Below are positions 1 to 64,000 of a stretch of 64,000 nucleotides of DNA, one piece after another. The stretch comes from a virus. The notes under the pieces were generated by a model. It saw only the letters and a program-made list of their open reading frames with translations, ran no database searches and was not told the DNA's origin. How positions within the stretch are numbered: position 1 is the first letter of the stretch; each line of letters starts with the position of its first letter. The stretch lies in IMG/VR virus record IMGVR_UViG_3300028841_000327. One strand, written 5' to 3'. The position numbers and the translations under genes were made by a program.

Positions 1-4
1 TGCG

Positions 5-1243
5 ATGGAGATCGGCAAGCTCCTGCGCACGGGCGGGTACGCGCCCGCGCCCAACGTGCTCACGTACGCGAACGCGGTCGACGTGGTCACGCACGAGAGC
101 GGCAAGCCATTCGCGATCGACTGGTGCTTGCAGGAGCAGGCGGCCGGGCGCGCGGTGCTCATCCCCACGAGCATGTACCAGGGCAAGCTCCCGAAGCCCG
201 GCTACCCCTCGAGTCTCATCTCCGTCCCACCCGAGCGCGTGGGGGAGGCGACCAAGAGCGGCCTGTTCGTGCGGCTGCCCGATGCCTCGGTGAAAGCGGC
301 GACCTCCACGGGGGACGACGGCGCGGTGTCCGAACTCACGCCCGAGGAGGCGCGCCTGCTCACGCCCGCGTGGGCGGACACGGACTTCGTGCAGCTCATC
401 GAGGTGTGCAAGGACATCCGGTGCAAGCCCGAGGACTTGCTGCTCGTCCTCTGCTCGGAGTCGAACCTGCGCCCGGACGCTCGCAACCCCAAGGACATGA
501 AGGTCCAGTGGCCGTTCGCCGTCGGGCTGAACCAGCTGACGTTCGACGCCCTGGTGATGCTCGGCCGCTTCACACCCGACCAGCGCGGGGAGTGGCCGCC
601 CGTCGCCCAGCAGATCCTCGACACGCCCGTGGGGGCGCAGCTCGAGATGGTGCGCCAGTATTTCAACGCGACCCCGTGGGGAAAGGACGGGCACGAGTGG
701 ACCTCTGCCGCCAAGCTCTACCAGGCGAACGCGGCCCCCTCGACGCTCTACACCGGGGACGCGATGACCTCGGTCATCTACCCCGAGGGGTCGAAGTCGT
801 ACGACCTCAACAAGGGCCTGGACGTCAACGGCGACGGGCAGGTGACCCTCGGCGACCTCGCGGGCGCGGTGAACTACTACAAGGGCACCCCGCTCTACAA
901 GGCGGCCGTCCTACGCCTGAACGAAGCTCGAGCCCGCCTCGGGATGAGCAGCTCGAGCACGAGCGGTGTCTCCTACAACGCCGCGCGCCACGCCAAGGCG
1001 CTGGTGTTGCAGCACGCGCACCGGATGCCCTGGCTGCGGTCGGTCTCCATCCGGCCGACGGTGGGTGGGCACGCGCTCGCGATCGCCACGGCCCCTGGCT
1101 ACGAGCTGCACCTGCCCGTGGTCCAAGGCGTGCCGGTCATCGCTGCGGGCGCGCCCGCGCGCGCGTCCGCCCCGCGCGAACCCAGCACGATGTGGGTCCT
1201 GATGCGCGACGGTTCGTGTGTCCCCGTCCCCCTCTCGGAGTAG
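5..1243 (+). CDS. Lytic transglycosylase/lysozyme-like peptidoglycan hydrolase
   Basis: SLT-like SESNLRPDARNP...AVGLNQL and C-terminal NKGLDVNGDGQVTLGDL motifs. Confidence 0.6.
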   Translation: MEIGKLLRTGGYAPAPNVLTYANAVDVVTHESGKPFAIDWCLQEQAAGRAVLIPTSMYQGKLPKPGYPSSLISVPPERVGEATKSGLFVRLPDASVKAATSTGDDGAVSELTPEEARLLTPAWADTDFVQLIEVCKDIRCKPEDLLLVLCSESNLRPDARNPKDMKVQWPFAVGLNQLTFDALVMLGRFTPDQRGEWPPVAQQILDTPVGAQLEMVRQYFNATPWGKDGHEWTSAAKLYQANAAPSTLYTGDAMTSVIYPEGSKSYDLNKGLDVNGDGQVTLGDLAGAVNYYKGTPLYKAAVLRLNEARARLGMSSSSTSGVSYNAARHAKALVLQHAHRMPWLRSVSIRPTVGGHALAIATAPGYELHLPVVQGVPVIAAGAPARASAPREPSTMWVLMRDGSCVPVPLSE

Positions 1244-1244
1244 C

Positions 1245-1991
1245 ATGCCCCCCTTCCAGTCCCCCGCGTTCGCCCGCACCCCCGCCCCCACCCGCTCGCG
1301 CGCGCCCGCGCCCGCGAGCTCGCCCGTGCTCATGCGCGCGCCCACGCCCATGTCGGCGTGCGTGTTCACCCGGGTGGACGCGAGCCCCCTCGAGACGCAC
1401 GGGGCGCTGACGCTGCTCCATTGGGTCAACCGCGGTCCGACCGACGCGATGATCCAGTACGTGCAGGGCGAGGGCGCCTTGGTGGTGAGCGTGGAGGTCA
1501 ACGGCCACGCGATCCGCTCGAGCACCGAGGGCGACGCCCGGATGCGCTTCGACGACAAGATGCCGGTCGTCCCTCCCCAGGGAGAGGTCCGCATCATGGT
1601 CAAGCGCGTGAGCGCCTCGAGCGCGCCCGGGGCGCAGCTCGGGGTGTTCGGTGCCTCGCTCCCCCGCACGGGCGGCGCGCACACGGGCGGGGGCCTGGAC
1701 GCCCCCGCGTACGCGGGCGCAGACGCGACCCCGGTCGCGACACCGTTCCTCGACACCGTGAAGCTGGTGGCGATCGCCGGCCTCGTGGGCGCGGGCGCGG
1801 GCGCGCTCGGGACGTACCTGCTCATGCGCAAGAAGGCGCAGCAGGCCAACACGGCGATGGGCGCTCGGCTGCTCGAGTGCGCCGAGAGGGAGCAGGATGG
1901 CCGCCACTACTGGAAGAAGCAGGGGTTCGACGAAGGGTTCGCCGAAGGGGTGCTGGCCGAGTCCATGAGCCCACGGCGGGGGATGCGATGA
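1245..1991 (+). CDS. Hypothetical protein with C-terminal TM helix
   Basis: ORF coupled to the previous gene; hydrophobic GLVGAGAGALGTYLLM followed by RKK. Confidence 0.55.
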   Translation: MPPFQSPAFARTPAPTRSRAPAPASSPVLMRAPTPMSACVFTRVDASPLETHGALTLLHWVNRGPTDAMIQYVQGEGALVVSVEVNGHAIRSSTEGDARMRFDDKMPVVPPQGEVRIMVKRVSASSAPGAQLGVFGASLPRTGGAHTGGGLDAPAYAGADATPVATPFLDTVKLVAIAGLVGAGAGALGTYLLMRKKAQQANTAMGARLLECAEREQDGRHYWKKQGFDEGFAEGVLAESMSPRRGMR

Positions 1992-2485
1992 GCTACGGCA
2001 ACTGCCCGACCTGCAACGAGCCCGGCGTCACCACGTGTCGCTGCCGCGCGGGCGACACCCGCTGCAAGAACGGTCACCACTGGCACCGCTTCAACGGCGA
2101 GATCCACTTCGGCCCGTGGGACCACGGCAAGGACCCGACGAACGCTCACTCGCACGCGGCGTGCGTGCGCGCCCACGCGCGCGAGCGCCTGCACACGGGC
2201 GCTGACGTGGCCACCGCGCTGCCCCCGGTCGCGTCCAGCCAACCCGTTCCTGTCGCGCCAGCCCCCGCCGTCCAGTCGGGGCCTGGCATGGTCGCGAAGG
2301 CGATGGACGTGCTCTGGATGGGATGCTTCGTCGCGGTGCCGGTCGGTGGCGTCATGTACCTGGCGGGCAGGAAGGAACTCGGCAAGAAGGTGGCGAAGGT
2401 CGGAGCGATCGGTGCTCTCGCTCCGGTCGCTGTGGCGGTGGGGTACGTCTCTCTCTGGGCTCTGTCAGGGATGGTGAAGAAATGA
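1988..2485 (+). CDS. Hypothetical membrane protein with N-terminal Cys/His cluster
   Basis: ATGA overlap; CPTC..CRC..C..HHWH; two TM segments. Confidence 0.55.
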   Translation: MSYGNCPTCNEPGVTTCRCRAGDTRCKNGHHWHRFNGEIHFGPWDHGKDPTNAHSHAACVRAHARERLHTGADVATALPPVASSQPVPVAPAPAVQSGPGMVAKAMDVLWMGCFVAVPVGGVMYLAGRKELGKKVAKVGAIGALAPVAVAVGYVSLWALSGMVKK

Positions 2486-3171
2486 AGGCGCTGTCGCTGC
2501 TGCTGATCCTCGCCACGGTCCTCTGTGGCTGCCACCCCTGCTCGCCCACGCCCGGGCCCACGCGCGCGGACGCGCCTGCGCCCGACGCGAGCGCGGACAC
2601 GGCCGTGGGCACGAGCGTGACGGTGGAGAACGCTACGGCCAAGGACACCGTGGTGTTCCTGGCGTTCGGTTCGGACTCGGTCGTCCTGCCGTCCTCGTGG
2701 ACGTTCTGCCCCCCGAGCTCGACCCTCACCTGTTCCTTCCCCTTGAAGGCGAAGACGAAGCAGGCGCTGCCCACGGGAGGGAGCTACCTGAACGTCACCA
2801 TCAGCTTCGACAGCCCGGTGACCTGTGGCACGACGAAGGCCGAGGTGAACGCCAACAACCCGAGCTGGTACGACGTGACCGACATCTCCCTGGTCGACGG
2901 CTTCTCGAACTTCATCGTCGTCGACGCGAACGGGACGAAGCTCTTCACGCGCGGCAAGTCGAACAACGAGAAGTCGTTCGGCGTCTACCCGCTGGGCTGT
3001 GACGCCTGCACCTCTCGGCTCAAGCCGCCGTGCGGGTTCCCCGCGGGCACCACGACCGGCTGCAAGACGGGCACCCAGTACAAGCCGGATGTCCCGTGCC
3101 AGTACCAGGGTCCGACCAAGGGTGGTGGCGGTTCCATCGTCGTCGCACTGGTGCAGCCCGAGCCGGCCTGA
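2482..3171 (+). CDS. Cys-rich lipoprotein, thaumatin-like
   Basis: Signal peptide with lipobox LCGC; TKAEVN...YDVTDISLVDGFSN resembles the thaumatin YDVSLVDGFN motif. Confidence 0.5.
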   Translation: MKALSLLLILATVLCGCHPCSPTPGPTRADAPAPDASADTAVGTSVTVENATAKDTVVFLAFGSDSVVLPSSWTFCPPSSTLTCSFPLKAKTKQALPTGGSYLNVTISFDSPVTCGTTKAEVNANNPSWYDVTDISLVDGFSNFIVVDANGTKLFTRGKSNNEKSFGVYPLGCDACTSRLKPPCGFPAGTTTGCKTGTQYKPDVPCQYQGPTKGGGGSIVVALVQPEPA

Positions 3172-3182
3172 CCGTCCGCGCG

Positions 3183-3211
3183 TTGCCGCTCGGACATGGT
3201 CCGGGTATGGT
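3183..3211 (+). promoter_or_regulatory. sigma70-type promoter
   Basis: TTGCCG-17-TATGGT. Confidence 0.55.
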
Positions 3212-3217
3212 CTGTGT

Positions 3218-3478
3218 ATGAGCCTGTATCCGGACCAGATCATGCCCGGCAGCGGTTACGACCACCCCGCCTACTTCGACGAGGGCATGTTCGTCATGGT
3301 GCCATGCACGAAGGCGCATGCCGAGGCGATCGGTGCGGGCGATCGCTGGAGCGCGACGTGCGGCATCCGGTGCAAGGTGGTGGTCGCCGCGGGTGAGCAC
3401 GCGCGCGTCGTGCACGAGCGCGCGGGAATCGATCGCTGGGTCTCGAAGTACGGGTGCCTGATCAAGGCGGCCGCCTGA
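3218..3478 (+). CDS. Hypothetical protein
   Basis: ORF directly after the promoter. Confidence 0.5.
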   Translation: MSLYPDQIMPGSGYDHPAYFDEGMFVMVPCTKAHAEAIGAGDRWSATCGIRCKVVVAAGEHARVVHERAGIDRWVSKYGCLIKAAA

Positions 3479-4029
3479 TGTCGGCCGAGGTGCACTTCTA
3501 CGTGTGCGGTCGGATGCTCGCGCGCGAGTACCAGATCGAGTTCGCGCCGTCGGTCATCGTGAGCATCACCGATCCGAAGAGCCACCCAGTGCGCTTCAAC
3601 GACGCGCCGCAGGCGAAGATCGTGCGGCTCGAGTTCCACGACTACTGCGACCAGATGCCCCAAGACGTGATCGACGGGCTCCTCAAGGACGGGCACCCGA
3701 CGCACCTGTTCGATCGGGCGGCCGCGAGGACGATCCTGGACGAGGTGCTGCCCGTGGTGATCGACGCGCCGCGCGGCCCGATGCTCATCGTGGTGCATTG
3801 CGAGGCGGGCCTCTCTCGTTCGGTGGGCGTCGCCCGCGCGCTCAGCCGCATCCTCGGCGACAACGACATCGAGACGGTCGTGCACGGGGTGCACGCAGAG
3901 AACACCGGCAACTCGAGGGTGGTGCGCGAGCTGCTCGAGGAAGCGGAGCGGCGCGGGGTGTACCGCAAGCCGTTCACGCAGGACCCGCCACTGTCGCTGC
4001 CGAAGCCCAAGTTGCGCTTCACGGATTGA
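3478..4029 (+). CDS. Protein tyrosine/dual-specificity phosphatase-like protein
   Basis: CX5R motif IVVHCEAGLSRS. Confidence 0.8.
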   Translation: MSAEVHFYVCGRMLAREYQIEFAPSVIVSITDPKSHPVRFNDAPQAKIVRLEFHDYCDQMPQDVIDGLLKDGHPTHLFDRAAARTILDEVLPVVIDAPRGPMLIVVHCEAGLSRSVGVARALSRILGDNDIETVVHGVHAENTGNSRVVRELLEEAERRGVYRKPFTQDPPLSLPKPKLRFTD

Positions 4030-4269
4030 GTCCGAAAAATAGTTCTTGACAGGTCGGCGATGCCCCATCATCGTGGGAGACAAGATGTTGTGCCCGTCAG
4101 CCACCAGCTCCATTCGCACCGCGGCCCACAGGGGTCACGGCGGCGTGTGGGCTGCGGTCGGCTATGCGGCGGAGTGCACCCAGGATCCCCGAGCCCCCTT
4201 CTTCGGGAATACGCGCAAGCCGGAGGAGGGATAGGGGCGGACCAAGACGAGCAGCAGCAAGCTCCGTTC

Positions 4270-4307
4270 GAGGCCGCCCAGGGAAACCCAGGCGGCCTTT
4301 CTCGTTT
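4270..4307 (+). terminator. Hairpin, possible intrinsic terminator or processing signal
   Basis: GAGGCCGCC...GGCGGCCTT followed by TCTCGTTT. Confidence 0.4.
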
Positions 4308-4311
4308 CTGA

Positions 4312-4387
4312 CCCGGTGAAGTTCGGCTGGGACCGATGGGTGGTTGTAACCCACTCGGCTAGTCAGGTTCGATTCCTGGCACCGGGA
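4312..4387 (+). tRNA. tRNA-Tyr(GTA)-like, short variable loop
   Basis: CCCGGTG/CACCGGG acceptor, loop TTGTAAC, T-arm TTCGATT. Confidence 0.6.
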
Positions 4388-4432
4388 CGAAAGGCATCAG
4401 ATGAAGCGCAAACCAACAAGCCGCATCGACGA

Positions 4433-4504
4433 GGAGGCGTAGTGTAGCGGCTGCACAGTGGGCTTTTACCCCATCAGGCGAGAGTTCGATCCTCTCCGCC
4501 TCCA
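4433..4504 (+). tRNA. tRNA-Lys(TTT)
   Basis: Cloverleaf, loop CTTTTAC. Confidence 0.85.
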
Positions 4505-4512
4505 CGGCACAC

Positions 4513-4585
4513 GGGTCCGAGGTGTAATGGTCGGCATAGCGAGCTCTTACCTCGACAGGAGGGGGTTCAATTCCCCCCGGACCCA
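4513..4585 (+). tRNA. tRNA-Lys(CTT)
   Basis: Cloverleaf, loop CTCTTAC. Confidence 0.85.
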
Positions 4586-4592
4586 CGATCAT

Positions 4593-4667
4593 TGGGGATT
4601 CGCCAAACGGCTAAGGCACCGGTTTCTGAGTCCGGCACTGGTGGTTCGAGTCCACCATCCCCAACCA
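4593..4667 (+). tRNA. tRNA-Gln(CTG)
   Basis: Cloverleaf, loop TTCTGAG, CCA encoded. Confidence 0.9.
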
Positions 4668-4741
4668 CTCCCGCAAGGGAACCTGCTCTCTGACAACCTG
4701 AACTTTCATCCGATCGGCGTTGCAAGCGCCGCTCGGAAACT

Positions 4742-4818
4742 GTGGCCCTCGCACCTCTGGTGAGTGCAACCGGCTGTTAACCGGTCCAAGCAGGGTTCGA
4801 TCCCCTGGGGCTACGCCA
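4742..4818 (+). tRNA. tRNA-Asn(GTT)
   Basis: Cloverleaf, loop CTGTTAA, CCA encoded. Confidence 0.85.
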
Positions 4819-4819
4819 C

Positions 4820-4894
4820 GTCCCCTACGCCTACATGGTGAGGTGCCGCTTTCGTACTGCGGAGAAGCCGGTTCGATTCCGGCAGGGGGCTCTA
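4820..4894 (+). tRNA. tRNA-Thr(CGT)
   Basis: Cloverleaf, loop TTCGTAC. Confidence 0.75.
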
Positions 4895-4897
4895 CAC

Positions 4898-4971
4898 GGT
4901 CCGGAGGCGCAACGGGTTGCGCGCTTGGTTGAAACCCAGGAGGAGTCGGTTCGAGTCCGACCTGGACCACC
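4898..4971 (+). tRNA. tRNA-Phe(GAA)
   Basis: Cloverleaf, loop TTGAAAC. Confidence 0.85.
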
Positions 4972-5042
4972 GGGGTGTCGCACAGCGGTAGTGCTCGTGC
5001 TTTGGGTGCACGATGTTGCTGGTTCGATTCCAGTCACCCCGA
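4971..5042 (+). tRNA. tRNA-Pro(TGG)
   Basis: CGGGGTG/CACCCCG, loop TTTGGGT. Confidence 0.85.
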
Positions 5043-5049
5043 CGATCAT

Positions 5050-5126
5050 GGTGGTGTGAGGGAGCAAGAGAACCCGGCCGATTGTGGATCGGTCTTCGAC
5101 GGGGGCAGTACCCGTACACCACCCCA
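5050..5126 (+). tRNA. tRNA-His(GTG), variant T-loop GGCAGTA
   Basis: G-1/C73, loop TTGTGGA. Confidence 0.75.
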
Positions 5127-5128
5127 AC

Positions 5129-5199
5129 GTCCTTGCCGAAGGTCGGCGCTGGCACTCCTAAGGCCAAGCGACGCGGTTCGATTCCGCGCAGGGACGCCA
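5129..5199 (+). tRNA. tRNA-Arg(CCT), reduced D-arm
   Basis: Loop CTCCTAA, T-arm, CCA. Confidence 0.7.
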
Positions 5200-5200
5200 T

Positions 5201-5272
5201 GCCTCGTGATGCGACTGGGGTCGCAGGCCGCCTGTCTCGCGGTTGAGACGGGTTCAATCCCCGTACGAGGCG
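5201..5272 (+). tRNA. tRNA-Asp(GTC)
   Basis: Cloverleaf, loop CTGTCTC. Confidence 0.8.
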
Positions 5273-5348
5273 CTGGCTCCCGTGAGCCTCAACACGGGTG
5301 GTGCTCCGCCGGATCAGCACCGCGTGAAATCGCGACACCCCGGCCCAT

Positions 5349-5435
5349 GGAAGATGAATCGCTCAAGGGAGCGAGCCCGGTTGCTATCCGGTGCGGTGCT
5401 TCGGCACTGGGGTTCGAGCCCTCCGTCTTCCGCCA
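5349..5435 (+). tRNA. tRNA-Ser(GCT)
   Basis: Long variable arm, loop TTGCTAT, CCA. Confidence 0.85.
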
Positions 5436-5436
5436 C

Positions 5437-5508
5437 ACGGACGAGGCCATGGCGGCCGAGCGGTTTCCAACTCCGCGGGACCAGGTTCGATTCCTGGCGT
5501 CCGTGCCA
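5437..5508 (+). tRNA. tRNA-Gly(TCC), atypical D and anticodon arms
   Basis: Loop TTTCCAA, T-arm, CCA. Confidence 0.6.
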
Positions 5509-5597
5509 GCGCATGCCGAGGCTGCGTGACAGAGCGAGCGGCACCATCAAGGTCGCGAACGTGGGATCGCCAGCACGAGCCGCGCTCTGGTGATGAC

Positions 5598-5671
5598 GGG
5601 CTCGTAGCTTGAAGGGCAAGCACTTCGCTGGCAGCGAGGAGTCAGGGGTTCGATTCCCCTCGGGTCCACCA
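5598..5671 (+). tRNA. tRNA-Ala(GGC)
   Basis: G3:U70, loop CTGGCAG, CCA. Confidence 0.9.
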
Positions 5672-5676
5672 ACATC

Positions 5677-5758
5677 GCCGAGGTGGCGGAACGGCAGACG
5701 CAGCGAGCTCAAACCTCGCCGCCCACGTGGCATGCGGGTTCAACTCCCGCTCTCGGCA
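5677..5758 (+). tRNA. tRNA-Leu(CAA)
   Basis: Long variable arm, loop CTCAAAC. Confidence 0.9.
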
Positions 5759-5762
5759 CTTC

Positions 5763-5835
5763 GGGGAAGTCGTACAACGGAAGTACCACCGCTTTGCGAG
5801 CGGATGATGCCAGTTCGACTCTGGTCTTCTCCACC
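5763..5835 (+). tRNA. tRNA-Ala(TGC)
   Basis: G3:U70, loop TTTGCGA. Confidence 0.85.
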
Positions 5836-5897
5836 GCGACTTCGGTGAGCGGCCACGTGCGTTTCGCGCGTCGCTGCCTCATCGCTGTCGCGCTCCC

Positions 5898-5970
5898 GGG
5901 CTCGTAGCTTGAAGGGCAAGCACCTCGTTCGCAATGAGGAGTTGGGGGTTCGATTCCCCTCGAGTCCACC
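5898..5970 (+). tRNA. tRNA-Ala(CGC)
   Basis: Near-duplicate of the tRNA at 5598; loop TTCGCAA. Confidence 0.85.
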
Positions 5971-6044
5971 CAGCTGGCGTGACCACTTCGTTCGCGGGCG
6001 CCAACGTGCCGAAGAGCGGAGTGGTGGCGTCAGCTGGACCACAT

Positions 6045-6119
6045 GCCGGTCAGGTCCCCGTGGGGGGGCGCGTCCTTGGTACGGACGAGGGGCGGGTTCG
6101 ACTCCCGCGACTGGCTCAA
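6045..6119 (+). tRNA. tRNA-Thr(GGT)
   Basis: GCCGGTC/GACTGGC, loop TTGGTAC. Confidence 0.7.
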
Positions 6120-6290
6120 GCCACAATGCCGGGATGATAAGGCCTCGGTAAGCCTTGTGCGTTAGCGAAGTGGAAACGCACGCCGTCACCCGCGTCACGG
6201 AGCCCCAGGCGCGGGGATGGGGGTTCAACCCCTCGTTGGGTGGCTACGTGCCCTTCACGAGCCGGTCTGCGGACGCGCAGACCGTTCCCT

Positions 6291-6362
6291 GCGGGTGCGG
6301 CGCGATGGTCGCGCGCGGGCCTTCCAAGCCCTGAGGTGCCGGTTCGAGTCCGGTCACTCGCT
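6291..6362 (+). tRNA. tRNA-Gly(TCC)
   Basis: Cloverleaf, loop CTTCCAA. Confidence 0.85.
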
Positions 6363-6376
6363 CTGATGTTGGTCAC

Positions 6377-6406
6377 TTGACGGCATGGCCCGCACATGGG
6401 TAACTT
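6377..6406 (+). promoter_or_regulatory. sigma70-type promoter with spacer motif
   Basis: TTGACG-18-TAACTT. Confidence 0.55.
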
Positions 6407-6411
6407 CGGGC

Positions 6412-7005
6412 ATGTCCGAACCGAAGGTCCTGGGAGAAGTCATCGGCGACGCCATGGAGAAGATGGACGCTCCGGCGGACGTCATCGCCGGGATCCGAGC
6501 TGCGGCACAGCGGCACAGCCTGCCTCAGCGGCACTGCCCGCCTCACGCGACCGCGTGCGTGGTGCTGGTGCAGAAGGAAGGTGACCCGTCGGTCTGGATC
6601 GCCAAGGATCTCGCGCGGCCGTTCCGGATGGAGCGGGTCGTCCTCACGCTCAAGGTGGCTCGAGCGGCGCTGACGGGCAGCGAGTGGCTCGAGCAGATCA
6701 TGGTCGGCAAGACGGCGGTGCTGGCGGCCCCGTTGCCGCTCAGGGTCGTCGCAGGCCCGACGGACGAGATCAAGAGTCGCCTCACGCAGCAGGAGCTGGA
6801 GCTGGCGGCCGAGGGCCCCACCCAGCGGTGGCTCGAGGTCGCTGCGGAGGTCGATGCGGAGGTGGGCGCGATGCTGGGGGCGCTGATCGGTGGAGAAGAC
6901 TGGGCCGAGAAGGGGGACTCCATCGAGTTCCACTTCGACCCAGCATCCGCGTTGCAGATCGAGAACATGGCGCTGTTCGGCGCCGCAGTGGTGAAGGAGA
7001 GTTGA
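6412..7005 (+). CDS. Hypothetical protein
   Basis: ORF between tRNA clusters. Confidence 0.6.
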   Translation: MSEPKVLGEVIGDAMEKMDAPADVIAGIRAAAQRHSLPQRHCPPHATACVVLVQKEGDPSVWIAKDLARPFRMERVVLTLKVARAALTGSEWLEQIMVGKTAVLAAPLPLRVVAGPTDEIKSRLTQQELELAAEGPTQRWLEVAAEVDAEVGAMLGALIGGEDWAEKGDSIEFHFDPASALQIENMALFGAAVVKES

Positions 7006-7007
7006 CT

Positions 7008-7093
7008 GGAGGGTAATGCTCAGTGGCGGGCAACCGGTCTCGAAAACCGGGTCACGGTGAAACGTGGGGGTTCGACTCCTCTACCCTCCGCAA
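7008..7093 (+). tRNA. tRNA-Ser(CGA)
   Basis: Long variable arm, loop CTCGAAA. Confidence 0.85.
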
Positions 7094-7094
7094 T

Positions 7095-7167
7095 GCGTGT
7101 GAGGCCGACTGGTGAGGCACTTCCTTGCCAAGGAAGGACAGGACGGGTTCGATTCCCGCCACACGCT
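7095..7167 (+). tRNA. tRNA-Gly(GCC)
   Basis: Cloverleaf, loop TTGCCAA. Confidence 0.85.
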
Positions 7168-7169
7168 CG

Positions 7170-7445
7170 ATGGCCAACAAGTCCGATGGGTTGCTGCGCG
7201 ACCTCGTGAACGTGCTCGACTCGATCGAGCGGTGCAAGAGCTGCCAGCACCTGCTCAACGAGGAGGCGGCCGACGAGTGCCACCACGGGTCGCTCGAGCG
7301 GGCGCTGGGTCGCGCGAGAACGCACCTGGCGAGCGGCGTCCTGCGCGAGCTCGCCCCGGTAGACTCCTCCACGCTGGACGAGGCTGGGCCTTCTAAGCCC
7401 GCGCCGCCGGGTTCGATTCCTGGGGAGGGGGCGACGCACCCATAG
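7170..7445 (+). CDS. Small hypothetical protein; 3' end overlaps tRNA-Arg
   Basis: ORF with phage-like codon use in its first two thirds. Confidence 0.4.
   Translation: MANKSDGLLRDLVNVLDSIERCKSCQHLLNEEAADECHHGSLERALGRARTHLASGVLRELAPVDSSTLDEAGPSKPAPPGSIPGEGATHP
7364..7431 (+). tRNA. tRNA-Arg(TCT), degenerate
   Basis: CTCCTCC/GGAGGGG, loop CTTCTAA, T-arm. Confidence 0.6.
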
Positions 7446-7512
7446 GCTAGGTGGTAAGGCCACGCGCCTTTCAAGCGCGGGATGCTGGGTTCGACTCCCG
7501 CTGGGTGCACAA
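7436..7512 (+). tRNA. tRNA-Glu(TTC)
   Basis: Cloverleaf, loop CTTTCAA. Confidence 0.85.
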
Positions 7513-7513
7513 C

Positions 7514-7586
7514 GACGTGGTGCTCCAGAGAGCGCCGCGGTCTGCAAAACCGCGTAGATGGGGTGCAACTCCCCTCCACGTCTCCA
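7514..7586 (+). tRNA. tRNA-Cys(GCA)
   Basis: Loop CTGCAAA, U73, CCA. Confidence 0.75.
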
Positions 7587-7587
7587 C

Positions 7588-7662
7588 GGTCCCGTCGGCT
7601 AAGGGTCAGGCCACCGCTCTCTCACAGCGGAAATGGGGGTTCGACTCCCCTCGGGATCGCCA
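7588..7662 (+). tRNA. tRNA-Glu(CTC)
   Basis: Cloverleaf, loop CTCTCAC, CCA. Confidence 0.9.
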
Positions 7663-7760
7663 GCTCCTGCTCCGGTGCAAGAGGCACCTACCAGGAACCG
7701 TTCGGCCGAGCGGTTCTTGGACCAGGTCCCGAGCAGGCATGGTCTGAACATGAGGCGGCG

Positions 7761-8357
7761 ATGGCCGTTTCCGTGGACAGCATGGCACCATTTGCCCCCA
7801 CCGGTGGATCCGGCGCCGACACTACGAATGTTGGTTGCGGTCGTTCAATTCGACCTGGGGGTGCTACGATGCCGGGGATGGCCACCATGCCCGCCACCCC
7901 CTCCGCTGCTCTCGCCAAGAAGCCGATCCCGTGGGGGACCATCGCCCTCGTGGGTGGGTTCGCCGTCGGTGGCATCGTGCTCTACCGGGCCTACAAGAAG
8001 AAGCAGGCCGCTGGCCTCGGTGCGGCCGCCGTGCCGCCGAAGAAGAAGGTGACCACGGTGCCGACGGTCTCGCTGCCCAAGCCGAGCAAGCTGCCGGGTG
8101 GGGTGACGACGTCGCCGGGCGCCGAGCCAGTGCGGCCCCCGGGTGCGTACGGCCCGAGCCCCTCGAGCACGTCGGATGGCGCCGACGACTACAACGCCGG
8201 TGCGCAGGTGGGGCGTGCGGACGGCCTCGCGGCGATCGCGACGCTGAGCATCGACCCGTCGGCGAACCCGAGCGACCTCATGGTCCACTACGACACCGAC
8301 CAGTCCGATGCCTGGAAGAAGGGCTACAAGACGGCGTTCAACAACGCGATCGGCTGA
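7761..8357 (+). CDS. Membrane-anchored Pro-rich hypothetical protein
   Basis: TM WGTIALVGGFAVGGIVLY followed by KKK. Confidence 0.55.
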   Translation: MAVSVDSMAPFAPTGGSGADTTNVGCGRSIRPGGATMPGMATMPATPSAALAKKPIPWGTIALVGGFAVGGIVLYRAYKKKQAAGLGAAAVPPKKKVTTVPTVSLPKPSKLPGGVTTSPGAEPVRPPGAYGPSPSSTSDGADDYNAGAQVGRADGLAAIATLSIDPSANPSDLMVHYDTDQSDAWKKGYKTAFNNAIG

Positions 8358-8359
8358 GA

Positions 8360-8431
8360 CCCCCGTCCAGCGGCTCTGGCGCCGACCCTCCGAAGGTCGG
8401 GTAGGTGGTTCAACTCCACCACGGGGGGCCG
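8360..8431 (+). tRNA. tRNA-Arg(CCG), reduced D-arm
   Basis: Loop CTCCGAA, T-arm. Confidence 0.7.
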
Positions 8432-8501
8432 CAGGGAAGCCAAGAGGCTGGCTGGGGCCCATAACCCCGGCGACCAGGGGCAGTACCTGGCCCTGCATCC
8501 A
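8430..8501 (+). tRNA. Initiator-like tRNA-Met(CAT), variant T-loop GGCAGTA
   Basis: C1:A72 mismatch, GGG/CCC anticodon stem, loop CCCATAA. Confidence 0.7.
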
Positions 8502-8502
8502 C

Positions 8503-8573
8503 GGCTGCGTGTCTCGGAGACGGGCGCTCCTCATAAGGGTGACCACGAGGGTTCGACTCCCTTCGCAGCCACT
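8503..8573 (+). tRNA. tRNA-Met/Ile2(CAT), reduced D-arm
   Basis: Loop CTCATAA, T-arm. Confidence 0.7.
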
Positions 8574-8645
8574 GGGGTGTCCCTCGGAGGGCGTCTCGGC
8601 CTTGAACCGGGTATGCGTCTGGTTCGACACCAGCCACCCCAACCA
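8573..8645 (+). tRNA. tRNA-Gln(TTG), reduced D-arm
   Basis: Loop CCTTGAA, CCA. Confidence 0.65.
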
Positions 8646-8649
8646 CCAT

Positions 8650-8724
8650 CAGCCTGTAGCGCACTGGTAGCGCGCTCCCTTGGGGAGGGAGAGGTCGCGA
8701 GTTCGATTCTCGCCAGGCTGACCA
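8650..8724 (+). tRNA. tRNA-Pro(GGG)
   Basis: Cloverleaf, loop TTGGGGA, CCA. Confidence 0.9.
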
Positions 8725-8797
8725 ACGGCCCGCACATGGGTCGTGTATGGGTTGCAGAGCCCACCTCGAGCATGTAGGCTCGAGTTCGTGAACGAGA

Positions 8798-8869
8798 CGG
8801 CGTGTAGGCCAGTGGTAGGTCACTCGGTTCGGGACCGAGATTTCGGGAGTTCGATTCTCCCCACGCCGA
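8798..8869 (+). tRNA. tRNA-Pro(CGG)
   Basis: Cloverleaf, loop TTCGGGA. Confidence 0.9.
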
Positions 8870-8875
8870 CGACAC

Positions 8876-8943
8876 GGGACGCCCCTTGGAAGGGAGCATG
8901 CCCTCACACGGCGCGCGACAGGGTCCGATTCCCTGGCGTCCTA
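8876..8943 (+). tRNA. tRNA-Val(CAC), degenerate
   Basis: Loop CTCACAC, reduced D-arm, T-loop TCCGATT. Confidence 0.55.
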
Positions 8944-8944
8944 C

Positions 8945-9017
8945 GCACTGCTGGTCCTCTGGTAGAGGTCGCCCGTCTGATACGCGGGAGAGTTGGGTTC
9001 GATCCCCAAGCGGTGCA
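8945..9017 (+). tRNA. tRNA-Ile(GAT)
   Basis: Cloverleaf, loop CTGATAC. Confidence 0.85.
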
Positions 9018-9018
9018 C

Positions 9019-9089
9019 GCGAGTCGACGGTACGGTACCTGGTCTTCCTGACGCGAAGACTGCTCGGGGTTCGACTCCCCGGACTCGCA
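9019..9089 (+). tRNA. tRNA-Val(GAC)
   Basis: Loop CTGACGC, T-arm. Confidence 0.7.
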
Positions 9090-9091
9090 CG

Positions 9092-9343
9092 ATGGATCAA
9101 GAGCGGATGAAGGTTCAGGCTTGGATGGAGAAGCAGCAGATCGGGCTCGACCTCCCGGTCCGGGTGCAGCTCAAGATCGACGGCGAAGTCTTCTGGTTCA
9201 GCCTGAAGATCGGCCTCGACTTCGCGAACCGCATCGAGAACGATCCCATCGTGTCCGCCTACACGCCGTACTGGCCGCCGTGGCAGTTCCGCTGCAACCG
9301 CCACTTCCTGTTGTGTGTGCCCAAGCCGGAGGACGGAGCATGA
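9092..9343 (+). CDS. Hypothetical protein
   Basis: ORF coupled to the next gene. Confidence 0.5.
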   Translation: MDQERMKVQAWMEKQQIGLDLPVRVQLKIDGEVFWFSLKIGLDFANRIENDPIVSAYTPYWPPWQFRCNRHFLLCVPKPEDGA

Positions 9344-9747
9344 GCGGCAAGACCACGTACGCCGAGGGGTTCGAGCGTGCCATCAACCCGAGTTCCGCGA
9401 CCGAGTGGACGTTCGCGGCAGGCAACCGACGCGACGTCACGGCGCCGTTGCAGTTCACGCTGGCGAGCTGGTCGGCCAAGTACATCCTGATCGAGGAACT
9501 GTACGTGGGAGACACGCTGTGCGCGGTGAAGGTACCGGGGACGCTCGTAGCCGACGACCGGAGCCTCGAGCAGTACGCACCGTTGCTGCTGACCACCGCA
9601 GCAACCGACCTAGCGATGGTTCTGGGTCGCCCGCCGTACCTGATTCGCGATCACGTCGGCAAGGACATCAAGATCGTGCTGCGCAACCTCATCGGCAACC
9701 ACGTGCAAGTGTACGGGGCGATCATCGAGGTGGCTGAGCGATCGTGA
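9340..9747 (+). CDS. Divergent member of the beta-rich (jelly-roll-like) paralog family
   Basis: ILIEELYVG..VPG..IKIVLRN..G..V.V.GAI pattern parallels 59281..59850. Confidence 0.45.
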   Translation: MSGKTTYAEGFERAINPSSATEWTFAAGNRRDVTAPLQFTLASWSAKYILIEELYVGDTLCAVKVPGTLVADDRSLEQYAPLLLTTAATDLAMVLGRPPYLIRDHVGKDIKIVLRNLIGNHVQVYGAIIEVAERS

Positions 9748-9938
9748 GCTACGGTGGCGCGCGCGAGGCGCGCAAGCGTGAGGCCGACCGCGAGTTCTTG
9801 GCGCGGTGCGCGGCGGCGACCGAGCCGGAGCTGCTCAAGATGCTGCGCGACCTGGGCAAGAAGAGCCCGGAGTGGAAGCGCGTCGCCGTGAAGCGTGCGC
9901 TGTCTCGGATCGCCAAGGCGCGGTTGCAGGCGCTTTGA
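9744..9938 (+). CDS. Small hypothetical protein
   Basis: GTGA-coupled ORF. Confidence 0.45.
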   Translation: MSYGGAREARKREADREFLARCAAATEPELLKMLRDLGKKSPEWKRVAVKRALSRIAKARLQAL

Positions 9939-9963
9939 CGTATGGCCCGCGCAGGGGTATAAT
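9935..9963 (+). promoter_or_regulatory. Near-consensus sigma70 promoter
   Basis: TTGACG-17-TATAAT; ATG 7 nt downstream, probably leaderless. Confidence 0.8.
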
Positions 9964-9969
9964 CGGGCC

Positions 9970-10812
9970 ATGGCAGCGGACGACATCGACCGGGAGCTGG
10001 AACACGCGGAGCGAGCCGGAAACGAGCGCCTCGCCAACATGCTGCGCGAGTTGCGCGCGACGCGGTTGGACCGGAAGGACGCGGCCAAGCTCTACCTCGG
10101 CAACGAGCAGCCGGTCATCACGCTGACCGGCATCGACAGCAAGGTGCTCTGGTGGCAGGCGCGCCGTCTGCTGGACGAGCACCTGAGCGTGGAGCTGGGG
10201 ATCCTCTGGTCGGACTCGCGCGACGAGCCGCGGTACATGCGGCGGTCGGCGGTCTGCACCGCGCTCGAGCGCCTGCCGATGCGCTGCGCCGTGCACGTCT
10301 GTGGCGCGGCTGCGACCAAGGCCTTCCTCGGTCTAGAGACGGACGACCGCTCCGACGTGTCGCACGCCACGATGCGCGATGCCATCCGTCAGTACGCGAC
10401 CCGTGTGCAGATCAACGGCCGGGTCAGCGCACTCCACGTCGCGCGGGCGACCGGCCTGTTCCGGCGCACCGTCATCACGCAGTGGAGCCGCCCGGACGCG
10501 AACAGGTCCTGGGACGACGCGGCGGGACGCACGCACTTCCCCAACACGGCGCTCTTGGTGGACGCCTCGGGTGGCCGAGGGGTGGAGCCCGAGCACTGGG
10601 AGGCGCCTGACGTGAAGGCTCCGGTGGGGTTCGCGGGTGGGCTGAGCCTCGAGAACCTGGCCTTCCACATGCCGAAGATCCTGGCGCTGTCCAAGCCGGG
10701 CTTCTGGATCGACATGGAGACCAGCCTCCGCACGGACGACTGGTTCGACATGGAGCGAGCCAAGGCCACCGTCCAAGCGTTCGAGACGCTGATGAAGCGG
10801 GCCGGGCTGTGA
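9970..10812 (+). CDS. TIM-barrel, TrpF (phosphoribosylanthranilate isomerase)-like phage protein
   Basis: ITLTGID, LLVDASGGRG, GFAGGL..EN, FWIDMET motifs. Confidence 0.5.
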   Translation: MAADDIDRELEHAERAGNERLANMLRELRATRLDRKDAAKLYLGNEQPVITLTGIDSKVLWWQARRLLDEHLSVELGILWSDSRDEPRYMRRSAVCTALERLPMRCAVHVCGAAATKAFLGLETDDRSDVSHATMRDAIRQYATRVQINGRVSALHVARATGLFRRTVITQWSRPDANRSWDDAAGRTHFPNTALLVDASGGRGVEPEHWEAPDVKAPVGFAGGLSLENLAFHMPKILALSKPGFWIDMETSLRTDDWFDMERAKATVQAFETLMKRAGL

Positions 10813-11198
10813 AACGCGGTCTGGCACGCCTCGTCTGGTGGTCGGCCCGCGAGGGGCCGAAGGTGATCGAGCGCCCGCTCGCGCGGGTCGAGGCCGCCAC
10901 CCTGGGGGGAGCACTGCGCGCGCTCGGGGAACTGTTCCCGAAGGGTATGGAGGTGGCGCGTCTGTGGCGAGAGGCCGAACGCATGCGGGAAGAGTTCAGG
11001 GACTTCGAGCGTCGGTCCGCGCGGAGGCACAAGAGGATGGCGAAGGTGCAGCGCAACATCGAACAGACCGACCGCCTCATCAAGGCGACGGTGGAGCAGA
11101 ACGTGCTGCTGGCGGCGCGGTACAAGGCGGCGCAGGACGAAGCGGCGACTCTGCGGCTCCACGCTCTGCTCCCACGAAAGAAGGTGATCCAGTGCTGA
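10809..11198 (+). CDS. Hypothetical coiled-coil protein
   Basis: Coupled ORF. Confidence 0.5.
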   Translation: MKRGLARLVWWSAREGPKVIERPLARVEAATLGGALRALGELFPKGMEVARLWREAERMREEFRDFERRSARRHKRMAKVQRNIEQTDRLIKATVEQNVLLAARYKAAQDEAATLRLHALLPRKKVIQC

Positions 11199-11509
11199 CC
11201 AACCCGATCCACGTGCGCATGACCGTCAAGATCCGCGGCTGCGAACTCGTGAAGACGACCGCGCTGTCGACCGAGCATCCCGAGGACGAGGACGCGGCGA
11301 CCCCGTTGGGGGTCCAGCTGCGGACGCTCGGGCGGCTCCCGAGCGGCCCGCTGACCGCCACCGAGGTGCCCCAAGAGGTGCGGATCGACGTGCTGTCGGG
11401 TCTCCCCGTGCGGCACGAAGCGATCTGGATCCGGGCCGAGAAGATCGAGGGCCTGTTGGACGAGAAGATGGCTCTGCTCGAGTTTGTGAAGGAGTTCGAG
11501 GGCGCATGA
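11192..11509 (+). CDS. Hypothetical protein
   Basis: Coupled ORF. Confidence 0.45.
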   Translation: MLTNPIHVRMTVKIRGCELVKTTALSTEHPEDEDAATPLGVQLRTLGRLPSGPLTATEVPQEVRIDVLSGLPVRHEAIWIRAEKIEGLLDEKMALLEFVKEFEGA

Positions 11510-11751
11510 CCTCCCCCCCTCCCGCGGGCGCGTCAACGAAGATCGAGACGGGCATGAGCGTTCGCGTCAAACTCATCGACGGCGTCGCGTACGCCCACAT
11601 GAACGACATTGCGCTCTACCTCGAGAACGTCGCCAAGGAGGTGAGGGCGGACGCTGGACCCCCGGTTGTCCGTCACGCGGCCGCCAACGCCATCTCGGCC
11701 ATGAGTGAGAAGGTGCGCGCGGCAGCCCACAAAGCGGAGACCGAAAGATGA
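11506..11751 (+). CDS. Hypothetical protein
   Basis: ATGA-coupled ORF. Confidence 0.5.
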   Translation: MTSPPPAGASTKIETGMSVRVKLIDGVAYAHMNDIALYLENVAKEVRADAGPPVVRHAAANAISAMSEKVRAAAHKAETER

Positions 11752-11960
11752 GCGAGTCGACGAAGAGCGAGACGATCCCGGTGCCTCCGACGATGGAGGA
11801 AGCAGCCTCGATCGCTGCCGTCGAGGTGTGGCCGACGTGCAGCGATAAGGCGCGAGCGATCGTCTCGGGTCTGCTCAAGAGCCTCCCGCCCCCTTCGGGA
11901 CCCATCAAGGTGCGGATCCTCCGCGGCGAGCGGGACACCGACTACTTCAGCGACAAGTGA
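11748..11960 (+). CDS. Hypothetical protein
   Basis: ATGA-coupled ORF. Confidence 0.5.
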   Translation: MSESTKSETIPVPPTMEEAASIAAVEVWPTCSDKARAIVSGLLKSLPPPSGPIKVRILRGERDTDYFSDK

Positions 11961-12451
11961 GCCTACCCATGACCTCCCCCCTCCACATTCCGACCGGCGT
12001 GAGCATCGGTGTCCTCGCGGCGGTGGTCGTCATCCTCGTCCTGCGCCGCCTCATGATGAACTCGGGCGCGCGCGCGACCGGAGGATGGGCGCAGTCCATC
12101 CGTCCGGGCCTTGTCTTGGTCTACACCCCTGCCAAGAACAGCGAGATCCGGCGCATCTACGTCCAGACGGTGGAGGTGGTGCCGAGCAAGCGGACGTTCA
12201 TGAACCCATCAGGGCTCACGATCAGGTTCGTGTACCTCTTGCCGGTCGCGCCGGGGTCTAGTGCCGAGGCCGAGCTGGTCCGACTCTGTGAGGAGAAGGG
12301 CGAGTCGGTGGTGCAGATCGATGGGTGGAAGTACCTGGTCGACGACCACGTCAACGAGATGCCCGCGGAGGAGGGGTGGCTTCACGCGGAGATCGTCCAC
12401 CCGAGCCGGGTGTCGTCTTGGCGTCCTCGCATGCGGTGGGTGGCGGAATGA
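11957..12451 (+). CDS. Hypothetical protein with N-terminal TM helix
   Basis: Coupled ORF. Confidence 0.5.
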   Translation: MSLPMTSPLHIPTGVSIGVLAAVVVILVLRRLMMNSGARATGGWAQSIRPGLVLVYTPAKNSEIRRIYVQTVEVVPSKRTFMNPSGLTIRFVYLLPVAPGSSAEAELVRLCEEKGESVVQIDGWKYLVDDHVNEMPAEEGWLHAEIVHPSRVSSWRPRMRWVAE

Positions 12452-13137
12452 GCGAGCCCCTGACCGACGAGTACATCCAGCGGGAGATCGCCTACGAGCG
12501 CGCGTGCTTGGTCGCGCTCGGGCTCGACCTCGTGGGGAACGAGACCCTGGCCGAGGCTCGGGCCGAGTACAAGCGCGTGGCGGCGATGGACTGCGTGCCT
12601 CCCCTCGCCCCGTCGTGGCACAGCCGGGTCAAGTCGCGGCTGGCGAACTGGGCGGAGTGGGAGCGCGACCTGCCCAGCCCCACGACCAACAACCACTACG
12701 CCCACTGCGAGGCCTGTCGCGCCCGAGGTCTGGCCGAGAACACGCCGCCGCAGGTGCACCTCCACGGGCAGCACGGCAACCACGACGACGCCTACATCGT
12801 CGGCGACCGGAAGGGGCTGCTGCGGCTCGCGGAGGCCATCCAGACGGCCCTGGCAGGTCTGCACGACCAGACGCGCGGCCAGGGGGTGGCGGGCGTCACG
12901 GCCCGTGACGGGGAGGGTTACGCCATCTACGTGGTGGCCCTGTCGGAGGAGCGCTTCGCAGGCACCCAGCTGCCCTACCAGCTCCATGGAGCTAGCCCGC
13001 CCGCCCCCGGTCGGCCCCCGTGGAGCCTGGTCACCCACGCCCCGGACGAGAGAGTCTTGGACGACAAGGAATGGTTCCGGCACCCCGCGGTCGATGACCA
13101 CCGCCCGGTCCAGCAACAGAAGAAGGAAGACCGATGA
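12448..13137 (+). CDS. Hypothetical protein
   Basis: ATGA-coupled ORF. Confidence 0.55.
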   Translation: MSEPLTDEYIQREIAYERACLVALGLDLVGNETLAEARAEYKRVAAMDCVPPLAPSWHSRVKSRLANWAEWERDLPSPTTNNHYAHCEACRARGLAENTPPQVHLHGQHGNHDDAYIVGDRKGLLRLAEAIQTALAGLHDQTRGQGVAGVTARDGEGYAIYVVALSEERFAGTQLPYQLHGASPPAPGRPPWSLVTHAPDERVLDDKEWFRHPAVDDHRPVQQQKKEDR

Positions 13138-13688
13138 CCACCGAACAGATGCCCGCGTGCTCCGCCTGCGGAACGATCCTGCCGACGACGGTTCAGGCAG
13201 CAGAGTACCGCATCATCAGCCAGAACGACCTCATCGGCTTTCTCGGGTCGGCGCTCGCACACGCAGGGTGGCGCGTGCTGGCGACGTACAGCGAACCCAT
13301 GATGCGTCAGCTCTCCATCGCGGGGGTGTGGCACGACACGTTCGTCCAAGAGCCCCGCTTCATCATCGGTCGTGGCGGCCGCGACGAGCTGATGGAGACC
13401 TTGAAGACGAGCCTCCGAGAGGCGACCGACGAGAAGAGCAAGTTGAAGTACGAGGTCGAGCGGTTGCAGCGTGCCGAGAAGGTCTTGAGCGACCGACTCG
13501 AGAGCACCGCCCGCGCGGCAGCCGACCGCATGAAAGAGGTGGAGGCCGTTCGCGAGGAACTCGCGCAGGTGCGAGAAGGCCACGAGCAGCAAGACGCTGC
13601 GCACCACCGACTCGAGGCCGACTTCGGCAAGGTGCGAGCGGCCATCGGCGACCTCGCGCTCAAGAAGATCCTGGACGCGGCCAAGTGA
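13134..13688 (+). CDS. Hypothetical coiled-coil protein
   Basis: ATGA-coupled ORF. Confidence 0.55.
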   Translation: MTTEQMPACSACGTILPTTVQAAEYRIISQNDLIGFLGSALAHAGWRVLATYSEPMMRQLSIAGVWHDTFVQEPRFIIGRGGRDELMETLKTSLREATDEKSKLKYEVERLQRAEKVLSDRLESTARAAADRMKEVEAVREELAQVREGHEQQDAAHHRLEADFGKVRAAIGDLALKKILDAAK

Positions 13689-14068
13689 TCACGATCCACC
13701 AGTTTGTGCTCGGCATGATCCTGACCGCCGTGGGAACCGCGGCAGGGTTGCTTGCCTTCGGGCTCTGGCTGAGTCGCCGCAACGACGCGGCAGCGGACAA
13801 GTCCGACAACGTGCACATCATCACCCGCGGCGCGCGCGCGATCTTGGTGGTCGATGTGGAGAACGGGCACCAAGAGACCGTCGCCCTGTCGCCCGACCGC
13901 GCGTTCGTGCTCGCTCGCAACCTCTCGGACGCCGCCAACATGGTCTGGCGCCGAAAGAAGGCGCCGACGCGGATGGGGGTGGCGAGGTTCGACATGCACA
14001 AGCAACGTCGTCGCACCCGCGAGCGGGAGGCGACGCCAGCCACAAAGGAGGCAGAGCATGGGGTATAG
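13685..14068 (+). CDS. Hypothetical membrane protein
   Basis: GTGA-coupled, TM helix. Confidence 0.45.
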   Translation: MITIHQFVLGMILTAVGTAAGLLAFGLWLSRRNDAAADKSDNVHIITRGARAILVVDVENGHQETVALSPDRAFVLARNLSDAANMVWRRKKAPTRMGVARFDMHKQRRRTREREATPATKEAEHGV

Positions 14069-14444
14069 CATCGGGTTCGACAGCAACACGAAGCGCGACA
14101 TCGGCTACGGCGTGCCCGCGGTGTGTGACCACCCAGGCTGCAAGAAGCCGATCGATCGTGGCCTCGGCCACATGTGCGGCGGGTTGCAGACGGAAGGGAA
14201 GTGGAACAACGGCTGCGGTCTCTTCTTCTGCGGCGAGCATCTTCGCGTCACGGGCGTGTGCGCGCGGTGCTCCAGCGGGCGGGCGGCCTTCAAGCCGAAG
14301 GCGGACGTCGACGAGTGGCTGCGTCACAAGCTGGCCGATGCCTCGTGGGGCAAGTGGCGCAAGGCGCATCCCGTCGAGGTGGAGAACATCCGGCGGCAGC
14401 TCGCGCGCAGGAAGGGAGGCGCCGATGTCGATGCCCGACAGTGA
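14058..14444 (+). CDS. Cys/His-rich phage hypothetical protein
   Basis: RDIGYGVPAVCDHPGC..IDRGL...CG motif. Confidence 0.6.
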   Translation: MGYSIGFDSNTKRDIGYGVPAVCDHPGCKKPIDRGLGHMCGGLQTEGKWNNGCGLFFCGEHLRVTGVCARCSSGRAAFKPKADVDEWLRHKLADASWGKWRKAHPVEVENIRRQLARRKGGADVDARQ

Positions 14445-14619
14445 GGTGGACGCGCTGATGCAGGTGCTCGAGATCACGCTCATCGGCACCTACGACGAGG
14501 TGCACGCTGCGGACGAGGTCGGTCGGCGCGACTACGGCCGCAAGATCGTCGGCGAGGTCATGTACCGGCAGATGCTGCCGAGCGTCGGCCTGCGGATCTT
14601 GCGCGGCGGTGAGCCGTGA
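14425..14619 (+). CDS. Small hypothetical protein
   Basis: Coupled ORF. Confidence 0.4.
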   Translation: MSMPDSEVDALMQVLEITLIGTYDEVHAADEVGRRDYGRKIVGEVMYRQMLPSVGLRILRGGEP

Positions 14620-15578
14620 AGCCGCCCGACGATCCGCATCGGGCGGCCCGCGAGGACTGGCTCTTGGCGATGGCCGTGGGGGACGCGGCCTGCATCTCGA
14701 CCGAGTTCGTGAAGCCGGACGACCCGATCGTGGTGAAGACGCTCACGACACTGGACGTGGGTCGGTTCGTGGGGTCGACGGCCCTCGAACTGCCGCCGGG
14801 CCGGTACACCGACGACACGCAGATGACGATCGCCGTGGTGGAGTCGCTGCTCGAGGCGCAGATGAGCATCCCTGGCCTCGCGAACGCGGTCGTGCGCGTC
14901 TTCAACCGCGATCGCCGCCCGGGGTACGCGCGGGGATTCCAGTCCGTTCTGGCGACCGTGTCGGATGGGCAGGAGCTGATGACCCGCCTCTACGGCCGCA
15001 ACAACTCGGAGAAGAACGGAGCGGCGATGCGCGCCATCCCCTACGGGCTCTTGGGCTATGCCGTCGACGCGACGGCGGTGCATGCGCAACTCGGGGCCAA
15101 GCTCACCCACGACAGCCTCAGCGGTTGCTGGTCGTCCATGGCCGTGGCGATGCTGGCGTCGATGGCGAAGGCTGGCATGGACCGAACCACGTTCGCCGGT
15201 GAGCTGCGTCGCAGGATGCTCATGGTTACGGGCGACACGCGCAGGTTCGGTCAGGTGCCCGACCCGCTCCGGTGGCTCTGCGAACCCTACTACGGTCGCG
15301 TCGAGGGCGGAGGCGCCGACAGCGACAGCCTGGCGTGGCTGACGGTTCGGGCGGTCCTGCGCGTCGTCCACGAGGCGCAGAGCGTCCGCCACGCCATCGA
15401 GCTCACCATCAAGCAAGGCGGGGACACCGACACGGTGGGAGCGCTGTCGTGTGGGATCTTGGCGCTCACCGGGATGCCCCTCGAGCCGTGGATGGTCGAA
15501 CAGATCGAGGACGGCCGCTTCGGACGAGACTACCTGCGGGCCTTGGGTGCGCGGATGCTGGGAGGGACCAGCGGCTAA
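14616..15578 (+). CDS. ADP-ribosylglycohydrolase (DraG/ARH family)
   Basis: GDA, YTDDTQMT, NGAAMRA, GGDTDTVGA motifs. Confidence 0.9.
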   Translation: MKPPDDPHRAAREDWLLAMAVGDAACISTEFVKPDDPIVVKTLTTLDVGRFVGSTALELPPGRYTDDTQMTIAVVESLLEAQMSIPGLANAVVRVFNRDRRPGYARGFQSVLATVSDGQELMTRLYGRNNSEKNGAAMRAIPYGLLGYAVDATAVHAQLGAKLTHDSLSGCWSSMAVAMLASMAKAGMDRTTFAGELRRRMLMVTGDTRRFGQVPDPLRWLCEPYYGRVEGGGADSDSLAWLTVRAVLRVVHEAQSVRHAIELTIKQGGDTDTVGALSCGILALTGMPLEPWMVEQIEDGRFGRDYLRALGARMLGGTSG

Positions 15579-15595
15579 CGCGGTCTCCCTGTCCC

Positions 15596-15624
15596 TTGAC
15601 GATGGTCCGAGTATGGGTAACACT
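15596..15624 (+). promoter_or_regulatory. sigma70-type promoter with spacer motif
   Basis: TTGACG-16-TAACAC(T). Confidence 0.5.
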
Positions 15625-15631
15625 GGGCCAC

Positions 15632-16138
15632 ATGATGAATCCCAACACCACGCCCATCGCTGACCACCGCCCGCTCCTCCTGCCGATCCCCGAGACCATC
15701 GTCGCCGGGCGCAACTCGGCGCTCACCGAGCCGTTCCTCCGAGCGTATCGCGAGCGCCACCCGACGGCGCCCGCGCTCGCGACGCTGAGGCCTATGCCCG
15801 ACATCTTGAAGGTGGCCCCGGCGTCTTGGCGGCTGGTACTCAGCCCCGAGCTGTCCATCCTGCCGCAGAGGCTGATCGTGGACGGCAAGGAGTTGGTGCT
15901 CGGCGCGCCGCCGGACGAGGCGGCGAAGAACGTCATCCTCAAGTCGGCGAGCCCGGCGAAGCTCGAGGAGGCGTACTCGATCGAGCGCTTCATGGAGAGC
16001 TGGGATGGTTGGAAGGGCCCCGTCACGGAACTGCACTTCGAGCGCGTCGCCAAGCGCGCGGAGATCGTCCTCGAGATCGAGAACAACAACGAGGGCCCGG
16101 TGCTCTTCCGTGGCGCTCTGCTCGGCAGCGGCGGCTGA
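15632..16138 (+). CDS. Hypothetical protein
   Basis: ORF after the promoter. Confidence 0.55.
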   Translation: MMNPNTTPIADHRPLLLPIPETIVAGRNSALTEPFLRAYRERHPTAPALATLRPMPDILKVAPASWRLVLSPELSILPQRLIVDGKELVLGAPPDEAAKNVILKSASPAKLEEAYSIERFMESWDGWKGPVTELHFERVAKRAEIVLEIENNNEGPVLFRGALLGSGG

Positions 16139-16363
16139 GTGATCGACGCGGAATCGATCGAGACGCTCTGCGACCAGGTGTCGGCGGGGGTGTGTAGCGA
16201 CGCCACCCCCTCCGAGCGCCATGCTGCATGGGCAGCGCTCACGAAGGTGCACAGCTGGCTCGAGGTGGCGGCCGACGTGGTGTCGGTGGCCAAGCTGGTC
16301 GAGGAGGGGACCGCGCCGCCCTCCGAACTGTTCAACACGATCGCGCGTTTGAGGACTCCATGA
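16139..16363 (+). CDS. Hypothetical protein
   Basis: Coupled ORF. Confidence 0.45.
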   Translation: MIDAESIETLCDQVSAGVCSDATPSERHAAWAALTKVHSWLEVAADVVSVAKLVEEGTAPPSELFNTIARLRTP

Positions 16364-16710
16364 CCTACGTCATCTTCGGCATCGGTGTCTTGGCGGTGCT
16401 GGCCTTGGTGCGCGTGGCTATGAACATGCGCAGTTGGCGCAACCTCGAGCGTAACGCCGCCATCGACCCGCTCTGCCTTGCGATGCTCACGATTCTCCGC
16501 GACGAGGCCAAGGATGGCATGGTGGTCAGCGACATCATGGGACGCACCGTGCGGACGGTCCCTGGTGCGACGTACAAGCAAGCGCTGATGGCGTTCAGTG
16601 CCATCAAAGCGCTCGAGTTGATCGTCGCTGTGGGCACGGCCGTTCCTTCTGGCACACCCACCTACGTGCTCAGCGCTCTCGGCCTCCAGTGGGTCCAGAA
16701 GGGCGAGTGA
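16360..16710 (+). CDS. Hypothetical membrane protein
   Basis: ATGA-coupled, N-terminal TM. Confidence 0.5.
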   Translation: MTYVIFGIGVLAVLALVRVAMNMRSWRNLERNAAIDPLCLAMLTILRDEAKDGMVVSDIMGRTVRTVPGATYKQALMAFSAIKALELIVAVGTAVPSGTPTYVLSALGLQWVQKGE

Positions 16711-16816
16711 CGAGCGATGAGGCCGTACGTCGAGCGCCACGTCCTCGGGCCCGACATGATCGAGTTGCTCCGGCGTGTGAGCCACTTCGTCGGCATCGTT
16801 CCCGAGCAGGACGAGG

Positions 16817-34267: not shown

Positions 34268-34941
34268 GCCAGGAAGTCTCCGATGTTCGGGATGAGGTCG
34301 CGACTCGAGCGATCGGCGGTGGGCTCGAACAGTTCCTTGCTCACGGGTCCGTACCGACCCGACACACTGTAAGCACTGGCGACGAGCTTGTAGAGGTCGG
34401 CGTCGCGGGTTGCACCAGCCCAAGCCGTCATGTCCTCTGGCGGTCGCACCGCGAGCGCGTAGGCGACTTCGGCGGCCGCAGCCGCTTCTTGGAGCTGACA
34501 CTCCACAGCCTTCTCGGCCATGGACCGAGCCAGACGTGCGGCAGCAAGGCGACAGAGCAGACCTTCCGGAGGCACGAAGAGAAGCTCCATCGGAGAAGTC
34601 ACCACCCCCAAGGGTGGGATCGAAAGACGCCGCTCGCCATGGACGCCGCCGATCAGGGTCTTGAGGAATCGAATCGCCGCAGACTGACGACCGATCATCC
34701 ACACGGATGGCGAGTCCTCCACGACGAACGCTGCGTCGGCGACAGGGACCGCGTACCCACCCCGCACCAACCGTTCCCGCGCCCCCTGCCGTAGCGCCCA
34801 CCGCTGACCGGAGCCCGCCTCGACGAGCTCGTCGGGCTGAGAACTGTCCCCGGCGATGTTGCCGACGATGAAGTCGCACTCGAGGAACGGCGCTCGCCGC
34901 TGCGCCTCGGAGCACATCACCGCCAGGTGATACTGCAACAT
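34264..34941 (-). CDS. Hypothetical protein
   Basis: ORF after a minus-strand promoter (TCGACA-18-TATACT, 34949-34978). Confidence 0.45.
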   Translation of the reverse strand: MLQYHLAVMCSEAQRRAPFLECDFIVGNIAGDSSQPDELVEAGSGQRWALRQGARERLVRGGYAVPVADAAFVVEDSPSVWMIGRQSAAIRFLKTLIGGVHGERRLSIPPLGVVTSPMELLFVPPEGLLCRLAAARLARSMAEKAVECQLQEAAAAAEVAYALAVRPPEDMTAWAGATRDADLYKLVASAYSVSGRYGPVSKELFEPTADRSSRDLIPNIGDFLA

Positions 34942-34996
34942 GAGCCGCAGTATAGCCCATGACTGGGCCATGTGTCGAAGGTGGGTTGAACCGGTC

Positions 34997-35476
34997 CTAC
35001 CGGGCGGGGGTGGGAATGGTCTGGGCGTGGCGGCCGTAGCCCTCGTCGCCCACGTCCCTGACCAAGTTGATGACCCGTTCCCCCAAGCTGGAGACCGTGA
35101 ACGGAGGCACGTGGAGGATCGGGGTGGTCCGGGGAGGAGCCCCGTGCTCGCAGAGGAACTCCCCGAACACGAAGAGCGTCCAGGCGAGCTGCCCGCTCAG
35201 TCTGGTGGCCCACTCCCTCGAGCGCTTGCGCGCGTCCCGCCGCACCCAGATCCGGACCTCGTACTTGTGGGGCTCGTGCTGGACGCACGCCTTGCCCATC
35301 TCCCTGTCCCAGCACTCCGGGTGGAGGTTGCAGAGGGGGGCCTCGAACAGGCAGATCCGCTGGGCGAACTGTTCCTTCCGGAGCCAGTAGGCGCCGTTCT
35401 TGGTCTCCTCATGGGTGGCCAGGCGAAAGGCCTCAGGGCTCTCGATGACCCACTCCCGGCGGACGACGATGCGCAT
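34997..35476 (-). CDS. Hypothetical protein
   Basis: Coupled ORF. Confidence 0.5.
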   Translation of the reverse strand: MRIVVRREWVIESPEAFRLATHEETKNGAYWLRKEQFAQRICLFEAPLCNLHPECWDREMGKACVQHEPHKYEVRIWVRRDARKRSREWATRLSGQLAWTLFVFGEFLCEHGAPPRTTPILHVPPFTVSSLGERVINLVRDVGDEGYGRHAQTIPTPAR

Positions 35477-35928
35477 CAGCCGCCCTTGGCCTGGTCCCGG
35501 AGGAAGCTGGCGTTGATGAGGGGCATGTTGTCGTAGGCGAACGCCAAGGCGTCGAAGATGCGGGCCGGGCCGAGCTGCGGGTAGCGCCGGAGCATGGTCT
35601 CCGTCGCAGTCCCTTGGCGGTGCCACGCCCAGAGCCGATGGACCGGGATGATGGTGTCCTTGATGACCGGGACCCCGTCGGCATTCAGGGTGACGTGGGG
35701 GTGCGGCACAAGGACTTCCGGCATCGGCGGCGCCGCCACGGGAGCGGCCGGGGGACCACCGATGGTCTGGAGTTCCCATTCCCCCTGCCCCTCGTCGGGC
35801 GCATCCCCGAGAACACGTCCGCAGACGCCGCAGATGTACTCGCGCTTGCCCTTTGCCACGTTGCGAGCGTTGGTGGGGCGCTGGGCTGGATGGTTGGGGC
35901 AGGTCGGACGTTCGGGGAGGGTCAGCAT
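35476..35928 (-). CDS. Zn-ribbon plus DUF433 domain protein
   Basis: CPNH..CGVCG; GVPVIKDT.IPV..L....G...E.....YPQL....I..AL. Confidence 0.7.
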   Translation of the reverse strand: MLTLPERPTCPNHPAQRPTNARNVAKGKREYICGVCGRVLGDAPDEGQGEWELQTIGGPPAAPVAAPPMPEVLVPHPHVTLNADGVPVIKDTIIPVHRLWAWHRQGTATETMLRRYPQLGPARIFDALAFAYDNMPLINASFLRDQAKGG

Positions 35929-35936
35929 GGTCGGCC

Positions 35937-37454
35937 TCAGTCGTCGTAGTTGTCAGGGAGGGTCTCGCCCTTGGCGGGGTTGTCGAAGCGGACGTAGTCG
36001 TCGAAGAACTTGAGCCTCACCCTACCAGTGGGCCCGTTGCGCTGCTTCGCGACGTTGACCTCGGCGAGGCCGCGGACCTTCAGCGACTCGGGGGAGTGCT
36101 TGTCCTGGATGTAGTAGTCGGGGCGGTAGATGAACTGGACCATGTCGGCGTCCTGTTCGATGGCCCCGCTCTCGCGAAGGTCCGCCAGTTGGGGCCGCTT
36201 GTCCTTGCCTCGAGTCTCGACCGAACGGTTCAGCTGGGAGAGCGCGACGACGGGGACCCGGAGTTCCTTGGCCAGGTTCTTGAGCCCGCGGGAGATTTCC
36301 GCGATCTCCTGCTCCCGGTTGCCCGCGCGGCTCCCGGCGCTGATCCCCATGAGCTGGATGTAGTCGATGACGATGAGGCCGATCCGCTGGGTGAACCGAC
36401 CCTCCTTCGCGGGGTCCGGGCGGTTGTACTCGGCCTGGATCCGTCGGACCCGTGAGCGGATGTCGAGCACGGAGAGGCTGGTCGTGTCGTCGAACCAGAT
36501 CGGCAGCTGGGAGACGCGGTTGGCGCTCTCGACGAGGCGATCCCACGAATCGCCCTGCACCATGCCCGCACGAAAGGAGCTGAGGTTGACCCGCGCCTCG
36601 CTGCACATGACGCGGTCGGAGAGCTGGTGGGTGGGCATCTCGAGGGAGAACACCACGCAGCCGAAGGTCTCTTGGTCCGGGTCGGGCGTCACCTCCCCGT
36701 CGGGATCCTGGATCATCTTCGGGGACACCACGTTGAGCGCCATGTTCATGACGTACGCGGTCTTTCCCATGCCGGGTCGTGCGGCGACGATGATCAACTC
36801 GCCGTCGTGCATGCCGCTGGTGAGCGTGTCCAGCTCGTAGAAGCCGGTGGGCACGCCGGTGACCCGTCGTCCTCGAGCGGCGGCCTCCTCGTAGCGCTGG
36901 AACGACGTCTTGATGGCGTCGTAGGCGAGGATGGGCGAGTTGCGGTCCTTGGTGTGCGCGAGCTTGTAGATGCGCTGCTCGGCGGCGTCGATGAACTCCT
37001 GGGCGTTGCCGTAGTCGCCGTAGCCCTCGGCCGCGACCATCTGGCACGTCTCGATCAGCTGCCGGATGCGGTACGTGTCGAGGATGATCTTGGCGTGCGC
37101 GGCGACGTGGGCGACCGCGGGTGTGGCGTCCACGAGGCGCGCCATGTAGGCGAGGCCGCCGATGGCCTGGAGCTTGTCGGTGCGGCGCAGGACCTCGGCG
37201 ACGGTCTGGATGTCGACGGGGGCGCCCTCGCGATGGAGCTCCAAGGCGACGTCGTAGATCCGGCGGTGGGCGTCGATGTAGAACGGGTCGCTGTTCGGCA
37301 GGACCTCGGCGACGAGGTCGAACGCCTTGGCCTCGGTGAGGATCGCGGACATGACCGCGGCCTCGGCGTCGTTGTTGTGGGGTGGGACGCGCCCGGCGAT
37401 GTCGACAGCTTGGACGCGGGGCTTGAAACGGTTGGGATCGCGAGGCTCGGCCAT
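35937..37454 (-). CDS. dnaB: Replicative DNA helicase DnaB
   Basis: PPHN..AE.AV, TGVPTGF..LD, LIIVAARPGMGKT, IVIDYIQL, ALSQLNR, LRESGAIEQDAD, KQRNGPTG. Confidence 0.97.
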   Translation of the reverse strand: MAEPRDPNRFKPRVQAVDIAGRVPPHNNDAEAAVMSAILTEAKAFDLVAEVLPNSDPFYIDAHRRIYDVALELHREGAPVDIQTVAEVLRRTDKLQAIGGLAYMARLVDATPAVAHVAAHAKIILDTYRIRQLIETCQMVAAEGYGDYGNAQEFIDAAEQRIYKLAHTKDRNSPILAYDAIKTSFQRYEEAAARGRRVTGVPTGFYELDTLTSGMHDGELIIVAARPGMGKTAYVMNMALNVVSPKMIQDPDGEVTPDPDQETFGCVVFSLEMPTHQLSDRVMCSEARVNLSSFRAGMVQGDSWDRLVESANRVSQLPIWFDDTTSLSVLDIRSRVRRIQAEYNRPDPAKEGRFTQRIGLIVIDYIQLMGISAGSRAGNREQEIAEISRGLKNLAKELRVPVVALSQLNRSVETRGKDKRPQLADLRESGAIEQDADMVQFIYRPDYYIQDKHSPESLKVRGLAEVNVAKQRNGPTGRVRLKFFDDYVRFDNPAKGETLPDNYDD

Positions 37455-37882
37455 CAGTTGTTGTTGTTGGAGGGCGAGAACGACTTGTGGACGACGTCGA
37501 GTTGGCGGAGCACCGTGCGGACAGCCTCCTGGGTGCGGTGCAGTTCCTTGGGGTACCAGGCGTAGGTGAACAGGTCGTTCGGCCGGTAGACGGGGTTGAT
37601 CAGCGCGTCCTCCGGGGCCTTCACGGCCTCGGCGAACTGCCGGATGATGTCGAGGTCCTCTGGGAGCGCCGGGCGTTGTGGCGGCCACACGCGGGCGACG
37701 AAGAGGGCGAGGCCGGTGGTCTCCATCGACAGGCCGATGCGGATGCCGAAGGCGTGGTTGAACACGGGGACGACGGGCTCGCGCTTGCCCTCGGGCAGCT
37801 CGAGCTGCTGGACGAGTCGCTTGAGCACCTCGGCGATCATCTCGTCAGCGATCTGGACGATGGACTTCGCGTTGCTGGGCAT
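37454..37882 (-). CDS. Hypothetical protein
   Basis: Coupled ORF. Confidence 0.5.
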   Translation of the reverse strand: MPSNAKSIVQIADEMIAEVLKRLVQQLELPEGKREPVVPVFNHAFGIRIGLSMETTGLALFVARVWPPQRPALPEDLDIIRQFAEAVKAPEDALINPVYRPNDLFTYAWYPKELHRTQEAVRTVLRQLDVVHKSFSPSNNNN

Positions 37883-38220
37883 CACCCCTCCTTCTTCGGC
37901 ACGTTCTTGCCCCGCAAGAGCGACCGCCATGCGCGCCGGGCTCGAGCCCAGAGCGTGAGTTGCTCGACCTGAGATGTGGTGGTGACGAGACTGTCGCCTC
38001 GGTAGGGGTGCGCGCCCTCCACGGCGACAACGATGGGGGTCGCCTCCGGGCTGGGCGGCACAAACGGGGGTAACAGCGGGAGTGAGGGTCTTGAGCGAGA
38101 GGCGATGAGGTGGGCCGCGGTCGCGTCGGACATCGAGCTACGCTGTGCGTAGGTGCTGCATGAGCACGACCGCCCACACTCTTGGCATCGGTGCAACGTC
38201 CGCAGGTCGACGTAGCTCAT
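37882..38220 (-). CDS. Hypothetical protein
   Basis: Coupled ORF. Confidence 0.4.
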   Translation of the reverse strand: MSYVDLRTLHRCQECGRSCSCSTYAQRSSMSDATAAHLIASRSRPSLPLLPPFVPPSPEATPIVVAVEGAHPYRGDSLVTTTSQVEQLTLWARARRAWRSLLRGKNVPKKEG

Positions 38221-39107
38221 CGGGTCCAACTGATGGTGATCGGGGAGAAGCCTTCGGCGTCGCGCTTGCGGCGCGCGGCGTTGCCGGAGGTGCCACGGAT
38301 CTCGATCTCGACCTTCTTGTCGCCCTTCTTCCCCTTCGTCTTGCGGGTGAGCTTGAAGACCTTGGCGTTGCACTCAAGGTAGGCGTTGGCGCCGGTCTCG
38401 CCGAGCACGAGGTTGGGGCGAGCGAGTTCCATGGCCTCGTCGGGGGTGGTCATGTAGTCGCCGGTGACGGTGTGGAAGTTCTCGGGCCTGTCCAGCTCCT
38501 CGACGCGGATCTGTCGGCTCGCGTCGAAGGGGCGCGGGAGCACGGACTTCTCGACGTAGAGGGGGTGCTTGGGGCTGCCGTCGTCGTTGAGCCCGAGGGT
38601 CAGGACGGGGGCGGCCCCTTCGCCGACCAGCCGCAGGACCGCCCGGACGCGAGCCCGGAACACTTCCTCCTGCTGGAAGGTGCGCCCCCAGGCGACGACG
38701 ACCCGGTTGCTCTTGGCGACGACGTCTTGGATGTAGCGGTCGTTCTTGGGGCCGACACTGTTGGCCAGGCCCAGCTCGAGGAGCTTGTCGGGGTCGGTGC
38801 TGCGGTAGGCGAAGAGGTTGATCACGGTGACGTCGCTGAACCCCCAGTCGCGGGCGTACTGGACGACCCGTCGGACGGTGGGGTCGTTGACGTTCTGGTC
38901 GGCCGTGGAGGGGTTGAGCATCAGGAAGGTGCAGCGGCCGCCCTTGAGCTCGGAGGCGAACAGGCTCTGCTGGGTGTTCAGGGGGATGTCGAGCCGGTAG
39001 CGGAACCGGCCGCAGGCCGAGAAGACGGCCGAGCGCCCGCCGTCCCCCTTCGCAGTCTTGTCGGGCAGCAGGTTGGCGATGGGAGGTTGGGGCTGCGTCT
39101 GCATCAC
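38217..39107 (-). CDS. DUF1643 domain protein
   Basis: FRYRL..FLMLNPSTAD...DPTVRR..INLFAYRSTDP..VAWG..PKHPLY. Confidence 0.85.
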   Translation of the reverse strand: MMQTQPQPPIANLLPDKTAKGDGGRSAVFSACGRFRYRLDIPLNTQQSLFASELKGGRCTFLMLNPSTADQNVNDPTVRRVVQYARDWGFSDVTVINLFAYRSTDPDKLLELGLANSVGPKNDRYIQDVVAKSNRVVVAWGRTFQQEEVFRARVRAVLRLVGEGAAPVLTLGLNDDGSPKHPLYVEKSVLPRPFDASRQIRVEELDRPENFHTVTGDYMTTPDEAMELARPNLVLGETGANAYLECNAKVFKLTRKTKGKKGDKKVEIEIRGTSGNAARRKRDAEGFSPITISWTR

Positions 39108-39973
39108 GAAGGCTCCTGGATGGCGAGAAGGTCGAGGACGTCTTGGAGGGTGAAGTTGAGCCGCTGGGCTGTCAGGAGCAGGTCCCGGACGCCATCAGGA
39201 AGGGTACTGCGGGCGGTGGCGGTGAGGGTCGCGAGCTTGATGACGTCGCTCTTGTCGAGCTGAGGAGCAGGCATGGGGACCTCGGGTTCGGGGGTGTCGA
39301 GCGAAGAAGAGGGGCGTGCGATGGTCAGCGAAGCGGTGACCCACTCGTTGCCCTCGAGCCCATCGTCGGTCGCGACAGGCCAGGCAGGGAGGGGTGCGAA
39401 CTTGAGCGCGGGGAACAGTTCCAAGAGGAGCGCGTGCTCCTCACGGGTCGGCGAGGAGCTGTCCGACTCCCACGACGCGCAGTGGCGTACAGCAGCGACA
39501 GGCTCGTGCGCGAGACTCATCAGCTCGGCCAGGGTGTCGTAGTCGAGGTTGTTCGACTCGCGAGCGGCGCGCAGGCAATCGCCGAAGGAGACGATGCCCT
39601 TGGGAAGAATGGCCGCTGCATCCTCCGCCAAGAAGGGGGGTTCCTCTCGGTCTCGGCGGGGCGCGTCCAGGTTCCGGATGATGGGAAGCGACCGGATCCG
39701 TTCCCAAGGCCACGCGGAGGCCTTGTGGTCGACGAGGATGCACGGACGCTGGGTGTCGTCGCAGCGCTGACGGACGGCGTTGATGGCGGTGTGGCCACCG
39801 ACCGTGGCGACGACAATCACGCCATCGAACCGGAGGAGGTCGCTGCGTTCTGCCTCACGGAACGTCAGGTGTTCACTCGAGACGTGGTTGTGAGCGAGCC
39901 GCTGCCGCAGGTTCTCGTGTTGCAACGCTCGGAGCATGGCAACCAGCGCTACGTGTGGGGTGTACGGTTTCAT
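39104..39973 (-). CDS. Hypothetical protein with XRE-like HTH
   Basis: GDCLRAARE...LAELM...SWE....P. Confidence 0.5.
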   Translation of the reverse strand: MKPYTPHVALVAMLRALQHENLRQRLAHNHVSSEHLTFREAERSDLLRFDGVIVVATVGGHTAINAVRQRCDDTQRPCILVDHKASAWPWERIRSLPIIRNLDAPRRDREEPPFLAEDAAAILPKGIVSFGDCLRAARESNNLDYDTLAELMSLAHEPVAAVRHCASWESDSSSPTREEHALLLELFPALKFAPLPAWPVATDDGLEGNEWVTASLTIARPSSSLDTPEPEVPMPAPQLDKSDVIKLATLTATARSTLPDGVRDLLLTAQRLNFTLQDVLDLLAIQEPS

Positions 39974-40554
39974 CCACCATCCCCTGACTTCGCCAGCAGG
40001 CGTCGCTTGAACAACAGCGCGCGCCCTGGCCCCCACGGGTCGAGCGGACAGACAGCCTCCCAGCCGTCCTTCCCGTACTCGTCCAAGGACTCGTGATCCA
40101 GGTGAGCGAGAAGAACGGTCAGGTACTCCCACTGCGGTGGGGCGGCGGGCGCGGGCGGCGGATACAGGCGGTCGCCCAGACGGAGAATCTCCTCAGGCGA
40201 AGACGGCTTTGATGCTCCCAGCCCCAAGACGAGCACCGTGGGAGAGGTCATCGGCGAGGCGTTGAGGCTTTGCTCGAGCACGTAGGGATCACACATCGAC
40301 AGCCGCGCCCACGGGACGTTCAGTTCGCAGGCCACGGCCTTCGCCATGTGGAGGCTCGGCGAGTTGGAGGTGAGGGCGAGGCCGATCGACTGCCCGGTCA
40401 GCCCCTTGGGCTTGCCGATGTGCTTGCCCAGGCAACGGCCGACCGCAGCGTTGCTGCCGTCTCGCTTCACCATCCAGCGAAGGGCGACCCGAACGATCTC
40501 CGCTTCGTGGGGCTCGAGATCCGTCTGCCAGCGACTGCGCTTCGGGTCAGCCAT
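39970..40554 (-). CDS. Hypothetical protein
   Basis: Coupled ORF. Confidence 0.45.
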   Translation of the reverse strand: MADPKRSRWQTDLEPHEAEIVRVALRWMVKRDGSNAAVGRCLGKHIGKPKGLTGQSIGLALTSNSPSLHMAKAVACELNVPWARLSMCDPYVLEQSLNASPMTSPTVLVLGLGASKPSSPEEILRLGDRLYPPPAPAAPPQWEYLTVLLAHLDHESLDEYGKDGWEAVCPLDPWGPGRALLFKRRLLAKSGDGG

Positions 40555-40759
40555 TGTCGTCGTCCGTCGTCATGGCGTCCTGCAACAGCGTCGCGATGGT
40601 GAAGGCCTGCTGCGGTGTGCGGCACAGCACGCGCGACATGATCGGGTTGTGGCCACCTTCCAAGTACGCGACGATCTTGACCTCGCGTCCGGACGCGACG
40701 GCGTTGTGGACGAGGTGTCCATGGCGGCTGCGGTCGTCGGGGTAGGTCTTGTCGGTCAT
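40547..40759 (-). CDS. Hypothetical protein
   Basis: Coupled ORF. Confidence 0.45.
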   Translation of the reverse strand: MTDKTYPDDRSRHGHLVHNAVASGREVKIVAYLEGGHNPIMSRVLCRTPQQAFTIATLLQDAMTTDDDNG

Positions 40760-41139
40760 TCGGAGCCTCCGGCGAGCAACGATGCGTCGAGGGCCTCGAG
40801 CGCTTCCTTTGCGGCGACATAGCCGCAGTCGCACTCGGGGTCGTGTCCGAACTTCGCTCGGAACCACCGAAGATGAACTTCGGTCACAGCCTCGTTCTCA
40901 CGAATCACGAGCGTCACTTCGCAGTCCTCGCCGTGTCCATCGTCGAGACGCCTCCGCAAGAGCGCCACGCAGTCCGCGACGAGCGCCGTGTTCGCGGGCG
41001 AGTGCAGGACGATGTGAGCGGCGTCTGCGGCACGGAAGGCGAGACGCCGGAGTCCCTCGAAGGGCCACCACGCGAGCAGGCCGTCGAGCGACGCCGCCTT
41101 CGCGAGTCGTCTCGCAACGACCTCCCATCGTTCAGCCAT
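40756..41139 (-). CDS. Hypothetical protein
   Basis: Coupled ORF. Confidence 0.45.
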   Translation of the reverse strand: MAERWEVVARRLAKAASLDGLLAWWPFEGLRRLAFRAADAAHIVLHSPANTALVADCVALLRRRLDDGHGEDCEVTLVIRENEAVTEVHLRWFRAKFGHDPECDCGYVAAKEALEALDASLLAGGSE

Positions 41140-42346
41140 GACGCACCTCCCACCCGACCCATCCGACATGCAGCCGAGGCGGGAACTCGCGCACCCGCAA
41201 CGCCTCGGGCCACTCCGAGGGGTCGGCGCCCTTCCTGTCGGCGAAGCGTGGCGCGCCGGTCTTGTCGACCTTCCCCGACTTCCACCAGTCCTGATCCTCG
41301 GGCATGTCCGGCACCCAGAGGGGCGACGACCCGAGTTGCTTGATGAACAGGGCGGGGCCGACCTCGCCACGCCGCTCGAGGCTCGCCTTGGCGTGCTTGC
41401 ACTGGTCGAGGATGGCGCGCGCCCATCGGAGGTCGAACCCGCGCGAGCCGGGGCCACTCTCGCCGCCCACGATGACCCAGTCGAGGCGCGGGCCTCCGCT
41501 GAGGCCGTGCTCGCCGTCGCGCCAGTAGGCGGTGCCGGTGAGGGCGTTGTAGAGGTCGGCGCCCTCGCGGTCCCACCACGCGCCGTCGTTCAGCATGGTG
41601 AGGTCGAGGGGGCCGAGGGCGGGTTCGTAGGAGATGTACCGCTGGGCGGCGGGGGTCTGGAGCAGGTCGAGGATGCGCTTGTTGCCCCACTCCTGGTTCT
41701 CGACGCTGACGCCCAGCATGAGGTTCGGGAGCGGGTGGAAGAGCCTGCTGTAGGAGAAGGGCACGTTCTTCTCGTCGGGGTTGGCCGCGAGGCCGCCGTC
41801 CTTCCATGCGCGCCCGGTGATGCCCGCGACGTACTCGGAGAAGCAGACGTCGCCATCGCCGACGATGACCTTTCCGTCGACGGCCTTGGCCCAGCGCTCG
41901 ACGAGGACGTGGGGCTCGACGCTCAGGTAGTCCCGCATCCAGCCCGCGCGCTTGGTGAGGACCTGGAAGGTGTGGGCGGGCACGTTGTCGAGGGTGGCGC
42001 ACGCGAGCATCACGCCGAAGACGGCGTCGATGTCGTCCAGCGAGAACTCCTCGTAGAAGAGGTCTCCCATGTTGGCGACGAAGATGCGGCTCGCCTTGCG
42101 CAGGCGCAGGGGCATCATCAGGTCGTCCCAGGCCATCCGGACCTCACCTGTCCAGCGCGGGACGCGCACGGTCTGCAAGCCCTTCCGCTCGGGGAGCCAG
42201 GCGAGGTCCTTGTACTTGGGATGGTGCTTGAGCCGCGTGGCGGAGAGCCGCGCCGCGTAGCAGTTCAGGCAGCCTGGCGACGCGACCCGGCAGCCGTTCG
42301 CGAGCGGCCAGCTGACGTCGGTCCACTCAATGGTTGTGGTGCCCAT
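41132..42346 (-). CDS. DUF5131 (phage Gp37/Gp68) family protein
   Basis: IEWTD..W...GC...SPGC.NCYA; IFVANMGDLF; FQVLTKR; GVSVENQ; SYEPALGP; WVIVGGESG; FIKQLG. Confidence 0.9.
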   Translation of the reverse strand: MGTTTIEWTDVSWPLANGCRVASPGCLNCYAARLSATRLKHHPKYKDLAWLPERKGLQTVRVPRWTGEVRMAWDDLMMPLRLRKASRIFVANMGDLFYEEFSLDDIDAVFGVMLACATLDNVPAHTFQVLTKRAGWMRDYLSVEPHVLVERWAKAVDGKVIVGDGDVCFSEYVAGITGRAWKDGGLAANPDEKNVPFSYSRLFHPLPNLMLGVSVENQEWGNKRILDLLQTPAAQRYISYEPALGPLDLTMLNDGAWWDREGADLYNALTGTAYWRDGEHGLSGGPRLDWVIVGGESGPGSRGFDLRWARAILDQCKHAKASLERRGEVGPALFIKQLGSSPLWVPDMPEDQDWWKSGKVDKTGAPRFADRKGADPSEWPEALRVREFPPRLHVGWVGWEVRHG

Positions 42347-42750
42347 CAGCCTTCCTCCGACCACGAAATCCGGAAGTGCCAACTGAAGTTGTCGCGGGGC
42401 ATGTCCCCCCACACCTTCTTGGCCTCGGGCAGCGCCATGACGTCGCTCCACGGAGCGTCCTGCGCGGGATCGAGCACCGGTCCGAAGGTGGGGGCCTCTT
42501 GGCCGAAGGTGAAGGTGAGCTGGGCCTGGACCTTGAATCCCGCCGCGGCCAAGCGACGCGCCAGAGCGGGCGACGTCATGAGAACGGCGAACCCCACGTC
42601 GGCGATGGTCGTGAAGTGCATCAGGTAGTCGTGAAGGACGCGATCCTCCTTGTTCATGATGTGCACGCGGCGCAGGACGTCGACCGCGTTGTCCATCGTG
42701 ATCGACAGTTGGGCCTGCTTGAGGCTGATGCGCTTGGGGTCACTGTCCAT
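42346..42750 (-). CDS. Hypothetical protein
   Basis: Coupled ORF. Confidence 0.5.
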   Translation of the reverse strand: MDSDPKRISLKQAQLSITMDNAVDVLRRVHIMNKEDRVLHDYLMHFTTIADVGFAVLMTSPALARRLAAAGFKVQAQLTFTFGQEAPTFGPVLDPAQDAPWSDVMALPEAKKVWGDMPRDNFSWHFRISWSEEG

Positions 42751-42976
42751 GAGGGTCTCCGAGGTCGGCGAGCAGGATGATGTGGATGGCGGCGAGGACA
42801 AGGTGCTCCGCGACCGCGCGGGACGGGTGCAGGCAGATCAGGTGGCCTCGGTCGTCGACGTAGACGCCGGGCAGGTGCAGGCGGGCGAACCGTTCCCGGG
42901 CCTTGGTGGGGTCCGAGAGCTGCCGGGAGCAGTGGCCCCCATCGCTGACCTCACCATCGTTGTAGACGAGGGTCAT
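42740..42976 (-). CDS. Hypothetical protein
   Basis: Coupled ORF. Confidence 0.4.
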   Translation of the reverse strand: MTLVYNDGEVSDGGHCSRQLSDPTKARERFARLHLPGVYVDDRGHLICLHPSRAVAEHLVLAAIHIILLADLGDPHGQ

Positions 42977-43311
42977 GCTGCGGTGGAGGAAGAGCGCCGG
43001 AAGCCGCCGATGAAGGCGCTCGACGCGGTTTCCTTGGCGAGGCTGTCGACGAGGCTCGCGATGCGGGTGGGATCCTCCCCGAGCGCGAAGTAGATGACGA
43101 CGCCCCGGCGGTAGCGGGGGGTCCACTTCACGAGCTGGCGGGCGACCATGTTCTCGCGCGCCATGCGGGTGAGGTCGTGGTGCATGACGTTGGGGTCCGT
43201 CCGGAGCTTGCGGGCCAGCTCGGGCACGACGGTGGGCCCGTTGGCGGCCAGGTAGGCCTTGATGGTCTCGTAGCGGGCAAGCCGCTGGGCGTCGCGTTCG
43301 GCCTTGGTCAT
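42973..43311 (-). CDS. Winged-helix DNA-binding protein
   Basis: I..YL..NGPT.V.ELA..L......HHDL..M. Confidence 0.55.
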   Translation of the reverse strand: MTKAERDAQRLARYETIKAYLAANGPTVVPELARKLRTDPNVMHHDLTRMARENMVARQLVKWTPRYRRGVVIYFALGEDPTRIASLVDSLAKETASSAFIGGFRRSSSTAA

Positions 43312-44234
43312 GTCAGCAGCATCTCCTTGATGTCGTCCATGTACTCGTCCATCGACTGGTCGAAGTCCGGAACGCCCGGCAGCTCGAGGCGCCCCGGCAG
43401 TTCGTCGTTGGGGTCGTCGGCGGCCTCGATGGCCCAGCGGCGACCCGCGATGTTGTGGACCGCGTCGAGGAACACCTCCTTGGCTCGATCGAACGACCAA
43501 GCGCGGCTGCGGCCATAGTAGTGGGCACGCCTGGCGCATTCGATGAAGGAGGCCGCGAAGTCGGGCAGGGTGACGTTCTCCTCCGGCGAGAGGTCGTCGC
43601 CGCGGGGAGGGTTGGGGCAGTAGAGCTCGCGCTCGATGGAGAGGGCGATGCGGTCGGCGAACTTGAGCGTCATGCGCTCCTCGTCGTTCAGCGGGCGCAG
43701 CTTCCGCTTGTCGACGATGCAGGCGAAGAAGTTGTTCTCGATGATCTTGAAGAAGGGGAAGAGCTGCTTGAGCGGGCTGATCTTGTCGCCGAGCCACGCT
43801 TCCGGGGAGTCGTGGAGGACGGCATGCTCGAGGAGCGAGAGGTGTTCCGGCTCGTTCCAGTAGAGGGTGCGCGCCACAGAGTCGGCTTTCGCCTCGTGCG
43901 CCTTGCAGCGCTTGCATTCGTAGAGCTGGAAGACGAGCCACAGCACGAGCACGGAGTGCTGCGCGACGGTGTAGAGGATGGTGTTCTCGCGCTGGCGATA
44001 GCGCTCGGTGTCCAAGCCGACGTGGCCGCCGAACCGCGCGATGGCGGCGAGCCCGTGCGCCATGTCCGACAGCATCAATTCGTCGGGCTGCGGGTCGAGC
44101 AGGTGCACCTGCGTCCCTGACAAGGCGGTGAACCAGGGGCCGCGCGGCGGGCCCATCCAGCGGCCGGGATAGAAGTCGGAGAGCTTGAAGTCTTCGGCGG
44201 CGGCGTTCAGCCTACCGACCAGGTTCTGGTGCAT
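43308..44234 (-). CDS. HD-domain phosphohydrolase (YfbR/5'-deoxynucleotidase-like)
   Basis: DMAHGLA...RFGGH...YTVAQHSVLV...LHDSPEAWLGD..SPLK. Confidence 0.85.
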   Translation of the reverse strand: MHQNLVGRLNAAAEDFKLSDFYPGRWMGPPRGPWFTALSGTQVHLLDPQPDELMLSDMAHGLAAIARFGGHVGLDTERYRQRENTILYTVAQHSVLVLWLVFQLYECKRCKAHEAKADSVARTLYWNEPEHLSLLEHAVLHDSPEAWLGDKISPLKQLFPFFKIIENNFFACIVDKRKLRPLNDEERMTLKFADRIALSIERELYCPNPPRGDDLSPEENVTLPDFAASFIECARRAHYYGRSRAWSFDRAKEVFLDAVHNIAGRRWAIEAADDPNDELPGRLELPGVPDFDQSMDEYMDDIKEMLLT

Positions 44235-44255
44235 CCGCGGGTAACCTCCGGGGCT

Positions 44256-44307
44256 CATTATGGTCCGAACATGGGTCGTTGACAACCATAAACGGTCCAG
44301 GCAGAAT
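44256..44307. promoter_or_regulatory. Back-to-back divergent sigma70 promoters with overlapping -35 boxes
   Basis: Minus strand TTGTCA-17-CATAAT; plus strand TTGACA-17-CAGAAT. Confidence 0.7.
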
Positions 44308-44316
44308 GCCAGCACG

Positions 44317-44547
44317 ATGAAGCCAGGCCTCCGCCGCCCCAAGCGCTACCTCGTCAGCATCTTCGACGAGGTCACCCGACAGACCCGGTACCTGCCCGAA
44401 ACGGGGCGTGACGCTACCACTCTGCCCGAGCGCGCGCGGCAGTTCAAGTCGACCCACGAAGCCAGCACGGTGCTCGACAAGATGAACGACACCTGGAAGC
44501 GCGGCGCGAAGTCGGTCCCTCTTCCTCCAGGCGTGCCGGTCCGATGA
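44317..44547 (+). CDS. Hypothetical protein
   Basis: ORF after the promoter. Confidence 0.5.
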   Translation: MKPGLRRPKRYLVSIFDEVTRQTRYLPETGRDATTLPERARQFKSTHEASTVLDKMNDTWKRGAKSVPLPPGVPVR

Positions 44548-44641
44548 TCGGACGGGTGCTCGAGGCGATGATCGTGGTCCTGGCGCTCGGCCTGGGCCTG
44601 AGCATGTGCGCGTCCGAGGAGCCTGTCGTCGTGGAGGCACG

Positions 44642-45265
44642 ATGACAACGAACTTCGACATGCACGCCATCCAGCCCCGCCAGTTGTGGATGAATCGAGA
44701 CACCGGGGTGCCGGCCAAGATCGTCTCCTACTTGGAGCGGCAGGACCAAGTGGTGCTGATGATCTCCAACGGCGGCGGTGCCGAGAAGCTGGACATCGCG
44801 ACGTTCCGCGGGGCCTACCAGTACCTCCCGCCCCACAAGCACAGCCTCACGAACCCACGCTTCCCGAAGACGAAGTCCCCCACCGCGAGGGTCACCAAGA
44901 AGCTGACGGGGCGCAAGAAGAGCCCGGAGACGGACCTCGTCAAGAGCATCCTCGCCCGCCTCGAGCAGATGCCAGGGGTCGCGGCCTGGCGGAACAACAC
45001 CGGGGTCTTCAAGGCCCCTGCGACGGCGACGACGCGCCGCAAATTCGTGCGCTTCGGCGCCCCCGGGAGCGGGGACATCTTCGTCGTGGTAGCACCCCTC
45101 GGCCGCTTCCTGTCGGTCGAGGCGAAGGCGCCGAAGGGGACGGAGCGCACCAGCCAGAAGCTCTGGCGGCAGAAGATGCGCCGCATGGGCGCAGCCTCGA
45201 TCGTGGTGCGCAGCGTAGATGAAGTGGTCGCGGCGATCGTCGCGATGCAGAACGACAAGACGTAG
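44642..45265 (+). CDS. VRR-NUC domain nuclease (possible Holliday-junction resolvase)
   Basis: AWRNNTG..G..GSGDI....GRFLSVEAKAPKG....Q..W.......G....VVRSVDEV. Confidence 0.85.
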   Translation: MTTNFDMHAIQPRQLWMNRDTGVPAKIVSYLERQDQVVLMISNGGGAEKLDIATFRGAYQYLPPHKHSLTNPRFPKTKSPTARVTKKLTGRKKSPETDLVKSILARLEQMPGVAAWRNNTGVFKAPATATTRRKFVRFGAPGSGDIFVVVAPLGRFLSVEAKAPKGTERTSQKLWRQKMRRMGAASIVVRSVDEVVAAIVAMQNDKT

Positions 45266-45298
45266 GCAGCGCAGGAGACCCCTGCTGAGGAGACGTGG

Positions 45299-46135
45299 AT
45301 GGCCCGCAAGACCAAGACCGAGACCGTGACCGAGACCAAGACCGAGCTGGCGCCGCCGCCCGCCCCGCCCCCCCCCACCACGCAGGCCGTCCCGGCCAAG
45401 GGCAAGGCGAAGGCGTCGGCCAAGCCCCTCCCCAAGAACGCGGGCAAGAAGGTGGCCGAGGCTGCCGGGAAGCGTTCCAAGGCCCCATCGCCCGCCCCCG
45501 CGAGCTCCACCACCAAGAAGAGGGTCATCAACGGCCACCAGGTCCAGCTGCCGGCCCCGCAGAGCGCCCCCTCTCCGACGGCCGAGCCGCCCGCGGCGGT
45601 GGCTCCCGCCCCCGCGACGCCCGCCCCCGCGTCGGACGGCTTCCGGGAGGTCAAGAGCACGGGGCTCGCACGCACCCTCATGCAGATCGAGCGCCCCTGT
45701 GAGGTCTGCGGCAAAGCGCTGACCTTCGGTGAGGAAGTGTTCGGTCGCGTCGCCACGATGACCGACGGCACCATGATGCGGGGCGACTTCCAGCCGCGCT
45801 GCCTCGAACACGGCACCGATCTGAACGCCCCGATCGTGGCGGGTGCCCCGGCGGAGAAGACCCCCCAAGAGCAGGAGTGGGAGGCAGTCCAAGACGAGTC
45901 CGATCTGATCAACGAGGCCATCCAGGGGGCGATGTCGGTCCTGCCGGTCCCGGAGAACCCGCCGCGCCGCGCGCTCTCGATCTACATCTGCTTCCTCTCC
46001 GGCGCCGCCCACGCGGCCCTCGAGATGGGCATCGACTACGAGCACGCGATCGAGGACTTCGCCAACCACTACGGCGAGATCCTCGAGCAGCGGCGGCGGG
46101 CCACGCAGCAGGGCGACAATGCCTCGCCCGCGTAG
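45299..46135 (+). CDS. Pro/Ala/Lys-rich protein with Zn ribbon
   Basis: Low-complexity N-terminus; CEVC...C..H. Confidence 0.55.
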   Translation: MARKTKTETVTETKTELAPPPAPPPPTTQAVPAKGKAKASAKPLPKNAGKKVAEAAGKRSKAPSPAPASSTTKKRVINGHQVQLPAPQSAPSPTAEPPAAVAPAPATPAPASDGFREVKSTGLARTLMQIERPCEVCGKALTFGEEVFGRVATMTDGTMMRGDFQPRCLEHGTDLNAPIVAGAPAEKTPQEQEWEAVQDESDLINEAIQGAMSVLPVPENPPRRALSIYICFLSGAAHAALEMGIDYEHAIEDFANHYGEILEQRRRATQQGDNASPA

Positions 46136-46139
46136 CCTG

Positions 46140-46400
46140 ATGCAGAACCGGCTCTTCATCTACGAGGAGCCGATCCGCACCTCCGCCGCCGCCCGCGTCC
46201 CCCCGATGTTCGGCTTCCGCTGCGACTGCGGGGAGTCGGCCTACGGGGAGCTGCCTGCGGACATCGAGATCGTCGAGGACGTGACCTCGCTGAGCGAGGC
46301 GCTGTCCGAGGCGGACAAGGACGGTCTCGAGGAGTTCCTCCGGGAGCACGAGGCCGCGAAGCACGTCGTTCAGCCCACGCTGATCTACGGAGGAAAGTAG
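46140..46400 (+). CDS. Hypothetical protein
   Basis: ORF. Confidence 0.5.
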   Translation: MQNRLFIYEEPIRTSAAARVPPMFGFRCDCGESAYGELPADIEIVEDVTSLSEALSEADKDGLEEFLREHEAAKHVVQPTLIYGGK

Positions 46401-46403
46401 GCG

Positions 46404-46856
46404 ATGCCGGAGGAGACCATCGGTACGAAGGCGGCCGCGTGGGTGGCCCGTGACCCCCACCGCATTCTGCGCAACGCCTGTCTCGAGGCGAAGGAGGAGT
46501 GTCCCGTCGGGACCTACTACGCGAACGTCGAAGACGCGCTCGAGGACATGCGCGAGTGGTTCAAGAAGTGGGCGCACCAGCTCTACTTCCCGAAGCTCGA
46601 CCAGCTCGCGAAGATCGCCATGGAGAACGGTTGGTGGCTCTGCACCAAGATCCAGATCGAGCATCGCGCACGGCCGCCCTACCCGATGATCATCCCGCAC
46701 GCGACGGTTTTCGTGGAGGCACGGACCGATGCGCCCGTCGGACCTCCGTTCGCGCTGGTTCCCTCGAGTCGGCACGGCGACCTCAAGCAGCAGCTGGTCG
46801 ACGAGGTGTGGCTCACTCTCGCGCTCGAACCGTGGCCCACGGCCTCGATCCGATGA
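46404..46856 (+). CDS. Hypothetical protein
   Basis: ORF. Confidence 0.5.
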   Translation: MPEETIGTKAAAWVARDPHRILRNACLEAKEECPVGTYYANVEDALEDMREWFKKWAHQLYFPKLDQLAKIAMENGWWLCTKIQIEHRARPPYPMIIPHATVFVEARTDAPVGPPFALVPSSRHGDLKQQLVDEVWLTLALEPWPTASIR

Positions 46857-47764
46857 TCGACGCGCCCTTCCCCTGGTACGGAGGCAAGTCGCTGGCGGCC
46901 CCGGCGATCTGGGACGCGCTGGGCGCCAACGTGGGGCACTACGTCGAGCCCTTCGCCGGGTCTCTCGCGACCCTGCTGGGTCGTCCAGGGGGTCCGGGGG
47001 TCATCGAGACGGTCAACGACAAGGACGCGCTGATCGCGAACTTCTGGCGGGCCGCGGCAGCCAACCCCGAGGAGCTGGCGAAGAAGGTCGACTGGCCCGT
47101 GAACGAGGCCGACCTCCATGCGCGGCACCTGCGCCTCCACGAGCGTCACGAGGCGATCCGCGAGGAGGTGATGACCGACCCGCACTTCTACGACGTCACG
47201 GCGGCGGCGTGGTGGGTCTGGGGGCTCTGCCAGTGGATCGGTGGTACGTGGTGCGACGGGAAGAAGCCGCGCCGCCAGCTGCCCAAGCTCGCCTCCCAGA
47301 ACGGGGTGCTCCGCAAGCGGACGGGACGCAGCGAGCTCGTCCAGTGGTTCTCCGACCTCCAAGCGCGCCTGCGCCCGGTTCGGGTGGCGTGCGGGGACTG
47401 GACGCGCGTGGTCACGGACAGCGTCCTCTTCTGCCAGCAGAACGGTGCGGCGACGACCGTCGGTGTGCTCTTGGACCCTCCCTACGCGAAGGGGGACATG
47501 GACTACGCGGCCGGAGGCGTGGGCGGCGCGCTGGCGGAGGACGTCCGGAAGTGGGCAGTCGAACGCGGGGAAGACCGCCGCCTGCGCATCGTGCTCTGCG
47601 GGCTCGAGAGCGACCACGAGATGCCTACGGGCTGGCGCAAGGTCCTCTGGTCGGCGAAGAACGGTTCCCGCGGCGTCCGCTCGAACGGCCAGAGCGAGTG
47701 CCTCTGGCTCTCCCCTCACTGTCTCGGCAACCGTCAGCCCACCCTGTTCCAAGGATTCCTATGA
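46853..47764 (+). CDS. DNA adenine methyltransferase (Dam/D12-like)
   Basis: PFPWYGGK, YVEPFAGS, ETVND, LDPPY. Confidence 0.9.
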   Translation: MIDAPFPWYGGKSLAAPAIWDALGANVGHYVEPFAGSLATLLGRPGGPGVIETVNDKDALIANFWRAAAANPEELAKKVDWPVNEADLHARHLRLHERHEAIREEVMTDPHFYDVTAAAWWVWGLCQWIGGTWCDGKKPRRQLPKLASQNGVLRKRTGRSELVQWFSDLQARLRPVRVACGDWTRVVTDSVLFCQQNGAATTVGVLLDPPYAKGDMDYAAGGVGGALAEDVRKWAVERGEDRRLRIVLCGLESDHEMPTGWRKVLWSAKNGSRGVRSNGQSECLWLSPHCLGNRQPTLFQGFL

Positions 47765-48300
47765 GAGCGATCTACCTCACTCCGAACATCGAGACGCTGG
47801 CTGTGTCGGTGGGGCTGACCTTCCCGGAAGCCCTCCGCAACGTGGCGGCGCAGGGGGCAGACGAGAGCCCACAGCTCCGCAGCCTCATGCCCGCGATGCT
47901 TGAGCTGACGATCAACGAAGTGAGCAGGCACGTTGCGTCACAGCACGAGCGTCTGGTGCAGACCCTCACGGTGACGGACATGGTGGGCCGCGCGCGGGCG
48001 ATCTACGCAATCCTGCACGACATCGCGCGCTGCGACGACATCGTCTGGAAGCTGCGCCGTGCGCACGAGTTGTGGGGTGACGGGAGCGAGATGGCGTCCG
48101 GGCAGAGGGCGGAGGCCATCAAGGCCGTCAGCAGTCTCGCGCTGCTCCCGATCACGGACGGGCGGTTGCACACGTGGGCCGTCGGGGCTGCCGAGACGAT
48201 GGCGGTGGTGCTGGTGCGGTCTCTGTCCACCATGCGGATGCTCGAGCCCGCGGAACGTCCGCCCAAGCAGATGGAGACGGAGGAGGCCGAGACGTCGTGA
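47761..48300 (+). CDS. Hypothetical protein
   Basis: ATGA-coupled ORF. Confidence 0.5.
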   Translation: MRAIYLTPNIETLAVSVGLTFPEALRNVAAQGADESPQLRSLMPAMLELTINEVSRHVASQHERLVQTLTVTDMVGRARAIYAILHDIARCDDIVWKLRRAHELWGDGSEMASGQRAEAIKAVSSLALLPITDGRLHTWAVGAAETMAVVLVRSLSTMRMLEPAERPPKQMETEEAETS

Positions 48301-48749
48301 AGATCCTGACCTGCACCGAGGGGGAGCGCGAGCTGCTCGACACCGTCCTCGCGTGGTCGCGCGCGCTCGCCGCGTGCGAGAAGGCCCACGCGCAGGGCGA
48401 CGAAGCGCGGCGCGTTCAGCAGGCGAACCTCGCCCACGGCACGCTGCACCCGCGCATGGTGACGCTCGCGGCGCGGGAGAGCCGCTGCACGTGGGCGTTC
48501 CACCCCTCGTTGAAGGTGTCTCACGGGCAGGCGGCCTACGTGCCGCAGTGGATGATCGACCAGTACGAGCGCAACAAGACCCACCCCGACCGAGAGCCCG
48601 GGTGTCCAGGCTGCGACCTCTTCGGGATCTGCGCGTGGCACCTGACGCCCCCGGAGAACCGTGCCCGCCGCGGTCACCCGCGGGCCATGGGCGCGGCCGC
48701 CGAGAAGCCGAAGAAGCGGTCCCGCGCGAAGGCCGCGGAGATCGGCTAG
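48297..48749 (+). CDS. Hypothetical protein
   Basis: GTGA-coupled ORF. Confidence 0.45.
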   Translation: MKILTCTEGERELLDTVLAWSRALAACEKAHAQGDEARRVQQANLAHGTLHPRMVTLAARESRCTWAFHPSLKVSHGQAAYVPQWMIDQYERNKTHPDREPGCPGCDLFGICAWHLTPPENRARRGHPRAMGAAAEKPKKRSRAKAAEIG

Positions 48750-48761
48750 ACTGGGGGCACG

Positions 48762-49430
48762 ATGCCGTTCAAGGTCGGACCCGATGGCAAGCAGTTGCGT
48801 GGCCTGGCCTGCGTGCCCCCCGAGGAGCGCAAGAAGATCGCGAGCAAGGGGCAGAAGGCAGCTCGAGCGAAGGGCGGCTGCTACCAGTTCGACCACGAGA
48901 CGGCGGTCCGAGCGGGCCACAAGGGTGGGGCAGCTCCGAAGCGTCGCTTGAAGACGATCGAGGAGATCACGGAGCGGACGGAGGTGGCGATCGCCTCCGC
49001 GAAGCACGACGCGAACGAGATGCGCCGTCTGATCGGCACCATCGCGGAAGAAGTCGCCGAGGTCGAGCAGATGGCGGCGGCCGCCGAAGGCCGTCCAGTC
49101 TCGCCCGAGCAGGCGGCCGCGGCGGAGGATGCGCTTGTCAAGTGGACCCGTGGGCAGCTCCCAGCGCCGGTGGTGACCGCGCTCGGCCGCTTCGGTGGAG
49201 CTCAGGACGAGTTCGCGCGTCAGGCTCGGGTGGCCGAGAAGCTCCGCCAGCAGCTGGCCGAGGTGCAGCGTCGCTCTGCGATGGAGGGCGCGCCTCCGAG
49301 TCCGGCCGTGGAGACGCAGGCGATCGCGCGCGACGTCGCCAAGATGGAAAAGGCGATCGAGGCGACGCCTCCGTCGCAGTCGGTCTCGCTGTTCCGTCGC
49401 CTGATGGGTGGCCTCTCGAACGTCGACTGA
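48762..49430 (+). CDS. KGG-repeat (general stress protein-like) domain fused to a helical domain
   Basis: PEERKKIASKGQKA....G..YQFD.E.A.RAGHKGG. Confidence 0.7.
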   Translation: MPFKVGPDGKQLRGLACVPPEERKKIASKGQKAARAKGGCYQFDHETAVRAGHKGGAAPKRRLKTIEEITERTEVAIASAKHDANEMRRLIGTIAEEVAEVEQMAAAAEGRPVSPEQAAAAEDALVKWTRGQLPAPVVTALGRFGGAQDEFARQARVAEKLRQQLAEVQRRSAMEGAPPSPAVETQAIARDVAKMEKAIEATPPSQSVSLFRRLMGGLSNVD

Positions 49431-49433
49431 GTC

Positions 49434-49727
49434 GTGGGGAACGGGGAGGAAGAGGGCGACTCGCCCATCGAGCGACTGGCGAGGCTGCTCGAGCGGGCGG
49501 GAGCGCGGGTGACGCTCGACCACGAGCGCAGCACCGCTCGCCCGTGCTTCTTCTGTGGAGCCACGGCGGTGCGTCGTGACCTTTGCAAGGTTGGCGTCTG
49601 GGCAGAGGACCGCCGAGGCAACGTGCGTCGCGGCGACCCCATCGAGCGGCCCGTGTGCGCCGGTTGCCAGGTGGCACATATGGGTAGTTGTGGACCATGC
49701 GAGAACGCCGGTGATCCGAAAAAGTGA
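49434..49727 (+). CDS. Small Cys-rich protein
   Basis: CFFC...CAGC..H..C..C. Confidence 0.35.
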   Translation: MGNGEEEGDSPIERLARLLERAGARVTLDHERSTARPCFFCGATAVRRDLCKVGVWAEDRRGNVRRGDPIERPVCAGCQVAHMGSCGPCENAGDPKK

Positions 49728-49786
49728 GGCGGCGCTCGCAATGACCCTTGCGCGTTGGTAGAGCGTGATCTACTAGTGATCTCTGT

Positions 49787-49870
49787 CGGCGAACTGCGGT
49801 CGCCGTAACTCGAGGTCGTGGTTCACGGCACTCGAGAACCATCTTCGGATGGACCTCTCGCAATGCGAGA
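49787..49870 (+). ncRNA. Four-hairpin structured RNA or leader preceding the array
   Basis: CGGCGA/TCGCCG; CTCGAGGTCGTG/CACGGCACTCGAG; CCATC-TTCG-GATGG; TCTCGC/GCGAGA. Confidence 0.55.
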
Positions 49871-49908
49871 CGTAAGCCCACAACATTGCTGATGTGATTC
49901 GGTTACCT

Positions 49909-51171
49909 GTTGAGCGGCCTGCGTGGTGTGTGGATTCGTTCAGGCGCGCAGACCAGCACCCAGCGTACGCCCACCCGTTCCGTTGAGCGGCCTGCGTGGG
50001 GTGTGGATTCGTTCAGGACCTGGGGTCCGGTGCGGAAGGTCCGCTCGCCGCTTGGTTGAGCGGCCTGCGTGGTGTGTGGATTCGTTCAGGGCCCGACAGC
50101 TCTTCTGGGTCGCGGCCTGCGCTGTGGATTCGTTTGAGCGGCCCGCGTTGTGTGGATTCGTTCAGGGCGATCACATCGTCGACCAGCTTCTCGCGTGGTG
50201 TGGATTCGCTCAGGGCTCTGCGCGAACGAAGCTCGTTCAGGGGGGAAGGCCGACAGTTCTTCTAGGTCGCGGCCTGCGCGGTTGTGGATTCGTTCAGGGC
50301 CATGACCTAGACCAGCTCGCGGGTTGAGCGGCCTGCATGGTGTGTGGATTCGTTCAGGGCCACTCGGTCACCTCGTCAACCATTGCCTGCGTGGTGTGTG
50401 GATTCGCTCAGGGGCCTTCTCGTGTATGGCGTCCGGTTCCCAGTGAGCGGCCTGCGTGGTGTGCGGCGGATTCAGGTTCGCGCTCTTGGCCAGCGTCCGC
50501 ACGAAACTCGCCGGTTGAGCGGCCTGCGTGGTGTGTGGATTCGTTCAGGGGGAGCGGCTGCGAGCCCCGCGTGAAGTCGATGGCATGTTGAGCGGCCTGC
50601 GTGGTGTGTGGATTCGTTCAGGCAGCCTGCGTGGTGTGTGGATTCGTTCAGGCTCGAACTTCACGCTCGTTCGCAGGCCCGCGCTGTCGGTTGAGCGGCC
50701 TGCGTGGTTCAGGGTCATGCCGTCGCTGTCGTTCAGGAACTGCGTGCACGATGCCGGTCCTCTTGCGTGGTGTGTGGATTTGTTCAGGCACGACACCTGA
50801 CACAGTACCCAGCTCGACTGCTGAGTGGCCTGCGTGGTGTGTGGATTCGTTCAGGCTGGCGGGCCACCGACGGCTCGATCACGACGCACGACGCAGGAGG
50901 GCGTCCACGAATAGGCTCTGGACTTCGGGGTGCGTGGTGTGTGGATTTCGTTCAGGTGGCGCGACGTGAGCCCGCCTTCGCCCCATGTGGATTCGTTCAG
51001 GCCTCGAGCGCGATGGTTTACGGTCAGGCTCAATGGCGAACACCCCTGGAGTTTTTAGCGGCCTGCGCGGTGTGTGGATTGGTTCAGGCCCACTGGCTCT
51101 GCGGAAAAACGCCATAGCGTTGTTGGGCTGCGTTCGTTCAGGAGTACGTCTAGGGTAGCGGCCTGGTCAGG
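49909..51171 (+). CRISPR. Orphan CRISPR-like array, repeat GTTGAGCGGCCTGCGTGGTGTGTGGATTCGTTCAGG (36 bp), progressively degenerate
   Basis: Full repeats at 49909, 49982, 50055, 50323, 50514, 50587; 37-bp unique spacers at 49945, 50018, 50550, 50653; about a dozen truncated copies; no cas gene in the window. Confidence 0.85.
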
Positions 51172-51722
51172 GAGGGGACGCTTCGATGGATGACCGCAGG
51201 AGCCCCGCCGGGATAGCCTTGTGGAGGATCGTCAGGACGTCGCGATGCAGTCCACCTCCGATTGTGTGTCGATCGTAGGGTGTCCGCTCAGGCTATCTTG
51301 CCTCACGAAGATTCGCGCAGGGTCGTCGCGCACATGCTGGGTCGCCCAAGGGCTCTGCGTCAGGGGTCGCGGGTTCCTGTAGATGCAGGCGCAACGGCCA
51401 GGCCAATCCGATCTGCGTGTGTGGGGTTCTCAGGGCGAAGGCGCACTACCGCAGGGACCGCTGACCCCGGAGCTCGAAGCGCAGGTGACGGAGTCACGGA
51501 TCTTGGGCGAGCGGGCCTGAGGTTCTACGCACGTGCGGTACACAGCAGGGGTCCGGGCCAGTTCGCCGATACGTGCAGGACCCGCCAAGGCGTTGCGAGC
51601 AGGACACGCGCGCGCAGGTTGTACGTGACCGCTAGGCAGGGCACCAGTATCAAGCACATGGCAGGTGGACGAATCACGGCTTGGCGGGCTAGACCGCGGC
51701 CTGATTCACAAGACCCCGCAGG
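51172..51722 (+). repeat. Vestigial array extension with recurring CAGG
   Basis: CAGG mostly every 20-36 nt; remnants such as CTGCGTGTGTGGGGTTCTCAGG at 51413-51434. Confidence 0.6.
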
Positions 51723-51747
51723 TCGTAGCCTCGTGTCTCCGCAGCGC

Positions 51748-52254
51748 TCAGCCGCTGACGAAGTCGCGAATCTCGGCAGGGCCGAGGCCAGACAGTGCCC
51801 CCACGACGACCCAGTGTCGTGCGCGTGGGTCACGAGTCGGGATGGTCGCCAGCTCGGGGTTCGCCTCGGTCAGCTCGTCGTAGAGTCCGTCCACCAGCAC
51901 CTGCCGCTCGAGGTGGTCGCCCGCCTCGGCGAGCGCCATCTGGGCGCGGTCGGCGTCCACTGGGGAGACCGACAGGTGGTAGTGGTGCGACCCCATTGCG
52001 ATGGACGGGCGGCCGCGAGGCGCCCAGCGTCGCACGAGGTCGAGCCACAGCTCACGGTCAACCCGGAACGGTGTCCTGGTCGCCTGAGGGTCACAGTTCG
52101 CGCATGCGCACCCCACGGGGTGATGCACGACCAGCTTCTGGAGCAACGGCATCGTGAGCCCGACAGCCGCGAGTGCGGTGACGACCATGGAGTCGATCTT
52201 GGCGTCGGCCGCCACCTGGACGCCGAGGGCAGAGAGCTCGTCGAAGCGGGTCAC
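51748..52254 (-). CDS. Hypothetical protein
   Basis: ORF converging on the array. Confidence 0.5.
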   Translation of the reverse strand: MTRFDELSALGVQVAADAKIDSMVVTALAAVGLTMPLLQKLVVHHPVGCACANCDPQATRTPFRVDRELWLDLVRRWAPRGRPSIAMGSHHYHLSVSPVDADRAQMALAEAGDHLERQVLVDGLYDELTEANPELATIPTRDPRARHWVVVGALSGLGPAEIRDFVSG

Positions 52255-52263
52255 CGGACCATC

Positions 52264-52677
52264 CTACGATGCCCAGGCCGGGATCGTCCACGGAGGGTCC
52301 CCCTCGAGCCGCTCGGCCCAGCGCCAGCCTGCGTGGCCGCCCCAGAGCTGCCACGCGACCCAACCGTGGGTGTGATCCCGGTCCCAGCCCGGCCGATGGT
52401 CTACCTGGTGGCGACGGAACCAGTTTCGCATCATGCGGAGGGTCTCGCGCGGGATGCTACCGCCACGCGCGAGCGCCCGCGCGCGATCGAGCGCGCCCTC
52501 CGTCAGCCCTGCCCCTCCGAACCCTTCGTCCACGAGGCGGAGGCCGTCCGCGGCCGCCTTGGAGACCCCGGCGGGGATCTCGGCGACCGCGAGCCGGGTG
52601 GGGCGCACGGCGCGCACGGTCGACCGGCGCGCCCCCCGCCGCCGCTTGCGCGAACGCTTCTTCCGGACCGTGGCCAC
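52264..52677 (-). CDS. Phage hypothetical protein with basic N-terminus
   Basis: RA..LA.G..I..ETL..M..WF.RH...GWVAWQLWGG.AG..WA motif. Confidence 0.6.
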   Translation of the reverse strand: MATVRKKRSRKRRRGARRSTVRAVRPTRLAVAEIPAGVSKAAADGLRLVDEGFGGAGLTEGALDRARALARGGSIPRETLRMMRNWFRRHQVDHRPGWDRDHTHGWVAWQLWGGHAGWRWAERLEGDPPWTIPAWAS

Positions 52678-52686
52678 CCGCCGAGG

Positions 52687-53010
52687 TTAGCCGGTCTTCG
52701 TGCGGAGCGCGATCCCGTCATCGGCCAGGCGCTGGTCGCACCAAACCCTCGCGTCGGCCTCGGAGTCGCGCACGCACTCGACCGCCGGACCGTTCAACGA
52801 GCGAACCCGCGCACACCACCGGCCGTCGTCCAGTGGGAAGACGGCAGCACACCAGACCTGAGGGTCGTCCAGAGTCCGCCCGCGGACAGAGCGCAACGAG
52901 CCCTTGGGCTCGGACCACGGCGAGGCCGTGGGCGGGAGGCTGTCGCGAACGATGGCGACGTCGTCTCCCGAGAGCGTGGGGATGGCGGCGAGGATTTCGT
53001 CGAGGGTCAT
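52687..53010 (-). CDS. Hypothetical protein
   Basis: Coupled ORF. Confidence 0.45.
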   Translation of the reverse strand: MTLDEILAAIPTLSGDDVAIVRDSLPPTASPWSEPKGSLRSVRGRTLDDPQVWCAAVFPLDDGRWCARVRSLNGPAVECVRDSEADARVWCDQRLADDGIALRTKTG

Positions 53011-53645
53011 GCGTTGACCTTGGCGAGGCGCGAGCGGTCGGTCTGCGCCTGTGCGATCGCGGCCGCGAGCGCGGCGGCCGCCGTCGGACCGGTCGCCGAG
53101 AACGTCCGCCGTCCGGGTGCCTGCGCGGTGGCGAGATGCGCGCCATGGGTCACTGGGGGCGCCAACAGGTTGATGCGGAGGTCGGCGGGGATGAGGTCCT
53201 CGAGCGTCACGGCCCGGGGCCCGTCGGACACCACCTCGACCACCTCGGCAGGCGGCCCGGGTGGAGGCGCGACCCGTGCGGGCCCGCGGCTGCCGGGCTT
53301 CTTGCGAGGGGTGGCGCTCTTGCGTGGCGGTGGAGCGGTGCTCGCGGCGATCGCGAGTTCGGCCTTTTCCCGCGCGGCCTCGCCGACCGCGAACACCTCG
53401 AACACGGGCTTGCCGACGATCGCCACGATGGCAGCCAGCATCTTGAGCGATGGCCGGGCGCCCCCAAGCTCCATCTTGCGCAGCCGCATCACCTTGACCC
53501 CGACCTTGGGCGCCCAGTCGCTGCGCGTGAAACCGAGCTGCTCCCGGATCAGCTTGATCTGGTTGCTGATGTTGGCCGTGGCCCGTGCGGCGCGGATCCG
53601 TGGGTCCACGACCAGCTTGTAGCTGGGGTCGTGCTTCCCGCCCAT
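53007..53645 (-). CDS. XRE/Cro-family HTH transcriptional regulator
   Basis: IKLIREQLGFTRSDWAPKVGV....LRKMELG...PSLKML..I. Confidence 0.75.
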   Translation of the reverse strand: MGGKHDPSYKLVVDPRIRAARATANISNQIKLIREQLGFTRSDWAPKVGVKVMRLRKMELGGARPSLKMLAAIVAIVGKPVFEVFAVGEAAREKAELAIAASTAPPPRKSATPRKKPGSRGPARVAPPPGPPAEVVEVVSDGPRAVTLEDLIPADLRINLLAPPVTHGAHLATAQAPGRRTFSATGPTAAAALAAAIAQAQTDRSRLAKVNA

Positions 53646-53646
53646 C

Positions 53647-53964
53647 TCAGTTCTCGGTCTCCTCGCGGATGCGGGGGGCGTTCGAGATGATGGAGGGGAG
53701 GGCGGGCTTGTCGACGACGATGCTGGCGATCGTCAGGGCGACGCTGGCGTCGATCAGCTGGCAGATTTCGGTGGCCGTGAGCTGCACGAAGATGGCGTGG
53801 GTCAGGCGCCGGTTGCACAGCTCGGCCGCCTGGACGCAGGTCTTGTAGAGGAGACCCGACTCGGAGAGCATGCCCTTGATCGTGGTCGCGGACTGGACCG
53901 CGTCGGCGATCAGGAACTCGATGGGTTTCTTGGCGGGTGCGGGAGGCGGGGGCGGTGATTCCAT
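53647..53964 (-). CDS. Hypothetical protein
   Basis: ORF. Confidence 0.45.
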   Translation of the reverse strand: MESPPPPPAPAKKPIEFLIADAVQSATTIKGMLSESGLLYKTCVQAAELCNRRLTHAIFVQLTATEICQLIDASVALTIASIVVDKPALPSIISNAPRIREETEN

Positions 53965-54036
53965 GCGGCGATGGTACCAGACATGGGCCGAAAGAGCCAC
54001 CGTGACGGACCTGTGCGGACCATGGTAGGCTGACCC

Positions 54037-54564
54037 ATGGCCGCCAGTGACTTGCAGAGCCAGATCCTGGCGCACGTACGCATCCACGGCGGCATCGCGC
54101 ACATCGCGCAGTCCGCAGAGGAGTGGGGGACCAAGGTGGAAACCATCAGGAGCGTGCTCCGGCGCCTGCGAGAGCAGAAGAAGATCCACTACCTCCTCCA
54201 CGAGCACATCCGGATCGTCGATCCTGCGCTCGCCGCCCCCGCTCGGCCGCCCCCTCCCCCACCGCCGACCGTGCCCGCGGTCCCGGAGGCGAAGCGGCGC
54301 AAGAGAGCACCTCCTCCCCCACCGCCCGCCCGAACGATGCCGCCACCCCGCCGCCTCGAGTTCGACTTCGACGACGAGAGCGACGAGCAGGCACAGGAAG
54401 CGGCCGCCGAAGAGGAAGAGGAGACGCCCCGCAAGCTGGTGACCGTCGGGGAACTCTCCGACGAAGAAGAGACGCGCCTGCTGCGCGTCCTCACCGAGTA
54501 CCGAAAGACGGCCGATCGAGAGACGGCCGACCGAGAGAGGGAGACGGAGACGGATGGCACGTAG
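54037..54564 (+). CDS. Winged-helix protein with Pro-rich and acidic tail
   Basis: IAQSAEEWGTKVETIRSVLRRLREQKKI. Confidence 0.5.
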   Translation: MAASDLQSQILAHVRIHGGIAHIAQSAEEWGTKVETIRSVLRRLREQKKIHYLLHEHIRIVDPALAAPARPPPPPPPTVPAVPEAKRRKRAPPPPPPARTMPPPRRLEFDFDDESDEQAQEAAAEEEEETPRKLVTVGELSDEEETRLLRVLTEYRKTADRETADRERETETDGT

Positions 54565-54991
54565 AGTGACGGTCAAGGACTGGTACGCCGAGGCCATCGA
54601 GCGTTTCGGTGCGGACACCGATGCTTGGCAGGTGGTCTGCCCCGTCTGCAAGCATCCACAGACGATCGCGGAGATGAAAGCCGTCGGAATGCCGGAGGCG
54701 AGCTTCGCCTTCTCGTGCATCGGCAGATGGATCCCTGGTTCCAAGGAAGCGTTCGACAAGACGAAGACGGGCCCATGCACCTACGCGGGTGGGGGGCTGT
54801 TCAAGCTCAATCCGGTGACGGTGGTGTTCCCCGACGGCAAGGAGCAGCATGCGTTCGAGTGGGCCGAGCCGCCGACTTCTGCCTGCGCCTGCGGGCACTC
54901 CGTCGAGGAGCACGCGCCGACGGTCGAGTATCCTAGCTCACGAGGCTGCGCCGAGTGCGACTGCATCGCGTTCGAGGTCGAGCATGTCTGA
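54554..54991 (+). CDS. VVA0879-like Cys-rich phage protein
   Basis: WQVVCPVCKH..T.....G......SCIGRW...C.YA.GGLF..NPV.V...DG.....FEWA. Confidence 0.65.
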   Translation: MARRVTVKDWYAEAIERFGADTDAWQVVCPVCKHPQTIAEMKAVGMPEASFAFSCIGRWIPGSKEAFDKTKTGPCTYAGGGLFKLNPVTVVFPDGKEQHAFEWAEPPTSACACGHSVEEHAPTVEYPSSRGCAECDCIAFEVEHV

Positions 54992-55178
54992 CCAGACCCG
55001 CTGTCGCCGCTGCTCCGACTGTCGCGGTGAGGAGCATCACTTCAGCCTCGAGATCGTGGAGTTCGCCGACAACGAGCCCGACCACCCCGCGGCGAAGGCA
55101 GGGCACCAGATGTGGATGGTCTGCAAGCACTGCGAAACCTGGAAGCCGATCACCGACAAGGACCTCGACGATGCCTGA
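54984..55178 (+). CDS. Small Zn-binding protein
   Basis: CSDC..HH...CKHC. Confidence 0.45.
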   Translation: MSDQTRCRRCSDCRGEEHHFSLEIVEFADNEPDHPAAKAGHQMWMVCKHCETWKPITDKDLDDA

Positions 55179-55572
55179 GACGCTCGACGCCGCCCGCCTC
55201 CTCGAACTGTTCGAGGCCATCGAGGCTGCCCCCGACTGGGAGCGCGAGATCGACATGAACTGCGAGGTCGCCGAGGCGATCCTCGAGCCCGACGGTCGCA
55301 TGACGGCCAGGGACACCAAGTGGGAGTTCGTTCTCACGAAAGTGGGGCGCGCGGGTCACGAGGCCGAGGACAGGCGCGCTGAGGCGCTCGCGGCGCTGTT
55401 CACGACGATCGACCGCCAGACGTTGCGCGACATGGTCGTGGCTCTGCGGCAGGTGAGGACCGCGCTCGCCGCGTACAACGGGCGCCTCGCCCAGTCGGCC
55501 ACCGACAGTTCGAGCGCGACGGCGGGGGCGCTGCTCGCGCACGACCTCCGCACGGCGGGGTTCTCGTCGTGA
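55171..55572 (+). CDS. Hypothetical protein
   Basis: Coupled ORF. Confidence 0.5.
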   Translation: MPETLDAARLLELFEAIEAAPDWEREIDMNCEVAEAILEPDGRMTARDTKWEFVLTKVGRAGHEAEDRRAEALAALFTTIDRQTLRDMVVALRQVRTALAAYNGRLAQSATDSSSATAGALLAHDLRTAGFSS

Positions 55573-55980
55573 AATCCCACTTCACCGCCGGCAGCCTCTT
55601 GGCGAGGTTCCGGCGACTTCGCCCACGCCCGGATCCGTGCTGCCGCCGGCATGGTCTGGATGTCCGACCCGTCCGGCTGGTGGTGCATGGACGACTGCCC
55701 GGCCTGCATGCGCAGCCATGGCTCGTCGTGAGGATGCTTGCCCCGCTCGGCCGTGTTAGCTTGAAGCATGTTCAACGACATCGACATCCCCGATCACGTC
55801 AAACAAGCCACTCTGATCACCGTCGGTATTTTTGCAGGAGGCGCTGTGGCCGTTCTGCTCCTCAGCCGCCTCGCCCCGCGTCGCGACCCGTCCGTTTCGT
55901 GGCAGGCAAGCGCTGGTCGGCTCGCCGACAGGTCTCGCTATCCGGTGAAGTACGCGAAACGGCGGTAGGTAGACTAGACG

Positions 55981-56448
55981 ATGACGACCGCGAAGAACCG
56001 TCCCGAGGGCTTCTGCACGCAGTGCAACAAGCGGCCTGTGAAGCCAGGACGAAAGCGTTGCGTCACCTGCCTTGCACACGCGAGTCGCTATCACGCGAAG
56101 CGGGTTGCGGAGGCACTGCAGAGCGGCCTGTGCACCAAGTGCTGCGAACGAAAGGTGCGCAAAGGAAAGAAGCTCTGCGCGGCGTGTGCAGCCAAGACTC
56201 GGGACTACGTGACGAAGCATCGAACCACCAAGGGCACCGCCCTCCTTGCATGCTACATCTCGACGGAGATGGCCCACGCCGTGAAGGCGGCCGCGCAAGC
56301 CAAGGGGCAGAGCGTCAGCGAGTGGCTCCGTGGAGAGATCGAGCGTGCGCTCCGTCAGCCGACTGCGCTCAGTGCCGGTTGTCCTGCGTCAGCCCGAACA
56401 CCCGCGTCCGCAGGAAGGTCTGCTCGGCACGCAGATTCGTCATCGTGA
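55981..56448 (+). CDS. Tandem Zn-finger plus RHH-like regulator
   Basis: G.CTQC..RP.KPGRKRC..C twice; AAQAKGQSVSEWLR. Confidence 0.55.
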   Translation: MTTAKNRPEGFCTQCNKRPVKPGRKRCVTCLAHASRYHAKRVAEALQSGLCTKCCERKVRKGKKLCAACAAKTRDYVTKHRTTKGTALLACYISTEMAHAVKAAAQAKGQSVSEWLRGEIERALRQPTALSAGCPASARTPASAGRSARHADSSS

Positions 56449-56938
56449 CGACGCAGTCGCCATCGTCGGCAACGCCGCGGAGCATGATGCTCTGCGGGCC
56501 GACCCCGAGTCCGATCGGGTCTCCGCCCATCGGCTCCCATGGCTCGAGGACGGACCCGCCGTTGCGGAACGCTTTCTCGACGCGCTCGATGCACGTGGGC
56601 GTGTGCGTGAGGCCGGTGTTGTAGAGGAGGGCCAGCTCGAGGCCTGGGCGGTGCTCGAGTTGTGACCAGTGATCGAGCAGGTCGCGAGCGTGCGCGAGCA
56701 CCATGCGTGTCGAGGACAGCCACGAGATGGCGGGCCGGTAGAGCGTGTGCTGCATGTCGAAGCGCACGAACCCATCGCCGATCACGATCTCACCGTACAC
56801 GCGGTCGTCGATGGACTCGACGACAGGGATCGGGATGCGCGAGCGATGAAGACCGAACGCTTCGGAGAGGCCTTCGGCCAGTTGCTGCGCCGTCGCCTCG
56901 TCGAGGACGATGCGCTCGGTCCAGTGCACAGGGGTCAT
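56369..56938 (-). CDS. Hypothetical protein
   Basis: Coupled ORF. Confidence 0.5.
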   Translation of the reverse strand: MTPVHWTERIVLDEATAQQLAEGLSEAFGLHRSRIPIPVVESIDDRVYGEIVIGDGFVRFDMQHTLYRPAISWLSSTRMVLAHARDLLDHWSQLEHRPGLELALLYNTGLTHTPTCIERVEKAFRNGGSVLEPWEPMGGDPIGLGVGPQSIMLRGVADDGDCVVTMTNLRAEQTFLRTRVFGLTQDNRH

Positions 56939-57240
56939 CCGCCGTCAGGCTTCTTGCCGCTCCGCTGCTGGCTCTGGATGACGTCCATGTGCCGCTTGTA
57001 GATGGTCGCGACGTTGTGCTGCATCTCCTCGAGCGTGAGTCCGAGCTCGAGCGACTTGGCGACGAAGAGGCTGAGGAACGCGGTGTTCGAGGCGACCTCG
57101 AAGTGCCGATCGAACTCCTCTGCCGAGAGAGTCTTCTCCGAACGGCCCTGCTGGATCTTGATGGTCCCGAGCGCGCTCTGGATCGGAGTCAGGATCCGGG
57201 AGGCGCGCATCAGGATCGCTTGCTGTTCTTCGCGGGTCAT
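56935..57240 (-). CDS. Hypothetical protein
   Basis: Coupled ORF. Confidence 0.5.
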   Translation of the reverse strand: MTREEQQAILMRASRILTPIQSALGTIKIQQGRSEKTLSAEEFDRHFEVASNTAFLSLFVAKSLELGLTLEEMQHNVATIYKRHMDVIQSQQRSGKKPDGG

Positions 57241-58202
57241 TGGTCCTCCACCACACCACTCGTGTCTTCGAGAGAGTCGTCGGCGTCCTTCTTCCCGAAC
57301 GCCCGTCCACGGATGGGACATCTCGGCGCCTTGCCATCGACGGGCACGCCGAGGATCCAGCGGAGGAGCTTGACGGTGATGCGCCGCTCCTCGGGCGTCA
57401 GGCCGTCGTTGTGCGGGTCGCCCTCGCCGGTCTTGAGGGAGAGGAAGGCGCGGTTGATGCGGCTCTTGGTGGGGCGACGCGCGATCTCGAGGGGCGGCTT
57501 CTCGGGCTTGCTGCCGAACGCAGCGCTGCCGATGCGCACCTTCACCGGGTCGGGCTCGTTGTTGGAGATCAGCTGCTCAAGCCACTGCTCCTGCTCGACG
57601 GGCGCGTAGTTGGCGAGCTTGTGGGCCTCCGAGAGCTGGAACATGGGCGTGTTCTTGCGCCACAGCTCCCGGAGCGGCTGGATGAGGCTCTCCCAGGCCA
57701 CGGTCGCCTTGGCGATGCGGGTCGCCGAAGCGTTGTTCACGTTCTGCCGGCTAAAGATCAGTTCCACAGCCTTCTCGAGGGAGAGGCCGTGCTGCACGCG
57801 GAGCAGCGACACGCCCTCGGCGAGCTCGAAGTCCTTCGGTGGCAGCTGGCTGTTCTCGGCGAAGTTCTCGACGGCCTCGTCGAAGTCGGTCAGCGCGTTG
57901 CTGAACACGACGAACACGGGGTAGTCGCGGCGGTCCTTGTGGAGGACGTCCATCGCCGTCATGCGGCGATATCCAGCGATCAGCCGGTAGATCGCCCCGT
58001 CCTTGCGGGGCGGGATCCGCCGCACGCTGACCGGCATGTGCTGCCCGTGACTCCCGATCTCGATGGCGAGTTCGAGCGTGCTCGGTGCCGCAGGGTCAAT
58101 CGCGCGGCCTCCACGGGACAGATTCCGACCATGATCGACAAAAATCTGATCGCGTCGAACGACGGCCGTATCACGCGGCAAGGTCTCGGGCTCTGGTGCC
58201 AC
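57237..58202 (-). CDS. ParB/Srx N-terminal domain protein
   Basis: GQHMPVSVR...YRLIAGYRRMTAM...EN. Confidence 0.7.
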   Translation of the reverse strand: MAPEPETLPRDTAVVRRDQIFVDHGRNLSRGGRAIDPAAPSTLELAIEIGSHGQHMPVSVRRIPPRKDGAIYRLIAGYRRMTAMDVLHKDRRDYPVFVVFSNALTDFDEAVENFAENSQLPPKDFELAEGVSLLRVQHGLSLEKAVELIFSRQNVNNASATRIAKATVAWESLIQPLRELWRKNTPMFQLSEAHKLANYAPVEQEQWLEQLISNNEPDPVKVRIGSAAFGSKPEKPPLEIARRPTKSRINRAFLSLKTGEGDPHNDGLTPEERRITVKLLRWILGVPVDGKAPRCPIRGRAFGKKDADDSLEDTSGVVEDQ

Positions 58203-58335
58203 GAAAAAAAGCCTACGGTTCGGAACCGTACATTGTCAACGATTGCCAATGCTTGACAGTGTAGCGGTACCGAATGCACCGTATCGGGAACGCTACCCGC
58301 GAGGGCGGCTGACCGCGAAAGCAGCAGGAAAACAG

Positions 58336-58554
58336 ATGCCCCGTGCCCCCAAGCCCGTCAACGACTACCTGCGTTTTGTGCAGCAACTGGCGCACCTGAG
58401 CCGCGTCATCGACGTCGACGAGAAGCGTCCGGAGGAGTGGAAACGTGCGGCGAAGAAGGACGCGCAGCGCCTCATTCGGCGTCTGACGCAGGAGAATCGC
58501 ACGCGCATCGCGCCAAAGAAGCGTGAGAAGAAGGCTGCGAAGACGACGGAATAG
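58336..58554 (+). CDS. Small basic protein
   Basis: SD GCAGGA; ORF. Confidence 0.5.
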   Translation: MPRAPKPVNDYLRFVQQLAHLSRVIDVDEKRPEEWKRAAKKDAQRLIRRLTQENRTRIAPKKREKKAAKTTE

Positions 58555-58668
58555 CGATTGATTCTGCGCTAGAAAAGCAGAAGTAGCGTCTGAGGCAAGG
58601 TCACTTTTGCCTTTGACCACTCTCGTGCCGCATGATTCTCTCTGATCGTTCACAACGTCGGAGGAGCA

Positions 58669-59181
58669 ATGGCCGAGAGCGTCACCGCAATGAACCAAGC
58701 TGCACGTCACGCCCTCGCCCGGGCGAACGCGGTGCTCGGGTACGTGGAGAACCCGCTGAACGTGGCGGCCGAGGAGGGCGCGACCGTCCTCGTGCTCGCG
58801 GGCCAGGGCTACATGAGTGGCCGCTTGAACAACCCGAAGTTCCTCGGGGCGCCCCTCGAACTGTACGGCGTCCTCGCCCTGTACGTGGGCGCGCTCGCCA
58901 ACATGGTGCTCGAGGGCCCGCCCGTCGCCGACCGCTGCATGGTCAACGGTGGCACCGCGCTCCTCGGCGGCATGGCGTTCAAGTATTTCGCGGGCCTCGG
59001 CCTCAGCCACCGCCCGGCGACGGCTGCACCGGCTTCCGTGCCGGCCGCGAGCAAGGGTTACGGAGTGGGTCTGGCGACCCCCCGTCACGATGTGATCGGT
59101 GGCGCAGTCCCCCGTCACAACATCACGGGGGGCGGCGCGCTCTCGGCCACCGAGGCCGCGCGTCTGGCTGCCCAGCGGTAG
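58669..59181 (+). CDS. Probable virion membrane protein
   Basis: SD GGAGGAG; hydrophobic segments; first gene of the putative structural operon. Confidence 0.55.
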   Translation: MAESVTAMNQAARHALARANAVLGYVENPLNVAAEEGATVLVLAGQGYMSGRLNNPKFLGAPLELYGVLALYVGALANMVLEGPPVADRCMVNGGTALLGGMAFKYFAGLGLSHRPATAAPASVPAASKGYGVGLATPRHDVIGGAVPRHNITGGGALSATEAARLAAQR

Positions 59182-59280
59182 TACGTCCGACCCTCCGTCT
59201 GAGCCACGGAGAGTTTTCTCACCAGCGCGCAACAGTCACGAAACCAAGCACACAGACAACACCCTGAAGGAGTTTCGAGC

Positions 59281-59850
59281 ATGAGCTACCACGACATCGT
59301 CGGAGCCGACCTCGCGCTGGGCTACCGCCACCACGCCCGCGGCCTCGCCATCGGCGCGGACGACGCGGAGCTGGCCAACGCGCTGGCGACCATCCAGGCC
59401 CGCGCCCCCTCGCTGGCCCAGGCCCTCGCCCCCCAGTCCGCCCAGACCGCGATGGTCCGCGAGCTGGCCGCCCGCAACGCCAGCGTCGTCGTGGCCCGTG
59501 AGCCCCTCGACAGCCGGACCCTCACCCTGCCGTTCCCCGAGACCGTGATCCCGGCGAACAGCGCGGCGACCATCCAGGTCCTCCCGCAGACCCTGTTCCG
59601 CTGCGAGCGGTTCGTGATCCAGTCGGACATCGCGGGCTCGCTCGTGGTCGACGACATCCGCATCGGCACGCAGAGCCAGTTCTCGGCGTCCGGTCCGGTC
59701 CCGGCCCGCTGCTTCAGCGAGGTCGCGGTCGGCGTCGGTACCCTGTACGACACCGCCGAGCCCGGCATCACGATCAGCCTCTCGCTCCGCAACATCAGCG
59801 GCAACCCGGTGACCTTCCGGGCCGCGATGTTCGGCCGCGCGGTCCGCTGA
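59281..59850 (+). CDS. Candidate major capsid protein (single jelly-roll-like)
   Basis: SD AAGGAG; Ala-rich N-arm plus ~110-aa beta-rich domain; followed by a terminator; structure is inference. Confidence 0.55.
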   Translation: MSYHDIVGADLALGYRHHARGLAIGADDAELANALATIQARAPSLAQALAPQSAQTAMVRELAARNASVVVAREPLDSRTLTLPFPETVIPANSAATIQVLPQTLFRCERFVIQSDIAGSLVVDDIRIGTQSQFSASGPVPARCFSEVAVGVGTLYDTAEPGITISLSLRNISGNPVTFRAAMFGRAVR

Positions 59851-59897
59851 ACCACCCCCGCAAGGGACGCCCCCCGCCGGGCTTCGGTCCGGCGGTC

Positions 59898-59946
59898 AAG
59901 CCCCTCGCCTCGCTCCCCCAAGGGCGGTGCGAGGGGCTTTGCTTTT
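59898..59946 (+). terminator. Intrinsic terminator
   Basis: AAGCCCCTCGC...GCGAGGGGCTT followed by TGCTTTT. Confidence 0.7.
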
Positions 59947-59961
59947 CCTCGGGAGACTTGA

Positions 59962-60414
59962 ATGGCCGCCGACAGCATCGGGTATCGGGTCACACACGTC
60001 CTTGGCGTCTTCTCGGGTGACCGGGACGCTCCGCATCGTCGGACGCTCCGCGAGCGCACGCTGTTGCGCCACCTCTGGTGCATGGTCGAGGACAACCTCG
60101 ACATCCTAGAGCACGCGGACCCGGGCGAGATCCAGCACCCGTACAAGTGCGGCACCTGGTACCAAGCCGAGCCCGATGGCCAGGAAGACTGGCTCGACAT
60201 CCTCTGCGTCAACGACGAGGCCCGGAAGGGTCGTGGTGCGGACTGCGAAGACCTCGCGGCGTACCTTGCCGCTTGGTACATCTTCCACGGCATCGCGGCG
60301 TATCCTGTCTTCGTGTGGCGCTACCTGCCCGACGGCGGAACGCTTTACCACATCGTGGTCCAGCTCCCTGATGGGTCCATCGAAGACCCCAGCAAGCGTC
60401 TCGGCATGGGCTGA
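59962..60414 (+). CDS. Transglutaminase-like cysteine protease
   Basis: GADCEDLAA...YHIVV..PDG.IEDPS (Cys-His-Asp triad). Confidence 0.75.
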   Translation: MAADSIGYRVTHVLGVFSGDRDAPHRRTLRERTLLRHLWCMVEDNLDILEHADPGEIQHPYKCGTWYQAEPDGQEDWLDILCVNDEARKGRGADCEDLAAYLAAWYIFHGIAAYPVFVWRYLPDGGTLYHIVVQLPDGSIEDPSKRLGMG

Positions 60415-60444
60415 GCGCTCCCCCCACCGAAGGATTCCCGTCCC

Positions 60445-61422
60445 ATGTACGAAGACAAGCACTCGACCTTGAAGACCGCAGCGGTGGTGACCGGCCTTGG
60501 CGCGGTCGGTGTGGCGCTGGGCGTCTACCTCTACCGCCGCAAGCACCCCGTGAGCCCCGGCTACTCGACGCTCCCGCTGCTCGCGGACCTCGACGGCGCC
60601 CCGCGTGGGCACTTCCAGGTCGCGCCCGATGGCGCGGTGGAGTTCCGGTCGAAGGACGGCCTCGGCGTGCTCGACTGGCTCACGAGCCAGCTCATCATGC
60701 CGAGCGGCAGCGACGCCACGATCTTCAAGATCATGCCGACCCCCGACGGCCGCCCGATCCCCCCCGGAGCCTCGGCGAAGGACTTCGCGGTCTCGGCGGC
60801 GCTCGCGGGCTTCAACGTGCTCGCGCGCCCGTCGATCATGACGGCGGACGGCAAGGAGAAGGACCTAAAGTTCACCAAGGACACGCTCGCGGCCAAGCAG
60901 GGCGGCGGGTGGGCGATCATGGTGCGCGCGGACCCCAAGGGCGTCGGAACGATGCCGTCGCTGCCGGCGATGCCGGGCTTCACGCAGCCGGGCCTCGCCC
61001 TGCCGTCGACGGCGCAGCAGGTCCTCAAGCCGAACGCGGACCCCTACTCGGGGATGCCGCAGGACCTGGCCCAGAAGGTCCAGGCGGTGCTCGCCAAGCC
61101 CGACGCGAACCCGACCGACATCGAGGCGGTCGCGAAGGATCTCGAGGCGAACTACCCCGCGGCCGCGGTGCTCCTGAACAAGAAGGCGGCGGACCTCAAG
61201 GGCAACAAGGCGCTCGAGTCGGTGACGAGTGGCGCCGCGCTGCTCGTGCCACGCGACCAGAAGGAGGCCAAGAAGCTCGCGATGTCGTTCGCGGGGCCCG
61301 ACGGCCAGTACGCGGCGCTGCGCAAGGCCAACCCGCAGATCGCCCTCACGCCCCAGGGGCTCCGCCCGTGGGTTCCGGGCCAAGTCGTTCGTCTGCCGTT
61401 GAGCGCCATGAGGGGAGCCTGA
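60445..61422 (+). CDS. Membrane-anchored protein with C-terminal LysM-like domain
   Basis: N-terminal TM; YAALRKANP.......W.PGQVVRLP. Confidence 0.6.
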   Translation: MYEDKHSTLKTAAVVTGLGAVGVALGVYLYRRKHPVSPGYSTLPLLADLDGAPRGHFQVAPDGAVEFRSKDGLGVLDWLTSQLIMPSGSDATIFKIMPTPDGRPIPPGASAKDFAVSAALAGFNVLARPSIMTADGKEKDLKFTKDTLAAKQGGGWAIMVRADPKGVGTMPSLPAMPGFTQPGLALPSTAQQVLKPNADPYSGMPQDLAQKVQAVLAKPDANPTDIEAVAKDLEANYPAAAVLLNKKAADLKGNKALESVTSGAALLVPRDQKEAKKLAMSFAGPDGQYAALRKANPQIALTPQGLRPWVPGQVVRLPLSAMRGA

Positions 61423-61423
61423 G

Positions 61424-64000: not shown

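What the first reader, a model, noticed from the sequence alone, without database searches (positions are those of the whole stretch)
49748..49908. Highly structured RNA immediately upstream of the orphan array (tracr/scout/scaffold candidate)
Seen: a possible promoter (TTGCGC-17-TACTAG, overlapping the palindrome GATCTACTAGTGATC), then four consecutive hairpins in 84 nt, including a C-UUCG-G tetraloop. Next comes TGTGATTCGGTT (49893), resembling the repeat 3' end, and then repeat 1. There is no long anti-repeat, only a CCACA pentamer (49878) complementary to the repeat's TGTGG. Known: typical leaders are AT-rich and poorly structured, whereas tracr, scout and omega RNAs are multi-hairpin. Inference: a scaffold RNA co-transcribed with the guides, acting with an effector encoded elsewhere (host or distal viral gene).
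Basis: partly seen in the sequence, partly recalled or inferred. Interest (0 to 1): 0.75.

Follow-up and report, generated by a model that had tools for sequence, protein, structure and literature searches.

The report
Ultra-conserved four-hairpin leader of phage CRISPR array
Just upstream of a cas-less CRISPR array in an uncultured high-GC phage lies a 94-base, four-hairpin RNA-like module that has stayed letter-for-letter identical while everything around it mutated, so it is almost certainly functional, but nothing shows it is a tracr-, scout- or omega-type guide scaffold.

Summary
Window 49782-49875 folds into four tandem hairpins, two of them capped by cUNCGg tetraloops (z -3.8 against shuffles; top 0.13% of all 94-nt stretches of the window).

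The main new result is conservation. In a relative whose neutral sites differ by 32-44%, a 90-nt core is identical. The 54 nt upstream, the 33 nt between the module and repeat 1, and the repeat's 3' half all diverge. The module's words occur intact in 13 sequencing runs, including runs from six further studies in which only 27-51% of the flank's words survive.

More distant relatives that keep the flanking genes have neither the module nor the array, so the two arrived together. The array behaves like a live CRISPR array: a 94%-identical genome has five different leader-proximal spacers and shares distal ones in the same order.

The scaffold reading is not supported:
- There is no anti-repeat.
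- The CCACA pentamer lies outside the conserved core and is lost in the relative.
- The promoter is weak and its -10 box is not conserved.
- No cas gene was found among the 16 largest likely-coding ORFs of the 64-kb window.

Best reading (about 0.5): a transcribed, protein-bound cis-acting leader RNA module of the pre-crRNA.

The scan noted the same leader on another genome (e1-5356831).

The parts
49434..49727 (+). Upstream gene: a 97-aa Cys-rich (CxxC...CxxC) protein. It is context, not part of the element.
   Evidence: Conserved in L010 and L026 with a coding pattern (divergence at codon positions 1/2/3 = 0.13/0.13/0.44). A 63%-identical homologue in L024 is followed directly by another gene, with no module and no array.
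49748..49776 (+). Weak and unproven.
   Evidence: The -35 box is kept in L010 and L026. The -10 box is not kept in L010 (TACAGA). The consensus scan finds no promoter. An RNA-library piece from run X18 spans 49731-49877, so it starts upstream of this promoter.
49782..49875 (+). Invariant four-hairpin module. H1 49787-49805 with C(UGCG)G; H2 49809-49836 with a G.U pair and a bulged A; H3 49839-49852 with C(UUCG)G; H4 49853-49873 with an AAU loop.
   Evidence: Fold: -42.7 kcal/mol, z -3.84 on the + strand; -37.5 kcal/mol, z -3.36 on the - strand. Conservation: 0/94 differences to L026 and 2/94 (both at the edges) to L010, whose flanks differ by 18-42%. Left boundary at 49782 in the X5 contig, the X19 piece and L010. 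No Rfam or tRNA match.
49876..49888 (+). Variable linker containing the CCACA pentamer.
   Evidence: Scattered substitutions in L010; the junction 49876-49908 differs at 14 of 33 positions.
49889..49908 (+). Degenerate copy of the repeat's 3' half (a pseudo-repeat) abutting repeat 1 with no spacer between.
   Evidence: In the window it resembles the window-type repeat 3' half. In L010 the same position reads GAAATTG..., resembling that lineage's own repeat 3' half GAAGTTG.... This comparison was made by eye and is weak.
49909..49944 (+). Repeat 1, 36 nt. The 5' 20 nt are invariant across lineages; the 3' 16 nt are lineage-specific.
   Evidence: The repeat hairpin forms only on the + strand: -9.5 against -2.0 kcal/mol for the window type and -13.5 against -7.2 for the L010 type. 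Three of four substitutions at paired positions are G.U/G-C exchanges that keep the pair.
49945..51160 (+). Cas-less CRISPR-like array: three regular 73-nt units, then truncated units.
   Evidence: Against L026, the five leader-proximal units are unique to each genome, and units 6, 7, 16, 20 and 23 are shared in the same order.
51161..51747 (+). Eroded tail of the array, running to the 3' end of the convergent minus-strand operon.
Evidence: A similar tail is seen in L025.

Best explanation
The stretch is the leader of a phage-borne, cas-less CRISPR array that was adding spacers until recently. Its core, 49782-49875, is a compact four-hairpin module that works as RNA on the + strand.

Shown:
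- The module is exceptionally stable.
- Its strand-specific features (two cUNCGg tetraloops and a G.U pair) exist only on the array's strand.
- It is invariant, loops and linkers included, across lineages whose neutral sites differ by up to about 40%.
- It is present only where the array is present.
- The array gains or replaces spacers at the end next to it.

Inferred:
- The module is transcribed as the 5' part of the array transcript, from a start upstream of 49731. This may be read-through from the 222-aa/97-aa operon.
- It folds as it is made and is bound sequence-specifically by a conserved protein, from host or phage.
- It acts in cis. Either it shields the untranslated, G-rich array transcript from 5'-end-dependent decay or premature termination, or it recruits the processing machinery. 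Guides from a cas-less array could then be made and used by Cas proteins encoded elsewhere.
- It does not base-pair with the repeats, so it does not work as a tracrRNA.
For: Structure:
- z -3.84, with 0 of 200 shuffles folding as well.
- Top 0.13% of natural 94-nt stretches of the window.

Strand:
- C(UGCG)G and C(UUCG)G loops and a G.U pair exist only on the + strand (-42.7 against -37.5 kcal/mol).
- The repeats also fold only on the + strand, and the lineage differences preserve those pairs.

Selection:
- 0/94 differences to L026 and 2/94 (both at the edges) to L010.
- In L010 the upstream intergenic stretch differs at 35%, the junction at 42% and third codon positions at 32-44%.
- At a 30% neutral rate, the chance of 0 changes in 94 is about 3e-15.
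- Independent runs: the module's sampled words are complete in 13 runs. In six of those studies (bioreactor and wetland) the 504-nt flank keeps only 27-51% of its words. Activated sludge, wastewater, biofilm and sediment runs also hold it.

Link to the array:
- Relatives at 43-63% protein identity keep the flanking genes but lack both the module and the array.
- The five leader-proximal spacers differ between the window and L026, while distal units are shared in the same order.
- The wetland contig (X15) has a different spacer 1 behind an identical module, junction and repeat 1.

Transcription (weak): read-length pieces from two metatranscriptomes cover the module, X18 at 49731-49877 and X19 at 49782-49886.
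Against: - No covariation can be shown because the module never varies, so the structure rests on thermodynamics and loop types alone.
- Structure-only roles such as an exonuclease block do not need 100% sequence identity. A binding partner is therefore postulated but not identified.
- The RNA evidence is two 151-nt pieces at depth 2-3 in libraries that may contain DNA. One piece of similar depth lies in the upstream gene, so there is no enrichment.
- Both RNA pieces end at 49877-49886, before the repeats. This could mean the transcript ends there and does not continue into the array.
- No promoter was identified.
- The Cas partner, the CRISPR subtype and the host are all unknown.
Confidence: 0.5

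Rival explanations
1. Guide-RNA scaffold. The module would be the protein-binding body of a tracr-, scout- or omega-like RNA that assembles with an unidentified RNA-guided effector. That effector would be encoded in the unread 62 kb of the phage genome or in the host. The module would act either in trans on the processed guides or in cis on the unit that follows it.
For: - Invariance of stems, loops and linkers alike is what a protein-bound scaffold shows.
- The order, with hairpins first, then a repeat-3'-half-like segment and then variable sequence, matches type V single-guide architecture.
Against: - No anti-repeat exists.
- CCACA is not conserved and does not covary with the repeat.
- The repeat's 3' half changed at 5 of 16 positions between lineages while the module did not change at all.
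- No RuvC, TnpB, IscB or Cas hit among 16 ORFs, the largest that pass a GC3 coding filter (Pfam and PADLOC).
- No match to any omega-RNA or tracr family of Rfam.
- Spacers of 36-43 nt are longer than is usual for type V (from my own knowledge).
Confidence: 0.15
2. DNA-level leader signal. The module would be the docking or bending platform that lets a Cas1-Cas2 integrase, with a host factor, find repeat 1. The hairpins would then be incidental.
For: - Polarised spacer turnover right next to it.
- CRISPR leaders carry conserved upstream motifs, and up to about 150 bp of leader is folded in the type I-F integration complex (bioRxiv 10.1101/2023.05.26.542337, listed).
Against: - A DNA signal does not explain four perfect hairpins, two cUNCGg loops or the strand asymmetry.
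- Known leader motifs are short, not 90 invariant base pairs (from my own knowledge).
- The 33 bp that touch repeat 1, usually the most critical part, are the least conserved here.
Confidence: 0.12
3. End-of-operon element or independent small RNA. The hairpins would terminate or stabilise the 3' end of the upstream + strand operon, or encode a separate sRNA that merely neighbours the array.
For: - Both RNA-library pieces start upstream of the module and stop at 49877-49886, just after H4.
- Stable UUCG-capped hairpins are common in terminators (from my own knowledge).
Against: - No U-tract is present, and the terminator scan finds nothing there.
- Relatives that keep the upstream genes but lack the array also lack the module.
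- The X19 piece has the module behind an unrelated upstream sequence.
- Terminators are not conserved at 100% when the flanks differ by 35-40%.
Confidence: 0.1
4. No function of its own. The identity would reflect recent recombination with a common donor, such as a host CRISPR locus, that repeatedly overwrites the leader.
For: - The left edge of identity falls sharply at 49782 in three lineages.
- Phage arrays are thought to be captured from host arrays.
Against: - In L010 the identical module is followed by a junction that differs at 42% and by a lineage-specific repeat 3' half that is fixed throughout that lineage's array. The tract is therefore not one recent transfer.
- No donor was found in IMG/VR, the GTDB species genomes, the JGI metagenome contigs, the phage and plasmid collections, or 401 Actinomycetota genomes.
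Confidence: 0.08

Closest known systems
CRISPR leaders with an RNA-level role: the leader-repeat hairpins that suppress extraneous crRNA (type VI, Migur et al. 2026, PMC13187072; type II-C, PMC12080349)
   Same: A transcribed leader upstream of repeat 1, on the array strand, whose RNA structure rather than AT-richness is the conserved feature.
   Different: Those leaders pair with the first repeat. Here the conserved module is four self-contained hairpins 33 nt away from repeat 1. The only predicted leader-repeat pairing (49876-49885 with the start of repeat 1) is not kept in the L010 lineage.
Virus-borne cas-less or mini CRISPR arrays (Medvedeva et al. 2019, PMC6858448; review PMC11656645)
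   Same: An array on a virus, with no cas genes in reach, that presumably uses Cas proteins supplied in trans. Spacer content differs between close relatives.
   Different: Those reports, as far as I read them (titles and abstracts only), do not describe a structured, ultra-conserved leader RNA. This array is also long (over 20 units) and heavily eroded.
tracrRNA / scoutRNA of type II and type V systems
   Same: A multi-hairpin non-coding element next to an array. scoutRNA genes also lie upstream of the array (from my own knowledge of Harrington et al. 2020).
   Different: There is no anti-repeat, the short complementarity is not conserved, and no effector gene was found.
RNA anti-CRISPRs (Racr; Camara-Wilpert et al. 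2023, PMC10651486)
   Same: Phage-encoded repeat-derived RNA without cas genes. A half pseudo-repeat abuts repeat 1.
   Different: Racrs are solitary repeat units. Here there is a multi-unit array with turnover at the leader end, and the conserved module is not repeat-like.

Membership tests
CRISPR leader | Lies directly upstream of the first repeat, at the end of the array where repeats are best preserved | tested here: met
   Regular 73-nt units at 49909-50090, with decay increasing to the right.
CRISPR leader | New spacers enter next to it (leader-proximal units differ between close relatives, distal units are shared) | tested here: met
   Window against L026: units 1-5 are unique to each genome; units 6, 7, 16, 20 and 23 are shared in the same order. 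The wetland contig X15 has a different spacer 1. Differential loss is a less parsimonious alternative.
CRISPR leader | Carries the array promoter | tested here: inconclusive
   No consensus promoter. The -10 box is not conserved. RNA-library pieces begin upstream of 49731.
tracrRNA (type II / V-B, E, F, G, K) | An anti-repeat able to form a long duplex with the repeat | tested here: not met
   Best duplexes between the leader and the repeat are no better than with shuffled repeats (z +0.45 to +1.07). A scan of the whole window finds only the array itself.
tracrRNA (type II / V-B, E, F, G, K) | Encoded beside cas9 or cas12 | tested here: not met
   No such domain in 16 ORFs, the largest that pass a GC3 coding filter (Pfam, PADLOC); no likely-coding ORF exceeds 583 aa. 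The part of the genome outside the window could not be read.
scoutRNA (type V-C / V-D) | A short conserved stretch complementary to the repeat | tested here: not met
   CCACA (49878) reads CCATA in L010, and TGTGG reads CGTGA in that lineage's repeat, so there is no compensation.
omega RNA / reRNA (IscB, TnpB) | Overlaps or abuts an iscB or tnpB gene and matches known omega-RNA families | tested here: not met
   The upstream gene encodes a 97-aa Zn-ribbon-like protein that is also present in relatives without the module. No Rfam match at E up to 10.
Leader-repeat inhibitory hairpin (suppression of extraneous crRNA) | Conserved pairing between the leader and the first repeat | tested here: inconclusive
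   The window's minimum-energy fold pairs 49876-49885 with the start of repeat 1. The L010-type sequence does not.
Intrinsic terminator | A GC-rich hairpin followed by a U-tract | tested here: not met
   The scan finds none in 49700-49910, and no T run follows any of the four hairpins.
tRNA / tmRNA / any Rfam family | Match to a covariance model | tested here: not met
   ARAGORN and Rfam at gathering and at E-value thresholds.
RNA anti-CRISPR (Racr) | A solitary repeat unit with its own promoter | tested here: not met
   More than 20 units with spacers.

The most novel reading that the evidence does not exclude
The invariant four-hairpin module is the protein-binding scaffold of an undescribed RNA-guided system that needs no anti-repeat. 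It would be carried by a clade of phages of at least 125 kb, with the effector in the unread part of the genome or in the host. The eroded units of repeat tail plus about 20 nt would be its minimal guides.
Probability: 0.12. Interest if true: 0.9.

Novelty: new variant of a known kind. Interest (0 to 1): 0.55.

Why it matters
CRISPR leaders are usually treated as AT-rich DNA signals. RNA-level roles for leaders have only recently been shown, and those involve pairing with the first repeat.

Here the leader has a self-contained, multi-hairpin RNA module that is conserved more strictly than the neighbouring genes and than the repeat itself. It sits on a virus that carries no cas genes within reach. 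This points to an unrecognised requirement for expressing or using trans-served arrays, or to a new ribonucleoprotein.

The module also gives a sharp 90-nt probe for finding every member of this array family, and its host, in metagenomes.

Tried and rejected
Searches for the repeat or module elsewhere:
- The full 3' repeat pattern, a module 28-mer and the repeat 5' 20-mer gave 0 hits in IMG/VR.
- An array-type pattern in the GTDB species genomes gave only two unrelated coding or tandem repeats. That pattern used the repeat's 3' half, which later proved to be the variable half, so a host could have been missed.
- JGI metagenome contigs gave 0 hits for the 3' pattern and six single chance matches for the 5' 20-mer, none in an array.
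- The phage and plasmid collections gave no match to the leader, the array or the L026 array, so no protospacers either.
- In 401 Actinomycetota genomes, the 9 single matches were no more than the reversed-pattern control found.

Other tests with negative or empty results:
- tRNA and Rfam searches.
- Anti-repeat search.
- Second copies of the module in the window: none. Only a 9-nt CTCGCAATG recurs at 49735 and 49857, at chance level.
- Spacers against the window and all held loci: only repeat-derived hits.
- A long-range pairing of H1 with the repeat's 3' half appears in the window's fold but not in the L010 type, so I rejected it.

Steps that failed:
- Walking into the rest of the genome failed.
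- No whole genome is held for the window or for the JGI contigs.
- The 786-aa ORF at 51262-53622 looks spurious. It fails the GC3 coding filter and lies antisense to four conserved minus-strand genes.

Full report
**Setting.** The window is 67% GC, carries 29 tRNA genes and many small ORFs, and has no match in the phage or plasmid collections. No whole genome is held for it. Identical copies lie on contigs from a JGI bioreactor metagenome and from Logan bioreactor runs (L003-L009).

A GC3-based gene call places + strand genes up to 49727: a 222-aa protein at 48762-49430 and a 97-aa Cys-rich protein at 49434-49727. Minus-strand genes begin at 51748. The finding and the array therefore occupy the gap between two convergent gene blocks. 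The 786-aa ORF at 51262-53622 is antisense to those minus-strand genes and looks spurious.

**The observation.**
- As given, 49748-49908 folds with z -2.25 on the + strand and -1.58 on the - strand.
- Trimmed to 49782-49875, the stretch folds into four tandem hairpins at -42.7 kcal/mol, z -3.84. No shuffle among 200 folds as well.
- Against 12,782 natural 94-nt stretches from both strands of the window, and after correcting for GC, it ranks in the top 0.13%.
- H1 closes on C(UGCG)G and H3 on C(UUCG)G. Both are cUNCGg tetraloops.
- H2 contains a G.U pair.
- On the minus strand these features become CGCA and CGAA loops and a C.A mismatch, and the fold is weaker (-37.5 kcal/mol).
- The array repeat behaves the same way, at -9.5 kcal/mol on the + strand against -2.0 on the - strand.

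The element and the array are best read as RNA on the + strand.

**Conservation, the main new result.** Three relatives could be read.
- L010 is a Logan contig whose neighbouring protein is 84% identical.
- L026 is part of a 125.7-kb JGI contig that is about 94% identical in DNA.
- L025 is of the L010 type and covers the trailer side of the array.

Divergence from the window, region by region:

| Region | L026 | L010 |
|---|---|---|
| 222-aa gene | 2.7% | 17.6% |
| 97-aa gene | 3.4% | 24% |
| Third codon positions | 5-6% | 32-44% |
| Upstream intergenic, 49728-49781 | 9% | 35% |
| Module, 49782-49875 | 0/94 | 2/94 (both at the edges) |
| Junction, 49876-49908 | 0/33 | 14/33 (42%) |
| Repeat 1, 5' 20 nt | 0 | 0 |
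| Repeat 1, 3' part | 0 | 4/10 read |

At a neutral rate of 30%, the chance of no change in 94 positions is about 3e-15.

Contigs laid on the window agree with this.
- The X5 bioreactor contig has 17 differences in 49300-49781 and none in 49782-49937.
- The X15 wetland contig is identical over 49760-49944 and then carries a different spacer 1.
- The X19 RNA-library piece has the module from 49782 onward behind 46 nt of unrelated sequence.

The module's sampled words are complete in 13 runs. In six of those studies, from bioreactors and a wetland, only 27-51% of the flank's words survive. Other holders are activated sludge, wastewater, biofilm and sediment runs.

Because the junction between the module and repeat 1 has diverged at about the neutral rate in L010, the identity is not one recent recombination tract. 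The module itself is under strong purifying selection. This selection covers stems, loops and linkers alike, so no covariation is available to confirm the fold.

**Link to the array.**
- Relatives at 43% identity (L017-L019) and 63% identity (L024) keep the flanking genes in the same order but have neither the module nor the array. The two are a joint acquisition in a narrow clade.
- The array evolves like a working CRISPR array. Between the window and L026, the five leader-proximal units are unique to each genome, while units 6, 7, 16, 20 and 23 of the window recur in the same order in L026.
- The L010/L025 lineage has its own repeat 3' half, differing at 5 of 16 positions. This variant is fixed along that lineage's whole array. 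Three of the four changes at paired positions are G.U/G-C exchanges that keep the + strand hairpin.
- The module stayed constant while the part of the repeat that usually forms the crRNA handle changed.

**Tests of the scaffold idea.**
- There is no anti-repeat. Duplexes between the leader (either strand) and the repeat (either orientation) are no better than with shuffled repeats (z +0.45 to +1.07). A scan of the whole window finds only the array itself.
- The CCACA pentamer lies in the variable linker. It reads CCATA in L010, with no compensating change in that lineage's repeat.
- The repeat-like TGTGATTCGGTT is real. It belongs to a degenerate repeat 3' half that abuts repeat 1. In L010 the same position resembles that lineage's own repeat 3' half. 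This is a by-eye comparison and is weak.
- Rfam (4,227 families, E up to 10) and ARAGORN find nothing.
- Pfam and PADLOC scans covered 16 ORFs, the largest that pass a GC3 coding filter. They find DnaB, DUF5131, DUF1643 and an ADP-ribosylglycohydrolase, but no Cas, RuvC or TnpB domain. No likely-coding ORF exceeds 583 aa.
- About 45 kb to the left and 17 kb to the right of the window exist on the 125.7-kb contig and could not be read.

**Transcription.** The proposed promoter fails a consensus scan. Its -10 box is not conserved, although the -35 TTGCGC is.

Two metatranscriptome libraries each give one read-length piece over the module, at depth 2-3: X18 at 49731-49877 and X19 at 49782-49886 plus 46 unrelated nucleotides upstream. 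Both begin about 50 nt before the module, so they do not start at the predicted site. Both stop just after H4. X18 has a piece of similar depth in the upstream gene. This is compatible with transcription but does not prove it, since DNA carry-over is possible. It also leaves open whether transcripts continue into the repeats.

**Interpretation.** The features that are shown are these:
- RNA-type structural features that exist only on the array's strand.
- Invariance of the whole module, loops and linkers included.
- Co-occurrence with the array.
- Spacer turnover at the adjacent end of the array.
- No pairing to the repeat.

They fit best a transcribed leader module that acts in cis and is bound by a conserved protein. 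It would stabilise, anti-terminate or hand over the untranslated pre-crRNA of an array whose Cas proteins are supplied in trans. I give this 0.5.

The rivals:
- A guide scaffold for an unseen effector (0.15).
- A purely DNA-level integration platform (0.12). This is weakened by the UNCG loops and by the poor conservation of the 33 bp that touch repeat 1.
- A terminator, 3'-UTR element or independent sRNA (0.10). This is weakened by the missing U-tract and by the absence of the module where the array is absent.
- Homogenisation without any function (0.08). This is weakened by the diverged junction.

**Comparison with what is known.** Leader RNAs with a function are known. Leader-repeat hairpins suppress extraneous crRNAs in type VI (PMC13187072) and type II-C (PMC12080349). 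Those leaders work by pairing with the first repeat, which is not conserved here. Cas-less viral arrays (PMC6858448, PMC11656645) and RNA anti-CRISPRs (PMC10651486) are the closest settings, but neither is reported to have such a module. I therefore class it as a new variant of a known kind, namely a CRISPR leader on a viral cas-less array.

The scan has already noted the same hairpin leader on another genome (e1-5356831), with related arrays (e1-5356830, e1-5324779). I could not read those sequences.

Noticed in passing
window 49945-51160 against L026 (reverse strand of locus positions about 10900-12380): Arrays of two genomes that are 94% identical differ in all five leader-proximal units but share at least five distal units in the same order. 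This means recent polarised spacer gain plus internal losses on a phage with no cas gene found among the 16 window ORFs scanned. Some of the newest units in L026 are already truncated (46 and 62 nt).
   Followed up: partly
L010 5760-5790; L025 reverse strand, first 450 nt: The sister lineage uses a repeat with the same 5' 20 nt but a different 3' half (5 of 16 positions). Three of the four changes at paired positions keep the + strand hairpin. Its array has a similar eroded tail of short GTTGCTCAGG-type tags.
   Followed up: partly
window 49434-49727: The 97-aa Cys-rich ORF was not called on the JGI contig, but it is a real gene. It is conserved in L010, L026 and L024, and divergence is concentrated at third codon positions (0.44 against 0.13).
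   Followed up: partly
window 33060-33143: ARAGORN reports a tRNA of undetermined identity with a four-base anticodon (gacc), directly upstream of a tRNA-His. It could be a frameshift-suppressor-like tRNA or a mis-call.
   Followed up: no
window 49735-49743 and 49857-49865: The 9-mer CTCGCAATG occurs both just after the stop codon of the 97-aa gene and inside hairpin 4. This is at chance level by BLAST (E 33).
   Followed up: no
L017/L018 (about 700-900 and 1400-1700); L024 1392-2240: More distant relatives have convergent genes or an extra 278-aa gene at the site where this clade carries the module and array. This marks the insertion point of the CRISPR module.
   Followed up: partly

What the first reader, a model, noticed from the sequence alone, without database searches (positions are those of the whole stretch)
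49909..51171. Cas-less CRISPR-like array in which deletions consistently spare the repeat 3' end
Seen: 36-bp repeats with 37-bp spacers at the left end. Downstream units lose the spacer 3' part and repeat 5' part but keep (TGCGTGG)TGTGGATTCGTTCAGG, leaving spacers of about 18-33 nt. One unit is duplicated and diverged (50091 versus 50248), and one spacer is fully deleted (50623). No cas, RuvC or HNH gene flanks the array, and I do not recognise the repeat. Known: viruses carry orphan or mini-arrays that hijack host Cas or act as RNA anti-CRISPRs, and type V mature guides consist of the repeat 3' part plus the spacer 5' ~20 nt. Inference: the polarity suggests selection for minimal repeat-3'+spacer guides, i.e. 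a still-functional guide cassette of an unassigned RNA-guided system.
Basis: partly seen in the sequence, partly recalled or inferred. Interest (0 to 1): 0.85.

Follow-up and report, generated by a model that had tools for sequence, protein, structure and literature searches.

The report
Cas-less phage CRISPR array, one-sided erosion
An uncultured high-GC bioreactor phage carries a large CRISPR array with no cas genes nearby, a strongly conserved leader and spacers that differ between close relatives. Its older units are eroded from one side only, down to a 5-letter GCAGG tag. This suggests the phage still uses the locus, but the Cas partner and the targets are unknown.

Summary
A 36-nt repeat with 37-nt spacers (period 73) starts at 49909. 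It lies in a 2.3-kb non-coding gap between convergent genes of a tRNA-rich phage known only from bioreactor and wetland metagenomes.

- **Erosion.** Most units are shortened. Repeat fragments that keep only the 3' end outnumber those that keep only the 5' end: 10:1 in the window, 11:1 and 5:1 in two related phage lineages. An unbiased deletion model gives about 1:1. The array runs on to about 51722 as mini-units punctuated only by (G/T)CAGG, which is tenfold enriched on one strand.
- **Signs of function.** About 91 nt of the leader are identical across lineages whose neighbouring non-coding DNA is only 74% identical. Close relatives carry different canonical units next to the leader. Metatranscriptome contigs cover the leader and repeat 1.
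- **No cas partner.** No cas gene was recognised in about 110 kb of this phage and close relatives.
- **No source or target.** The repeat matches nothing in Rfam, GTDB species genomes, IMG/VR or the JGI subset. No protospacer was found.

The retained 3' part has no stable hairpin, it is the part that differs between lineages, and it shrinks to 5 nt.

The scan also noted the same array on another record.

The parts
48762..49430 (+). Left flanking gene (222 aa, KGG-like N-terminus, no family assignment). It is not a cas gene.
   Evidence: A homologue (37% aa identity) flanks an array-free site in the distant relative L019.
49783..49876 (+). Conserved leader core with four consecutive hairpins or palindromes. 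It may be a promoter/operator or a structured 5' leader RNA.
   Evidence: 100% identical between the window and L015, and 92/94 with L117. The leader DNA just upstream is 74% identical and third codon positions 68%. Fold z-score -2.9 on the + strand. A metatranscriptome contig starts at 49853.
49887..49908 (+). Degenerate partial copy of the repeat 3' half ('R0'), abutting repeat 1 with no spacer.
   Evidence: alignment to consensus positions 16-30. In L117 this segment differs, and by eye it resembles that lineage's own variant repeat 3' half.
49909..50090 (+). Three intact 36-nt repeats with two 37-nt spacers. These leader-proximal units are absent from relative L015.
50091..51171 (+). Main body with about 22 units, mostly shortened across the spacer-3'/repeat-5' junction. 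Two canonical 37-nt spacers lie at 50477-50586. One unit is duplicated (50093 and 50250).
51172..51722 (+). Vestigial tail of about 18 mini-units of 13-64 nt, each ending in (G/T)CAGG.
   Evidence: 17 CAGG against 5.7 expected (maximum 15 in 2000 simulations). CCTG is at background level. GCAGG occurs 12 times against 1.2 expected. Relatives L015 and L014 have the same kind of tail, and W/L015 differences are largely indels, several of them of whole units.
51748..52254 (-). Right flanking gene (168 aa, unknown function), convergent with the left flank.

Best explanation
This is a genuine CRISPR array carried by a phage that has no recognisable cas genes of its own. It is still in use.

**Shown**
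- The 36/37-nt unit structure.
- A leader core under strong purifying selection.
- Lineage-specific canonical units next to the leader, and some inside the array.
- A shared, collinear backbone of older units.
- One-sided erosion of those older units.

**Inferred**
- The array is transcribed rightwards from the conserved leader.
- New units are added by an adaptation machinery supplied in trans, most likely the host's. The guides or decoys are likewise used by a Cas effector supplied in trans.
- Small deletions accumulate with time. They survive only if they fall in the zone that does not matter for the RNA product, namely the spacer 3' part plus the next repeat's 5' part.
- Each surviving unit therefore reduces to 'repeat 3' end + first ~15-30 nt of spacer'. 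That is the layout of a crRNA with a 5' handle, or of the short-spacer regulatory crRNA-like RNAs (Cracr) recently described in phages.
- The far tail, with GCAGG tags only, is probably past function. It is being lost unit by unit through slippage between the tags.
For: - **Array anatomy and chance:**
- **Non-coding gap between convergent genes:**
- **Phage context:** 20 tRNAs, DnaB, a baseplate-like protein and many PHROG-only genes.
- **Lineage-specific insertion:** a distant relative has the two flanking genes about 150 nt apart with no repeats.
- **Leader conservation:** 49783-49876 is 100% and 98% identical in relatives whose adjacent leader DNA is 96% and 74% identical. The probability of so few changes is about 1e-12.
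- **Turnover:** the window and L015 have flanks about 97% identical. They share only units 6, 7, 18, 19, 22 and 25-42, in the same order. Their leader-proximal units differ and have intact repeats.
- **Polarity:** fragments with the 3' end only versus the 5' end only number 10:1, 11:1 and 5:1. A symmetric deletion simulation scored with the same detector gives 5.6 versus 6.3, and 1 of 150 runs was as skewed.
- **Tail enrichment:** GCAGG is the top-enriched 5-mer in all three tails, while GTTG is not enriched.
- **Independent deletions:** the same ancestral unit (spacer CTGGCGGGCCACCGACGG) was cut differently in three lineages. Each kept the spacer's first 18-19 nt and the terminal CAGG.
- **RNA:** a metatranscriptome holds an 86-nt contig over the leader and repeat 1 (49853-49938) at depth 13.7, against about 3 for neighbouring genes. 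Three RNA runs from three studies hold part of this stretch.
- **Precedent:** phage Cracr arrays have degenerate repeats and 21-24-nt spacers (10.1101/2024.10.29.618823). Viral mini-arrays and RNA anti-CRISPRs are also described (PMC11656645, PMC10651486).
Against: - No host or any other array with this repeat was found. This covers 185,579 GTDB species genomes, IMG/VR, the JGI subset and Rfam.
- In two samples the repeat-only unitig has depth 33-35 against phage depth 5-11. That fits the phage's own few perfect copies, so no large host array with identical repeats shows up there (weak evidence).
- No protospacer was found in about 110 kb of this phage family, in 50,697 phage records, or in IMG/VR for four young spacers.
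- Lineage-specific units also lie inside the array, and the order of three shared spacers differs in L014. Rearrangement or ectopic insertion must therefore be invoked.
- Shared units are only 86-93% identical between the window and L015, less than the flanks. The spacers themselves are not visibly constrained.
- A 4-5-nt tag is too short for any known handle.
- The RNA evidence consists of contigs without strand or ends, and DNA carry-over is not excluded.
Confidence: 0.5

Rival explanations
1. RNA decoy or regulator rather than interference guides. The transcript supplies many copies of the repeat's 3' handle, with short or irrelevant spacers. These soak up or reprogramme a host Cas effector, in the manner of a Racr or a Cracr array. 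On this reading the spacers need not target any mobile element.
For: - Retention of the repeat 3' part with shortened spacers.
- No protospacers found.
- Low conservation of shared spacers.
- Published phage Cracr arrays have 21-24-nt pseudo-spacers and degenerate repeats, and Racrs are solitary repeat units.
Against: - Known Cracr arrays have 2-3 spacers, not about 45 units.
- They were recognised by matches to host CreA/CreR and to cas promoters, which cannot be tested here because no host system was found.
- Canonical 37-nt units that turn over next to the leader look like ordinary acquisition.
- A decoy should conserve the Cas-binding part across lineages, yet positions 21-31 differ at 5 sites.
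Confidence: 0.2
2. The one-sided erosion is a mutational bias, not selection. Breaks arise preferentially at the spacer/repeat-5' junction, for instance from abortive half-site integration by a Cas1-Cas2 integrase at internal repeats. They are repaired after nibbling on both sides. Slippage between the abundant GCAGG tags then removes whole units and always leaves one tag. The older part of the array could then be functionless.
For: - Mean loss is the same on both sides of the junction: 15.0 nt of spacer and 14.9 nt of repeat over 33 units.
- 22 of 33 shortened units lost sequence on both sides of that junction.
- Several W/L015 tail differences are whole-unit indels bounded by CAGG.
- The tail evolves faster than the leader.
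Against: - Losses on the two sides are uncorrelated (rho 0.02).
- Units that had already lost the junction sequence were shortened again at the same place (W unit 6 versus L015 unit 6). A junction-specific nuclease does not predict this.
- No integrase is encoded nearby.
- The leader's strong conservation shows that at least part of the locus is under selection.
Confidence: 0.2
3. The array serves an unrecognised RNA-guided effector encoded by the phage itself, and 'repeat 3' end + ~20 nt' is its minimal guide.
For: - Most of the phage's proteins have no family assignment.
- No host counterpart of the repeat was found.
- The repeat-unitig depth is compatible with phage copies only.
Against: - No ORF over 583 aa lies in the window, and the longest ORF is DnaB. 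Nothing matched Cas, RuvC or TnpB-type profiles among the flanking genes and the larger unassigned ORFs scanned. Precomputed Pfam hits on the fetched relative contigs show none over about 110 kb.
- The flanking genes are also present at the array-free site of a distant relative.
- The retained 3' part has no stable structure.
Confidence: 0.07
4. The locus does not function as CRISPR. It is a DNA-level array of protein-binding sites, such as a centromere, iterons or an origin, built from the 16-nt motif and the CAGG tags.
For: - A weak ParB-like protein lies 6 kb away.
- The CAGG enrichment is strand-specific.
- The conserved leader contains palindromes.
Against: - Unique, length-constrained 37-nt spacers at an exact 73-nt period.
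- Unrelated spacers at the same positions in 97%-identical relatives.
- A leader-to-tail decay gradient.
- These are hallmarks of CRISPR, not of tandem binding sites, whose spacers are copied along with the sites.
Confidence: 0.03

Closest known systems
Virus-borne orphan CRISPR arrays and mini-arrays (archaeal SPV1/SPV2 mini-arrays; arrays of huge phages lacking some or all cas modules), as reviewed in PMC11656645
   Same: A CRISPR array in a viral genome without an adjacent cas operon, presumed to depend on Cas proteins supplied in trans.
   Different: Mini-arrays have 1-2 spacers, repeats identical to a known host system, and spacers that hit related viruses. Here there are about 45 units, no known host repeat and no hits to related phage DNA.
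Phage Cracr arrays (crRNA-like regulatory RNAs; bioRxiv 10.1101/2024.10.29.618823)
   Same: Phage-encoded, array-like units with degenerate repeats and shortened spacers (21-24 nt) that keep the 5' handle.
   Different: Described arrays have 2-3 units and were recognised by matches to host CreA/CreR and to cas promoters. Here there are dozens of units in a graded series from canonical units to 5-nt tags, and no target is known.
RNA anti-CRISPRs / solitary repeat units (Racr; PMC10651486)
   Same: Viral repeat-derived RNAs without cas genes, in which only the Cas-binding part of the repeat needs to be kept.
   Different: Racrs are single repeat units that mimic a known host repeat. This locus has a leader, canonical spacers and turnover.
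Ordinary decay at the leader-distal end of chromosomal CRISPR arrays
   Same: Repeats degenerate away from the leader, and whole units are lost.
   Different: From general knowledge, the degeneracy usually affects the terminal repeat. Here about 35 units are eroded, nearly always across the same junction, and the pattern recurs in three lineages.

Membership tests
CRISPR array | Direct repeats of 23-50 nt separated by unique spacers of similar, constrained length | tested here: met
   36-nt repeat, 37-nt spacers and a 73-nt period at five places. The spacers are unrelated to each other apart from one duplication.
CRISPR array | Conserved leader on one side and degenerate repeats at the other end | tested here: met
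   The leader core is 98-100% identical across lineages. Decay increases rightwards.
CRISPR array | Spacer content differs between close relatives, with new units near the leader | tested here: met
   The window and L015 differ in their leader-proximal units and share a collinear older backbone. Some lineage-specific units are internal.
CRISPR array | Associated cas genes | tested here: not met
   No Cas family was found by Pfam, PHROGs, PADLOC or NCBIfam scans of the flanking and larger ORFs. Precomputed Pfam hits on the fetched contigs show none over about 110 kb of this phage and relatives. Novel proteins cannot be excluded.
CRISPR array | Spacers match mobile-element protospacers | tested here: not met
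   No match in the phage's own family, in INPHARED phages, or in IMG/VR for four spacers.
CRISPR array | Processed crRNAs | not testable with these tools
   Only unstranded metatranscriptome contigs over the leader and repeat 1 are available.
Viral mini-array / Racr (host-mimicking repeat) | Repeat identical or near-identical to a CRISPR repeat of the host | tested here: inconclusive
   No exact or two-copy degenerate match in the GTDB species genomes, the JGI subset, IMG/VR or Rfam. The host is unknown, and the source metagenomes could not be pattern-searched.
Cracr array | Short pseudo-spacers that partially match a host cas or CreT promoter | not testable with these tools
   Short spacers are present, but no host locus is available to compare.
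   The 3' 20 nt folds with MFE 0 kcal/mol, and the variant repeat with -1.9. Neither is better than shuffles.

The most novel reading that the evidence does not exclude
The one-sided erosion is a natural deletion scan. It shows that a very short 5' tag (UCAGG/GCAGG) plus about 15-25 nt is sufficient for the RNA's function. On that reading the phage carries a roughly 45-unit multiplexed array of minimal guides or regulatory crRNA-like RNAs. These would serve either a host Cas system of an undescribed repeat family or an unrecognised effector.
Probability: 0.12. Interest if true: 0.85.

Novelty: new variant of a known kind. Interest (0 to 1): 0.6.

Why it matters
Cas-less arrays in phages are known, but mostly as tiny mini-arrays or single repeats. 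This one is large. Its leader is under strong purifying selection. Three diverged lineages give a comparative record of how units are gained and lost.

If the one-sided erosion reflects selection, it maps which part of each unit the phage needs. It would also link ordinary crRNAs to the short-spacer regulatory RNAs (Cracr) recently found in phages. If instead it reflects a junction-specific mutational process, it would be a new observation about how arrays decay. Either way, the repeat belongs to no catalogued family, so finding the Cas partner would be informative.

Tried and rejected
- **Exact repeat searches.** IMG/VR, GTDB species genomes and the JGI metagenome subset gave nothing.
- **Degenerate two-copy pattern.** It returned only chance or coding hits, many in Nocardia. 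None resembled the repeat.
- **Rfam.** Nothing at gathering or permissive thresholds.
- **Nucleotide searches against 50,697 phage records.** No match apart from one chance-level hit.
- **Four young spacers against IMG/VR.** No match.
- **Spacers against the phage's own family and its own leader.** Only chance-level matches.
- **The conserved leader block in IMG/VR.** No match.
- **Whole-genome tools.** No genome is held for this window or for the 125.7-kb relative. I walked outwards with exact-protein look-ups instead.
- **Symmetric-resection idea.** Rejected as a simple model, because losses on the two sides are uncorrelated.
- **CsrA-sponge idea for the CAGG tags.** I considered and dropped this from my own knowledge of CsrB-type RNAs. 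The following base is not conserved, so there is no GGA motif (unit starts).
- **Whole-repeat hairpin.** Its stability is no better than shuffles (z -0.7 and -1.6). Four of the five lineage differences are compatible with that pairing, which is suggestive only.
- **Sigma-70 promoter scan of the leader.** No site found.

Full report
**What is there**

The window is a 67% GC phage genome fragment. It has 20 tRNA genes, a DnaB helicase, a baseplate-like protein, methyltransferases and many small genes without family assignment. It has no close relative among 50,697 phage records; the best DnaB match is 41% identical. It comes from bioreactor metagenomes.

Between the stop of a + strand gene (49430) and the stop of a - strand gene (51748) lies 2.3 kb with no codon-position GC bias. 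Within it, the 36-nt repeat GTTGAGCGGCCTGCGTGGTGTGTGGATTCGTTCAGG alternates with 37-nt spacers at an exact 73-nt period at 49909-50090 and 50477-50622. The 3' 16-mer occurs 15 times, all on the + strand, against 0.02 expected.
- The duplicated unit at 50093 and 50250 is 91% identical.
- The near-complete spacer loss at 50623 leaves 2 nt.
- Shortened units keep a 3' suffix of the repeat.

**Not an assembly artefact**

A JGI contig is 100% identical over 20.7 kb that include the array. Logan unitigs break 29 nt into repeat 1, as expected for a 36-nt repeat at k = 31. Four runs hold 98-99% of the region's 31-mers.

**Relatives**

Exact-protein look-ups of flanking genes gave three further states of the locus.
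- **L015.** This lies on a 125.7-kb JGI contig whose flanks are about 97% identical to the window. The runs X5 and X6 hold the same lineage. It has the same leader, the same repeat and an equally eroded array, but mostly different spacers.
- **L014 and L117.** Their flanks are about 83% identical in nucleotides. They carry a variant repeat, GTTGAGCGGCCTGCGTGGTGCGTGAAGTTGCTCAGG, with the same erosion pattern.
- **L019 and L020.** Their flanking proteins are 50% and 37% identical. The two genes lie about 150 nt apart with no repeats.

The array is therefore an insertion specific to one clade of this phage family, and it has persisted through at least 17% nucleotide divergence.

**Dynamics**

The window and L015 share a collinear backbone, window units 6, 7, 18, 19, 22 and 25-42. 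Between these lie lineage-specific blocks. The units next to the leader differ between the two and have intact repeats and canonical spacers, as expected for recent acquisition. Some lineage-specific canonical units are internal, and three spacers shared with L014 lie in a different order. Ectopic insertion, differential loss or rearrangement also occurs.

**Polarity**

I scored every repeat-like fragment with one unbiased local aligner. The counts below compare fragments that keep the 3' end but not the 5' end with the converse.

| Array | 3' end only | 5' end only |
|---|---|---|
| Window | 10 | 1 |
| L015 | 11 | 1 |
| L014 | 5 | 1 |
| Symmetric random-deletion simulation (mean) | 5.6 | 6.3 |

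Only 1 of 150 simulated arrays was as skewed as the real ones.

The array does not end at 51171. Up to about 51722 the sequence consists of 13-64-nt mini-units, each ending in (G/T)CAGG:
- CAGG occurs 17 times against 5.7 expected.
- CCTG is at background level.
- GCAGG occurs 12 times against 1.2 expected and is the top-enriched 5-mer in the tails of all three lineages.
- The repeat's 5' end, GTTG, is not enriched.

This confirms and extends another first-stage note on the CAGG tail.

Differences between the window and L015 tails are largely indels. Several are of whole CAGG-bounded units. The same ancestral unit (spacer CTGGCGGGCCACCGACGG) was cut differently in three lineages. Each time the first 18-19 nt of the spacer and the terminal CAGG survived.

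**Is the locus functional?**

The leader gives the clearest answer. Positions 49783-49876 are 100% identical in L015 and 92/94 identical in L117. The 350 nt upstream are 96% and 74% identical, and third codon positions of the neighbouring gene are 68% identical. This block folds into four hairpins, with z = -2.9.

The 22 nt between this block and repeat 1 are a degenerate copy of the repeat's 3' half. By eye, the copy in L117 follows that lineage's own repeat variant.

A metatranscriptome holds an 86-nt contig covering 49853-49938 at depth 13.7, against about 3 for nearby genes. Three RNA runs from three studies hold part of this stretch. These are unstranded contigs, so they suggest transcription but do not prove it.

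**What could not be found**

- No Cas family appeared among the flanking genes and the larger unassigned ORFs scanned with Pfam, PHROGs, PADLOC or NCBIfam. Precomputed Pfam hits on the fetched contigs show none from about 30 kb upstream of the window to the end of the 125.7-kb relative contig, about 110 kb in all.
- The largest proteins are DnaB, two methyltransferases, a 1292-aa DUF6094 protein and unassigned proteins in what looks like a structural-gene block.
- The repeat has no match in Rfam, 185,579 GTDB species genomes, IMG/VR or the JGI subset.
- No protospacer was found.
- In X5 and X6 the repeat-only unitig depth (33-35) equals a few phage copies. No abundant host array with identical repeats is visible there.

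**Mechanism**

My best reading (about 0.5) is a phage-borne, trans-dependent CRISPR array that is still transcribed and still receiving units. On this reading, deletions persist only in the spacer-3'/repeat-5' zone, because the RNA product needs the repeat's 3' end and the start of the spacer.

This matches the layout of crRNAs with a 5' handle and of the short-spacer phage Cracr RNAs. It does not identify the Cas type. The retained 3' part lacks a stable hairpin. Positions 21-31 are the only part of the repeat that differs between lineages. The final remnant is only 5 nt.

The main rival is a mutational bias centred on the junction. It is supported by equal mean losses on both sides, 15.0 and 14.9 nt. 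It is weakened by the lack of correlation between the two sides and by repeated erosion after the junction is gone.

A decoy or regulator reading, a phage-autonomous effector and a DNA-binding-site array are less likely, for the reasons given under the rival explanations.

**Verdict**

The polarity is real. The functional inference is plausible but unproven. This is a new variant of the known class of cas-less viral CRISPR arrays. The same array was also noted by the scan on another record.

Noticed in passing
window 49783-49876: A block of about 91 nt with four hairpins or palindromes, including CCATC-TTCG-GATGG and CTCGAG...CTCGAG. It is essentially invariant across phage lineages whose surrounding non-coding DNA is only 74% identical. 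It could be a promoter/operator or a structured RNA in its own right.
   Followed up: partly
window 49887-49908 and L117:5740-5760: A spacer-less partial repeat directly upstream of repeat 1. By eye, its sequence changes in step with each lineage's repeat 3' half.
   Followed up: partly
repeat positions 21-31 (e.g. window 49929-49939 versus L014 repeat copies): The two repeat variants differ at 5 positions, all in the 3' half. Four of them remain compatible with a whole-repeat hairpin (G-U to G-C, G-C to G-U, or a new C-G pair). The fold's stability is not better than shuffles.
   Followed up: partly
window 4433-8869, 26010-26197, 33060-33220: Twenty tRNA genes in three clusters, which is unusual density for a 64-kb phage segment.
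   Followed up: no
L113:18337-20498 (about 30 kb upstream of the window start): A 1292-aa protein with an N-terminal DUF6094 domain. I suspect a large DarB-like methyltransferase/helicase anti-restriction protein, but did not check.
   Followed up: no
window 57237-58202 (-): Weak ParB/RepB-like N-terminal similarity, below curated cut-offs. Together with the DnaB helicase, whose matches include P1 Ban at 39% identity, it hints at a plasmid-like lifestyle.
   Followed up: no
window 14616-15578 and 26953-27549: An ADP-ribosylglycohydrolase-family protein and a small stand-alone HNH endonuclease. Neither is linked to the array.
   Followed up: no
L019:1742-1894: A distant relative has the same convergent gene pair with only about 150 nt between the genes and no repeats. 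This marks the empty insertion site of the array.
   Followed up: yes

Follow-up and report, generated by a model that had tools for sequence, protein, structure and literature searches.

A CAGG-rich stretch in an uncultured phage as the eroded tail of a cas-less CRISPR-like array

A dense, strand-specific CAGG motif

We asked what accounts for the dense recurrence of a four-nucleotide motif, CAGG, over 584 nt of a high-GC, uncultured phage from bioreactor and activated-sludge metagenomes. Within the window, by which we mean the whole 64,000-nucleotide stretch that was analysed, CAGG occurs 19 times at positions 51139-51722, exactly where a preliminary description had placed the copies, and no further copy is present there. 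The window-wide rate gives an expectation of 3.0 copies per 584 nt (sd 2.5 in sliding windows), in agreement with the 3-4 expected earlier, and the densest 584-nt window of the whole 64 kb, with 19 copies, is reached solely at 51139-51722. With the rest of the window as reference, CAGG ranks first among the 256 tetramers for over-representation (19 versus 2.7, z 9.9). The enrichment also withstood the comparison with local shuffles that had been proposed as a check: in 5000 dinucleotide-preserving shuffles of the region the count averaged 6.4 (sd 2.15) and never exceeded 15. CCTG has only four copies in the same region, showing that the CAGG signal is strand-specific.

It is hardly conceivable that chance, base composition, a hidden gene or mis-assembly produced this pattern. 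The general G+C richness, and nothing more, speaks for chance or composition, both of which are refuted by the shuffles and the tetramer ranking. A hidden gene is rejected by CAGG spacings that are not multiples of 3 and by the GC3 frame plot, which is flat and without coding signal from about 49600 to 51700, as the earlier statement that no credible ORF covers the stretch would have it. Mis-assembly is rejected by the identical sequence of eight independent assemblies; the tail is reproduced in seven separate Logan assemblies (starts from 50594 to 51092, through 51747, 0 mismatches), the JGI contig L012 is identical over 49431-51747, and the array variant of a related strain, L008, was recovered in two further samples.

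The base 5' of CAGG is G in 12 copies, T in 5 (6 counting the left-edge copy at 51139) and C in one. Because this base is nearly always G or T, the motif is written here as (G/T)CAGG; it has five informative bases and no information content beyond them. GCAGG alone is present 12 times in the region, compared with 2.4 in shuffles, and A follows CAGG in 5 of the 19 copies. Successive copies are 13-64 nt apart, with 12 of the 18 spacings within 21-36 nt, as described earlier with the word "mostly". The periodicity that had been suggested as a further check was borne out in part. The copies are spread more evenly than if they were placed at random (CV 0.44, P = 6e-4), but a strict period is lacking (a 29-nt signal with R = 0.5 is gone at 29.5 and 30 nt), and the copies are not in phase with the helix at 10-11 bp (Rayleigh p 0.39 for 10-10.5 bp, 0.43 for 11 bp).

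The array and its flanks

The motif belongs to a repeat array that lies where two convergent gene blocks leave 2.3 kb of non-coding DNA between them. The left flanking gene (48762-49430, + strand; 222 aa, GC3 0.84) and the right one (51748-52254, - strand; 168 aa, GC3 0.85) are both ORFans that converge on the array. The former is 37% identical to a 225-aa gene of the relative L267, and the latter served as bait for fetching relatives; in array-less relatives, the homologues of the two genes face each other directly. Between the left gene and the leader, translation yields a possible small Cys-rich ORF of 97 aa with three CxxC pairs (49434-49727, +), which has a GC3 of only 0.74 and no Pfam or PHROG match. 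What we call the leader is a run of four predicted hairpins upstream of the array (49787-49870, +). The fold of the whole 206-nt stretch reaches z -1.6. The relative L269, which has no array, also carries the hairpins, one U-A pair being replaced there by G-C in a compensatory change; they predate the array. A degenerate repeat-like segment, GATGTGATTCGGTTACCTG (49887-49908, +), stands directly before repeat 1 and is partly alignable to L269 intergenic DNA.

In the array proper (49909-51142, +), spacers of 37 nt alternate with a repeat of 36 nt (reference copy, window:49909-49944), giving a period of 73. Its 24 repeat copies form 23 CAGG-bounded units, of which about 6-7 have an intact repeat and one has a single change in it; most others lack the 3' part of the spacer and the 5' part of the repeat, and a few have deletions inside the repeat or substitutions. 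The 3' 16-mer of the repeat (at most 2 mismatches) has 15 copies, all on the + strand and all in 49929-51088. Fully intact 36-nt copies number 10 over the arrays of the window (6) and L008 (4), and another relative, L013, has one intact copy of a variant repeat. The spacers are mutually unrelated except for one duplicated unit, and their length of 37 nt is held wherever both bordering repeats are intact. Near-identical repeats of 36 nt, within the ~23-55 nt of CRISPR repeats, and unique spacers of constant length are thus both found in the array proper. A repeat hairpin is rejected, as the repeat folds no better than shuffles on either strand.

The CAGG-rich tail is the leader-distal part of the array (51143-51722, +), with 18 short units of 13-64 nt that each end in (G/T)CAGG, the CAGG being the last 4 nt of the array repeat. 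Spacer length is not constant here, the remnants measuring 9-60 nt. Remnants of the repeat's 5' core and middle are seen even in the last tail units: the unit at 51293 ends in GATTCGCGCAGG, and pieces of the 5' core are kept in those at 51486 and 51666. The three intermediates quoted in the preliminary description are likewise present in the sequence. The whole array, 49909-51722, has about 42 repeat ends (41 CAGG-bounded units), and the last 25 nt (51723-51747, +) lead from the final CAGG to the stop codon of the 168-aa gene; in L013, the orthologous segment has a CAGG behind it. Indeed, the tail units grade into 36-nt repeats and their L008 orthologues carry longer repeat remnants, which upholds the earlier view of the tail as a continuation of the array: 51143-51722 is a real, eroded array tail.

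A dense, strand-specific and loosely regular motif in non-coding DNA adjoining an HTH gene might instead be an array of DNA- or RNA-binding sites (iterons, a centromere-like locus or a CsrB-like sponge), or a diverged 30-nt minisatellite kept for binding, and L269 carries two CGCGCAGTGATT copies 30 nt apart at the equivalent place. We hold such a non-CRISPR origin to be very unlikely. It is at odds with the gradation of the units into full 36-nt repeats with unique 37-nt spacers, with the longer remnants in orthologues, and with the absence of both helical phasing and information outside (G/T)CAGG. Iterons and centromere-like loci have identical sites of at least about 10 bp in phase or at fixed spacing; the five informative bases here recur at 13-64 nt. 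CsrB/RsmZ sponge RNAs, whose motifs lie mostly in hairpin loops, resemble the locus in having about 20 short-motif copies at irregular 15-60-nt spacing in non-coding sequence. Their many motifs share a GGA core, however, whereas the motif here is (G/T)CAGG, with CAGGA, which would hold the GGA core of CsrA sites, at only 5 of 19 sites, and the units are decayed repeat-spacer units. As for a minisatellite, the sequences between the motifs are unique and not diverged copies, save for a few local duplications.

One-sided erosion and the spared junction

Erosion of the units is strongly one-sided. CAGG ends without a repeat 5' core number 71, compared with at most 3 cores without CAGG (p = 7e-18), and the lengths of the ungapped repeat suffixes that were retained peak at 4-5 nt (59 of 102 units). 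Simulated unbiased deletions left about 7 markers per 584 nt (maximum 13) and never 19; unbiased deletions are rejected as the source of the tail because the rise in CAGG density from 1/73 to 1/31 is out of their reach. Among the short-tag units, 28 of 47 measure 21-30 nt and five fall below 21 nt. All ten clean truncations are single contiguous deletions of 16-49 nt, measured by eye, across the junction between a spacer's 3' end and the next repeat's 5' end. Most truncated repeats come after shortened spacers (2-32 nt), and two units combine a full-length 38-nt spacer with a repeat reduced internally or to CAGG (50856-50897 and 51089-51142). What erosion spared is the last 4-6 nt of the repeat and about 17-25 nt of the next spacer, which hints that this repeat-end/spacer-start piece is a minimal functional unit. 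The erosion data fit selection and a mechanistic deletion bias alike.

L008 is a 97%-identical strain with a 9% difference at third codon positions of the flanking genes. Leader and repeat 1 are common to L008 and the window, the first five units differ and most of the tail is common, which is the polarised turnover expected of a CRISPR array. Strain-specific units are also scattered inside the array, whole units have been gained or lost through indels, and in L008 one 21-nt unit ending in CAGG sits right behind another CAGG. One unit bears a different deletion in each strain, and both deletions spare the CAGG end and the first 18 nt or so; over the strain comparison, breakpoints cluster 17-23 nt after CAGG. 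CAGG and the next 15 nt are no better kept than other positions, the unchanged fractions being 65%, 68% and 75%.

L013, with 84% nucleotide identity in the 168-aa gene, has an array of equal layout. Its variant repeat, ending in GTTGCTCAGG, is younger and its own, and its tail carries GCAGG as in the window. Five of the six non-repeat matches between L013 and the other arrays consist of CAGG and the next 11-21 nt, a conservation that would fit a layout with a tag from the repeat's 3' end and a guide from the spacer's 5' end. Shared units do not follow the same order in L013 as in the window, which is not predicted by simple vertical CRISPR descent. More distant relatives have no array, and array-less relatives contained no significant proto-repeat (P = 0.05-0.97). 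The proposed comparison of related genomes thus had a divided outcome: the L008 and L013 orthologues show that the tail consists of decayed repeats, but against L008 neither CAGG nor the adjoining prefix is conserved beyond the rest.

These comparisons show that the array grows or turns over mainly at its left (leader) end. Each unit originally consisted of a 37-nt spacer and a 36-nt repeat, and units are shortened via 16-49-nt deletions over the spacer-3'/repeat-5' junction; after repeated rounds of deletion, all that is left is (G/T)CAGG, the last 4-6 nt of the repeat, and the opening 17-25 nt of the spacer behind it. The GCAGG ending of the tail goes back to an older repeat variant (CGCAGG versus TTCAGG). 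The explanation we prefer, at about even odds, is that 51143-51722 forms the old, leader-distal end of a CRISPR-like array without cas genes (49909-51722) and that the spared junction is functionally important. If so, the repeat-3'/spacer-5' junction would have been spared because it was the part that mattered. The layout would be that of type I, III or V crRNAs, with a 5' tag from the repeat's 3' end; tag and first 17-20 guide bases would form the functional core, and the spacer's 3' part and the next repeat's 5' part would be dispensable or trimmed. Deletions outside the core would be tolerated, and those hitting it would have been purged or have fused units. The most eroded units, whose tag is down to 4-5 nt, have probably ceased to be loaded by any effector and may be fossils that now turn over as whole units through small indels. 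We know of no effector that uses a 4-5-nt tag, which is shorter than any crRNA handle known to us. The simpler view takes the tail as a fossil that preserves in its shape the trace of past constraint or of a deletion bias tied to an integrase.

Such a bias could arise without selection on RNA if host Cas1-Cas2 acted at internal repeats of the phage-borne array, which we think unlikely. Aborted half-site integrations at the repeat's leader-side border might be followed by deletion repair centred on the spacer-3'/repeat-5' junction, or the leader-side cut might be mis-measured while the spacer-side cut is fixed just after CAGG, giving units born with a 5'-truncated repeat; in both variants, CAGG would survive because it marks the fixed cut site. 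The ten clean truncations, all contiguous over that junction, agree with this account, as do the two units with a full-length 38-nt spacer and a cut-down repeat and the lack of extra conservation of CAGG and prefix at short range. The interspersed strain-specific units and the 21-nt unit behind a CAGG in L008 would fit ectopic insertion. According to PMC6698737, repeat-internal motifs and rulers set both cut sites, with wrong-sized repeats upon mutation (its refs 45 and 46), and new arrays can arise from off-target integration (Nivala 2018, cited there); both points favour the integrase. However, most truncated repeats follow spacers of 2-32 nt, and truncated birth would need later deletions; repair should often overshoot CAGG, yet the suffixes pile up at 4-5 nt. 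Nor is an integrase known for this repeat, and a proto-repeat was not found in array-less relatives.

Machinery, transcripts and known systems

Three other marks of a CRISPR array, namely cas genes, protospacers and a known repeat family, were not found in the searched data. No cas or effector gene was present among the 46 window ORFs scanned (Pfam, PHROGs, PADLOC) or among the genes called in the 10-kb array loci of L008, L012 and L013; the search covered the 64-kb window and these 10-kb loci, of genomes of 105-126 kb. A duplex scan of the whole window for an anti-repeat or tracrRNA, over 49,628 windows, reached z -4.0 at best; this value falls within a coding gene and is at chance level. The protospacer search that had been proposed earlier came back empty: the spacers had no significant match in phage or plasmid collections, and three leader-proximal ones had none in IMG/VR. 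Candidate self-targets (19/20 at 18906 and 18/19 at 12498) were rejected, being equalled by 2 and 16 of 30 shuffled decoy sets, respectively. The repeat matched no Rfam CRISPR-DR family even at E = 5. Five pattern scans of GTDB genomes, JGI metagenome contigs and IMG/VR listed as relatives of the repeat only chance matches or 15-nt coding repeats, pentapeptide-repeat genes included, and no similar repeat was among the matches listed.

One metatranscriptome run (Logan contigs, unstranded) yielded an 86-nt contig over 49853-49938, from leader to repeat 1, with a depth about 4 times that of the flanking genes, a value from a single, low-depth, unstranded contig. A second contig, 51621-51792, again single, of low depth and unstranded, starts with CAGG at its left end and continues unbroken through three more CAGGs. 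A sigma-70-like promoter was not found.

The preliminary description had interpreted the stretch as an ultra-compact guide array. As a working system this is unproven, and we regard it as quite unlikely. In such a system, an RNase of the host or phage or a novel effector would cut a + strand transcript at (G/T)CAGG or beside it, and the resulting RNAs, some 21-30 nt long, would combine a 4-5-nt tag with a guide of 17 nt or more. Much of the interpretation is consistent with the data: erosion is one-sided, short units seldom drop below about 21 nt, spacing is under-dispersed, modules of CAGG plus prefix are common to 84%-identical lineages, and breakpoints gather 17-23 nt past CAGG. The CAGG at the left end of one low-depth RNA contig and the depth of the other over leader and repeat 1 would also agree. 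What such an array calls for, an effector, an anti-repeat and targets, did not appear in the searched data, however, and the 4-5-nt tag is below the crRNA handles we know of. Moreover, units are freely gained and lost between 97%-identical strains without extra conservation, and the RNA contig passes three CAGGs uncut. We likewise give little credence to live short units, which novel phage or host machinery would make and use as 21-30-nt RNAs in a guide system all but free of repeat scaffold, or to the related reading in which an integrase inserts ~25-nt pieces at CAGG with only a 4-5-bp duplication.

The decay pattern resembles a natural deletion scan, in which the part that could not be lost comprises the last 4-6 nt of the repeat and some 17-20 nt of the spacer behind it. 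Should this limit be due to selection, it indicates how the crRNA of an effector not yet seen is laid out and how short its guide can be; if an integrase set it, it records the anchoring of spacer-side cutting. Under either reading, standard CRISPR finders would report just the first third of the locus.

Ordinary CRISPR arrays have one or a few mutated terminal repeats. As in their degenerate trailer ends, the oldest, distal repeats are the most decayed here and the tail is common to strains; in contrast, about 30 units are eroded by deletion, always sparing the repeat's 3' end, and spacing is compacted from 73 nt to roughly 30 nt. The neo-arrays of Nivala et al. in 2018 reportedly belong to an E. 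coli overexpression setting, not to phage genomes. Like the neo-CRISPR loci cited in PMC6698737, the array has a repeat outside known families and occupies an intergenic spot that is array-free in distant relatives, but unlike them it has no significant proto-repeat in array-less relatives. Virus-borne arrays without cas genes comprise mini-arrays of archaeal viruses and phages and cas-poor loci of large metagenomic phages (PMC11656645). The phage locus shares with mini-arrays a repeat-spacer array without a cas gene nearby, spacers that differ between close strains, and presumably the need for a host system. Known mini-arrays have 1-2 spacers, repeats identical to those of the host and spacers that match related viruses (PMC11656645), whereas here there are about 42 repeat ends, most units are eroded, the matches listed held no matching repeat, and no spacer matched the phage's own 64 kb or related DNA. 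Most cas-less phage arrays known so far are miniature versions of arrays of the host, whereas this one is long, has a repeat family private to it, belongs to an uncultured phage lineage and was recovered in three natural variants. Racr RNA anti-CRISPRs and viral crRNA-like RNAs are, like the RNA predicted here, phage-borne and repeat-derived and do not need a cas gene of their own. Racrs are solitary repeat units that mimic whole host repeats and need no spacers (PMC10651486; bioRxiv 10.1101/2024.10.29.618823), whereas the tail repeat is reduced to 4-6 nt and is accompanied by numerous unique spacers.

Related contigs of 105-126 kb likewise come from bioreactor and sludge samples; IMG/VR contained no relatives of the genes neighbouring the array, and an atlas look-up of two large window ORFans gave no lead. 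The window's genes are mostly ORFans, with DnaB and DUF5131 among the others, and it carries 29 tRNA genes, 20 of which Rfam confirms at the gathering threshold.

The CAGG motif and its place in the array

The preliminary description had listed 19 copies of CAGG at 51139-51722; every position was correct, and no further copy was found in the stretch. CAGG occurs 332 times in the whole window, corresponding to 3.0 per 584 nt, and a scan of the window showed that no other 584-nt interval holds 19. Of all 256 tetramers it ranked highest in the stretch relative to the rest of the window (19 vs 2.7, z 9.9), and 5000 dinucleotide-preserving shuffles of the stretch gave a mean of 6.4 and a maximum of 15. 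This confirmed the CAGG observation and the enrichment proposed for it. The reverse complement, CCTG, was found only four times. The tail motif is (G/T)CAGG, since the preceding base is G in 12 and T in 5 of the 18 scorable copies; other flanking positions carried no information. Spacings in the tail were 13-64 nt, with just two below 21 nt. They were more even than expected from random placement (CV 0.44, P = 6e-4), but they were not periodic; helical phasing of the copies was also absent. The GC3 frame plot was flat from ~49600 to 51700 and gave no coding signal, so that no gene accounts for the motif, in agreement with the earlier reading that no ORF covers the stretch. Exact copies of the tail sequence were present in seven Logan assemblies and one JGI contig. 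Chance, coding and mis-assembly were thus excluded by the shuffles, the GC3 plot and the identical independent assemblies, respectively.

The array starts at 49909 on the plus strand and consists of a 36-nt repeat (reference copy 49909-49944) and 37-nt unique spacers, with a period of 73. Cutting the sequence at each CAGG gave 41 units from 49945 to 51722. Shortened units grow more frequent rightward, and the tail is the far end of this gradient. In ten clean truncated units, measured by eye from the unit listing, a single contiguous deletion of 16-49 nt spans the junction of spacer 3' end and repeat 5' end. A few units have repeat-internal deletions with both ends kept (50678-50713, 51089-51142 and 51143-51171), and the CAGG end was lost in one repeat only (50115-50137). 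One spacer-plus-repeat unit is duplicated (50091-50166 vs 50242-50298).

Relatives were retrieved by exact-protein look-ups with the 168-aa protein encoded to the right of the array (51748-52254, minus strand) and its cluster members, which gave three locus versions. L012 is identical to the window. L008, on a 125,688-bp contig, is a close strain whose flanking genes diverge from those of the window by 1.7%, 0.2% and 8.9% at codon positions 1, 2 and 3; its tail was also found in two more samples, and contigs of other runs confirmed further strain variants. L008 and the window share the leader, the first repeat and most of the tail; five leader-proximal units differ, followed by a backbone of shared units with strain-specific units interspersed. 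Their differences are mostly indels of 17-60 nt that gain or lose whole units. Several shared tail units have a longer repeat remnant in L008, for example at 51219-51236, where the window reads ...TTGTGGAGGATCGTCAGG and L008 reads ...TGTGTGGAGAATTCGTCAGG. A 21-nt tail unit is duplicated in L008, the copy being placed directly behind another CAGG. L013, with 84% identity in the 168-aa gene, shows the same shortening gradient, in which the units next to the gene measure 14-43 nt and end in GCAGG, and those beyond them end in GTTGCTCAGG and have a variant repeat. Loci L267-L269 (50-56% protein identity) have no array, and their two convergent genes lie 100-150 nt apart.

This comparison with related genomes, proposed as a check in the preliminary description, revealed the same locus layout in L008 and L013 and, together with the longer remnants in L008, bore out the claim that the array continues into the CAGG-rich stretch. 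Judging from the relatives' loci, the stretch is a real continuation of the array and its oldest part, and its GCAGG ending belongs to an earlier form of the repeat. At 51293-51321, a unit has retained GATTCGCGCAGG in the position of GATTCGTTCAGG in the current repeat. This variant, CGCAGG, is exactly complementary to CCTGCG in the repeat 5' half, and in some L008 units both arms are joined into the palindrome CCTGCGCAGG. A non-CRISPR array of sites or a sponge fits poorly, because the tail units pass by degrees into complete repeat-spacer units and their orthologues retain longer repeat remnants. With its repeats, constant unique spacers and polarised turnover, the locus is a CRISPR array by structural definition.

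One-sided erosion of the units

Across the three arrays, 71 CAGG ends were not preceded within 34 nt by a repeat 5' core, compared with at most 3 cores without a CAGG end (binomial p = 7e-18); the latter number is really 1, because the other two are chance matches inside spacers. The ungapped repeat suffix retained was 4 nt in 42 and 5 nt in 17 of the 102 units, the remaining lengths being thinly scattered. Tag-only units mostly measured 21-30 nt (28/47), and 5/47 were below 21 nt. When unbiased deletions were simulated to reduce an array of 73-nt period to 584 nt, ~7 intact end markers remained, with a maximum of 13 and never 19, independently of the starting array size.

Orthologous unit pairs match between strains over the first 13-23 nt past the previous CAGG and diverge beyond. 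One orthologous unit may bear different deletions in each strain, with the first ~18 nt and the CAGG end spared in each. An unbiased local comparison of L013 against the other two arrays showed that 5 of the 6 shared non-repeat segments were CAGG and the following 11-21 nt. Erosion has spared the 3' end of the repeat together with the 5' part of the spacer, and has removed the 3' part of the spacer together with the 5' part of the next repeat. Ordinary arrays have degenerate terminal repeats, which the tail resembles; however, the tail is far more extensive, its changes are deletions rather than substitutions, and its erosion is one-sided. Shared units follow one another in a different order in L013 than in the window, which requires duplications and losses, or independent gains; examples of duplications and losses are present in the arrays.

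Possible origins of the tail

In types I, III and V, the crRNA 5' tag is cut from the repeat 3' end, and the 3' part of the spacer and the 5' part of the next repeat are trimmed or dispensable. Past selection on a crRNA core, composed of tag and guide start, may therefore have shaped the tail, and we prefer this explanation because the spared piece would correspond to the 5' tag and guide start of these types. To our knowledge, no crRNA handle is as short as a 4-5-nt tag.

We found no cas or effector genes among the 46 scanned ORFs of the window or in the flanks around the array in L008, L012 and L013, no anti-repeat in the window, and no related repeat among the matches listed from GTDB, JGI metagenome contigs and IMG/VR, or in Rfam. 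The suggested search for protospacers gave no significant match in phage, plasmid and IMG/VR collections (three leader-proximal spacers in IMG/VR), and in the window none above the level of shuffled decoys. Between the window and L008, CAGG and the next 15 nt were no better conserved than the rest (65%, 68% and 75% unchanged). These negatives on cas genes, anti-repeat, repeat relatives, protospacers and conservation, along with the short tag, the differing unit order in L013 and the limited RNA data, speak against carrying the erosion argument further than past selection. A pattern scan with the repeat core detected a repeat of 63-nt period in one Nitriliruptoria MAG (five contigs, L037, L041, L061, L066 and L073), which is unrelated and has only an 11-nt core in common with the array.

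RNA data came from contigs of one metatranscriptome run, which give neither strand nor real ends. An 86-nt contig (49853-49938) was ~4x as deep as the flanking genes, and its right end lies at a forced branch of the 31-mer graph. A single contig of low depth from run X18 (51621-51792, L008-type strain) spans 127 nt of the tail together with the end of the 168-aa gene, with 10 extra letters at its left end that start with CAGG. Neither cas genes, protospacers nor a repeat family mark the locus as a functional CRISPR system, and processing is putative only. The earlier interpretation stood as to the continuation of the array, but a working ultra-compact guide array that keeps only the terminal CAGG is unproven and has no direct support.

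The main rival to past selection on the crRNA core attributes the bias to the integrase and not to RNA function. The integrase could cut at the leader-side border of internal repeats, followed by repair with deletions, or the length of repeat to be duplicated could be misjudged, with the CAGG border as the fixed anchor. PMC6698737 and references 45, 46 and 51 cited there describe attack on both repeat borders during integration, repeat-internal motifs serving as rulers, and arrays seeded by off-target integration. Such a bias accounts for the internal strain-specific units, but leaves unexplained the shortened spacers before most truncated repeats and the sharp stop of the retained suffix at 4-5 nt.

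The closest known systems are virus-borne cas-less arrays, described as mini-arrays of 1-2 spacers whose repeats are identical to the host's and which target related viruses (PMC11656645). In contrast, the array here comprises ~42 repeat ends, its repeat is private and no target is visible. The array also differs from RNA anti-CRISPRs, which mimic whole repeats (PMC10651486).

The hairpin element and the surrounding phage genome

A four-hairpin element at 49787-49870, the leader, precedes the array and is also present in the distant, array-less L269 (640-740), where one stem carries a compensatory U-A to G-C change. Because it is conserved there, the element pre-dates the array, and a terminator or an independent ncRNA between the convergent genes is more likely than a tracr or scaffold specific to the array. 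L269 also carries CGCGCAGTGATT twice, at a distance of 30 nt, where the window has its array (L269 620-680, minus strand); the two copies recall the CGCAGG motif of the tail and its ~30-nt spacing, with no significant similarity to the repeat.

The tail sits inside a 2.3-kb non-coding gap, bordered by plus-strand genes that stop at 49430 (perhaps 49727) and a minus-strand stop codon at 51748. Between the flanking gene and the leader lies a possible Cys-rich ORF of 97 aa with three CxxC pairs (49434-49727, plus strand), which had no family match and was uncalled by gene callers in L008 and L012. A D12-class N6-adenine DNA methyltransferase domain is encoded ~2 kb upstream of the array on the same strand (46499-47764, start probably ~46860).

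The window appears to be a piece of a phage genome. Its families include DnaB helicase, DUF5131, DUF1643 and ADP-ribosylglycohydrolase, with further matches to an endonuclease PHROG and to FHA, ThiF and D12 methyltransferase domains; the majority of ORFs have no family. The G+C content is ~67%. Nothing similar was found in the cultured-phage collection; near-identical DNA is present in many metagenome studies of bioreactors and activated sludge (2017-2025), and related contigs reach 105-126 kb. ARAGORN called 29 tRNA genes, 20 of them confirmed by Rfam. The tRNA genes form three clusters (4312-9090, 26010-26200 and 33060-33221), and one ARAGORN call, at 33060-33143, has a 4-base anticodon.
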